64,000 bases of DNA, taken from positions 6,745,731 through 6,809,730 of the forward strand of contig OZ199838.1 in NCBI GenBank assembly GCA_964304625.1, in the 5' to 3' direction. A program made the position numbers and the translations under genes. The notes beneath the pieces are model-generated. The model was not told the DNA's origin and searched no databases. It saw only the letters and a list, made by a program, of their open reading frames with translations. Below are positions 1-64,000 of this stretch, piece by piece. Numbering within the stretch: position 1 is the first letter of the stretch; each line of letters begins with the position of its first letter. The stretch is from Kudoa neothunni (taxonomy: Eukaryota > Animalia > Cnidaria).

Positions 1-807
1 AAAATTTTAATAATTATTAAGATTGATTGGTGTTGATCAGATCCTTGGAAGATTTCATTAGATCATATATATTTTATACCATCGATTTTATAAATAATGT
101 TAGACTCTCAATGATATTTTTAAAGATATAAATTCGTATGTTGAGATTAATTTCTCAGTCTTCTGCTAGTAATATTTCAATGTCATTAACATTATCAACA
201 TTATGTATTTGTAGTAGTCATAATATACATGGTAAAAATATTTTTTGAATCGCTGTTTAATAATTTAGAATTAAATTAACAATTAACTACTCTTTCGACA
301 AAAAATTAATTTAGTGTGTTTATCATGTAATTTTTAAAGTGAATTAAAGTAAATTTTATCCCCCAACAGACCTAATAGTGAAAGCGTAAAAATCATAGGT
401 TTTCATACTAATTATCCGATTTATTAGTGAAAAAGTTTCTCAATAATAATCCTTCTATTTCGAATGATGAAAGAACCATTACCGAAACCAAAAAAAGGTG
501 TAATTTATGTTAGCGAGGTTCGAGCAGAAAACCCAAATAAATGTGTTCTTGCTGTTCCGGAGGCTGTTCTAATAATGTCTGAAGTTTTTTGCGATTTTAT
601 AATAAAATCTAAAAATTAATTATTTCTTTTATTATGAATTTTTTTATTAGCTACTGGTCTTTTTCTATCTATCTTTAGAGTATTTTAATGATTTTTTAAA
701 TGTGAAATAAGTTAATGTTTATATTGATAAATAATTATATTTCCAATAATGGCAATGTTATTCATTATAAAAATATTTAAATTTTACCATTACTTTAAAA
801 CATAATA

Positions 808-1970
808 CAGTAGGTGACGGCTCGTGCGTACCTGCCATGATTTAATGACTTACACGATACTGTTACTAATTAAAATGAATCGAACAAAAGCATAGAAATT
901 ATAATAAATTATTAAAACCTTAGTTTTTGTTTTAATTCGTTGTATATAAGAACTAACTCAAATTTACGACTCGTGGGCACTTGAAGTGAACCAAGAAGTT
1001 ACGTTCTATGAGAGATAAAGTGGATATAATGCCATATTATGAAAGAATAACGAATGGGGAGAACAGATAAACTAAAATTCTCAATTATTTTAACTTAAAA
1101 TATCTATCCTCTTTAAATAGGATTTTAGGTAATAGAGAATCCATTACGAAGTCTCATAATGGAATGTAAATTACAAAGAACCACAAAAATTTACTATTTC
1201 TATGAATGATGCCCTAATTTATTTGAGAACAATGTACAAATTGTTCAGAAAACGAAATTATCAAATGTTATCTACGGTCATAGATCTAGAGACGACGATT
1301 TACGATTCAAGAATGCCAGAGTTTTACCAGTAAAATATTAAAAACTTTTCAAAAACAAAATCCAACCAATAAGTGTGCTAAAAACTTTTAGTTATATTTT
1401 ATTGAGTATATTAATTAATTTTATGAAATTATGCATATATATATATATATATATATATATTAAATTTATCTTGATTATTAACTCTCACTCCTACTTATCT
1501 TGAGTACAGAAAAAAATTCATTTGTTACGCGACACTTCCTTAAGATATAATGATTCATTAAGGAAGTTTTCTGCATGTTTATATTTAAAATCGTCCAAAC
1601 CTTTATGATTAAAATAAAAAATAATTTTGATTGTAATAAAATTTGATGTGTGAATTACATTTATTATTTTTTAAAATTTTTGTTGACAGAAATCATTGGT
1701 ATTATCATCACGTTGTCTAAATGGTTTGTTTCTACAAATTAAAGTCAAGGCTCGACTAGATTAGTCTCATTCAATCTTTACATAATTGGTATAAGAAGAT
1801 TTTATCTTATTAATATACTTTTGAATATAAATACAAACATAGTGATAAATAAGAGAGACCAAATTGCAAGAGCCCATATTAAAATTTTGCTTTGTTCGCA
1901 TGCGTTATGACGGGTCGTGGGCACTTCGAACCCAATTCCCACTTTAGTGCCCACGGCCCGTCACCTACTG
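808..1970. mobile_element. Non-autonomous Tc1/mariner(pogo)-type element (MITE-like)
   Basis: Imperfect TIRs CAGTAGGTGACGGCTCGTG (808) / CACGGCCCGTCACCTACTG (1970), TA on both flanks. Internal copies of the TIR core GAC..CGTGGGCACTT at ~968 and ~1909. Contains (TA)n at ~1435-1460. Confidence 0.8.
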
Positions 1971-2220
1971 TATATTATTATACGATCTATAAAAAAAGTG
2001 GAATTATAATATAAATATTCTAACCACCATTTAAAACATTAAATAAATTGAAGATACCTTAAATTCAATAATTATAATATACCGTGTAATTTTAATTTAT
2101 GTCCTGGTGTATAGTTATAAAATTTTCGTAAAATTTAAATTTAAAAAAAAGCAATCTATTATCCGCACTCAATCCGTTGTATTCAGAATACATTATTCTT
2201 TGATTTCCCTCCATTTAGGC

Positions 2221-3600
2221 CAGCGCCTCTCAACTGGGAGTGCAAACTAATGACTTGGGATAATGGGATTGGGGATGAGATCACAATTAGATATAATTTT
2301 TGAGAAAATTTTTAATTAAAACATCGATTTTCTAACATTTAAATCGTAACAACTTAATGAATACTTATTTATTTTTCTTAGCTTAATCATTTTGTTCTTT
2401 TAATATAATGCAAAAATATCTTACGAAACGCATTTAAATAAGAAAATTAATGAATTAAACTTTTGAAATACGTAATTAACTTAGAAACAAGCCTAACTAT
2501 TAATTTATTAAAAATAAAATGACGAAAAGATAACCTTTTTTATCGACCAATTTTACAATATTAAAATTGCATTGGAACGATAGAACGAAATCATGTTTAC
2601 TCAATTCTTGTAGCTAATTCTATTTTACACGCATGATTAATTACCCCGACATTTTGATCGAGCTACGCATTATCGTACAGTATTTCAAGATCTAAATGCA
2701 ACCATCCTTAGCGGAGGAAAAACTCATTTAGTTACGCCACGAATTTTTTATTAATGTCATAATTAATGGTGAAATTAAAGATACAATCCTTAAAGTGTAT
2801 AATTGAGATAAACTTAAAAAATTTAACATAGAAACTGATCCGTTTCTGCAATAATTAGCATATTTTATATACCAAAAGTATGTATTAAAATTTCTCCCAA
2901 ATAAACCACTTTACATTCCCGTCGTTTATGTGTAGATAAATCGGGGTTTTCCATTTCAACGAAAAGATCATTTGGTAGAACGATTTTGGAGATTGGAGCA
3001 AATTTTAAAGTTTAAAATGTCCAATCTAACAATATAACATTCATTTCAGCCTTGAATTGAGAGTCAAGATTTTTAATGTAGATCTGTAAACCAACATATA
3101 TTTCTTGTTTTCACCAATAAGTTATTCAATAATCTGGACAATGAAGAAATCGAAAGAGTTATTTTTGTTATAGACAATGTTAGATTCTATAAAACAAATT
3201 TAATTATCGAACTAATTCAGACAAGCAATCATAAGCTTCTATTTTTGTCATCATATTCGCAATTTCTTGGTCCTATCAAGAATTTTTCTCATCAATTAAC
3301 AACGATTATAACGAATAAATCTCCAAAAAATTCAGAAGAATTATTAAACATCATTATAGAGAATCCCGTAGAAGTTACCTCACAAAACTGTCTTAATTAT
3401 TGAAACCACGTCGAATCCTATTTTCAAAGGTGTTTAATATTGAAAAAAAAAAATAAATAACTAAAATAATTCATTTCTAGGAGAGTTGCATTTTGATTTT
3501 ACCTAGTTGCATTTAGATCTTGAAATACTGTATATAGAAGGGATGAGGGTTTCGTTTTCTCATCAAAAGGGGAGAGTGCGATTTGAATTGGGAAGCGCCG
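2221..3600. mobile_element. Degenerate hAT (Charlie/Buster-type) element hosting a nested Tc1-like element
   Basis: Ends CAGCGCCTCTCAA / TTGGGAAGCGCCG. Flanking 8-mers ATTTAGGC and ATCTAGAC (6/8 match, NTCTAGAN-type target). Confidence 0.6.
2678..3530 (+). mobile_element. Internally deleted IS630/Tc1-family transposon
   Basis: Perfect 25-bp TIR CAGTATTTCAAGATCTAAATGCAAC with TA TSD. Transposase remnants FVIDNVRFYK and SYSQFLGPI (DNA..H and YSPxLNPIE motifs) with stops. Confidence 0.85.
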
Positions 3601-3745
3601 ATCTAGACGTTAGATTTATTTCTTATTCTATAAAACAATTATGAATAACTTTATCTTTGAATACGAGAAATAAAAACATAGGGTCTTCTTCAATACCAAA
3701 TCGACTAAGTGTATTGTGGTTTTTGTTATGCGAGAAAAGTTAATC

Positions 3746-3840
3746 AATACTTATACAGAGAAGCTATTAAAATAGACGGTTAAGTATTTCCTACTACCTG
3801 GCGTAGAAAATACGCTATAATTTGTGAACTACACAATGCA
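3746..3840 (+). ncRNA. Candidate Sm-class small RNA (spliced-leader-like or minimal U1-like)
   Basis: 8-bp stem AATACTTA(3746-53)/TAAGTATT(3781-88) enclosing G|GT at 3779. Hairpin TGGCGTA-GAAAA-TACGCTA (3799-3817). Sm-like AATTTGTGA (3819-27). TACTACCTGGCGTAG resembles the U1 5' end. Confidence 0.35.
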
Positions 3841-4128
3841 TTATATTTAAAGTCTATTCCAACTCTAACTGATGCTTATTTAAGGTTTATTGTGATTTTT
3901 CAAATTGAAAATTCAAATTTGATTTATCGTTTATATTAGATGTATTAATTTTGAGAGTGCGCCTTGAAATGCTATTATAATGATCATGAAGTAGGAATTT
4001 AACTCCCTCTAATAAAGCACGCAGACAAACACAACTTCCAACTATTATAATAATATCATTTAATCGAATCGGCGAAAATTTATCGTTTTCACGTGTGATA
4101 TAGTTTTTTCAAGAAATAACGAAAGCGT

Positions 4129-4402
4129 TTAGTAGGTCGCTTTTGGGGGTGGTGTATTATCTTCGTTTACGCCTGTTTCGAGGTCATCTTCGCCTCTATA
4201 CCAAGTGGTTTAAATATTTACATAGAATTGTATCTTATTACTCAAAATCATCATCAAGGAAACCAGGCAACTCATCCACATCATTGACCTCACCAGTCAT
4301 TGCCATGGATTTAATATCTGAATCTTGGGAGCTGATAGGCTTGCATTTGATACACTGGAAGAAAGCTATCACCAACAAAAGAAGGAAAAGTTTGAAATTC
4401 AT
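4129..4402 (-). CDS. Orphan small secreted acidic protein, 75 aa, 2 exons
   Basis: Exons 4402-4242 and 4195-4129; 46-nt GT-AG intron 4241-4196. Spliced product MNFKLFLLLLVIAFFQCIKC-KPISSQDSDIKSMAMTGEVNDVDELPGFLDDDFEGEDDLETGVNEDNTPPPKATY*, with a clear signal peptide. Confidence 0.75.
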
Positions 4403-5819
4403 CGCTCTTGTGCTCTCGTGATCTAACGATAGGAGTGATACTAAGGATATTTCTACGAAAAGATACGTCACAAAAGTTGTTTTGCAAAAAATGTCTAGCT
4501 ATATCTATTATATTCAATGATCCTATTCATCAAAACCAAATATTATCCATACTTACTCACTTTGACCTTCAAAATGATTCACTAAATGTTAACTCTATGG
4601 GCTTATAAATTTAGTGTAAATTAATTTGAATTAGTTGCTTTGTTTGAATAAGTAGATTGATTCCATTGAACATTTCATACTTCAGTAAATAATGTCTTCT
4701 ATAATAGACGTACTATTCACAATTTTTTAACTTCTAAACAAAATAATATTCTATTAAGTAGCCCACTTATAGCTTCTGTAAGGCTACAATACAAACTATA
4801 TTCTTTTAATTTTAATTTCAAATTTAAATATATCATTATAGCTTAAACGCCCTACTTCAAAGTTCTCATTTCTATTAATAATATTTTAAAATCCGACTAA
4901 AATAGTATTTTTGAATTATAAATGAAATGGGTCTCACAATTCATTGTTACTTAATTTTTCCATGTTGAGCCTAACTATTGAGATCCTATTACGATAGGTG
5001 CCATTATAGAGGACCCTATTTAAAAGGCGACTAGAAGATTCACTGTCAATTATTCAGATGAAATATAATTTAAGTCATTGAGAAAATAATGTATGAATTT
5101 ATAATGGTGGACTCAATGATAGTCAAATATTTAAACTATAATTACATATTTTATATTCGGAATTAATGTTATTCGCCTTAACAATAACTACATAACCAGT
5201 TGTTTCGCGATATTAATATATTTTAAAATTAACAAATCAATTGAAAAAATCAAGTCACATTAGCAATACGACTTGACCTATTGTTTTATTATGTTAATTA
5301 TGAATTTATAGGTATTAAATAGCTGTGTCAAAAATTCTATCTACACTAACAATATCATAGTTTCTATAAAGTTAAAATATTTATGTCAAATCTAAGCACA
5401 AGTTTAATCAATACTTAAGAGAGAAGCCTTTATTTATATTAATATTATAATCAAAAAATGTGTGCGTCTATTTTTCATCATAAAAAAATACAGGTATTTT
5501 TTCCTAATCTCAATACAGAAAGCGATAAAAAATATTTAATTGTAGAAGAATTATATTTATTCCAAGTATAAATTATATTCTGTAGAACATTATGAAAATT
5601 AACCTCTATTAAAGTCTGTACACAAAGAAACATCTCATAAACAATTCGAGCTATTTTGAGAACAGGAGATTACATCTCAATATAGGCAACTAATATACCC
5701 CCTAAGAGTTAAGACTCTTTGATCCTCAAGTCTAGGCAATATTTGCGATTTAAGTGTTTAGTAGGACTTTATCTGAAATGAATTAGTCGGAGAAGATCAA
5801 TACACCAGAAATAATCCAA

Positions 5820-6480
5820 TAAGTTTAAGCATCCAACAAATGATTCCCAAACAAACCATTATGAACTCCGGGTCAATTACATACAGTAAAGTTACGAATA
5901 GTTGTTGGTTGTTGATGTGGTTTTATAGTACGATCATGCCCTTGTTTGGATTCAATAAGCCTAGAAGGTATATTGCAAAAGTTCAGCTGGTGCATCCCTC
6001 CAAGTGAACAGACATACTCTGTCCGTAATTTGAGCTGATAATGTAATTTAGTTACTTTAATAACTGGTGGGTATGCGCTCATCAGGCTGATAATTTGGTC
6101 AATCACTGCAGGCCTAACTTTACTGTATATTTCACCATAAAAGATTCGATAATAGCAACTATTTTTAGCATCCTCTCGGCATTTATATTAATCACCGATC
6201 CACCGCTTTGTTGCAGTTCTTGTGATCGTATATCAAAGATATCCGAGCGTATTCAAAGTATCATTCCAGCATCCGTGAGATGGACCATATATGTTCTGTA
6301 TGTTAATCACGTTTTTACCTTAACACCAAATTAATCCAAAATTTGTAGAATGAGTGGTTTTGCATTGTATTGTTTTCCGTGTACATTATCGATTGTTTCA
6401 TTAACACTGATATGCATCGTTGATGTTGGCTACCTGTTGTTGCTGTTCGCACGATGTTTACGTGGAAATAACAACCCAGG
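5820..6480 (-). pseudogene. Possible degenerate Merlin/ISXO2-like (IS1016 group) transposase remnant
   Basis: Broken frames give NAERMLKIVAII, CSD.PNY, HDRTIKPH...NF and GVHNG..ESF, in the order expected for R..TL..II / SD.W..Y / H.TVNH..FV / GVHT..IES.W. Ends not securely defined. Confidence 0.35.
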
Positions 6481-7688
6481 TTCAACTAGAAAGGTCTAAG
6501 AATTTAGATTATTATTATCCACTTAATTTGATTTTTCAAATAGCATCGACCAAGTGTGCGGACCTCATAAATCATATAAGTTCATGTTTTTACATCCATT
6601 TTTTTCTAACTCAAACAAATTATAGCGGATCATAATTATAAGAAATGAACATGCGATATTTTACAGAAATTTGAAATTAAAAAAAAACATCAAATAAAAA
6701 TTAATTTTTCAAGTTTCCTTCAAACCTTGGCTAAAAACGAGACGATTTAATTTTTTTGTTTAATGTCTTGGGGGACATATCACTATAACCCCCTAAACAT
6801 ATTTAAATGGATAGAATTTCCAATAAATGGTTTGTTGAGGATATCAATCTTACATGTAGAATAAATGATCTAAATTGTTTCGTATTTGAAAAATTTAAGT
6901 CCACATCAACTAGGAAATTTCTTTATAATATTCAGTATCAGCCTTGATTTGTTCTAGCTATCTTAGATTATTATTTAAATTGTCTAATTACAAAAATAAG
7001 AATTATTATTCATATTATATAGTATATAATACACAATATTCTCTCATTTTACAAACGTCAAAAATATATTTTTTTTTAATATTTCAAAAATCTTAAAATA
7101 TAGCTTTATTATTAAAATGTACATCGTAAGTGATTTACAGTCTTAATGTATAAATTATTCACTTCACTATTTTCACTTTATTTAAAAGCTATGGAAAGTA
7201 ATTCATAGCTTTGAAGATTAAAGTATAAATTATAGTTATCTATATTAAATATTAGAAAAGCTACAATCTAAAGGGAAAATCAAATAATTTATGAAATATA
7301 ATATTTTTATATTATATTCGCATAATTTCGTACATTTAAATTATTAATTCCAAAAATTGTTAAGACCACGGTTTATTATACTTTTTAAAACATAGAAATA
7401 TACTTATTAGTAATGCCTATTCTGCGCGTAAGCCTTTACATATGCCATTAATTTTTATATAATGTTATTTTTCCTGTTAAAATAGATGTGTTGATTTTTA
7501 GTTCATATTTTGTTGATGGACTAATTAACTATAGAGCTTATAGTATTGTAATATTTTTGTTGTTTATAAATGTAATAAAAATTATTGTTGAATTTACAAT
7601 TTACATCATCACAATTGTTATGTTAAAAATAAATTTCTAGGATTATTAAAAGTTTTATTGTTGAATAAAGAGTCATTGTGGGATTTAG

Positions 7689-9050
7689 TTAACCCTCACC
7701 GTACTGGGTGCGAAGAAATTACGTGTGTGCCGATGGGGTCCATCTGGGACCTCCTTTAAATCGACCTAAAACGTCATAAATTATTACGAAAATAACGCGG
7801 TGTTATTTGAATACATTTATAAGTATAAACAACAAAATCTAGTTCTCTCTGGTAGCCTAAAATGCAGATACGAGGCCAAGATGAATGTATTGTGATAAAA
7901 TTAACGCGTAAATTTCAGCACTGAAGCTTTCGAAGATGTCTAAATTAAATAAAAATCTAATTGTCCTATTAGGTTCAAAAAAATTAATTGATGATGATGA
8001 AACATAGGCCCAACTAGGCGCCGTTCTGTAGAAATTATCGGACTTTTTCGGAAGTAGGAAATGTAGCCGCGCTTGCACTTTACTCTTAGATTTCAGAGAA
8101 ATCAATGTTTGGAAAACTTACATCGTTTTACTTTCTTCAAAAGTAAAATAAAAAAATTATAAAATGTGCATTTCTTAGTAATTTATTTACATTTTTAAAT
8201 GCTGTATTCCCATATGTTTTTACGAACTATTTTTTAATTTATTCGCATATTTAAGAGTTAGTATGATTAAATTAAAGAATTTAATTTGAGGAGGCCTAAG
8301 TTTTTTTAAATATTTTGGTATCCATACTTGTAAAACTGGCGGAACATATGTTTAACGCTTCTATGCGAATAATTCGTAGCACATACATGTCGATATCAAT
8401 AATTAATAAACACACGATGCTTTAACTGCAATTATATACTCAATAAAAATAATAACGACTACTATTTCTGGCTATTTTTAAAAATTGTTGATAGATCCTA
8501 CTGTTTATTTTGGTAAATTTGCGATAGAACAATTATTTTCCAATTACTTTATATTCTATCAATTTATTTTCCACTGTATAAAAATGATGGAATCCCCATA
8601 TGGTACACAAGGATTCTAATAGTTACATTGCATATGATGAATCATGGACTAGTTTGTTGTCGATAAACAAGGATTCTTTCGAGAAACAAGAGCCTACCAA
8701 CCATGAGGCGCGGTACGGATTAGTTCTTGCTAATCTCCTATTAAGTCGAAGTATATATAAACATTACATATAAAGGCTTTAAAATAAATTAAACAATGAG
8801 TGTAAATTTAAGTAAAATATATTAATATGTATACAATGGAATATTTTTCTTGAAAGTCTATAAGAATAAATATGATCTCTGAGGCGTACTTTTTAAGCTA
8901 GAAAAAAAATTATAGTTTTTATACAAATTTTTTAACCTTATAGAGACATTCCTGGATCAGTTAAGAAATCAATAATTTACTTTCAGAGTAATACGACAAA
9001 TAATGAAGTTGGGGTCTTTAATGGACCCCGCTTCGGACAGGGAGAGTTAA
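7689..9050 (-). mobile_element. Degenerate piggyBac-family element
   Basis: TTAA|CCCTCACCGTAC ... GGACAGGGAGAG|TTAA. Subterminal GGGGTCC..GACC palindromic sites at both ends. Decayed transposase-like sequence on the - strand. Confidence 0.65.
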
Positions 9051-10273
9051 ACATGAGGTCGTACAGATCCCAATATCCTTAGGGGTTTTAAAAATAATCG
9101 GCCGCATTCTCGTTTACTTAGATCCACATTTAAATGAATAACAATCAGAGAAATCATTAAAAAGAATAAAATTTGGCTACCGAATGTAAATATGAACTTA
9201 TGAGCAAAAATGACGAACTAACTCAAAAAATATCATTCTTGGCGACCTCGTAACGAACAAAAACGACCATCGAATAGAAAAGGGTGTGAGCTACATTCCG
9301 GTGAACATGAGAGCTCTTGCGTTAGTCAGTATTACATCAAAGTGGCGCAGCATAATTTAAGATGAGTAAGTTTGCCTTTGTAATTATTAGCATAACTAAA
9401 AAAAAGTACCTATTAAATACCCCAAATTTAATCCCTTGAGTGTAGTTTTAATCACAGTAGATAATAGAATGTAACCTCTATCGATAATCTAAAAATGATG
9501 AAAAATGGGAATAAAAATTTGTATGCATCCGCAAACATAAGATTGTATTTGTATGGGCTAATGGTCAAAGCCTAATTACAAAACTCTAATTTGAAATGAA
9601 AATACAAAAAAGTCTCAATTAAAAAGAAACTTAATCGAAATAAAACAACACCGTGATCATTACTCTCATCATACCTCGGTCGGGATCACGCGCAATGCTC
9701 ACATGGATTTGAACGGATTTTTCTGGTAGTTAGATTACGTGTTTGTACAGAGGTAAATATACTTCTTGCATGCATCCGCGTGCAACCAGTATTTAATCCT
9801 GTGGTCAATTGTGTAGATAAAATAACTTTATAAACCCTTGAATCACTTGATACACTCATAAAAAAACGAGTAGGTTTATAATTTTTTAAACTCCAAATAA
9901 GAGTTTGTTATTTACGCAACAAACAAATAAAAAAATTGAAACAAATTTTTATAATAAAAGCTGATTGACTGAAAAATTGAACAGTTAACCTATAGTAATG
10001 ATGGGTCTCAGAAATAAAGCAGAACTTTATCACTTTAAGCAGATTAGATTACCCACATTAACACTATGTAACACATTTTTTCATGCTCCATCTGACAGCC
10101 ACTTTAAGATCTAAAATTCATGATTTATTTATATCCTATACAGATACAATATCATCGTAACACCCATAAAGTTATCACTGTGAGGCATCTCGAATCTTAT
10201 GCGAAAAACACCGAAAAGTTACGTGGCATCAGTGCATTAGACTGATTGTTTTTTAATTGCTGATATCACAAAA

Positions 10274-11017
10274 ATGGCAACCCCGAACGAACAAGTTGAA
10301 AACAGACCGTCAATGGAGGAATCTGTTAGATTGTTATCATTCGCACAAAATATTTATTCCAGTAATTTGATCTTTTTAAAGCGTTGAAAATTCTCATCCT
10401 GAAATATCCTATTTAGATCCTTCCAATGCAGCATCTGCTATCAAATCAATAAAACCTGCCTTGCATATACGTTTTGTAGCTCAAGCGTTATCACTTTTTG
10501 CTTCGTTCTGTATTATTTTTTGATTATTTTTGTGTGAGTGGCTCAATTCTACTAAAACATTTAATTTTAGTGGCATGTTTCTTGGGTATTTTTGTGGTGT
10601 TGTCTATCTATCCAAGTTGTATTGGTGCAGGAATTTTGCAATGGTATTTTGGATGGAATTTTGCAATGGTTGTTATTAAATGAATTATAGCTTGATAGGA
10701 GTGTTTTTATTTTTTGTTGAGTCTCCTGTTATGTGCAGATTCACTAATGTGCAACGTACATTTGGTGAGTACACCGATAAAAATATGACCCTACTCGTGA
10801 AAGGTGTTCTCTACATTGTGTATGATTTGGAAGTGTTGCTGTGTACGTTTGTCACTAAATCCTATTTAGATTAGCCATAATACCTCCAAGTCTTTGTTTT
10901 GGTACTATGTCGATCATTCCTACAATCTTTATTGCGTTAGCAGGCGCCGCTCAATTTTGTTCCTATAGAGATGCCGTCAATAAAAGTAATCAGCAAAATA
11001 GTGGAAACAATGTATAA
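10274..11017 (+). CDS. CACFD1: Calcium channel Flower homolog (CACFD1/fwe family), ~5 exons
   Basis: Spliced ...HIRFVAQALSLFASFLACFLGIFVVLSIYPSCIGAGILQCLIGVFLFFVESPVMCRFTNVQRTFGEYTDKNMTLLVKGVLYIVLAIIPPSLCFGTMSIIPTIFIALAGAAQFCSYRDAV...NV*. Matches the Flower signature (IHPLNIAAG...LLCEAPFCCQF...KAVFY). First intron boundaries are ambiguous. Confidence 0.8.
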
Positions 11018-11134
11018 TTTCTGGTTTTTTTTTGTATCCTAATGTGTGGGATACTTAACGTATTTTATATAAAAAACATATTTCTATCAAATCGATTGAA
11101 TTTCTAGTACACTCGTTTTCTTGCTTTCATTTGT

Positions 11135-12110
11135 TTAACGTTTCCTGTATTAACTTCCGAAACAAAACGCGTGTGCCTGACTGAGGTATTTCTTGACCCC
11201 AGGAGAAATATGCTTAAGCTTATTCAAGTTATCTCAATTTTATATATTGTGAACAATACACCTAGCTTAACAATTCCATAGCAAATATATAGCGGATTGC
11301 CGTTTCTGGAGTTATGTACATGAATTTTTTTTATCAGCAACATTATTGGTATAATGTTAAACTAAAAGCACAAATATATATTTCACACTCCTTAAACAAT
11401 CGGTGATATAATAAAATTTAGGATTAGTGTTATCATCAAGTGAATCGATATTTTATGAAGCAAAAAAGTTTATAATATTTCATCATGGTATCTATTTTCA
11501 GATAGATGCAATGAATGGCCGTGGATGGGGTTCAAACCTGCGAGCCATAGCTTAAAAGGCAGTGGCGCCACATTGCTGTGTTGTTGATCGCGCATTAGTT
11601 GACTTTGGTTAAACTCTTATACCAGCAATTAAAGAGTTTTCTAAATCTTTAAATTGTTGAAAGGACTCATATTAAAACCCAAGAAAAACAAAAAATTTAT
11701 AAAAAATTTTGTTACTCCAATATGCGAAAGCGAAAACAAACGGAATAATTACTTGGATTAATTATCGTTAATTTATTGTTGATTATATTCAAAAATAAAT
11801 ATTGCTTTCTACGATTTTCGTTTTAGTGTGGATCAAAAATTTTGATTTTGATGAGAGAAAATCGTATTTATAATAAATATATGAGATTTCGAAAATAATA
11901 CAACCAATATTAAATGAAACTTGAAAAACTATGTCTTATTTTATGCATAAATCTTTGGCCGATAAATTGGAAATTTTATTTTCAGATAGGAACTCACCAA
12001 ATATAGGAAACTGAGAAATTTCAAAGTGAATAATCCAAAATACATAAATGTAAAAACAAAATAGTCAATTTAGGGTCTTGAAATATCCTAGTCAGTACCG
12101 GCAAGGTTAA
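11135..12110. mobile_element. Non-autonomous piggyBac-like element, copy 1 (copy 2 at 58427-59508)
   Basis: TTAA at both ends. Imperfect TIR CGTTTCCTGTATTAAC / GTCAGTACCGGCAAGG and inner repeat CTGACTGAGGTATTTCTTGACCC. Collinear with 58427-59508 over ~1 kb. Confidence 0.8.
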
Positions 12111-13249
12111 GTTGGGATTTTTTTATTCTGAGTCTGAAATCTAACGCATTTATGGACACACTAGATTAAAATTAGACGTAATAATTTGCGCATGTGAAAT
12201 AATTGTATATTTAAACGTTATCTATTTGAATGAACCGGATATCACATCCAAAATCGGACTGTGTATTCTAACCCTCGAACATCTGAGGAAAAAAGTTACA
12301 CGAGTACTAGGAGGTGGACACTGTGACCACATGCAAAAATGTATTAAAATAATAAAAATCGTTTCCCTTAAGATTAAGAACATAATTATGTAAGTTATTT
12401 TTTACATTTTAAATACAATAAATTTAATAAAAATAAATAAATAAATGATGCATTTTTGTTACGTTTATTTGAGCACGTGCGAAGAACAGGAATAATTATG
12501 CCTGTATATACTTTGAATTGCGTAAAAAATTAGGAATAAACTGTTTTATTATTTCATGATTTTTCACATTTTCTTCCCCTTATTATTATTATTTTAACAT
12601 CTAAGGTTTTGGTGAATTTCTCAAAATCCATGATTTTATTATGAATTCTCTTCCCCGTTGACAAAAGTATGTTAAATATATAAATTCGTACTTTATCAAT
12701 TGAAATTTGGCATTATAAATTAAGTTATAAAGAAGAAATATTTATTATATATAGTCTAAGAATTTTTAGCTTTTGGATTTTTGAGTTATAAGATGGTACA
12801 AATTAAACTTTAAACAACTATATTTAACTTGCTACTTTTTGTTGATATGTAATTTAAAATTATTATAATATGCACGATTCCCATGCCAGATTAAATTAGG
12901 TAACAGAGTCAAGTTGTTATAGAAATAAAAAATGAATTTAATAGGGTTCCCTGCTTCAAGGCTCATTTATAATGTTTATTTTATTGCGGAAAAACTTTAT
13001 ATATATATATATATATATATAACTATCTGAATGTTATTATTAATATGGTAGGCATGTTCGAGTATGTGTATCTTTTTTTCTTTTTTTGATTTTAAGCGAA
13101 AAGAGAAAACGTAAAACTTCGTTATTTAAGTATTTTTAAAAGCACCATTGTACTATTAAAATACGCCAAGGAAAAAAAGAAAAGAAAATATTTTGTAAAA
13201 GTTATTGATATAATAACAGCTGATAAATATATTCAATAAATATGCCACA

Positions 13250-13600
13250 AATAACATTGCAAACTATAAAATTACAAATGATATAATTAAAGTCGTTATT
13301 CATCTCCTGGTTAATGAAGAAAAATCTCTAGAAGACGTTTCCTGCCACGACAAAATACCCAAGTCTACTTAGAGGCATATGATAGAAAAAACAAGCTTTC
13401 GCGTATATGCGAAAAGATACAAGAGATGGCTTATAAAGAAATCCAACGTCAACTTGTTCAACTAATTCATGATGACAGCACAACTATTTTGTAAGCAATG
13501 ATAGCAAAGCCAATTGTTGATATCAGTCCTACAACAGTTTGGAGGTAGCTAAAGTCCTTTAAAATATAGCAGTGGATATTCTTGCGATGAAGAATATCAC
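13250..13600 (+). pseudogene. Tc1-like transposase DNA-binding (HTH) remnant
   Basis: Decayed frames including DISPTTVWR*LKS (typical VS..TV.R.L helix). Ends not defined. Confidence 0.4.
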
Positions 13601-13652
13601 CTAGAATAATTGAGATATTAAGACACCGATTTCATTAATGAGTGAAGCTATT

Positions 13653-13675
13653 CCCCCCCCCCCCCCCCCCCCCCC
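13653..13675. repeat. Poly-C tract (23 nt)
   Basis: Uninterrupted C23 in AT-rich context. Confidence 0.95.
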
Positions 13676-14596
13676 AAAATGAAATACAATAAAGTTATAT
13701 TTGGATTAAAATTTACTGATGGGTTTGGGAGTTAGATCCTGATATGATTTAAATTTCGTCTAAGTATACACTTATTTTTAAAAATAATCTTTAGAAGAAT
13801 ATTTATATTGCGGTGAAAATGCTTTATTTATCTCCACATGTTCGTCGAATTTGAGAAGCGCACGTTCTCCAAAATGCTTACTTCACAGATACAATGACCT
13901 GGATCGTTTATTGAAATAAAAGTAACCGTATTTAATTTGATCAACTTTATGTAAAATAAAATATTTGTTACGTTAAATTTGTTGACTTATGTATGCAGCC
14001 ACTGCACCCCATAGGTCATCTAGTGATAAATGTTTATTTAATATTTGACGAGGCTGTTATTCGAATTAATTTATATTTTAAACGAAAGGGGATGATATAA
14101 ATTTTATTTTTTGTAAAATATTATTTCTTCCGTGTTTTGAAAGTTCAATAATGTTTGTTCCATTACCTTCTGCCTTATAAATTGAATTTTGATCTATAGA
14201 TTTAAAACTAAGAATGAAGGTTAGGATTTCTAGTTTTTTGAATATCAAAATAATTATAATACGGCAAGATCTCGATATTTGGAGGTTCGATATAATGTAA
14301 TGTAGCTGGCCTTTTTTTAATGTATATACTCAACATTATAAAGTTCTCGATGTATATAGTCTTTTAATTTAGCATTATACACAAAAATATGAAATGAAAG
14401 TTATTTGACGCAATTTTCGTGAAATTCAGGGTCTTGCTATTAGGCAATATTTGCCTCAAATTTTAATCGGCTTAATCCTCTACATTAACATTCGAACGTT
14501 CTTTATTGAGAGGAAAAAAATTTGAATAAAAAATTAAAATTATTCAACATTATGATTCAATTAAATCAATATAAAATTCCAATAATGACTCTAGAG

Positions 14597-14761
14597 CAGC
14601 GCGTCCCAACTAAAACTGGGCTCGCATCCCCTTGCATACGATAAGATGTAACTGACCTAAAATTTATCAAAAATGATTTTCAATTTTGATCTAATCTCTC
14701 ACCACCTGAGACCAAAGTTCGCACCCCCCAAGGTGCGGGCACCCTCAGTTGGGAACCCCTG
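14597..14761. mobile_element. hAT MITE (165 bp), copy 1
   Basis: TIR CAGCGCGTCCCAAC / GTTGGGAACCCCTG with perfect 8-bp TSD CTCTAGAG. Homologous to 47850-48045. Confidence 0.9.
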
Positions 14762-14788
14762 CTCTAGAGTGTCACGGAATATCATATA

Positions 14789-15639
14789 CAGTAAGTGACC
14801 GATTTCATGCACTTTTTAAAAACCTGTTTAGTTAGAATATTGATTGGCCAATTTCACACATTTTTTTTCGGGAAATTCTTGTTTATTATTTAGTTAAGTC
14901 AATATTTAATTCCAAAAAACTCCTATAACTATACCTATTGCCGAAAAGTACAATATTACTTATTATCGTGAAAGTCTCCAATCTAATGACACAAAAACTG
15001 TCACTGTATCACGTTTTAAAATGTCTATTATCTCGGTTCCTAATGGCATCCTAGAGATGAAAAATACTATAATCAAGACCTATAAATGTTTTTAGAATCT
15101 AAAAATAGAAATTGTATGTATGCAGTCAATTTAATTCTGTTGATGAAGATGCATATTGATGGATTGGATGGACACGAAGCAAAAAGATTGTAGTAAGCTT
15201 CGTCACGATAATCATCAAGAAAAATTAATTGGTCAAAGAAAACGATTTACCTTCATGTGCAATTGTGCAATTCGTGGAGGGTTTCGTTGTTTTAAAAAAA
15301 GGTCCAACATCAAAAAGTCAAATTTGACTAGATAATCTGCTGATGCTACGTCCGAAACTATTTCAGAGTAGATCAATCAATTCAGAACATTTTTTTAAAA
15401 GATACTCTGAAAATTTTATTCATAATGTAAACGAAACTGCCTTATTCTACCGATGACATCATGGGGAGTATTTCATAGATCGTTGAAAAAATATTTTTGT
15501 GCTGTTAACACGTTTTAATTATCTTTAAAAAATTAATATATAGTTAATCGGCCCTTTTAAACGCAACTTAATCATTATTAAATGTCAATTTTTTCTGAAA
15601 CAATTTTGCACACAAGTGTGTGAAATTGGTTTCTTACTG
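14789..15639 (+). mobile_element. Internally deleted pogo/Tigger element
   Basis: TIR CAGTAAGTGACCGATTTCATGCACTT / AAGTGTGTGAAATTGGTTTCTTACTG. Remnants GGFRCFKKR and IHNVNETALFYR. Confidence 0.7.
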
Positions 15640-17025
15640 TGTTCTGTTATTGTGAGTTTTATTCAAATGAGAGTAGGCCATTTGCCTCTGAATAGGATGT
15701 TGTCTAATAAATCCAATATAATGAGCTCCAATGTTGCTTATACCTATAAAAGTGTTAACGATGCAAAATATATCCAACTCTAGATAAAGATAGAGTTTAA
15801 GCCGGATTATGTCAGAACACCAAAAAAGACAAAGATTCCAGGGTTTTTTCACCGAGAAAGCACAACTTTTTGCAGGTGATTTTAAAATCTCTGATTTCGG
15901 TTGAAGAAAACGTTGGATTGACAACTCTAATACTCGTTTTTAATTTGAAAAATTCCACTCTCTATTTAGACTATTTAGAAGCGGTAAGCGTCGATGATAT
16001 CGTTAATGATTAGGTAAACCAATTTTATGAGGTAAAAAGTAGATACGAACAAGGAACGCGTATTAACTCTTGACGAGACCACTCTTATTTATGCACACTT
16101 CACTCAACGAAAATATGCAATAAAGAATGAGTAAAATTAAAAGGGAACGAAATGAAACAATCAAACAAATCAATAATCGCATTAGAGACTGCTTAATTTA
16201 CAGGAAAATAATTTTTTCACATAGTGTAATTGATAAATTCAAAGAGACCGACTGTTTTAAAGGAAATTAATGAGTATACTGTTAAATAATACGATCAAAA
16301 AAATTGTGTGATGACTTCAACAATCTTTTTGACATTTTGAAAAATCTTGATCAAAAGTTCTCGAAAGAAACGGGAAGCGCTTATAGTGTTAGATCGATGC
16401 CATTCACATTCATAATTAAATAGTATCAACAAGATAGTTTTTTTTCGTTTCAAAATAAAAAATATATTCTTATAGCGCAAGCGCAAATCTGTTTGACAAT
16501 GATTTCGTATTGGGCACTAATAGCTCAGGTCCTCATTTAATGCGCAATATCGAGACCTTACTGTAATTATAAGTTTAGCTGAATTAATGAGACTTGTACC
16601 TTGATCGGATATGAATGCGTCTTGTGCATAAGCGCGCGTCGAATTTATCTTGATCGAACATTGATGCATCATGCGTGTGAAGCACTGTATTTTTTAACGA
16701 AAATAATGACACAAACAATGATTATAAGTGGGTAAAATATTGGTCAATTAATGGCTAATGATACATCAATTTCCATTACGCATTATCATAACCATAACCA
16801 CAACTTATCCCCAGCTTATTTATTGATACCCTGAAATTTTCATGGTCTATTCAAGTTTTCTCAGCCCCACCAGTGGTAAATATTGTCCTATCATATGTGA
16901 AACAGAAAATACATGATTATTTAGTTGAAAAATGGTATAAATCAATGAGCCCCCATTCTCGAAAAATTAGATTAAAAACAATATCAAATTTAACTTTGTG
17001 CCAATTTAGAGTTAAATTGCCTGTA

Positions 17026-17829
17026 AAGTAAAATTGCAGAATACTGGCCGCATTTAATGATTAAAGATTATAATTAGTTCGTACAATAATCCCACATTAA
17101 TGTAAATAAAATTAGTGTGATATGTGTTAAACAATTTCTGGTAGGAATGTCTGTGTTTTAATCCATTATTTTGTTGTTGTTTGTTGTTGTTGTTGTTGTT
17201 GTAACGATAAACATTTTCTATAAACGAACACGTAATGCTTCCATAGAGCATAAATTTCTTTTTCATATAGACATAGATTTAATAATAAGCAATCGCTAGG
17301 GAGAAATTGTGATAACGAGTCCAAATCATCAGTCATACTTAACTCTTAGAATACGTAAAGATCGTTTTACGTGATTGAGTGTTATGGCCTGTAGAAATGA
17401 CTGCGAGGAGCTAGAAGACATAAAATAGATTACAACAACTAAGATGTATAACAAATAGAACATTCAATATGAGATCATGTTGCCTCAACACTAAAAAACA
17501 ATAAAAATAAGGAAGTGGCTATTTTCACGGTAAATAATATTCAGGTGACACTAGTTTTGAATATATTTAATTATTTCTGGCCCTAAGAGAAAAGCGGTGA
17601 GGTGGGCCAGAAATAATTAAATATAGCAGATTTTACAAAATTAAATATATAACCAGCTTGTAAGCTGGAGTTGCTGAGATTAAAAATTCTCATTGCGCAA
17701 GCGGACATGCCGTTTAGGATTAAGTTTTATCGTGCCAATTACCTCTGCCTAAAAATTACGAAATCAGTATAGCCGAATTTGTTCGTTGTCGCTTATTAGG
17801 ATTACGGTCATCATTCTGCATTTTTACTG
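17026..17829. mobile_element. TIR element with apparent 6-bp TSD
   Basis: CCTGTA|AAGTAAAATTGCAGAAT ... ATTCTGCATTTTTACTG|CCTGTA. Contains (TTG)n at ~17172-17201 and a perfect 22-bp hairpin. Confidence 0.55.
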
Positions 17830-18700
17830 CCTGTAGTTAAAAACTTGTAATTTCATAATAGGACGAAAGTGATATACGACAATAAGTCGTGCGAATTTGG
17901 CAATTAATTACTGTTATAATATACTTAAAATTTTAATCCAGTATTTGAATTAACGGATCAGCTATCAACAAAACAAATTGTGAAATGTCACACAGAATTT
18001 TTCCCCGCGCAATTATAAAATATATAAAATCAAATTATTATTTGAAATTATAAAGTAATACGTATAACATAACATTTGTTGCTCAATTGTAATTATGTTT
18101 GTTGTCACCGGAGCCAGTGCATATTCATTCCTAGTAAGCAGTATATTGATCCTTCACCTGTTTACTCTACGTGATTATGGATACAAAATTTTTGTAATTA
18201 TGACCTATAGTAAAAGTAAATGAATAGTAGCATCGGCTCTGATATTTACGCCGCAGGTATACCCCGCCAATTTAATTTGGAATGCAAACAACTGTGTTTT
18301 GGTCCGATCAACAACCAACCAAGTGTTGAGTCAACATGTACGTATAATTTAGAGTAATGGAACTAATAGGTGTTATTAGCCAATCATGGCGAGTTTTGGC
18401 GAAAATCCTACCATCTACTAATGTTTAACCCCAAACCAATTGGATTTCAACCCATGGTGTCAGTTTCTCACCCTATTCATCTCCTAATAAGACCACTTAG
18501 AGCTAACAAAATGAATTTAACATCGCGTAGAATCCAAAAATAAGGCTTATTCCAACGATTATTTTTACTAAATATTTTCGGCAACTTTAATAAGATAATC
18601 GGCCAATAGAGGCTCATTTGTTTACGTAGTGGCGGATGATATTCCGCGTGGATTAGTGACGAGGACTGGGGCGAGTTTTAGTAACTTCTAAGTGTTAACG

Positions 18701-19202
18701 ATGGTAACAACGTCACCACCTATCCGCTTCTATTACTTTTTAAATGTATTTAGGCAGCTGGTAAAACTGGTAAAACTGGAAAAGATATAAAATCTAAGTC
18801 AAAGTCTATCTCTAGATCATCTAGAGCCAACCTTCAAGTGAATGATTTACTGCTTCAAGCAACTGTCTAATATCGGTTTAGTTCCCTGTTGGTAGACTTC
18901 ACAGACACATGAAACTTAGAACAACTTGCAAAGGAAGAGTTGGAGCTACTGCCGCCGTCTACATTGCTGCCATATTGGAGTACCTCACCGCGGAAGTGTT
19001 GGAGTTGGCCGGAAATGCTTGCAAGGATTTGAAGGTTAGACGTATTACTCCTCGACATCTTCAGCTTGCCATAAGAGGTGACGAAGAACTTGATACTCTT
19101 ATCAAGGCTACTATCGCCGGTGGAGGTGTTATTCCTCACATCCACAAAAGTTTGGTTACCAAAAAAGGTGACGGTAACCAACCTGGAGCACCTGATGTCT
19201 AG
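18701..19202 (+). CDS. H2AZ: Histone variant H2A.Z (H2A.V), 135 aa, 3 exons
   Basis: Exons 18701-18703 (ATG only), 18754-18837, 18882-19202. Motifs [71 protein letters not shown]. Intron positions (after ATG; LQ|FP) match animal H2A.Z genes. Confidence 0.97.
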
Positions 19203-20124
19203 TTTTTTCCGTTTTACTTCAACTTAATTTGAATGTACTATCAACATTGTTTTTGGTTGTTGATGGCTCTTTTTTCGCATTTATCAGTTGTCGTAATTGA
19301 GTCATGCCCTATGCAACTAATTGCTCTTATTCAATACAAAATTAACTTTTGGGGTGTTATTAGTTAACAACTCTCTAGTAACATATTATTTTATGGTCTA
19401 TTCAATTGTTATCGTTACGTATGTTGTCGTATTTATTTAAATGAATGTGCTAAAATAAATAATTTATTTGCACGATTCACATCGAGTCAGTTGCATCCTT
19501 GCAATAGCTCAATAAGAGGGAGTGGGTCCCTACAACTGTAAACTTACCGCCTAGCCCAATGTTTCCCCACCGGTGGGGTGTAAAAAAATTTTGGTAGCGC
19601 ATGGAAATTTAAGTGTTTAATGAACGAACCGCTCAAGTGTGATGCGGAAAATCCTGAGTATTGGTGTGGCACAGATAATGGTGAGATAACTGGGCGGCAT
19701 GACGTACTTTGAAGTCAATATAGCGATCTTCGATACCACTTATTTTTGAGTGCCGGTTAACATCTTAAAAAATACAGAAAGAAATGATTGAATATATACA
19801 AATTAATAATATTGTTTAACGTGTTGCTCCAGCTAAATGGAATCAGAATGGTTTGATCTCAATCTTGTCTCATTCAGACTCGCATATCCATTTTTTTGAT
19901 TAAACCTAATATAATATTGATTAATTTTGTATTCATATTTATTTTCGGTTGGTTCGCCTTGTGTACACGAAAGCCATTCCTAATGAAGGTTGGAGTATCA
20001 CGAGTTTCACTTGATGCGGCTTCGTACAGATTGAAGAACTAAAGGTGTTAATTTTTAAGTTACATCGATAAATTAAATTATATTTAATCGAACAGATTTT
20101 AGTTTCAATGAGAAAAGAAATATA

Positions 20125-21592
20125 CAGTCCAACAGGATTCGTACGTAATGAGTCGGGGAATGGAGTCTCATTACGTAGAATCGCTGCATTACGTACGAGC
20201 CCTGCATGCGCACTGATGATTTCGGAAATTTTTATTCTACGTTAATCATTACTTGATGCATATTTAAATGAAATAAAATAAATTTTGACATTATTTACTC
20301 CACTTATATATTGAGCGAATAATTTTAAAATGAAATAAATGGTGCGAATCGATAGTCTATTCGTGATCTTACAAAATTCTAAAAGAATTATGAAATTGCG
20401 AAAAGTACAGATAAATGGTAACAACTATTGTTATACAATAAAATGTATTTTTATTTTCTCATTTGTTCGGCTCTATGTATCTCACTACGAATCCATGTTG
20501 TCCAATTTATAAATAATGTAACAAAATCAAATTTTTGTTTTCGTTATTGAATCGTTTATAATTCTGTGAATCTCCTCCCCGGCATCGCAAGTGCCTTTAA
20601 CTTGAGTCGAATTTGTTTGTTTTAGTAGTTTAAATAGATCCTAATATTCAAGAGCTTGATTAAACGAAATGGGTGGATTCAAAATTACCGATTAATCTTC
20701 TTTATATGGGGTTTTATCATCTGTTTCAGTATTTTTTAAACCCTTAATTATTTTTTTAAGCATATGTTTAAAACATTCTTGGGCAATTTGTTTTCAAGAA
20801 CATTATCAAGTTTCTCATTCCATTCTGGACTGTTTCAGCAGGAACGCTTCCGCCTCAGCATGAAACGTAACATATTTTAATTTAACCTGGTCTTTAAATC
20901 CGTTAAGTTTCGACAGCTAAAATGATCGCTATTATTGTTACATTCCTTTGGAGCGAATCTTCTCGTCACTGAAATAATATCAATATTAACCCTCTAACGG
21001 GCTTGGGGTGTAATACACCCCAAGCCCGTTAGAGGATGGAATTTTTCGATAGCTTAGAGGGTTAATAATACCTCCGTTCACTCTTGTTTAAAATATCCAT
21101 TTACAAACTTTGTTATCAACATGACAACTGAAGCCATATTTAAACGTTTCTAGAATTGTTCAAAAGTCCTAAACCCACTGATGTTACAATCACATATCTT
21201 ATTAGAATCCCATTAAATGTTGCCATTCTTTTCAGACCATACTTACCCATAGTCATTTTTTTAAATTTCCTAACTCGTGTCCCGAGTCATAGCATAGTAT
21301 TGGATCATTTGGTACTTCTCAGAAAAGCTTTTGTAATTGCTCAGTTAGTTTTATTTTATTATTTACGCGATTACAAACGAAGCATGCAAAGTGTACTTTC
21401 AAGTACAATTTCCATTACGTAGAATAGCTGCATTCTGTACGAGCGCCATGTTGTTGATTTATTTTTTTATTTATTTGATAGCTAAAAGTATTTACTTTAT
21501 TACAAGTAAGTATTAGAAAATTTAAATTTAGTTTTGTGTAAAAAAATGGCTACTATGTACGACACCAGTTACGTACGAGCCCTGTTGCACTG
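20125..21592 (-). mobile_element. Degenerate pogo/Tigger element
   Basis: TA|CAGTCCAACAGGATTCGTACGTAA ... TTACGTACGAGCCCTGTTGCACTG|TA. Decayed CENP-B-like transposase traces on the - strand. Confidence 0.75.
20986..21065. mobile_element. Miniature piggyBac-like MITE (72 bp between TTAA sites)
   Basis: TTAA|CCCTCTAA ... TTAGAGGG|TTAA, with an internal perfect 22-bp palindrome at 20991-21035. Confidence 0.75.
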
Positions 21593-22163
21593 TATATTAA
21601 TTTCTTTCAAATTTTAATGTGATAAGGAGCTTTATTCAAGATTATCAACAGTTTAAATTAAAAAAATCAATACTTTGCAAAACGCGAGGCACGGAATTTT
21701 TTTCAAGAAAAAGTGTGGCGCGATAGAAAAAACGTTGGGAAACGCTGGCCTAATCCTATGACTCAACAACTCATCTCACCAACAAAACTTCAACAATTAA
21801 ATGGTTTGATCTACTAATTTATTAGGTTTGCTGTTTTGACATACACTCTTATTTCTATTTTAATATTTGGTGGAGACACTGAGATGAAACTATAGAAACT
21901 TTATATTTATACTCAAGGGGTATTCCGCAATTTCTACTCTTGTGAGATTAAATCTCAATGGGCCAATTAACTTTGGCATTAAGAAAATGTTGTGTATAAC
22001 GCGGATTAACACTAAAAGCCACTATATATTTTAAAATCTCTAATAAATTTACGGTGTAACACTTTTGTTAATCGCGACAATATTAAATGAACAAGATATA
22101 ACGGACTAAAGTTGAAAAAAGTATTTTACAACAAAATTGTTAGTTTGACCAAAACAAGGCTAC

Positions 22164-23570
22164 TTAGTGGATATCGTCATAACCAATGTATTTTTCGTTT
22201 TTTACCACTGAATCAACCTCGATCTCGCTATTATGATTTTCTATATTGCTCACCAGGTTTATTTGATCAGTTTTTACATCCTGGTTACCAACACTTTTGG
22301 GGTAAATTCTAGGACAAGGAGGGGCTGGTTTTTCTGTTTTCACGTCTATTTGATATCCAACTAATTTCCTTCGGTTCAAGTGCCTTAGTACAACGTGTAA
22401 TATTCTGTTGACGGCATATATCGCTAAATTTAGCGAGAGTAATGCAATCGCAGCAATAAGTCTTTCTAAATGCATAAAATCACGAGATGAATCAGCGGAA
22501 AACAAAGCAAGCGTTTGAATAACTGTAAAAGCATTGTTCCGAATTGTTGTTATTCAGAGTTGTCACCTGGGTTTCAATATGTTTTAGAATGAGCTTGTTT
22601 AGATCGTCCACGACATTGTTTGCGAATTCTAGAAAAGGATTCGTGAACATAAACATTGCAGATTATGTACCGATTCTTTCCACCGACTTTTTAAACATAT
22701 CCTAAGAATTAACATTAAAACTAGTCGGGTACAAAGACTAATTTTTGTGATCGAACATTTATTGAAACATTTTAAAGTCCAGTTACGTTAATATGCTGAA
22801 GTTGGTTTGGTGTATTATATAAAAAAATTCATTTACCAATTTTACTTCTAATTTCATTGGGTTTGTTTGTAAAGAATTTTCCTAGAATAAGAGATCAAAT
22901 ATCTTTAATCATTATTTTTAAATGTGTTTACCCCTGAATCTTCTGATGTCGAATTACCCGCTTCTTTATTCGATGGAGCTGATTTGCCTTTTTCGGACTC
23001 ATCTAAAGTTATTCAGTTATAAAACTTAGTCACGTAGATACTGATGGTGGTAGTAGGAAGTGGTGCAACAGTCGATGTTATCTCTATAATTAGTTAAGAA
23101 AATATACAAAAATTTAATTGAGTAATCGAACTACCTCTACAAATGTATGGTGATACAAGCTTGTATAAACAATTTGTTGGAACGGTTTCACACATCAATA
23201 ACTGGACATAATATTTTAAATGCTGCACTTGAGTATGTTTCTCCGAAAATCCAAACACATCAGAACACACACTAAACAATTTCCATCAGTACTTTTTTGG
23301 AGGCTTATTACAAGCGTATTATGTCATCATAATTTTGACAATATCTAATAACGGTCCCTTCATAGAATATCCATGAAGCAGTGGTTTCATTGTAGTATTT
23401 GGCAAGCTTTCCGCATTCAAACGCCACATAACCATGGACAGGAATCGTTTGCTCAGCAAACCCAAATTTTACTACGATCTTTCAGAAATTATATTAAAAA
23501 TTTATTTTAATAATTTCTATATTACGTTTATAACAATATGAAAGATAAAATATCTGGAACAGCTAACCAT
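22164..23570 (-). CDS. APP: Divergent, miniaturised amyloid precursor protein (APP) family type I membrane protein, ~314 aa, 9 exons
   Basis: Exons 23570-23526, 23478-23312, 23271-23135, 23083-23042, 23002-22932, 22881-22837, 22701-22671, 22628-22524, 22465-22164 (945 nt, open frame, all GT-AG). Signal peptide; GFLD-like VAFECGKL..W..RYCQ..FVCSDVF..LMCE..NCLYKLVSPYICR with all six Cys; TM LIAAIALLSLNLAIYAV; tail HNSEIEVDSVV..E..GYDDIH. Confidence 0.75.
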
Positions 23571-24029
23571 TAGTCTTCTGATTGTTTTTAGTTGTTACCG
23601 TCAACTTTGTGACCAAAGCTAATCAATAGCAACCAAACAATCAAGCTTATTTAAAAATTAAATTCCATTTTAACAACGTATTTAATATTGGAATAAATTT
23701 GGTAAACGACTATTTACGCAGCAAATTAATCACAACATCTAACATCATGGAACTTTGTTGTTTGCAATTTTTAAATTTGTATTTAGTTTTTCATTGTTTA
23801 TATCCCCTAAAATTATTCGCATTAGTAATTGTCAAAATTGGTTTTGTATCTATGGCAGGTTGGTACAAACACTACAAGTTATTATGTTCTGAGCTAAATT
23901 GACGCCATACAATTATCTGTATGTAAATAAAAATTGGCAAAAAAATCAATAATGTTTTTAAGTTTAACTATTCAAATTTTCGTAAATAAAATATTTATTT
24001 GTCGCGTTTTATTATGAAAATTTCATGTA

Positions 24030-25733
24030 CAGTATGCAACCGATAATACACACTTCCATCGATATGACGTAGTCAACGTTTATAATGAGTGAAACGTTTT
24101 ATAATATTTTTGTGATTGTAACAAGATAAAAGTCTTCAAAATATTCTTGAATTAAATTAGTAAATTTCCAATCTGTTATATCACGTGACTAATCGATAAA
24201 ACGCACTTTTTCGGCCAAACCGCGTAGATTAAATTGTTTTTATTGGGAACGAGGGGATATTTTAATTCTGACGATTGAATTTTCGAACGAATAGAAAGAG
24301 TTTTTTGAGACATCTATCAAAAAATGATTATTTCCATTAAAATGAAAATAGAATAAATTCTATTTTAAGACAATGTTAGCTGTCAATGAAAGAATGTTAT
24401 AGATGCACATAAGTCAAGATTTTAGGTTAAAATATAAAAAATTTTTCGTATTGCGCTAAAAATGAATAAGAAGTAAAGTTGTATTTATAATTTTTTAGAA
24501 TTGACCATTTTCTAAATTTTATCCCAGTATAAAAGGATAAAAATTATTTATCAGTTAATATGATTAAAACAAAAATTACAAATTATTTTTCAGCCAAATA
24601 GTCTTTGTAATGGTTTTTGTTATTTATTTGAATAAAAAGGTTAATACCAACACTGAAAAATAGAGAAAACACCAAAAATACCAATTGCGCACTCATTTTT
24701 AGTGCGTATTGTTGGTTGCAACGTTTGACCCTTTGTAGACGATCATCGGGGAGTCACGTAAACGTTGTACTAGGGTCCAAGAGCCCAGTCGGATTAGTTT
24801 GACCATTTTAGGGCTCAACAATCAGTCGGTTAACTCTCTTCAGGCTTTATTAACAAATCAAAGATTTCTTATTATTGAATATCATATTTTACACACTGAT
24901 TCAGGCAAATACACTTTAAACTAAAATAAGGTATTTTTAAAATTCGCTTAGACAAATTCATCGCTAATTGTAAAAAATACAAGTTCAGTATCAGATAACA
25001 TATCGAATACGAAAGTAAATATGATTCTAATGGATTTTTTTAATTTCTTTTTTACTCGCATATTATTTAAAGGAAAACTGGATAAACTCCAATTAGAATA
25101 AAAACTGAAAAATCACTATAAGATTTTCTATTCTTATTCCAACATCATAATCAATTTCTTATGATAATTGCTTGTTGTTTATATCTAATTGTAATTTTTT
25201 TACATTTTATTATAATTTGTAATTTATATTAATATAAATATCAGATAATTATGTATCAACAGTAAACGGTCTAATAAATAGAAACAGATACGTAACGGTT
25301 GAATCAAATGGAAATCTTCGGCAGATGCATTAAACTCTTCAAAAGTTTAATCCAATTCATCAGACGCAATGCTTTCAGTGTCAGATGTATAAAAATCACC
25401 GGAACCAATAAGATCTATCATTGTAAGAAGAAATCACATGTATGAGATTAATTGAGCATAAAACCAGAATTAAAGGATAAAACAATAAGCCACTTTAATT
25501 AAAACTCAACTTAAAATCAGGAGAAAAAAAGTTTTCATTAATAATATGAATCTTTAGAAAATATAATATAATGAATTTATATGAAATTCCGGTTTAAAAC
25601 GATGACTTATTCGAGGTTAAAACGTCAATTTAATGAGCGAGTGGTCTCATGGAGCCCATGATTATCTACAAGGGGTTAATGTGCACTTTATTTGATGGTC
25701 ATGAAGGGATAGCGTATTATCGGTTACCTGCTA
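24030..25733. mobile_element. Tc1/pogo MITE (same family as 62202-62848) interrupted by a piggyBac derivative
   Basis: TA|CAGTATGCAACCGATAATAC ... GTATTATCGGTTACCTGCTA|TA. 24030-~24450 is the reverse complement of ~62430-62848. Confidence 0.65.
24725..25679 (-). mobile_element. Internally deleted piggyBac-family element
   Basis: TTGA|CCCTTTGTAGACGATCAT ... ATGATTATCTACAAGGGG|TTAA. Acidic N-terminal transposase remnant (SDTESIASDE) on the - strand. Confidence 0.65.
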
Positions 25734-26462
25734 TATAAAAATACACCTAAATTCTGTTCTATGTGATTATTTAATTAGGAAATTTCAGGCTAATTGTAAC
25801 TTGTTTTAATGATACAAAATTTAGTGAAAGCTTTTTCTTTTACAGGGACCACATTGAATAATTTTTAGCAGATGTAAATTCATGATATTAACCCACTGTA
25901 AATATTTTGTGTAAAACAACGCGTATTTCATGAATTAACAGTATATTAAGATATGTACTTGACTGAAATCCCTCCAAATAAGAAATGTGGGAAATGTATC
26001 CAAATTCTGTCATTGGCCCATTATAATCTATATTTGTGTGCTCGAAGTTTATTACTTAATAACGTAATAAATTGCTTAAGCAGAAACTCTGTTTAAAAAT
26101 GGATAAAAAGTATTAAATCAATATTTTATTTTCATATTATTAAAAAAATTAAGCTCCAAAGAATCTGTCACAGAGATGATGTTTAAATATTGAAGCACTG
26201 AGCATATAAAAATAAAATTTCTATCTTAAAATATTCCAAATCACGTTATTCTCATTAATAAATAACAAGAAATAAAGTTTTATTATTAAGCAACATGAAC
26301 AAGCACTTTATTAATTTTTTGCCCTAAATTAACTAATTTAAAAATGAATTTTTGAAATTTTTATCAAATTATAAATTCTCACAAACCCCTGATTAGTATT
26401 CAGTTTAATAAAATATATTTTTTTGACTTTATTAATTAGATCTATTATTCAAGCATATAAAA

Positions 26463-27600
26463 AATTAGGGGGAACTGCCCAGCTTTGCTTGGGAGTATTA
26501 AGCACTGAAAAATTTCTTGATAACATTCCAAAAAGATATTAATATTTTAAATAACCTATAGATGCAGTCAAACTACAAAAAATTCAAGAATTATATTTTA
26601 ATGACTGGGAATATGAAATTTAAATTATGATCATTTCTTTGAAGGAGTGTACCAATCCCGGCGTTCATTTGAAAATTTCGTGTTATGGCACCAGCGCCAA
26701 TAATTTAAGGTCAATGACAGCATCGTACTTTTTTCATTCCCAATTATTTAAATCCCATTAGTGTTATCTAAAACGATATTTCTGGCCCGGCGCAGAGAGT
26801 TTGTGAACTACTGTCTACGGGAGATAAATAAATAGAAAAAGATATAGAGATAGAAGAAAATAAACGAAAATTTTTATTGCTCAAATTAATATGCTTTGGC
26901 CCCTCAAGAGCTTAACGCACTTTTTCCCATTAACAGCCACAAATCGCGTCAACTTCAACACATACAATTTTTATAATTAGTTGAAGTAAGAGTACAACCA
27001 CCGGCATTGAATTTAATCACTGAAAGCTCAACATAGCAGACGATTTCAATGAAACCAACGGACATGGTTCTTGTGTTATAAAGCTTCAGTCTATCTGATT
27101 ATAGAATTTCTTACCAAATCGCCATTAATGATGCGAACCTAGACTTTTTCTCATATTTTGGACCATTAATAGAACCTTCAAAAAGGTGTTTAGCAAGTCA
27201 AATACGTTAAAACTCCACAAATAAGGAGTACATTTGCACCAAACCCAAAATAGAAACGCCAACCTTATACATAAAGATAGATTGCATCGCTAAATTGACA
27301 TTTAATAGAGCATATAAGTAGGAAAGTTAACTTCGACCGACCATCACCATGACACGAGCCTGTGTTAATCCTATTGTTGAACTCAAGTAGTCTGATAAAC
27401 AAACTTTGAATCGTCAAAATCACTATTTTCTAAAAACTTTTAGGAACCTTTGATAGTGTGAAAACGATTTTAAGATTTGTTGAAACATTGAGATTTTTAA
27501 ATAATTTCATAAATGTCTCTCTATAAGGAAAAATTGTTGACGCACATGCGTACTTGCTGACACACACACGGACACCTCAACTTTATATATATAGTAGATA
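26463..27600 (+). mobile_element. Helentron/HINE-like non-autonomous element
   Basis: Head A(T)TAG..GCCCAGCTTTGCTTGGG and tail (AC)n-GGACAC..TTTATATATATAGTAGAT. 26463-26705 recurs inverted at ~48110-48350. Similar head and tail at 56528-57163. Confidence 0.45.
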
Positions 27601-29570
27601 CAGTTGAGATTAGGTATTGCGTAATGTTTAGGACTGCGAAAAATTACGCAATATCGATGCATGCGCATGCGCTGTTAAAAAACATACGTTATTTAAACTT
27701 GATTTGCTCATTTATCTTAGTTCTAGTCAATATTAATCAAGTGTCTTATATATAAGAAAATTATTTCAAGTCAAAAAGAACAAAAATGCCAATTTTTATG
27801 AACAAATGAAATAATTTTCAATTAATGTTTTTTAGATGATAATTTAAATATTTGATTCATTATTGGTGTGAGAATTAAGATTAAAGATGCAGCTTCTTGA
27901 ACAAATGCTTGTATTAATATACTTATTGCCTATCCAACATCTTTTATCGAAACTTTTGTTTGTACGTCATCAGATTCTATTTCACTTTGAATTGGGGTTT
28001 TGTGGTTGATGCAAGTTGTAATTTTTATCTCCACGATTAAGAATGATGCCGTCATTAAAGGTAGCCTTCTTTGTTTTTTTATCAATAATGAAAATGTTAA
28101 AAGTTTTGTTTTAATTTATAATTTTGTCCTTTTTACCATTTTTATCATCTCTTTCCGTTTCCCTGCGCTAACACATATGCAATTTTAAATGTTCGCGCTA
28201 GCTTTTATGTTCATAAACTATATTGGATTTGTTGAAATTTCCACAATAATTTTTGTTTTGATGCAGTTCCATGCTTTTGGAAGATAAAATTGCATCAAGT
28301 AAAATGTATTTTGAATTTGATGAATCATCAAATAATATCATAGGAGTACAAATTATTTTTTTTCTAATTTTAAAACAACGAAATCACCCCCAGTTGGATT
28401 TGTTCGGAAATAACTGCTGTATTTTTAGTTAAAAAATCTTTATATTGCCAAAACAAAAGATTGCTTTTCAATGTATTGGGCACTGGCTCAGCAAGATTAG
28501 CATTTTTATGTTCTTTGTCACCATTTTAGAATTGATCATGTTCAATGCCTGAAAAATATAGCCAAAATCATTGAGGAATTCTTTGGAGAACGATACTCAT
28601 AGGGTATTTTTTAACCTCCTTGAAGTGCCTAGGATTTCAGTATTTTCAAATTATTGATAATGGAAAATTTTCTCCACACAAAAAGTGTGATACCAAAATC
28701 ATTATGTTCTTTTTTATAACATTTATCCTCTATGTCACTTTCCTTCCTTTAATACGTAACTGCTGTTCTGTAATTTCTCATCAAACACGGCGATATCACT
28801 AATATTTATTATTTCTTTCGGGTTATAGGTGTTGATCAAATTTTTATTTTCATAAATCCACTAATTAATAGATGCAAGAATACTGCTCGCAACTTCACCA
28901 TGAAAATGTTTGAAAATGATTCCAAATTTTTTTCAAACTACGTTACACATCCTTTGCTTTCTTTAAAAGTTTGAACTTTATTCTTTTTCGCAATGATAAT
29001 AAATATTTAAGAATAAGTCTCCAGAAATAATGTGATCAGTCGTGCGATTTTTGATAGACTTTTGCACCTGTACCGATAAATCTTTTATTTAAATGCTTTT
29101 ACTATTTCCTGCAATGTCTGAATTTTTCAGCTTGACTTCATAAGAAGGAATTCTGTAAGCATTGAATATCATCGAATATATATATATATATATATATTCA
29201 GATATAACAAAAATAACCATACCATTAAGGATAAATTTTTCAACCGTCATTTTTATGGCACCTTTAATTGTTTTTATTGAGACTAAACACCGTATTATTC
29301 TAATTTTCTCTAAAGTATCACACTATTTCATCCATACATTGAAGATAAAATTACATAATATCGAGTCATATTGACTTTTCCGTTACGCAGTAAAAAGGTT
29401 TTACGCATTACTAAATCTAAGTCGGGGACACATTGAAAAAATATTTTTTTTTATTGTAAATTACTAATTCGCTAAATGAAATAATGATAATTACTTAAAA
29501 TTAATTTTCAATGTTATTATTTTCATAATGAAAATCTTAAGTACGCAATATCGAATCCCGATCTCGACTG
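27601..29570 (-). mobile_element. Degenerate pogo/Tigger element
   Basis: TA|CAGTTGAGATTAGGTATTGCGTAA ... TACGCAATATCGAATCCCGATCTCGACTG|TA. - strand remnants LILLSQCPIH (LLLDN..H) and QLGVI (QP.D.GII). Confidence 0.7.
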
Positions 29571-30206
29571 TAGTAGACAACCTCAACGTGCGCGCGCAAT
29601 TGTTACCTTTAATCGTGACATAGTTTTTTTATGTTTTCACATCTTATAATTCACTGAGAAATTAAATGGATTGATAACATAATTTAGTTTTTAAATCCAA
29701 TAAAAATTACAATCCTGGGTCGGCATATCAGTATATATGAAGTCGTGCGCATTTCCATTATTGTAATAATATCGATATAAAAATATATCCATGTTTTTAT
29801 TTATTTCATAAGCCCATATCTGCTTTATAGTGAAACTTGTTGCTAATAAACATGTATAAAATTGATCAACGCAGATTTAAAATAGGCCACTCCTCGATGC
29901 GCATGCACCTCACGGATTATATCAGAAAAAAGCGTGAAAAATAAGATTAGCTATTCCCGAAAAGCCCATTATTAATATCTTTTTCAATTTATTATTTAGA
30001 AAATATCCCCATTTTAACTTAATTTAATGATTTCGAAAACTGGGATTGTTTTAGTCTTCCACAATTTGCTTTTAGAAGATACACATGATCAATTCCCAAA
30101 TATAATAAAATTTTTCGCAAAATTTAACGAAAAACCAGGATAAATATGTCCGGTTATTGTGTATTTAGCTTGTGATTCCGATGTCCATCGAGGTTCCACC
30201 CGGAGA

Positions 30207-30871
30207 ATGGCAGACCGAGTTACTCAGCTACAAGAAGCTGTGAATGCGGTATTGTTTTCTAATAACAAACTTGTCATGATCGGTTACAGTTGGCTAGTGC
30301 ATTTTCTGATAGTATCGGAATGGTTCAAAATGAAATACAACGTGGCGCAGCGGCCGATGAAATTGATGGTTATTAATTGATAAACAAATTCAAATTTATA
30401 TTCATGTATAATTACATACTTTTGCTCCTTCTAGAATGCACTAAACAATACTCCAAAAATATATCAAATATTGTAAACGATATTAAGTTGTTAATAAAAT
30501 CGCTCCCCGATGATAACAAAAGTTTCCAAGTAAATTCAATCTGAGCCATATTTTTATTTCTGAATCTCCTCGATAAAGGAGGAAAGTATCGAGTATATAG
30601 AAGATAAAAAAGAAGCTCTTTATAGGGATCTCGAAGCGAACTACCCAGTCTACAGTAGTTGATACATTATTACAAATTTTGTTGGAATGACAAAATTACA
30701 TTTTTATCAACCACTCAAAAATATATTTTAAAATATAATTGTTGATTTGGGTTAATCAACAAATTTGTTGTTAATTGTTATTTAGAGAAAATTTTGAGGA
30801 GCACCAATGAAGCCATTAATGGGATGTCTGATATTTTGGTGAAAATCAAACACCCAAATGTACATATGTGA
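30207..30871 (+). CDS. MED21: Mediator subunit 21 (SRB7), 5 exons
   Basis: Spliced MADRVTQLQEAVNA|LASAFSDSIGMVQNE...ECTKQYSKNISNIVNDIKLLIKSLPDD...KILRSTNEAINGMSDILVKIKHPNVHM*. Matches MADRLTQLQDAVN..LA..F..AIG and DIDVLIDSLP. Confidence 0.92.
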
Positions 30872-31039
30872 CAGATTAGTAGTGTGTAGTAGAAATGTTT
30901 TTTGTCGTCAATTACTTTCGTGAAATTATTGAATTGTGTGTTTTTTTAAAGCGTCCATAATATGTGGTCATATTGCTAAGAAGTGTGATTCATTGGGTCA
31001 ATAGAGAATTGATTGTGAGTTGTCATTGGTTATAGGATA

Positions 31040-34000
31040 ATGCGACTTCATATCAAAATTATAATTTTGTGGACTTATTTTTATGCTACTGGCGTTCGAG
31101 TGGAGGATGACTTTGTCGAAGACACCAATACATCCGCCAATGAGATCTACGTTCTTCCACGGAATTTCTATCCTTTACATTATCATATAAAACTAGCGTT
31201 GATATCGGATGAATCCACCTATACTGGTGAAATCAGCGTCGAAATCGTTTGTAAAAATAATACCGATAAACTCATTATACACAGCTCCAATCTTGAGATT
31301 CTATCTTACAATATTGTTTATATCGTTAACAAAACAGAATCATCTTCAAAATTACACACTCAAGCAGTTGACATGAATTCTTCCACAAACTCTGACCCCT
31401 ATGCTCGATTTGTTCAGGTATATTTGATCATTTTGACAAATACTAGCTAATATTATATGATTTGGGGTCGATAATTATTGTAAACTTTACTTTGGAATAT
31501 TTACACTTTAGTAAATTATACCTAATGAGTCATAAAATCCCAATATTTTTTTGTTGCAATAGTAAAAATTTCAATTAATTTGAAATATTGTTTATTCTGA
31601 AAATAAGCATTGGGTGAACAAAATTTTGGTATTATAATAAAATTGTAGAGTATTACAAAAGACAAAAATCTTTATGTGGTGACAAGCAAACGCAATGAAA
31701 TCGATGACACTGGCATGGTCGATAGCACAGGTTCCAATTACTTTTATACCGGAGCCAGCGAAAATAGTAATGCTGAAGAGCCGCCATTTCTAACGGACGA
31801 ATCCCAAGAAATTTTAATATTTCCTTTGAGCAAGATGGTAAGCAGAGGAGAAAAATTGCGGTTGGAATTGAAATATAGAGGAAAATTCTCAAACACACTT
31901 GAAGGTTTGTATAAAGTCAGCTACCAGGGTGACAAAACTGGTCAGATAAAGTAATTTGTATTCAACGCTGACTACTTTAACATAGGCTTATAAATTTTAA
32001 TTTTCAACTATTAAAGATCTTAAATATGTTTTCGGTCTACTATGTTAACAATTTAATCTTAAGAACTATAATCACTACTCATTTCGAACCCATTGGCGCC
32101 AGAAGGGCTTTCCCGTGCTTCGATGAGCCAATTTATAAATCCAATTTTACGATCTCAATTGTTCATGACTCAAATAAAAAAGTTGTATCCAACTCCAAAT
32201 TACTTTCCACTATTATGGATGAAGATCATCCAAACCATGCTATCACTGAATTCTATCCAACAGTCAAAATGAGTTCTTACTTGATTGCATTTGCTGTTAT
32301 GGACTACGTGAACATGCAGCTGGAATTGCCTAACAATGTTACAGTATTTAACGTTTAGTTGAGAGCATATCTCTATGATATATTTGCTTCCAACATTTTC
32401 TACAATAAAAACTCATCTCATTGTGCCGTACTTTAGATTTCAATTTTTGCACCTTATATCTACAAAAACCAATTAGATTTGGCAGCCAATGTAACATCCA
32501 AAGTGATCCCATTTTATGAGAAATTTTTCGGGGAGCCGTACTCTTTAGACAAACTTGGTATTTTTATAAATATTTGTGTTTCGCTATAACTATTGGTTCC
32601 AGATCTAATCGCTATACCCGAATTTGTATCAGGAGCGATGGAAAATTGGGGTCTTATTACTTTCCGAAATATTTACATGTTGTATGATAAAAGTAGAAGT
32701 TCAGCTGATAACAGGAAACAAATAATAACTGTGATTTGTCACGAATTAGCACATCAAGTATATAAATTAATACCTCATTCATCAAAATATTATTAAAGAT
32801 TGTGTAAATAGTTATTATTTTATTATTACTAATAATTGAACATTCGGCTTATATTAAAATAGTATATGACTTTAAAATATTTAATAATAATATATATGTA
32901 CATACAGCTAATAATCAAATATATCAATAATTTAAAAACCTTTTTCTACGTTTACTGATAAATATATTTATTAATACATGAATTTATTGTCATATGTTAT
33001 TTTTGCTTGTGAATAATCAATCACATTAAACACTTTACCAGTGGTTTGGCAACTTGGTCACTATGAAATGGTGGGATGATATTTGGCTCAATGAAGGCTT
33101 TGCCAACTACATCGAGCTGATTGGAGCTAACTACTTTGATCCTTCATTAAACATTGTATATTTGTATTTATTGGATCTCATTAATATTAAATATCTAGCT
33201 GGATCACCAAATAATTGGCGGATGGAGTTCTGCTCTTGATATGGACTCCATGAACAACACACGAGCTATCCTTTCGACGGTATATTCTGCCACAACCATC
33301 GATGAAATGTTTGATGTTATATCTTATAGCAAGGTAGGCGATTATCTTCTTTTATGTTCTTTTATATTGGGTTTTAAAAATATGAGGGCACTTTTTAAAA
33401 TAAAACTGCATGATTGAATGGTTTCAATAATAAATTTTAGGGAGCCGCCATTCTAAGAATGCTGCATGCTTTTATGGGCGATGATGCTTTTATTTCAGGA
33501 ATCAAAGTAACGCTTACAGTTATTTTAGAGATTGGCACTTAGTATAATATCAACTTAGAGCTATATACAAAAATTCAAATACTCAAATGCAAACACTAGA
33601 GATTTATGGCTTGAGTTTAATCAGGTGAAGATATCTTATTGTTGACAAATTAATGACCATCTGCTTAAAGTTTTTCCCTAAAGCCAATATAAAGACCATT
33701 ATGGATTCGTGGATTGAACAAAAAGGATTTCCATTGATAACCGTCAAAACCGATGCCAACTCAATTAAAATATCACAACAGTCTTATTTGAAATCGAAGG
33801 CAAGTCTTCTCAACAAACGAAACGATATAAACCAATTAGAGTAGATAGAAATGACGATAACCCTCTAAATTTTAATCTGACTACTAGGTTTCTATGGTAC
33901 GTTCCAATAAATTATATCCACAGTGAATCTAAAGGAAATATCTCTACAGTACTTCTAACACCGGTTTCAGGTATTTCATATGAGAAGTTGATTGATAGTT

Positions 34001-35653
34001 GTATTTTCCTATTAGATACGGAAATAAATTTGAACCATGGAATTTCGTGGGTAAAACTCAATGCTGGAGTGACTGGCTTCTATGTGGTGAACTATGATCA
34101 AAAGGGTTGGGAAAACCTCATAAGACAACTTAAAACTAACCATACTGTAACTAAAGCAGAATCGATTTAGCTTTATTTTGTTAGGTGTTTAGCCCTGTGG
34201 ACAGAGCGGGTCTTATTCATGATGTTTATAAATTAGCTTGGTAATTAATTTGTTTATTATAATTTTTAAAAACTAATTATAAATGTTATTTTAAATACAC
34301 AAGTTAGTTATAATATTTATTATATATATTATGTAACTTAATATTTTTAGTGACGGGATTATATCTCCTAAGATTCTGCTTGAGCTGATTAGCTACATGT
34401 CGAAGGAAGATGATTATCTTCCCTGGACAACCCTTAGAAGTAAACATTATTGTCTCGTTGATATCACTGGAAAGAACGAAGTATCAATTTTATACAAAGT
34501 ATGCCTATGTTGTCTTTAGTTGGTTTTTCTGTCGATAAGCTAACTTCCCAATATAACACAAGTAAAAGAGTTAAACACATTAATTTAGATATACCTTTGG
34601 AACCTGCAAAAACACCTAGTTGACCTTGATATCCTCATACAGAGTAACGATACAAACAAATTGTATAAATTCATTAATGAATTGGAAATTGATGTTTTTA
34701 CAGATTGCAACAGTATGAAGTTGCCCTATTTGCACTCAAGTATGGTACCATTCCAATTCTTAAAAATACTGTGAATGAACTCTTCCAGTTCCTACTAGAA
34801 AAAAACTTGTATTACATAATAAACTAATGGAAGTTGATTATTAAAATATAGAACGGGCTTCAAGTATCCAGAGATAAGAACGTTATCACTTTTGTATGGA
34901 GTGGATCGTAAAAATAAAACACAATTCAGACTAATTTGGCAGTCTTATGTGGACAGTTTTAGTGATTACGATAAGAAATTCCTCATGAAAAATCTTGCAG
35001 CTTTCACCTCACCAGAAAACACTCTTATGTACCCCCTTAAATAGTCAAAATTTATCCTATGAGTTCATATAGCAATTTAAACAATGTATTCAATTTGGAT
35101 GTGGTCAAAATACAAGACACCTTACCATTCTTGCTCAGTGTATACAAAATGTGTTTCAACAAAAATATATGTTGGGATTACATTGAAAACAACTGGAAAA
35201 AACTCATCTCTAAGTAATAATTCTATTCTATTGTTAACAAAACTACATGTCATTATTTTACGGATGTTTTGATTCAAATATTCTCACATAAAATATAAAG
35301 ATTTCCAAAAGAAGCCCTAGTAGACTTCATATTAAGTATCGTTACTGCAACACAAGAAAAAGATATTATTCTACGAGTAATATACTAATCGAGCAGTTAC
35401 ATAATATTGCTTTATTGTATGGTATTAGATTCAAATTTTCCTGGCTAAACACTCTATCGAAAAGAATTCCTATGTTGGAAAGTTGATCGAGGAAAAAATA
35501 GCTATCAAAACTAACGATGAATTCACTAAATGGAAAAATAAAAGTTTCTGTGAAATCCTTGAGTGGATTTATCAACGAAAACACCAACCCCCTCCAATGA
35601 TACACCTAAATAAATGCTCAAAATACTTTGACTTAAACTTTCTTAATTTTTGA
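31040..35653 (+). CDS. M1-family zinc aminopeptidase (aminopeptidase N/ERAP-like), 20 exons
   Basis: Continuous spliced frame with [50 protein letters not shown]|WFGN, WLNEGFA, catalytic SYSK|[17 protein letters not shown] and an ERAP1-like C-terminus. N-terminal signal peptide. 19 GT-AG introns. Confidence 0.95.
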
Positions 35654-36333
35654 TATTTCCAATGCTCCATATTGATTATCCTCCAACATGATACTTTTAT
35701 TGTTGATAAATATTACCACGATGATTTTCTCTATCAATCCTTAAGTATTGTAATCGGCGATAATACCAAATTTTTCATTCTTCCATTTAAATGGTTACCA
35801 GTTAATATCATGATCTCGTTTAGTTTCTATCGCCAGATTAAGTTGGTTTTCTTCATTATGAGAGCTTTTGTATCGAATTTTATTTATTTTAAACTAATTA
35901 CATTATAATTGTTTTTATGATATTTTATTGAGTTAATCTATAAACATAAAATCATTTGTTTGTATGTCTCTAAGTACACATTTAAGACAAAATTTATTCC
36001 CCAAAATAAGACGTTTTCAACTTCAAAAAGTCCTGAATATTTAAAAATTAGTTTATTTATTATTTAAATATCGAATGTTATAAAAACATTTAAATATGGA
36101 AATTTTATAGCTTTTAAAAAGGTATTGACTATTCTCATGGTAACGAATATCTCTTCCGTTTAAAAGATATTTCAAATCTGATGGTGATGGTAACGTATGT
36201 AACTCCAGAAAAACACCATCTTTCGTGCGTTTTTTCTTTTACGATTATCAATAATAAATCAAACGAATACTTTGTGAAAATATTGAGCTCAAATAAATTA
36301 CTTCTAAATTTTTGCCTAACTCTTATTCGACTA

Positions 36334-38544
36334 CAGTCGGATACACGTGTAAACCACATCGTTTTCCAAAGAACACCGAAAAATAGCTATTTTTACTTAT
36401 TTCGCAAATTACCCCAAATTTCTATTTTATATTATTTTTAATAAACATGGTATTAAATTTTTCTGTATTCATTTATCACATAAAAATTGCGATAATGGAG
36501 CTTTTAAGTTTAGAGGGACGATGACTTGTTCAGTTAATTAATGATCATGATAGGTTATTTTACAAAGTAGTAACAAGGAGTTACCTTAAAGTTTCTACAA
36601 AAAGATGTTTTAATTGTTGGAGTTTTAATATCTTTACTTTAAAAAAGAACAGATTAAATGTAAGGAGACCAATAACAGAAACTTCGGGCTACGAGAGAAA
36701 TCACGTTGATTATTCCTTCACTTATAGCTGTAAAAATTACTTATCTTCTGCGGGGCAACAGCTTAAGATAGTTAAGGTGTAAAACTAGTGTTTTCCCTCT
36801 TGAAACGATACTGTTTCTCTAGTATGGCTTCCTTTAGTTCAATATACAAATTAACGATAGTAAAATTTATATTCATTTAGAAAATGATATATTAATATTT
36901 GTAAGAAGATTGGAACGAGTAAATCTTCATAAAACTGGCCATACTTCCAATACATTGCATAACATTTCAACTGTGCGTTAACAGTATGGTAGTTGTTGCA
37001 AATAATGATTTTGGCGTAACATACAGATTAAAATTATAAATTATTTCATTTAAAATCTTAGTAATATTCTATAACAATAATAAAACATTATTTTATTAAA
37101 ACGAATACTTTCGTCCCAAAAAATTAAATTTGTAATGTTTATTAATTACATTCTTTATGTCGTATTTAAAAATAAGTATAAAAATAATATACGGTTTATT
37201 ATTTCTAAAAGCTATCCAATTTAATATCTTCAGATAAATAAAATACGTATTGAAATATTTTTAATTAATGCTATTCTTCGATTTTATAACAAAAAATATC
37301 AATGTACTAATAAAAATTTATTAACTAAAATAAACAATTATGGATATTAATAAATGGTTTAAAAGTTAATTTGACCTTTAGAAATAATGATAGATAACAC
37401 ATTATTTCTTAATATTAGACAAGCTTATTTAGAAGGTTTATTACGCTAAATTTGGTATGTAAATATTAAGAAAATTTAAATAATGGGTATAATATACTAA
37501 TTAGGATAAAATAAGCAAATAATCAATTATTTTTTGATGTTTATTGCAAAACGATGTGGATTACACGTGTATCTAGGGCTTCGAAAAATCGAGGGTATAG
37601 GGATTATAATATAATTCGAAGAGATTAAGCCAATGTATTAACAAGATTGTGTGATTCGTTCAGAGTGAATTTTTGTAATCAATGTTAGGAAAAATTATCT
37701 TATCATAAAAGATTACGTTATATACTATTAGAATACCTATGGGATTCTATTAATACAAAATAATGACTTTTAATTATCAAGCATTAGAATCCTCAAGATA
37801 GTAGTTAATTACTTTATTATATATATAAACTGCTATTATCTCGAGGAAGATTACTGTTGTATTTTTGATCATAGTGTTATGAATAATAGTTGCAACAATC
37901 TTAACATATACTCACATTCATCTCAAAAAGAATTAACCTATAAACTGGAAATAAATCTTAAGTCGCGCACGCTCGGTTTCACGTGGAATTTCTGTTGTTG
38001 ATGAAAACATCAAAAAAATTGTTATTTCTCCATAATTTTAACAAATTCGAAGTTGTTAATTGTTCACGGATTTTTTATAATTGTATCTGTTTGTAATAAG
38101 TTTGGAAATGTTCAATCTTGACTTCGTATTTTAAAAACAGAACTTTCTGATTTATTCTATTCAAAATTAGAACGAAGATGTTTCGATTTAACTATGGCAT
38201 AACTTAATGTTGGTTTTAGTTTCTATATTTTTTTGCATAGTCTATTCATGATTGAAAAAATGTTATAACAATATTTGTTCCAAAATTCCAACATGAAAAT
38301 TTGTAATTTATTTTATTAAGTCATCTTTTTATTTATATTCATTAAGTAACTAAAAACAAAAATACTCAATAATTATTTTTTAATTAAATTAATTTAATGA
38401 GAGGTATTATCTATCAAAATGTTTGTAAAAACTAGTAACAACCACAAAACGTTGGAATCATTAAGCCCCTACCTCTATCCTTAATAATCCTCACTTCAAC
38501 ACATAATCACCCTCGTTTTTTAAAGGCCTACGTGTATCCGACTG
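36334..38544. mobile_element. Degenerate Tc1/pogo-type element
   Basis: TA|CAGTCGGATACACGT ... ACGTGTATCCGACTG|TA (15-bp perfect TIR). Confidence 0.7.
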
Positions 38545-39548
38545 TAGTAAAATAGGGATTAGGTAAAAATTTAGAAATAATTTATTTGAGCTCAATAAGG
38601 AAACTCACATTTTGTTGATATAGTATTATGTAGTATAAACGTCTTAGTTGAAATGAAATATAGTTGTGCCGGGATACTGCGCACTTTTTTGGGACAAAGA
38701 CTCGAGTGCGTAATAACCCTGCACTACTTAATATCCATGCTTTAGCACATGCACACATGCGTGACAATTTTATGGATGCGCGATCACTTTTTCTGCTCTT
38801 TTTATTTATTCTCTTTGCAACAATAATAACTTTAATAGAGAGATGTGAAAAATTTTCCCAATAATTTTGTTGTTGTCCGCAGAGTATTTGAAGATAAATA
38901 AGGTAGTTTAAGACAGAATTATTGGTTAAACAAGGAATTTGTTATTTCTCTTGTTTTAAACGAAGGTTATTTTATTTTTCAAAAGGAAAAATTTAACTTT
39001 GTAATGTGTTCCAGCATTTCGGTGTGATGAGTCTTGAATAATTTCTTTATTCCTTTTAGATTTTCTATTTAATTTGTTTATTTTTAGACTAACCCTCGAA
39101 GCAAACTTATAGAACTATCCTCGACTGACAGTTATAGGAGTGTTGTCTTTTGTGTCGTCCTTTATGCAATTGGCTAATTTATTTTCCTATTATGTTGTAC
39201 TCTATGGGCAGCTTTATATTTCTCGTCCTCGAAAGTTCGAACCACTCATTCATTCTTATATATAGAGTAGTTTGAATTTTTGTATGAGTTTTGCGATAAA
39301 ATCTTAAATCACTTGAAATAAAATCTGAAAATATTTTTGATTTTATTGATACAATTGTATTCAATTGTGTTCAATGTGGTAACTGATTTAGAGTCACTCT
39401 TAGTTCCTAATTTTTTCTATTTTCCTACTGCGTACTAACCATGAAATGTGCAATAAGCATGCACTCCTATTTTTCCCAACGAAAAAATTATTTCTTAATT
39501 CTATAATTATATTTATCGATATATTTTACTCTCATCTCATGATTTATA

Positions 39549-40310
39549 TCTATAGTTATTTCGTATATTTTGAATTTTCGATTCAAACCGTCGTTTTTAT
39601 CAGGTTGGTTCGACGTGATAAAAATCCGGATTGTTTTGGAAAGCGCGCCTTAATAAGAATGGGCAGAAAAAGATGTGAACTGGATAATTATGTTAAGAAT
39701 TGAGTTAATTTTGAATTTATTTAAATGAATTTGTTTACAAACACGGAAAGTTAATGTTACGTACAAAACCAAATGCAGAAACATATTGCATTATCGAAGC
39801 ATCATTCAATGATAGAATCGTTAAAGCGTGTCTTTATTGACCCTTTTTGTTATCCAAAGATCATATAAATTCAAAAAATAATGACTTATCTTGTTTCAGC
39901 CGTGGTATTTGGTGGATTACCATTTAAAATAATAGACAGTTACACAAGACCTAAAAGTTGTTCCTAAAAATATTGTACTACAGCACGCTTACTTTCTAAA
40001 GCTGAAACTTTTGTTGAAAAGCACTTGCTCACACTGTTTAAAAAAAAGAGTTCTGAAACATAAACTCGCCGACAGTTTTGATGGATTTTTAAAATTACCG
40101 TTGCCTTCAATTGCAATTTAAATTTTTTGGAGATTAGGCACGTTCTTTCGGGTAAAAGAATATCTCTTCTGAGAGGAAAAATCTCGATGGTATTATACTT
40201 ATATTGAAATGGTGAAACTAAAATATAATTTTATTATATACGGTGTAATGTTAATTTGTATTCATTGCGGTATTGAGATGTTTGCGCAGACCTGCATATA
40301 ATCTCCTTTA
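39549..40310. mobile_element. Helitron-like repeat, copy 1 (homologous to 48577-49357)
   Basis: ~700 bp collinear similarity with 48600-49330. Begins A|TCTATAG; 3' end not clear. Confidence 0.55.
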
Positions 40311-41023
40311 TTTATGATATAGATTTTTTTCGCTTTCGAACCTAACATCTAATGTCCACCTTAGTACTCCAAATAAAAAATTACCTCAAGCAGATACATA
40401 TTAAATTTATATGCTTACAGAAATTTTAAAAACAAATAAAACTCTCATTTAATATTTAATAGAATAAATATGAAGATAAATAAAGAGTTATACACCAAGC
40501 GTTGGAAATCATTCTTTCTTTAACGCAAATATTATGTTTAATAGCGAAAATTTGTTTGATCTCGTTCAATTTAATATATTACGCCATTGCAAAGGAAATA
40601 TTAAGTCGTACATTTTGTTTTTACCGATATAAATAACATAATTTTATAATATTTGAAATTTATTTCGCTTTTAAACTAAAACATTCAGTTAGGTTTCTTG
40701 GTGTAGTTTCTGCATTAGGAAATTTCAGTATTCATATTTTTGAAGTTAACCAATAAACAAATTAAAACTTATTTTTAACTCCCTTAACAGATATGTAATA
40801 ATTTAAGTTCTATTTACGTACATATATTCTATTTTAATTATCAATTTATAATTTGAGCACGTTTAAATGTTGTACATTATTTCCCTTAAATAAAATGAAT
40901 TATAACAAATTATATATGATCTTAAAATTATTAGAGAATCCATTGGATTGATAGCGATTATTCCACATTTTACTATAGCTACATTCTACTATCCATTTAA
41001 ATTACAAAGGAACCAGAGCCCCA

Positions 41024-41142
41024 CGTCGCGATCATACGCGGTTGGTCACGCCGATACCCGTCAGATCATCGAAGCTAAGCAGCCGTCGGCTCCGTCAGTA
41101 CTCGAGTGGGCGACCCTCTGGGAACCCGGGGTGTTGCGATGT
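41024..41142 (+). rRNA. 5S: 5S rRNA gene (divergent, single dispersed copy)
   Basis: Conserved motifs CATAC, GATC, GAAGCTAAGC, AGTACT, GGGCGACC, TGGGAA. Helix I (ACGTCGCGA/TTGCGATGT) and helix II (GCGGTTG/CAGCCGT) pair. TTTT terminator ~10 nt downstream. Confidence 0.92.
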
Positions 41143-41314
41143 CCTCCTTCCTTTTGTCTTCTCGCTAATAATAACCTTTGATTTTTGTTACTTTAGCATC
41201 ATGAAACAAATATGATCACTCCTAGAATATATTCAATTAGTACTATTAAATTTGTCCATCTAATTTTTGTGTTATTTTTTATCTTATTAACAAAAACTGT
41301 AGCAATGTATAGAC

Positions 41315-41538
41315 CTAAATGACCTTAACCCAATTATTCCATGAGTAATAAACCCTCTGAGAATCAAGGAATTTGGGGTACATTTTATGAGTGTGAGTGC
41401 AGATTGGATTCCGAATCTCTAGTTCTGAATCCCACCTCATTTCTGTCATTGCTTTTTTATTAGTGTATATCCATTCCTTAAATACGCTGGCAACAGAGAA
41501 CATCTTTATTACAATAAGCTGTCTCCAGTTGTCTAGAC
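41315..41538 (-). other. Possible isolated coding exon of an unknown gene
   Basis: Strong acceptor TTTTATTTTTATAG|, then ~74 open codons (LDNWRQLIVIKMFSVASVFKEW...YYSWNNWVKVI*). No family recognised. Confidence 0.3.
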
Positions 41539-41815
41539 CTATAAAAATAAAATGAAGGCGCGTTAAAACGTTTAGCTCATAGTTTACAACTTAACAAAAT
41601 TAAGTACTAACAAGACTAAGAATGGAAACTAATTTTTTATCATTAAAATAACAATTCATAGGCATTAACGACTGAATTCGTATAATTATGACTTTATTTG
41701 GGTCGAGTTAAGATAACCAAATTAGGATGTGAAATTTTATCTTCCAGGAATTTTTACTTCCAATTTTGCCAGACTGTAACTAAATTTGAATAAATTAGAA
41801 AATAATGAACTATAG

Positions 41816-43867
41816 CAGGGGTGAGCAAACTACGGCCAGCGAGAGGCTCCAACGTCAGTCGCGAAAATTTTTTTTATTTCTAATAAATTTAAATTTATAC
41901 TCCTAATTTTCATAATTGAAATGCTTATTTTAGTTCAAAGAACTTTAATATACATTGTATTTAATAATTTTAAAATAATTCATCACAAACGTTATGCCTA
42001 AGTGAATTCAGTATTAAAATTCTAATATTGCTACAAACAATAGTTTTAAAAGAGAATATAGTTTAAAAAATAAGGAATAATTTCATTAAAAATCGTTTCA
42101 TATCATAATGTATTTCTAAATATTCACGTTTACGTTTGAGCTATAAAGGGATCATCGAAACAAAGACTATACATATATTAAAAATGATCTCAAATATCTA
42201 ATAGATAACATCAATCATAAAAATTAAAAAATCGTCCCTTATTTGTTCTCAGGAGCTAATTAATTGTGAGACAATAAGCTCAAAAAAAATTATTTTCTTC
42301 CAACTTTAATATCGTAATGTAGACTTCGTTTAACCAGTATTCATGGATCTACTAATCAATGAGCATTTTTCTATTCAAATTATTTCTGATTTTATATACA
42401 CAGGGATAAATTTTTTTATCATAATTAAATGATGTAAACTAACAAAACATATCGTTCTCAACAAAAGATGAAAAATATGCCGAAAGACGACGTTATAAAC
42501 AGCGGTTACCTATTTATATTGTTGTCGAAATTTTCTTCAGTATACAAAGTTTGTTGAGATGGTTAGTTTCAATCTATCTAAAAAAAGTAAAATTGAAGAC
42601 GAACGTCAAAATTTCAATCATGAGTGGACTGAAAAGTACTTTTTCAACAGCATCAATAAAAAGGCAGTATGCTTGATTTGCCGTGGTACAGTTATGTGTA
42701 CACAGAATACAACATGAAACGCCATTATCAAACCAAAAATTCCATTTTTGGATCCTATTCGTCCCAGAAAAAATCGTAAAAGGAGGCATCTGATAAGGTA
42801 CGAAATTTAAAACGCCAGAAAAATTCATTTGGAAAAGCAACATCCATACAAAGAGATGCCGCGATGGCTAGCTATATGCTTTTCCACAAATTATCAAAGC
42901 ATAACAAGTCATCATCGGATGGAGAATTTATTAAAGAGTGTTTTATGGATGATGTTAGTGTTGTGTGCCCTGAAAACCGAAATTTCCCTCTTTTTAAACA
43001 TAACGGACATTAGTTGGGATTTTGTCGATAAAATCAAAAATCATGCATGGTAATGTGATTTCGCATTCGCTGTAGATATAATGGAAAAGATGAACGACTT
43101 GAATGCAAAATTACAAGGAATGGGCTTATTTGCTCACAAGTTATATTCGGAAGTGAAATCCTTCCAAATAAAACTTCAACTATTTTCCAACATTTAAGGT
43201 TCAAAACCCCCCAAAACATTATGTGACACTGAAACATCCCTAGAACTGTAGTTAGAATTAATAGACCTGCAAGCCGACATTCCCGTAAAAAAGTGTTCGA
43301 AACAAGAAATTTGATAAGTTTTTGCATCAACGTACATGTGTAAGCAAACATTCTCTGTAATGAAAATAAACAAGCCTCAAAATAGAGCGACAATGACTGA
43401 CTCCAATCCACACTCGATTTTGAGAATAAATACAAACTCTTTACAATATGATTTTGAAAAAATTATTAATGATAACTGCCAGTTCCATAAATCACGTTAG
43501 TTTCTTTAATTTAGTATTATATTGTTTATTTTTATTTGCTCGCGAATGAAAAAGCTCCTTATTAAATTAAACTATTATGAAAAATTTTATAATTAAAATA
43601 TTTTGTTGTTTTTAAGAAAACGAATTATTTCAAATTTTAGGAATAAGGGATATTTTAAAAGTTTATACGATTTGGAAATTTCTTCCTGTATAAGTAGTAC
43701 TTAGGATTGTAATAAGTAAAAATATTTAGTAAAATTTAAATCTACTTTAATTAATGGAAACATGCAATCGAAAAAGAATGAGTTTTAAAACATTTTCTAC
43801 CTTTTATCAGTACAAAAAGCTGTTTTATGGGTGCGGCCCGCAGACCAAAAAAGTTTGCCCACCCCTG
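41816..43867 (+). mobile_element. hAT (Buster/SPIN, GTF2IRD2-like) transposon, internally deleted
   Basis: TIR CAGGGGTGAGCAAAC / GTTTGCCCACCCCTG; TSD AACTATAG / AACAATAG. Remnants NFNHEWTEKYFF..AVCLIC, HYQTK, SDGEFIKEC, STYM.KQTFSVMKINK. Confidence 0.88.
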
Positions 43868-45451
43868 AACAATAGCATAATTCTTTATGCATTCTTCACA
43901 TATCACAAGGTACTGTAACTAAAATGTGATTTTTTAATAAAATTGGATTTTCTCGGTCCAAGATACTATTAAAAAAATTAAAAACTTTACAGCAACATTG
44001 AAATATGTATTTATTTACAAAAAATATAACTTCATCAAATAAAGAAATGGGACATTTCTTTTAACCTCTTGCGTTGCTCAGATAACAAATATCACAAAAT
44101 AAGTACGACAAAATGACGATAAATTACGTCTCTAAATTCCCAACGATGTAATACTGCCTTCGAGTTATCGAAGAGAAAACTTAAACACATGGCTAACATT
44201 GGTATACATAATGACAGCAGGTGTTGCATGATAGTAAATTTCAATTTGTTTAGTTCGAGGTTAGTAATAATACAATAACTTCCTCGGGTTACATCACATG
44301 GGAATACGCGCCAATGCTCGATCAAGCTCAAATTGGACTCCAAGCCTAAACCTTTTAAAGTTACAGAGTAAAGTCGAAAGTTTCAACTTCATCAGTGGGA
44401 TCAAACGTTAATACGATAAACGAAATATAGACCGAAATGGTTAAACTATGAGTGGATGGCGTCAGAAGTTACCATGGGTGTCTACACAAATTTCAGACAG
44501 GGATAACTATTGTTCATCATAATCCACGATATCAAACGCGCTTGAATAAGCGCACCAAATAATTATTCTTAAAGTAGTCAGAGCTTCGTGATTTTAATCA
44601 TCAACGATCAAAGACTCTAGTTAGTATCACATCACACTACAAAGCGTCATTAGCGTGCGCAAGCAAACCCTCGTGGAGAACCTTTTATGTCGGTTAGTCA
44701 CGTGGCACAAATCAAGTTGATATTTCTCAGTAACTGGCTTTTAAATCAGAGAGAAAATAATTTTACTGGTTGAAATTATTTTAACACGTTTTTCTGAGTG
44801 TATCGAGTAATTTAATTGATTTTTGCCAGCGAGACATAACACGAAGTTTAATACGGATACTTAGTCGCGAAACTATTTTCGGCATTCTTAATGCAACACT
44901 ACATTAAAAACTTAACTAGAATTTTTAAAATTCTACAGGAAATGACTTTTTTGATCCTTAAAATTAGAATAACTGTTATTGATACCATCGGCCTTCAAAT
45001 TAATATTCATTTTGAGTTTATAATTTGAGCTCTTTTTGTGTACCAAATGACGTTGAATATGCCTAGGGGACTACAGAGTTCGGTGAAGAGTGAGTCGTGG
45101 TGGCGAGGGAAAAACTTTGTACGAGTTGCGCACAAAGTATTATGGGCGGCGAATCGATACATTACTAGGGAATAGGTGGCCGTCGTATGTAAACAAGCTT
45201 CAAATTTAACTTGGTGTTTTTGCGTGATTTAATAAGGTTGGTATGCGTTTTGGGAAGGTTTGAATTTCACCTTGTGTAATTTGATATTATACCACGAATT
45301 TTGTATACATTAAGTTGTGTTGAATTACGTTAAATCAATGAAGTTGTTTCTAAGGATTTATTATTAAAAATTCAATTAATATTTAATTTAATGATGTTAC
45401 GACTCTCATTTCAGTATTTTTTATTTGAATTCAACTATCTACTCAACGTAT

Positions 45452-47714
45452 TTAACCCATTAAGATTTGTTGGGTCCTTTTGGGCCCCTGTTTAGGTGCC
45501 GTCTATAAAGTTTAATATTGCGACTATTAACTAGTTAATTTCCATATAAATATATACGTGGTCCTATTATTGAAAAATTATTTGTAAAGTTAATTATGAA
45601 TTCTAAACATTTTAATATACATCTCTTTCCATCGGCCAGTACACTTGCCTATAATAGAACCATAACATAGACTATATATCAGAAAATTTTTTTATTTTTG
45701 TTTCTGCTCTTAAAACATATTGTCTTTTTAACTTTCAAAGCGCTTGTAATAGAAAATAATACACAAATATCAGTTAATATTCACGTCACAATAGTGAGCC
45801 GAAATGGGAACGATAAACCCTCGAGGCATGCAGATGCTAAGTAGGATTAACATGGCTGACGTCACTGAGTATATTAAACTAAGTGAAACAATCTGTGAAC
45901 TTAGCGAAGATACTTTTTAAGAAGTTCCAGTTATAGTAGCGCTTCCTCCCGATAATGTTGACGCCCTTACTTACTTGGAACATAACTTATTTCCCATACG
46001 GGATAGTATATTCGAAAATAATGACATCCCCGATGTTTCTGGACGTGTCCAATTGTTTAAACTACAAAAAAATGAAACCAAAAGTGCTGTTAAACACAGA
46101 AATGTTAAATGGGAAAAGTTTTTACCAACCAATTCCTCCTAAACAGTTAATAACCTATCTCGAAACCCTCGGTAGACGGTGCATATAAAGGTAGATATCT
46201 TTCAAAATTAATTTTTACGATATTTAAATTCATTTGAAACGTTCAAAAAATTTTTGGATGACAGCGTTCTATTGCATATTGTAAAACAGTCGAATTTATA
46301 TGTTCGATAACGAATAACCACTCTTTCAATCTGTGTCCGAATTGAAAACCTCCATTGGGATTTTAATTCTCTCAGGTTGTCATATTCTACCAAGCCAAAA
46401 AATGTATTGGGGACGAATGAAGACTCCGGAGTTACCATTGTAAAAAAACTGACAAAAGATTTAAAGAAATAAAAAGACACATCCATTTCAACAATATGAT
46501 TGTATGGATAAATCCGACAAATTATTTAACCATAGACGAACAAATGGTACCGTATTACGGAATGCATCCGGTCAAGATGTTTCTAAAGGGCCAGCCTGTT
46601 CGATTTGGTTTTAAATTTGGATAATGGCCAGCAAGGATAGTTATATTTACAGTTTTAAAATCTATTGTGGAAAGCAAGAAACAGATAAAACTTATGATGA
46701 CTTAGATGAAAGTGTGGTCTTGAATTTTGTCGAGGAAATTGGTGATACTCCTGAGGTTGAAGTTTATTTTGACAATTTTTACTCCTCGTACAGATTATTT
46801 AAAATTCTACAAGAAAACAAAGTAAATGTTACCGGTACAATTAGACCGAATCAGACAAATCGATGTCCATTTCAGCTACTAAAACAGTTTTCCAAATTTC
46901 TAAGGGACGTTTTTGAAGTTTATAGTGATAAACAAGGTATTTTTTGTGTTCAATGGAACGATACAAAACCAGTGATACTGATGAGTAATTTTGTTTCGGG
47001 TTTTCCTATTGGATCAGCTAAAAGTTCTTAAAAAAAGAAAAAAATACATTAACATAACACAGCCCAAGATTGTTAGTGATTACAATGCGAATATGGGAGG
47101 TGTTGATCTAGCTGATAACGCGATTGCAAACTAAAGAATCAAAATAAAAGGTAAAAAATGGTACTGGCCATTATTCACTAATCTTATTTCCATGTGTGCC
47201 ACCAATTCATACAAAATAATATGCCACTTAATGACCCTACAATAACATTGATTCAACATGCACGCGAAATTGTTGTCAGTCTAATAACTCCACAAAGGGG
47301 TTTAATTATGAGGAAGAGGTCTCGATTACAGCTGAATATTTCAATGAATATGTGTTCTGGAGTCGTACTTGGAAGTGATGTCAACAAAAGACGACTCGAA
47401 TGTGTTGTGTGCCACAAGAAAACATACCTTTATTGTGAGGGGTGTTTGTAGAGACTTCACCTTAAATGTTCGAATACTTTCCATTCGGATAAATATATTT
47501 AAAAAAACTTGATTAATAAATTATATATTTGTGTTTTATTTCGCGCATGCACTATCTCGGGAGTTTATTGGGTCCTTTTGGCCCTTGAGAAAAGTTGTTG
47601 TATATCTCTCAGCTTTGTCGCAATTTAAAAAATTTAAGCTTATATAGACATTTTTGAAAAATACTTAGAACATATTTTTTTTAATTTTTAAATGGTAGAA
47701 TCTTAATGGGCTAA
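45452..47714 (+). mobile_element. Near full-length piggyBac (PGBD3-like) transposon with pseudogenised transposase
   Basis: TTAA|CCCATTAAGATT ... AATCTTAATGGG|CTAA. Motifs IDEQMVPYYG, PVRFGFK, YFDNFYSS, TGTIR, WNDTKPV, YNANMGGVDLAD, KWYWPLF and C-terminal CVVC..C..C. Frameshifts and stops. Confidence 0.92.
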
Positions 47715-47849
47715 TGAAAGCTTCATTAATTTTTTTTATCATCATTACACGCCTATCAAAATAAATGGAATAATGATAATATGTTCCAACTAATTTTTAC
47801 ATTTAACTACACGAAATTAAAAAATAACGTTTTAGCCGGCACTCTAGCG

Positions 47850-48045
47850 CAGCGCTTCCTAACTAAAATTGGACTCGCATCCCCCATTTTTTGACAGAAC
47901 GAAATTCGCATCCCTTTACATACGATAAGGTGTAACTGACTTAAGATTTATCAAAAATTATTTTCAATTTTGATCAGATCTCGCACCACCTGAGACCAAA
48001 GTTCGCACCCCCTAAGGTGCGGGCACCCCCAGTTGGGAACCCATG
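47850..48045. mobile_element. hAT MITE, copy 2
   Basis: CAGCGCTTCCTAAC ... GTTGGGAACCCATG with perfect 8-bp TSD CTCTAGCG. Homologous to 14597-14761. Confidence 0.9.
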
Positions 48046-48576
48046 CTCTAGCGGGATTTAAATAATTCGAGAATGAAAAAATACGATGCTGTCGCTGACC
48101 TCAAATTATTTAACGTTGGTGCCGAGCCACGAAATTTTTAAATGAACACCGGGATTGGAACACTCTTTCAAATAAATGCTCATAATTTAAATTTCATAAT
48201 CCAAATCGTTGAAGTATGAAGCTTAAAATTTTTTAGTTATTTTGCATCTATGGGTTAATTTGAAACTTCAATATACTTTTTGAATATTGTTAAGAAACGC
48301 ATCTACACGAAATCTTCCCCAAGTAGCTCTGGGCACTTCCCGCTAATTATTAATAAATTACATTACCCATAAAATCATGATTATTAATTATAGCTTCAAA
48401 TATTTATATCGTTGACTCCATGAATAATTTTTTTTAAATATTTGGTATAATTAATTTTAAAAATGAAGCTGACAATAGTCGTTAAATGAAAACGCGTATT
48501 TATTGGAATTAATAATTTTACGCTTTACTGCTAAGACTGTATTAAAAATATTACTAATTCTTTTTACAATATACTA

Positions 48577-49357
48577 TCTATTATATAGAGAGAGCATGCA
48601 ATATTCGATTTAAGTCGTCGATTTCATTAGGATGATTCGATGTTTACTTTTTCTGAGTGTTTTGGAAAGGCTTCTAAAATAAGAATGGACAGAAAAAGAC
48701 GCGATTTGGATTATTATATTAAGGGTTGAGTTAATTTGGAAGTTATTTAAATGGATTTGTATAGAAATACGGCAAGTTAAAATTACCTACAAAATCATAT
48801 GCAGAAACATATTGCATTATCGAAACATAATTCAATGATAAAATCGTCAAAGCGGGTCTCTCCTGACCCCTTTTTATTCAAATGTCATAAAAATCAAAAA
48901 ATAATGATTTATCTTGTTTCAGCCGTGGTGTATGATAGATTACCGTTTAAAATAATAGATAGTTACACAAGATCTAGAAGTTTTTCCTAAAAATATTGTC
49001 CTACAGCACGCTTACTTTCCAATGCTGAAACTTTTATTGAAAGGCACTTACTCACATTGGTTAAAAAAATATTTCAGCAACATCAACTTGTCGACAATAT
49101 TTTTTAAATAAACCGTCCTCTTTATTCGCAATTGAAAGTTTTTGGAGATTAGCCACATTTTTTCGGGTGAGAGAACATCTCTTTCGAGAGGAAAAATTTC
49201 GATGGTACTATAATAATATTAAAATAGTGGAATTAAAATATGATATAATTTAATTATATTATATGTAATGTTAATTTGTGTTTTTTGCGTCATAGAGTAT
49301 TTGCGCAAACCTGCATATAATCTCCTTTATGCATGAGTCGAAAATTACATGCCCTAG
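48577..49357 (+). mobile_element. Non-autonomous Helitron-like element, copy 2
   Basis: A|TCTATTATAT 5' end; 3' hairpin GCATG..CATGC followed by CTAG|T. Homologous to 39549-40310. Confidence 0.6.
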
Positions 49358-50294
49358 TTATAATATATATGGATTATACATTAACGTAATATTATTCTTA
49401 AGATATTAATCAATATTTTATATTATATTTCTCTTAGTTTCTCATAATTATTTTTGTAGGCTATACCAATCGATCAAGTAAAACATCCTATAAGTATTTC
49501 ATAATTTGATCTTAACAACTGTGATTTCGTTGGATTATCACATTATTTCTTTAGCAATTACCTGTTATTAACTATAAGGACGTTAAACAATAATTTCATA
49601 TTTTCTGGGAAAATTAAATAATTAATTAATTATAGGGAACTTTAATATTATAAAAAAATCGTATATTAAATGAAATATAGAAAATCACACAAAAAACATC
49701 ATACTATTCTAATTCGTATATGCGGAATTAATAGTAAGGTTAAATATACCTATTAATCGGCAAATGTGGACATTATTCTGATGTTTTATTCATTGTTTTT
49801 GAAGAGATAGGTGTTAATGATAGATTATTTACATAATCATCATAAGCATAATTAATCTAAAAATTTTATTTCTATCTATTCGAATGGGAAGAATATAATA
49901 AATTTGTTGGTGCAGTTTTTGGGTAATAATATTGCAGCAAAATGCTAAAAATTCTATATTCGTACGCTACAAAATTATCCCGATATTGACATGGGCGCCG
50001 AACTGTATATTTTGTATAGGAAGAGCAGTATTCACGTTTCACTTCAAGTTACTCATCTTTATAAAATTGTTTAATAATTTTAAAAATTACTCAGAATTAT
50101 TTATCGCGTCTGATTAAATTTTAGGATTAATGAAAACAAGATAGGGGTATACTTTGATTAAAGTAAGTTATATAAACCTAAGTTTTTCAATTTATGGTAC
50201 TAAATAATCATAAATTTACCAATAATTTTAATTTAATTAAAAAAGTCAAACAGTTAATTTTAAAAAATTACTCAACGCAAGCGCAAACGTTTAA

Positions 50295-51307
50295 ATGACG
50301 TTAATAGATGCCTTTTTAGACTTCGCTATTGCTAAAGTTAACACAAAATGTAACAAACAAAACGATTTTAATGAGAGAGTTAAGAGATTTAATGAACATG
50401 AATGTCTCGAAAGAAATAGACCTGAATGTATTGTTTTCAAATCTGTTGATACAATCAACCAATTTAAATGTTCTGTTTAGCTTGTAATTCATACGCTGAA
50501 GTAGTTCTAACAAAAGATAGCAATCCATACAAAGCCGCGAAAATATTTCAAAAGAATTGCATTCAAAATAAATTTCCTAGAAGTTGTTTCAACTATGGTA
50601 ATCTACGAGTGGGCACTTATACCATTACTGTTGATCCCAAGAAAAAGATGCGATATCCAGGTAGTGCTTTACAGTGGATTTTGGCAATGACAATCGTTAA
50701 GAAATAAATCCTTCTGTGGCTCTTGATTATTTTCGCATGGGTTGCTCTGGAGACAGCTATGGGGCTTGTTTCAATGCCGCCGTTATTTTGACAATGGGAA
50801 TCAACGGAACAAAAGAATCTAAAATATCTCCCGAGTTCTACTCTACCCCTTGGACAAAAAAGCCTCCCAAATCTATCACCATAGATAACGGCATATCATT
50901 CATAGTTCCAGCTGATTATGTCGCCGATATTCACAATGTTAGAAATTATCCTGCTGAAGTGGCAACTGAAATTCTAGAACTTTTCAAGAAAGGTTGCAAT
51001 TCAGAATATCATAATTCGTGCTTCAATGCAGCAAAAGTCATTGAAAATCTAACCGATAATGATTATAATGTAAATATTGTAGCTCAGTGCATATGGTTAT
51101 ATTGGCGGTAATCACGAAATGACCCCCGACTACGAAACAGCCTATGAGTATTGCTCGAAAGGGTGCCAATATGGAAATCAAAATTGTTGTTTTCTTGGCC
51201 ACGATCTAGTCGCGTCCGGTAGAGTGAAATCACACACACTCGATGACGCCAAAAAGCTGATTTTACAAGCTGATCGATCCGATAAACAAAGCTCGCCCAT
51301 ACGCTAA
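50295..51307 (+). CDS. COA7: Cysteine-rich Sel1-like repeat protein, COA7 (cytochrome c oxidase assembly factor 7)-like, 4 exons
   Basis: Spliced HECLERNRPES|CNSYAE..KAAKIFQKNCIQNKFPRSCFNYG...ALDYFRMGCSGDSYGACFNAA...FKKGCNSEYHNSCFNAAK|LSAYG..PDYETAYEYCSKGCQYGNQNCC. The C-x7-C repeat pattern parallels COA7 (YHCYHEKDPDGC..AAKVLKFNCEEN..SC). Confidence 0.75.
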
Positions 51308-52294
51308 CTAATCAGTACAGTTCAGGCGATTTGCTTGGTATATAAATATAGCGTTAAAATTTTTACTTTTTGTATAGTTAACTCTTTTTTAGAATAATTT
51401 TTGTATATTTTAAGTGAAATTGATTAGTTTTAGGTTTTAGAGGTATTATCTCCCTGTTTTTCGCCAATCACAATATGTAAAATCTTAGATTTTGAGTAAT
51501 GTTAAATTATCAGCATTTTTTTCATGTTGAAGCAATTGCGTTAACACTTGTGTCTGAATGTTAATAAATTCGTTAGTTCTAAATTATTATACACCAAAAA
51601 TGCAGATTATTATTTATTCGATAAATCCGATAAAATTACGGACATAGTACAGAATAATCCGTCTGAAGTTACAACTTTACATATAATATTTAATACATAA
51701 CAATATAAAATCATAAACATGAAATAATATTCTGCGATAAAACATTTCTGTAATTCATAATTAATATTCGCAAATATTAAGTTTAATGTATCCTGCACCT
51801 CTTTGGAGTATCAACCCAAGACTTATGCCAACACGATCATTGCAACATTTATGTTTCTTCCATTTTGTGACGAAATTTATTAATTTAAAGATAGTACACA
51901 CCTTAAAAACTTTCTAACTAATAAAATACAATATTCTATTAAATACAGAAAAATAAGCCTGAAAAATTCAAAGCTAACAAATATTACAGTGCTATCTCCG
52001 CGAATTAACATAACATCGTTTTGTTTGTCGTAAAGGCAGTGTGAAACAACAATCGTGAATTTATTATTTAATTGCCCCAAGTTTAATTATACGATTTAAT
52101 AAAATTTCCGTAATACTGTAAAATGGGATTTCGAGCTCAAAAATTATAAGGTTTCCAGGTCAATATGAGACTTTCTTGTTTTAAAATAAAGCCTTTTCCA
52201 TTAAGATGAGCATCGTAAAAGAGGCATAAGTTTAGTCGCCTAATAGCTAGATTTGTTGCAATCACGTGAGACTACGAGAAACATTTTGTGTCGG

Positions 52295-53777
52295 GACAGT
52301 GGCTATTCCCATGGAAACGAATAACTCCTCCGTTATAGGCGATATTTCAAATCTGACTTCATATTTGAATTGAGCTATTTTTAATCTAATTTTGTATATA
52401 AAAGTTGTTTGAAATTTAAAGAATAAAAATTCAACATTTTGTATGCCCTATTTACACTGTTCATTAGTAGTACACTCACGTTTTTTAGGCTAATATTATG
52501 TAATACAAACATCATAATTGAAATGAAAATTAAAAACATATTCTAATAAGTAGAAACCGTTCTGTTCGTGCATTCTTGTGTCACCCACCATGTCTAAATA
52601 TGAATATGCGCGTGAATCCTATTTGATTATGGGGCGTTCTATTTCGTAAGACTAGTTCTAAATTTAAAAAAAAAACTTTGAAATAACTGAAATCTGTAGG
52701 ACAAGTTTATGTATTATATTCAGTTGGAGAGGAGAAATTTAAGCTTGTGTAAGATATAAAATACCAATTGCATGGAATTGGTTTGAAAGTGGTGTCATTC
52801 TTGCTTCCTATGAAAGCGCTTTTAAATTGATTTTCTCAAACTTATACCTTTTATTAAAAAATATTATTGTACTGTTAAAATTTTCAATGTGGTTATTTTG
52901 GAGAAATTTTTTGGGCGCACAGCTAAACAACCATGGCTAGTGGATAAGTTGATCAATTCTTCATTGGAGTGAAAATTGATTCTTCTGAACTATTAAAATG
53001 ACACATCCCTCAGTATCAGTAAACAAATGTTTACAATCTTAAAATGAAATTTTTCGGAACAATTCAAAATGCTCAGGGACGAATTAACCGTTATTTTAAC
53101 TCCAACATTGTTTATTATAATACTTACTACATTTCTTCGCTGGCTCGCTTTACAAAAGCCAAATAAACGTACCCCAAAAATCACCATTCAAAAATTTTCA
53201 TTTTATAAATTTACCCATTAAGACGATACCAGAGGAATTAATGCAGAAAATTCAGAATCACCCTGCTTGTTAAAAGTTGATAAATGAGTTTAAATTAAAA
53301 AGTATAGGTTTACTCTTAAATTTAAACTCATAGGTTCCTGTATTTATAGGTTCTGTATTCACGAATAGGCACCATGAAAATCTTTCTCATACTTCTGATT
53401 AAAGTAAATACATTTGTAGGGACAAAACAACGAAAATTCCCCAAATTATAGTACAATCTTATAGATGCATATGAAAAGTGGTTTACATCGTTGTAAAATA
53501 GTTCGAATCCAATTAATATCCATTAATTAACGACAATTTTGTTAAATTTTTATTAAAAAATGTTTATATTACATAATATTAGACTCAAAAACGTGAGTGT
53601 ACTACTAGTGAACAGTGTAAATAGGACAGACAAAGTGTTGAATTTTTATTCTTCAAATTTCAAACAATTTTTACATAAAAAATTCGACTAAAAATAGCTC
53701 AATTCAAATATGAAGTCAGATTTGAAATATCGTCTATAACAGAGGAGTTATTCGTTTCCATGGGAATAGCCACTGCC
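52295..53777. mobile_element. Mutator-like (MULE) element with long TIRs
   Basis: ~215-bp inverted repeats (52295-~52512 vs ~53560-53777) beginning GACAGTGGC. 9-bp flanking direct repeat TTGTGTCGG / TTTTGTCGG. Confidence 0.75.
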
Positions 53778-53894
53778 TTTTGTCGGACGGCGAAGTCACT
53801 AAATATTTCCTATTAATTAATTTAAAATAAATTTATATAAATTATATATTATTAAAATGCTCTTGTAAATATTGCATATATTCATATTTTTAGG

Positions 53895-54930
53895 ATGGAA
53901 TTTAATTATGGAAATAGTCAACCTAATAGAAACCAAGTAAGCATTAGCGATGCTGATGGAGTAAAAATCATAAACAAATCGTTGGAAGGAATATCGGCGA
54001 AACAGTTTTCTGAAAATCTTTCACGTAACTACAGGTCCGTTTGGAGAATAATTGACAAATACAACAGAAATGGTGTTATAAACGTTCAGAAACGTGGAGA
54101 TGACAGAAAATTGAAGTTATTTCACGATCGAAAATTAGAAATTTTAACTTGGATTGACCGTGACTGTTTGCTGAGACTGAGCGATATCACCAGAATAATC
54201 GGCGAAAATTTTGGACTCTCGGCCAGCATAAGTACAGTTGAAAGAATTATCCGAGACTTTCATTACACAATAAAATCCGCCGTCCCGATTCCCGAAAGAA
54301 GAAATTGTGAATCCACAATCGAAACGAGATTCAAATATGCTAAAGATTTTAGGGAATATGAACTGGAGGCAGAGGATAAAAACTTCATATTTATGGACAA
54401 GGTTGGGTTTTCAGTGGTAGCGAGACCAAAAAGAGGTAGTTCGGCAAGAGGGGTTTCGCCTTATCTTTCTATTTCAACTGCCCGGAGTAGAGATATTTAG
54501 GCTGTGTCTGTTATGAATAAGTACGGCATGATATATCACAAAATTCACAGTAAGGCAGTGAGTGGTGAAAATTTCAGAAAATGTCTAATTAAAATAGAGA
54601 ATACCTGTTTATCCAGGAATATAAACAATCTAATTTTTATTATTGATAACGCATGTATCCATCATTACAGCGGACTTTATGACACAATTGACTCACTCCA
54701 ACTTTAATTGTTTTTCCAACCGCTGTATTCTCCGTTCCCATAACCTATAGAGAATATTTTTTCCATGTGGAAAAATTTGGTTGTAAAGGCAGAAGAAAAA
54801 CATGAGGGAGAATTAAAAGAATTAATATCATCTAAATTTAACGAGATTAATGGCTCGCATTGTGATAGCTTCTATAGGAAGATGTTAAAGTATTTATGAA
54901 AGATAGCAAACAAAGAAATAATTAATCGAT
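53895..54930 (+). pseudogene. IS630/Tc1 DDE transposase pseudogene
   Basis: HTH region, FIFMDKVGF, IIDNACIHH, LYSPFP*PIE; in-frame stops. Confidence 0.88.
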
Positions 54931-55317
54931 ATAAAATTTATTTTCTACTATTATTGGATTTATTATATCGATATATCGGAAGTGTTTTCCTGCGCAGAAT
55001 TTAACTTTAACATAATTTGAGACTTAAATATTTCAATATTCAAACTTATTTTATGATTATCACATTGATTGCAAAGAACCTCATATTGATCGGGAAACCC
55101 TATAATTATATGAAATTTTAACATCTGTTATAATCTACAGCAGTCACTATAGGACCAGGGGTTTTGAGACTGAGAGTGTCAGACGTTTTTTTCAAATTTA
55201 CCCCTCAGATTTGGAAACCAAATTCATGTTTACTTTAAGGCTTTATACTGGTTTAGCTATGGCCGAGGTTATTGGTGGGGTAAATTCTGATCCTAAAAGG
55301 CATGTAGGCTTACATAA

Positions 55318-57740
55318 CCCTCCGAGCCCTTTCCGGGTCAAATTGACCCCGGAGCTTATTGTATCACAAATTATCTACGCATAGAATATGTAAAAAAATT
55401 TTAACATTTGGTCTATTCTCCTAAAACTAACGATATTATATAAATTTTGAATACAAATTCGAAAAAGTCCAATAAACAACGATATACAAAAAAACCTACA
55501 TTTGATGCTTTTTTGGGTCAATTTAACTCCGGGTTTTTATTGCTTTAAATAATACAAAATAATTTTAAAAAAATGAGTTTGGTTGAATTCTGTTGACAAA
55601 ATGCTGAGTAAACAAGGAAAACATGTAGACGAGATAATACGCGACGGTACGGGTGCGGATGTTGCCGTTTTTTTTCTGGTTGACCCGGTTACAAACTACT
55701 GCCAAAAAATATCTGCCTATTTGGGGAAGGCAAATACAGAAAGAGCTTATGTGTGGTGAAAATGTTGTGCTCAAACTAGTGACTCACCTGAAGAACGGTG
55801 GTAGAAATATTGTTTGCGGCAACTTTGTTACCTCTGTTCCACTCGCTGATAAGTTATTAACTTATGGACTTACGATGCTTGGTACAATAAGATCGAATAA
55901 ACGGGATATTCCTCCAATAATGAAAAGCAGTAAATCGAGGGAGATTAAAAGTTCTTGTTTTCTTTTTAATGAAAAAAAGTGTTATGATCCGGTGTACCAA
56001 GGAAAAATAGGGCCGTAATACTCCTAGCAACATCAACCACCAACACTAAAACTTCCGACGATACTAATAAAATGCCAGAAATAATAAGTTATTGTAATAA
56101 AACCAAGGCGGAGTCGATACTGTTGATCGTACCCTCGCTTTGGCGAGTGTAAAAGGTACTCGGATCGTTGGCCTACAGTTGTTTTTTGCAACATTATTGA
56201 TATAAGTTTTATAGATGCATTTTGTCTATACCAAATTACATTTAATGATAAAAGGACAAAAATATCGAAATTTCCGGAAAGTCTCGCTGACTTGACCTAC
56301 TTGTTAGGCCTTCCTTCAAATTAAAAAAGCATGCAATGAATCGAATTATCAAAATATGCCCAAATTTACATTACATAGATCCCGTAAAAGGTGCACATTA
56401 TGCTCCAGAAACTCTGACAGAAAGACGAATAACTCGTGTAACGTTTGTTTAAGACATTGATGAGAAAATCGTTCAACCATTTTTTTCTCGGACTGTTCAA
56501 AAATTATATAACTGTATGTATAATAGAACTAGCGCAAAAACCTGCTTTGCGTGGGCTTCCTTGCCCGGACACGCAGACTAAAGCCTTGATTAGGCCAAGG
56601 TCATTTGAAGTTCAAAGTAAATTCAGAGTATTTAAATAAATAGTACAAAGATTACCCAATTAACTGATGATTTGTTTAACTCATTTGGTGCTTGAACCTT
56701 ATTTAATATTTTTAAAAACGAATAAACACTACTGAGAGTTTGAATTTTCTATTTGGAGCTCCTAAAATATCGATTTTCTCCTTGTTGTTTGCAGTAATCT
56801 CCAAATCATACCATTTGAATAGGACTAATCTTATTATACATCAACAAATGAATTTCATATTAATGCTTGGATACATAACCTAATATTACCTTCCTTATTT
56901 GAACTATCTCAATTACTTTCCAATAATTTTAAAGTAAAATAAACACTATGGTACACTTAAAATTAACTTTTTATAACTTTAACGAAATGGCCTATATGTT
57001 CGCGTAAACCTTTTATAATTTTTTACGTATTTTTCTGTGTTAAAATAAAATTTTATCTTTCCATATGTGTGCTCAAATAGAGCGATATATCTCACTATAA
57101 AGAATGAAAAATGCATACACACTGACACACACACGGATTACCGGTTTGCTTTATGTAGTAGATTTTATTGTTTTCTTATTTTAGATGTTATGTACTCTTT
57201 TTAGTTGGAATCATTAAATCCGTTTGAAATTCTTAGTCTTATTAACCGCTATACGTCTCTTTAAAGTGATTTAATCTAATTCCAAAATTAATCTTCGAAC
57301 AGGGAATCGTAGGCAGTTTTGTATAAAGTCAATATGCTTCGATGCAAATTATGAAAAATATTAATTAGGGAAATAATTTATTACTGACGATTACGGAAGG
57401 ACTTAAGCTACGTGTTTTAATCAAAAAAATGTTATAATAATTTTAAACTCTCAGTAATTAAGAAATCACAACTAATACGTTACAACAAAGCCTAAGATAA
57501 CAGAAATATGGATGGTGTCCGTTAATAAGCTTGTGTTCGGGCCATTTCGCATGCATGTGGTGAAACTCTTAATAAGAATACAACAGAAATCTGTCGAAAA
57601 ATTTTTATTTAATTTTCACAATGATTACATAATTATTTATTGAATTCAGTTATGCAACAAAAATCTGGGGTCAATTTGACCCCAAAAAGCACCAAGTGCA
57701 TAGTCGATATTGAGGCGCTCCGAGCGCCACACTCGGAAGG
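55318..57740 (+). mobile_element. piggyBac (PGBD4-like) element, degenerate
   Basis: ATAA|CCCTCCGAG ... CTCGGAAGG|ATAA, with GGGTCAAATTGACCCC palindromes near both ends. Remnant GRNIVCGNFVTSVPLA..GTIRSNKR, MPEII.Y.N.TK.GVD, RWP..VF. Confidence 0.85.
56528..57163 (+). mobile_element. Helentron/HINE-like element nested in the piggyBac
   Basis: Head ACTAGCG..CCTGCTTTGCGTGGG and tail (AC)nGGA..TTTATGTAGTAGAT, like 26463-27600. Confidence 0.45.
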
Positions 57741-58426
57741 ATAATGACAATTATTAAACCATCAACTCTTACTCACAAGTTGTCTACAAATTTATTTTTT
57801 TTATATTTTTCTAAATTAACTTGTTTCCATCTCAATCCTTCGATCTTAGAGGACAGACATAATTTAAAATGGTGAAGACAAGTGACACCTAAATATTATT
57901 TACCACGCAAATAGCCTCTCTAATTATTATTCTTATTAGGCCACGCCATTAATAAATAAACGAACCATATAAGAAAGAGATAGATCATAATTTTATGAAT
58001 AATTGTTAAATATTTATCCCCAAAAACATTTTAAGCATTTCTACCAACTTCTTAGGGAGTTTAATAGCCCTAAATAATATGATTCCTTAGAAATCCTTAT
58101 ATGAGTCAAACCTCTTTAAGCAAAAATTTCCCCTTTCAAATTTTGATGTCACTTATTTACCCACTTTCTTTTAAAATTTACCCTCAACCGGTAAATTTAC
58201 CCCTGGTTGAGAACCTCTGCTATAGGACATAACAATTAAATAATGATTATTTGTTCATTAATAGATAGTAACTCCCTATTTTAATGGTCCTTTATACAAA
58301 AATTCTATGACTTTTCATAAGCTCAAAAGTATCCCAATTTTGTCATAAAAACGAATAACTCAATAAAAAAACTCATAATAAACCATTTAATCAACAGTCG
58401 TGTCATCATCAAAAAGTAGTCAACAC

Positions 58427-59508
58427 TTTACTTTCCCTGTACTAACTTCCGAAACAAAGCGCGTGTGCCTGACTGGGGTATTTCTTGACCCCAGACGAAA
58501 TACGCCTTGAACTTATTCAATTTATCTCAATTTTATATGTTGTAAACAATACATCAAGATTAACAATTCCATAGAAAATATACCGCGGATTGCTATGTCT
58601 GGAGTTATTCACATGAATTTATTTATCAGCAACATTATTGGTATAATGTTAAACTAACAGCACAAAGGTATATTTTACACTCCTTAAACAATCAACAATG
58701 TTGATTGTCATCATCAAATAGAATTAATGAACATTTACGCAATAAACTCCAGATACATACTTTAGTGTGCAGATATTTTCTCGGTAATAACCGGTGGTAT
58801 AAGAAAATTTAGGATTAGTGTTATTATCAAGTGAATCGATATTCCATGAAACGAAAAAGAATTTAATATTTCATTATAGTATTTATTTTCAGATAGATGT
58901 AATGAACGGTCGCGGACGAGATCCAAGCCTGCGAGCCATAGCTTAAAAGTCGGCGGTGCCATACCGCTGTGTTGTTGATCGCGCGTTAGTTGACTTTGGT
59001 TACAACTCTTATACCAGCAGTTAAAGAGTTTTCTAAATATTTAAATTCTTGTTAGGACTCATATTATAACCAACAAAAACAAAAAATTTATAAAAAAATT
59101 TTGTTACTCCAATATGCGAGAGCGAAAACAAATGGAAAAATTAATTGGATTAATTATCGCTAATCTATTGTGGATTATATTCAAAAATAAATATTGCTTT
59201 TCGCGGTTAGCGTCTTTGTTTGGATCGAAAATTTTGATTTTGTTGAGAGAAAATCATATTTATAGTAAATATATGAGGTTTAGAAAATAATACAATAAAT
59301 ATTAAATGAAATTTGAAAAGCTATGTCTTATTTTATGCTTAGATCTTTATCCGATAAATTACAAATTTTAATTCCTGATAGAAACACACTTAATATACGA
59401 ACATGAGAATTTTCAAAGTAAATAACCAAAAATACATCAATGTAGAAACAAAATAGTCAATTCGGGATGTTGAAATATCCCAGTCAGTGTCAGTACCGAC
59501 AGGATTAA
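58427..59508. mobile_element. Non-autonomous piggyBac-like element, copy 2
   Basis: Collinear with 11135-12110 plus ~100 extra nt near 58690-58795. Ends TTTA|CTTTCCCTGTACTAAC ... GTCAGTACCGACAGGA|TTAA. Confidence 0.8.
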
Positions 59509-59664
59509 ACAAAATGCTCACTTTTTTGACAGCTGATCATTTTTTTATTCTTCCAACAAAAAATATAACGTTTGCTACGTAGACATAAAAGTTCTAACAA
59601 AAACATACATTCCAACGAAGAACGTAACAATGAGTTATACAACTAAAATAAAGTTGTTGATGTT

Positions 59665-60963
59665 TTAGGTATCATCTTCAAAAAATGGTCCTTTAAGGAA
59701 AAGATACTGAATGGTGTGATTAAAATTTCTATCACATAGATATAATGCTTCTGTGAGCTCATCCATAGAGTAACCATACGCGCACAACTACAAAAATAGA
59801 ATAATAATCATAAAAGGAGTAACAACTTTTTGCAGCTGTAATTTTTCTTCGTTTGTTAGATTCTGAACAAATCTATTAATTTTATCTCGAGTGAGTTTGC
59901 TATTTGTAGGGTTAGGATTTGGTGGACCGATATGAACTTTTCGATAGTTCTCTAATACTATTTGACCGAATTCCGTAGGATGGGCTAGGATATACTAGAA
60001 TCCGTTAGGAAAATAACATTTAGTAATGCAATCTGTAGACCAGTTACCTCCAAAACTTTAGGATCGTATTTTCTTAACTCGGCCAACATGGGAATAATCA
60101 AAGTAGGTTCAGCAACCATATCTTTACAAAGTCGTTCAAAAATAGGATGATTGATGAATTTAGTAAATGAAGAAGGTTTATCCGGGTTAATCTCTGGGCG
60201 GTGGGTTTGAAGGTCCCTACCGACGTATTTGACTTCGACATTAAAACGTTTTCCAGGCAGTTCCTATTAGAGAAATCCACCATACACACACAATCCCACA
60301 AAAAACTATTTACCTCCAACTCTATTACATAGTCAAGTGCTTTACTTGGATCATACCTGGCCATTCTTAGCGAATAATCTATTTGCTGTTTTGATACGCC
60401 CATTTTTTCCAGAAAACTTGTGAGATCGGTTTTATTGTCCGAGCCTTTAACCGCTGGAAAGCTTAAGGTTGATATCGGAAGTTGCATTTTGAGTAATTGG
60501 GCATTATTTGATAAAAGCGGCTTTTTGAATGGTAACTGCTGGTCTGTCTTAGATTTCAACTCTAATATAGCCTACAAACAGTCAATCGCATAGTCTCAAC
60601 TCACACAACAACACTCACAGTTGTGCCCAAGACGACAATTCTACCATTTTCAACACTTGATGGAGGTAATTCTGAGACCAAACTATCATCCTTCAATATT
60701 TTCCCTATGGCAAATAGTTTCAAAAAATAGAATCAGCTAATAAGGAATCTATCCAATACACCAACGTACCTTCAAAGATTAATTTTAAGGTTTCGGGTTC
60801 ATAACCCCTACCTATAACTTCAAATACTTTTTTCTTCACATCCGCAATCTATATTGGTGTAAGGTTGTGCCTTCTTGTCACAAAAACCTACTTTATTTGT
60901 TTGTTCGGCGGTAATTTCAAAATTTACACCCGAAATAGTTATTAATTTGAGTGTGGAAGTCAT
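59665..60963 (-). CDS. RAD23: UV excision repair / ubiquitin shuttle protein RAD23, 7 exons
   Basis: Spliced UBL (LKLITISGVNFEI..IADVKKKV..LKLIFEGKILKDD), UBA1 (LEKMGVSKQQIDYSLRMARYDPSKALDYV), XPC-binding/STI1 (FINHPIFERLCKDMVAEPTLIIPMLAELRKYDPKVLEYILAHPTEF) and UBA2 (LTNEEKLQLQKLCAYGYSMDELTEALYLCDRN). Confidence 0.9.
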
Positions 60964-62201
60964 TTCTCAAGGTGGGCGGTAACTAACTTAATAAGATAGA
61001 TTTAAGCGCATGCGAGAGGAAAAAATTACGTTTGTTTTGGCGTTGGTATGGTTAGCCTCTAAGAGGTTCAAGGTACTGTCCATCGCGCAAACAACATTTC
61101 GCGGGTTCGGTAATGATTAAGCTTGTAAATTCCAAAATAAACCCCGATACTGAGACCAACTAGAAAAGTCTATAAACGATTGTTTCTTTCAGTAAAAAAT
61201 ATGAAGCTACGAATAATAAGCAGTTCATAGAAATAGTTAAACTTTATATGCTTATTCTAGTCGTAACCTTTCGGCTGTGAAAATAATCCGATTGTTAACT
61301 CCCATCAATATTAATTGGTCATTTAAAACAAAAATAAACTCTATTAAAAATATATATGTACAAAAAAATTTACTATATATTTTTCCGATTAAGATGGATG
61401 GGCTATACATGAATAATGTTGTTATTAGGAAAATAGCTTATTAATCCAAATAGGTAACCTTCCGCACACACTCATGTATCCAACTTGGAATTGAGGGACT
61501 GGTCCTAATTTCCCCATTATTTGTTGTTTGCATAAAAACATTTTTTGACTAATGGATTAATACTGCACTAGTTTGAAGGAATAATTAAATTGAATACTAA
61601 AATATTCATATGATAATATAATAACTAGTACATGATTAAAACTTTTCTCTATTCGCTCAATATATCGTATTTCTAAATTCTTCGTAAAATTTTGATTTTG
61701 ATTTTAATTAAAATTAAATATCTAATAAATTTATCATTCGTTCGCATTTCAGTTAAATGGAAAATAAAAACATGAGCCTTGTTATTGTGTAGAGTTTCTA
61801 TTAAAACATCCAATTCTTTCTTAAATGAACTCCTTAGAATTATATGGTCTTAATGAAACATTTAAGAAATAACAAGTATAATTAAATATTTGACGCAATC
61901 AAAATTATATCGAGGGCAAAAATAGTGAAGTATATTAATCGCCTACATTTTATTTAGATTTAAATTAACAATACGTAAAATAATACAATTTTAAAAGTTC
62001 AAACGTTTAAATTGAACAATACAAGGCTACAAATAGAAAATAATCTAACTGGGTTGATATTGACTAAACTGGATTTTAGAGAGGTTCATTATGAGGAAAA
62101 GATATCCATATATGTAATTAAAGGGACATTATTTGCAAATAAATGCTAGAGTCACAGATTTTTATTCATGTGACTGGTTGTTTTTATTGAAAAAGGTGTT
62201 A

Positions 62202-62848
62202 CAGTAGGCAACCGATAAAATCCCATCCAAGGTGTTTGCGCGGATAATTTTATTTTGCATTTTCTTTATTTTTCAGCATAGGTATTACATCGTTTATTTA
62301 AATAGAATAACAAAAAAAATATTATTTTGATGATTTGGCTGAAAAATAATTTGAAATTTTTATTTTAATCATATTTAATGGGAAAATATTTATATCCTTT
62401 TACATTGGTATAAAATTTAATGAGTGATCAATTCTAAAATATTTTATATTTTTAACCCAAAATCTTTATTTATGTGCTTCCATAACATTCTTTAATTGGC
62501 TACTAACATTGTTTTAAAAAAATTTATTCTATTTTCATTTTCATGGAAAGTGTCATTTTTTGATAGATACCTCAAAAAACTTTCTCATTTCGTCCAAAAA
62601 TTCAACCGTCAGAGTTAAAATTTTTCCCTCGTTTCCAATAATAACCATTTAATCTACGTGGTTTAGCCGAAAAAGTTCGTATTATCGGCTAGTCACGTTA
62701 TATAACAGATTGGAGATTTCCTAGGTTAATTCAAAAATATTTTTAAGACCTATCTCGTTACAATCACAAAAATATTATAAAACGTATCACCCATATAAAC
62801 TTTGACTACGTCGTATCGATGAAAGTGCGTAATATCGGTTGCATATTG
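62202..62848. mobile_element. Tc1/pogo MITE
   Basis: TA|CAGTAGGCAACCGATA ... TATCGGTTGCATATTG. Homologous (inverted) to 24030 onward. Confidence 0.75.
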
Positions 62849-64000
62849 TTGTTTAAAATTAAAAAATTTTCAGAGTTAACGGATAGATGCAGTAGGGGAA
62901 TATTTAAAATTTTGAAAGAAGCGCTATTTTATACTAGCGGTTGTCTCAGCATACATGAGATAAAAAGGAGGCGAATTATAGGGTTGTAAGCACTCAGTAG
63001 TATTTTAACGTTGGTAATTTCTTTTTCCTGTTATTGAAATTTCTATATAGTTTCGATGTAAATATAACAAAGCTTAACTGTCTTAAATGCACAAGTTTGC
63101 TACAAGAAGCGTATTTTTTAAATAAATGATAAAATGTGGGCGATCATTTGATCACTTGGTCATTTTATAGGACGGCCCAAAATATTGATGAGAAAGTTTT
63201 TTTGGAAAGGAAATTTTCTATTAAATGGGGATAAATAATGGAATTCCTATTTGATTATCCGTTAAAAACATCCAATTGCTTTCTCTTCATATAAACGTCG
63301 CCTGTATCATGCTATTGATTAACTTTAGTGTTTAGATGGTATAAAATCCAATTGAAAAATATTTTGGGCATTTTTTATAAAGAAAATACAACAAATATTT
63401 TATTGGAAATAATTTTGGATATTCTGAATAAAATAAAAAATTCGCTTTGAAAAATGATAACTCATATTTTATAAAAGATTTTCAGTAACCATCTATATTT
63501 TTAACTGGCACTTGCTCCGTCAACAAATTTTTTAAAAAACAATAAGAAATATTAAGTTAACAATATTAATGCTAATTTTAGTTGTTAATTTGTTTTAATT
63601 AAATTAGATTATTTGGAATGATTTTAGATCGTTCATTAAGATTAATCTAACAATTATGTTAGATTAACTTTTTAAAATAAATCAACAATATAATAAGATA
63701 CTTGATTTTAATATGGAAAAAGAAATTTTCAGTCATTCAGATTATAAACTCCATTAACTAACCAGAAAGGTATATGCTGCAAATCTTGTGGAGTTATTAA
63801 ATCTAAACTTTCCATTATAGAGCATTCATAATATAATTAAGAAAATAAGGGGAAAATTAGAAGGGATCATGTTTTATTTCATTAATTTTTTGTATGCGTC
63901 ATATTTAAACATTGTAAAATAATTATGATCTCTCAAAAAACTTCGCAATACCGTAGGATTGCCATAAAAATGTTACACGCTATCAAATTACAATTTCTAA

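Follow-up and report, generated by a model that had tools for sequence, protein, structure and literature searches.

The APP family, as compared here, is composed of vertebrate APP, APLP1 and APLP2, Drosophila APPL, C. elegans APL-1, and the APP-like genes of Hydra and Nematostella. The physiological role of the APP extracellular domains is still debated. [quoted passage not shown] The six cysteines of the human APP GFLD, Cys 38, 62, 73, 98, 105, and 117 (UniProt P05067), give spacings of 24/11/25/7/12, and are paired in the disulfides 38-62, 73-117, and 98-105. The Cys98-Cys105 hairpin of human APP has been described, as have the ranges of its GFLD (18-123) and CuBD (124-189) (PMC5281630, PMC8125876). 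The 12 cysteines of E1 are conserved throughout the family (PMC8437438). A literature search for the GFLD disulfides found no paper that gives all three. Among the Cnidaria, Hydra and Nematostella possess an APP-like gene (PMC3660159), and cnidarians ancestrally had one.

Kudoa neothunni is a myxosporean cnidarian, a tiny parasite that lives in the muscle of fish. Its published assembly of 40.2 Mb consists of three chromosomes and a mitochondrial contig, and the Kudoa RNA reads are too few for annotation, according to the genome paper (PMC12239612). The same paper gives an exonic GC content of 36.8%, an intronic GC content of 26.0%, a genomic GC content of 30.4%, and an intron length of 49 bp. 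With regard to Kudoa sp. trachurus and K. iwatai, it reports a colinear gene order. The window analyzed here is a stretch of 64,000 nucleotides from this genome (assembly GCA_964304625.1, contig OZ199838.1, positions 6,745,731 to 6,809,730 of the forward strand), and plain coordinates in the text are positions within it.

The minus strand of 22164-23570 is a compact multi-exon gene. Its translation contains all of the strings cited in the first-pass annotation, which had described a miniature APP-family receptor at this locus: VAFECGKL, W, IRYCQNY, DIIR/F/VCSDVF, and LVSPYICR. The features of the gene are the following:

23526-23570, minus strand: exon 1, with the ATG at 23570; peptide MVSCSRYFIFHIVIN, mean Kyte-Doolittle value 1.19; phase 0 end, donor GTAATA.
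23312-23478, minus strand: exon 2, 167 nt; end of the predicted signal peptide (IVVKFGFA/EQ) and opening half of the six-Cys module: C1 (AFECGKL), a NET sequon, W at C1+14, and C2 (IRYCQNY).
23135-23271, minus strand: exon 3, 137 nt; C3 (FVCSDVF), C4 and C5 (CETVPTNC), and C6 (LVSPYICR); phase 1 end, two codons past C6.
23042-23083, minus strand: exon 4; Thr/Pro-rich linker ITSTVAPLPTTTI, with a possible alternative donor at 23033.
22932-23002, minus strand: exon 5; linker rich in Ser, Glu, and Lys, ESEKGKSAPSNKEAGNSTSEDSG, which holds an NST sequon.
22837-22881, minus strand: putative exon 6, ENSLQTNPMKLEVKL.
22671-22701, minus strand: putative exon 7, DMFKKSVERI plus 1 nt; phase 1 end, donor GTACAT.
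22524-22628 (long) or 22567-22628 (short), minus strand: exon 8, uncertain, which may be skipped altogether.
22164-22522, minus strand: last exon, with an acceptor before 22522; juxtamembrane residues, transmembrane (TM) segment, 81-aa tail, and the stop TAA at 22166-22164.
22398-22460, minus strand: predicted TM segment LIAAIALLSLNLAIYAVNRIL, followed by the basic RHLNRRK.
22167-22235, minus strand: C-terminal 23 residues, HNSEIEVDSVVKNEKYIGYDDIH; the motifs IEVD and, terminally, YDDI (of the YxxPhi type) are present, NPxY is not.

Exons 2 and 3 encode six cysteines, no more and no fewer, two in the exon 2 peptide (residues 22 and 47) and four in the exon 3 peptide (residues 2, 27, 34, and 44), and the six-Cys N-terminal domain with its quoted motifs is as first described. 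The N-terminal ~25 residues, MVSCSRYFIFHIVIN followed by IVVKFGFA/EQ, look like a signal peptide, judging from their hydrophobicity; the frame of IVVKFGFAEQ resumes beyond the 47-nt intron between exons 1 and 2. At the other end of the gene, the last exon lies within a 129-codon open frame, and only 8 of the 9,202 open frames of the window are that long. The hydrophobic segment LIAAIALLSLNLAIYAV has a best 19-residue Kyte-Doolittle mean of 1.73 and is the sole such segment in the last exon. Because the basic stop-transfer sequence RHLNRRK directly follows the TM segment, the positive-inside rule implies a predicted type I orientation. A signal peptide and one TM segment had been proposed from the letters, and both hydrophobic segments were recovered by Kyte-Doolittle analysis, from which the topology is predicted.

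The composition of the locus fits a K. neothunni gene. The exons have a GC content of 36.3% and the introns 25.7%, in a window of ~30%. Six of the eight introns are 39-51 nt, and the total intron length is 448 nt. Exon/intron GC and intron sizes agree with the published statistics for this species. The intron 3' of exon 6 is unusually long (135 nt) and could conceal a 9-nt micro-exon. In the genome searched, the gene is single copy at the protein and the DNA level. That the locus is a decaying pseudogene, or a run of chance open frames, with no functional product is very improbable. No orthologue was found and exon 8 poses a frame problem, but eight or nine exons in a row whose splice sites are canonical, whose phases agree, and whose GC contrast with the introns is typical of the genome speak for a working gene, and the ATG, the signal peptide, the even number of cysteines, the TM segment, and the stop are all intact. 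The locus is best explained as a genuine gene, present in one copy and confined to its lineage, whose product in this myxosporean is a small type I membrane glycoprotein of ~300 aa.

Other features were seen elsewhere in the window. An open frame at 18909-19202 on the plus strand, ~3 kb from this gene, encodes the C-terminal half of a histone of the H2A type, which we take to be H2A.Z-like. A 5S rRNA gene is found at 41024-41142 on the plus strand (Rfam RF00001, 86.9 bits, E = 3.4e-17). Several open frames at 31040-32358 on the plus strand resemble the N-terminal part of an M1-family aminopeptidase, and this region is probably a multi-exon gene. For a candidate spliced-leader or minimal U1 RNA at 3746-3840 on the plus strand, a gathering-threshold scan of the window placed no Rfam family there, and nothing resembling a nematode-type SL1 is present in it.

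The 3' half of the gene can be spliced along more than one path. A chain that includes the short exon 8 (22628-22567, 62 nt; acceptor TTTTACAG, donor GTGACA) adds up to 959 nt and is out of frame. Joined to the 22522 acceptor, the short exon 8 results in a frameshift, 18 hydrophobic residues (LFKRLLCFPLIHLVILCI), and a stop, for a product of 218 aa. With the long exon 8 (22628-22524), an atypical GTT donor, and a last-exon acceptor before 22465 instead of 22522, nine exons encode 314 aa, a length obtained by arithmetic. When exon 8 is skipped and exon 7 is joined to the 22522 acceptor over a 148-nt intron, eight exons encode 298 aa, as assembled by hand. The 9-exon frame of ~314 aa that was originally proposed is in frame with the long exon 8, but it requires the atypical donor, and the 8-exon path of 298 aa is in frame as well. 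A nested twin-intron ([D1,2]) reading was tried by hand at the exon 8/9 and exon 6/7 boundaries and did not restore the TM frame. On either side of the 62-nt segment at 22567-22628 on the minus strand lies a well-formed mini-intron (42 and 44 nt), and the segment could serve as a cassette exon for a secreted or lipid-anchored isoform or be part of the 148-nt intron.

These paths bear on whether the 3' half of the model is wrong. In that case, the gene would encode the secreted or lipid-anchored 218-aa product, or the TM/tail frame would be a separate small gene, and the APP-like receptor topology would be absent in either case. The best splice signals, at acceptor and donor alike, are those of the short exon 8, which nevertheless breaks the frame. 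Of the in-frame paths, one demands a GTT donor and the other an intron of 148 nt, compared to the 49 bp given for introns of this genome. Myxozoans are also reported to be prone to intron retention (PMC12239612). We consider such an error in the model improbable, since the 129-codon frame, with its TM segment and basic stop-transfer sequence, lies directly downstream on the same strand and is very unlikely to be non-coding. Apart from an internal Met, this frame lacks both a signal and a start context, and canonical GT-AG sites are found in both in-frame paths. The reading followed from here on is the type I membrane protein of ~300 aa.

The N-terminal module of this protein is the part that recalls the APP family. 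Its C1-C6 spacings are 25/11/25/7/10, and their summed deviation from the human APP GFLD values is 3 residues, so the module has the six-Cys spacing of the APP family. The C2-C3 spacing of 11 is firm because the exon 2/3 junction (donor GTAATAAG, acceptor TGTTTAG, 40-nt intron, split codon TT/T for Phe) is the only GT-AG junction found by reading with both frames open. If spacings are treated as uniform over ~29 values, the chance of such a match is 231/29^5 = ~1e-5 per family, a rough reckoning and not a database statistic. Once ~500 six-Cys families are allowed for, the chance is ~0.006, again as a rough estimate.

Residues around the cysteines also correspond. When the protein is set against the human APP sequence, several residues stand at identical offsets: C-G-[KR]-L following C1, Asn at C1+8, Trp at C1+14, C-x-[DE]-V-[FY] following C3, and, around C6, V-x-P-Y-x-C. 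The intron following C6 interrupts the second codon after the Cys in phase 1, and intron 3 of human APP, given exon sizes of 57+168+130 nt, interrupts the corresponding codon in that phase too. For the remaining two introns, the positions are only roughly similar to those of human APP. Judged from the primary sequence, the spacing and local motifs would seem to resemble the APP GFLD far better than chance expectation.

Sequence and profile searches were made exon by exon, with the six-cysteine domain split across exons 2 and 3, and the six-frame genome scans covered an assembly of 40.26 Mb in 4 contigs. Exons 2, 3, 8, and 9, searched singly against Pfam (hmmscan), gave no match even at E<=10. 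APP_N (PF02177) had no candidate at the locus or elsewhere in the six-frame genome scan. In searches of the PDB, APP was absent from the phmmer results for exons 2, 3, and 9, which held only YafQ and Frizzled-6 noise, and from the self-profile hmmsearch results for exons 2 and 3, which held COX6b and YafQ noise. An exhaustive HMMER search with exon 2 against 1.84 billion representative proteins found no orthologue. Four bacterial repeat proteins (RHS, SLH/Flg_new) were matched by exon 2 in a spurious manner, as the alignments miss the cysteines. Neither the ESM-Atlas protein-language-model look-up with exons 2 and 3 nor a word-index search with the last exon returned anything.

The GFLD fold comprises nine strands and one helix. 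The structural comparison was made with AF2 single-exon models, which are of low confidence (pLDDT 54 for exon 2 and 47 for exon 3). A blind Foldseek search (3Di+AA) of the exon 2 model against 350,542 PDB chains placed structures of the APP GFLD/E1 (4jfn, 7mrk_A, and 4pwq_B) at ranks 1-3. The top match has an E-value of ~1.5 and a probability of 0.47 over 27 columns; the E-values are 1.5-2 for ranks 1-3 and 1.5-4 for the APP matches overall. Lower matches include 7mqy (APLP2, 33% identity over 27 columns), 3ktm, 7mrm, 1mwp, and 4pqd. Taken alone, these E-values would be at the noise level, and this is what a noise top match looks like; at the level of the predicted model, the result suggests just that no solved family fits exon 2 better than APP. 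The exon 3 model (pLDDT 47) had no APP match in Foldseek. The shape-only aligners (VIA-align and an atlas search) returned for the exon 2 model a generic three-stranded beta-meander, which is WW- or Kelch-like. The assignment of the domain to the APP GFLD in the first-pass annotation is therefore borne out in Cys spacing and motifs, but it has no counterpart in the exon-level profile and sequence tests, which gave no match at E<=10, or in the Foldseek E-value of ~1.5.

The search results are what would be expected if this were an orphan, lineage-specific type I surface protein with a six-Cys module unrelated to APP, the likeness being a post hoc coincidence. All of the exon-level sequence and profile tests are negative, Foldseek gives an E-value of 1.5 only, and the exon 2 query has no homologues among the 1.84 billion representatives. 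The CuBD, E2, and YENPTY are all missing. A preprint describes myxozoan genomes as rich in orphan or lineage-specific genes (bioRxiv 10.64898/2026.02.11.705288). Such a protein would have the same working parts (a head, a mucin-like stalk, a TM segment, and a sorting tail) and would have no bearing on APP evolution. Coincidence is a possible reading that we hold to be doubtful, as the five Cys spacings are within 3 residues in total of those of the APP GFLD, and W, CG[KR]L, and PYxC lie at the same offsets as in APP. The module also stands at the N-terminus, behind a signal peptide, and the protein that bears it is of type I. APP was present ancestrally in the phylum, this genome shows no further APP candidate, and the family that heads the blind PDB search is one that had been named beforehand. 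On sequence grounds, it is more probable than not that the head domain derives from the GFLD of APP.

Beyond the head, the protein shares several traits with the APP family. Both have a type I topology and a signal peptide, here predicted from hydrophobicity. Both begin with a six-Cys module, in which the Cys spacing is nearly the same and a number of flanking residues are held in common. In both, a Ser/Thr-containing linker stands behind the cysteine-rich region. The linker had been described as Thr/Ser/acidic; it is Ser/Thr-rich, with Pro as well, but only weakly acidic. The tail has an (I/V)EVD motif and then G-Y-[ED] near the C-terminus, and ends here in GYDDIH.

The APP family has the CuBD, E2, and YENPTY, whereas the Kudoa protein has none of them. 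It is ~300 aa in length, compared to ~600-770 aa for the APP family, and its tail is 81 aa compared to ~47 aa in APP. Where APP has its basic heparin-binding hairpin, the Kudoa protein has a neutral loop (CETVPTNC).

The losses that had been noted from the letters were upheld in each case. For the CuBD, there are no further cysteines and no coding room past C6 at the locus, and nothing in the six-frame genome scan matched PF12924. Most of E2 is lost as well: the stretch from the linker to the TM segment, whose first description as ~45 helical residues needs amending, is no longer than about 45-60 residues, and E2 (PF12925) has no match at the locus. Concealed CuBD or E2 exons are excluded, because the introns sum to only 448 nt and leave no space for them. 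The tail had been given as ~80 aa without NPxY, and the 81-aa tail ending in HNSEIEVDSVVKNEKYIGYDDIH agrees with this; the APP C-terminal domain (PF10515) matched neither the last exon nor anything genome-wide in the six-frame scan.

Genome-wide, E2 had two weak matches only, both in unrelated ORFs. The first (L001, C2:5148002-5151319, ORF 1432-2577, 381 aa) reached 20.4 bits, compared to a cut-off of 22.2, and is a near-threshold false match; this ORF looks like an I/LWEQ domain of the talin/HIP1R type. The second (L002) was also rejected as unrelated. The false match of L001 is a caution for automated APP annotation in the K. neothunni genome. No second APP gene was found in the genome, there being no other match to APP_N, CuBD, E2, or the APP C-terminal domain, and a secretase component, presenilin, was found.

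Presenilin lies at C1:12121296-12122996 and scores up to 64 bits per exon in the six-frame scan. The same kind of scan of the genome detected no PID/PTB domain (PF00640) at E<=10 and no caspase domain (PF00656) at E<=0.01. The absences of PID, caspase, and the APP domains are exon-level six-frame negatives, for which presenilin is the sole eukaryotic positive control. In a survey of the Notch pathway, T. bryosalmonae, a malacosporean, was the one myxozoan with a detected Numb, which is a PID protein (PMC12166595), and caspases are reported to be missing from myxosporeans (PMC10192318). The absences would fit a wide loss of PTB adaptors and of the apoptosis machinery. With no PID and no caspase detected, NPxY docking sites and VEVD caspase sites would be under no constraint. 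The caspase site that had been listed as kept is present in the form of IEVD, but it has little functional meaning and is not to be read as a working caspase site, because the genome scan found no caspase domain and myxosporeans are reported to be without caspases. The proposed uncoupling of the protein from PTB adaptors fits a genome with no PID match, but that absence is an exon-level negative only.

The Kudoa protein is a candidate reduced APP derivative rather than an APP-family member, because its descent is unproven and three of the four domain-level features of the family are missing from it. The explanation that we consider best, and modestly probable, is a lineage-restricted membrane glycoprotein in which the CuBD, E2, and the YENPTY/PTB-docking tail were lost from an APP-type ancestor. 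The chances are evenly balanced that this is the sole surviving myxosporean APP gene, cut down to a GFLD, a stalk, a TM segment, and a tail, and that its losses accompany an apparent loss of PTB/PID and caspase domains while presenilin was kept.

A mode of action can be proposed for such a protein; the homology to the GFLD, the topology, the glycosylation, the sorting, and the function are all predictions from sequence. A short Ser/Thr/Pro stalk, probably O/N-glycosylated, would display the cysteine-rich head on the surface of the parasite cell. This head, GFLD-like and with three predicted disulfides, may serve as a binding or adhesion module. As the neutral C4-C5 loop (ETVPTN) would replace the basic heparin-binding hairpin of APP, a different ligand would be expected. 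Since this loop has no basic residues, the ligand is probably not heparan sulfate bound via that loop. The YDDI at the end of the tail, a YxxPhi-type motif, may direct sorting by clathrin adaptors instead of PTB adaptors. Ectodomain shedding followed by cleavage by presenilin would be possible, because presenilin is present in the genome.

The meaning of the locus depends on the descent of its head. If the likeness to the GFLD is coincidental, the gene simply adds another orphan to the surface proteins of a parasite of fish, of some interest as a surface antigen and otherwise unsurprising. If the descent is true, a GFLD on a membrane anchor alone would indicate that this domain is selectable on its own and that its function can be separated from PTB-adaptor signaling. 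It would be a concrete addition to the extreme gene and domain loss of the Myxozoa. It would also offer a natural experiment on a lone GFLD in an animal without neurons.
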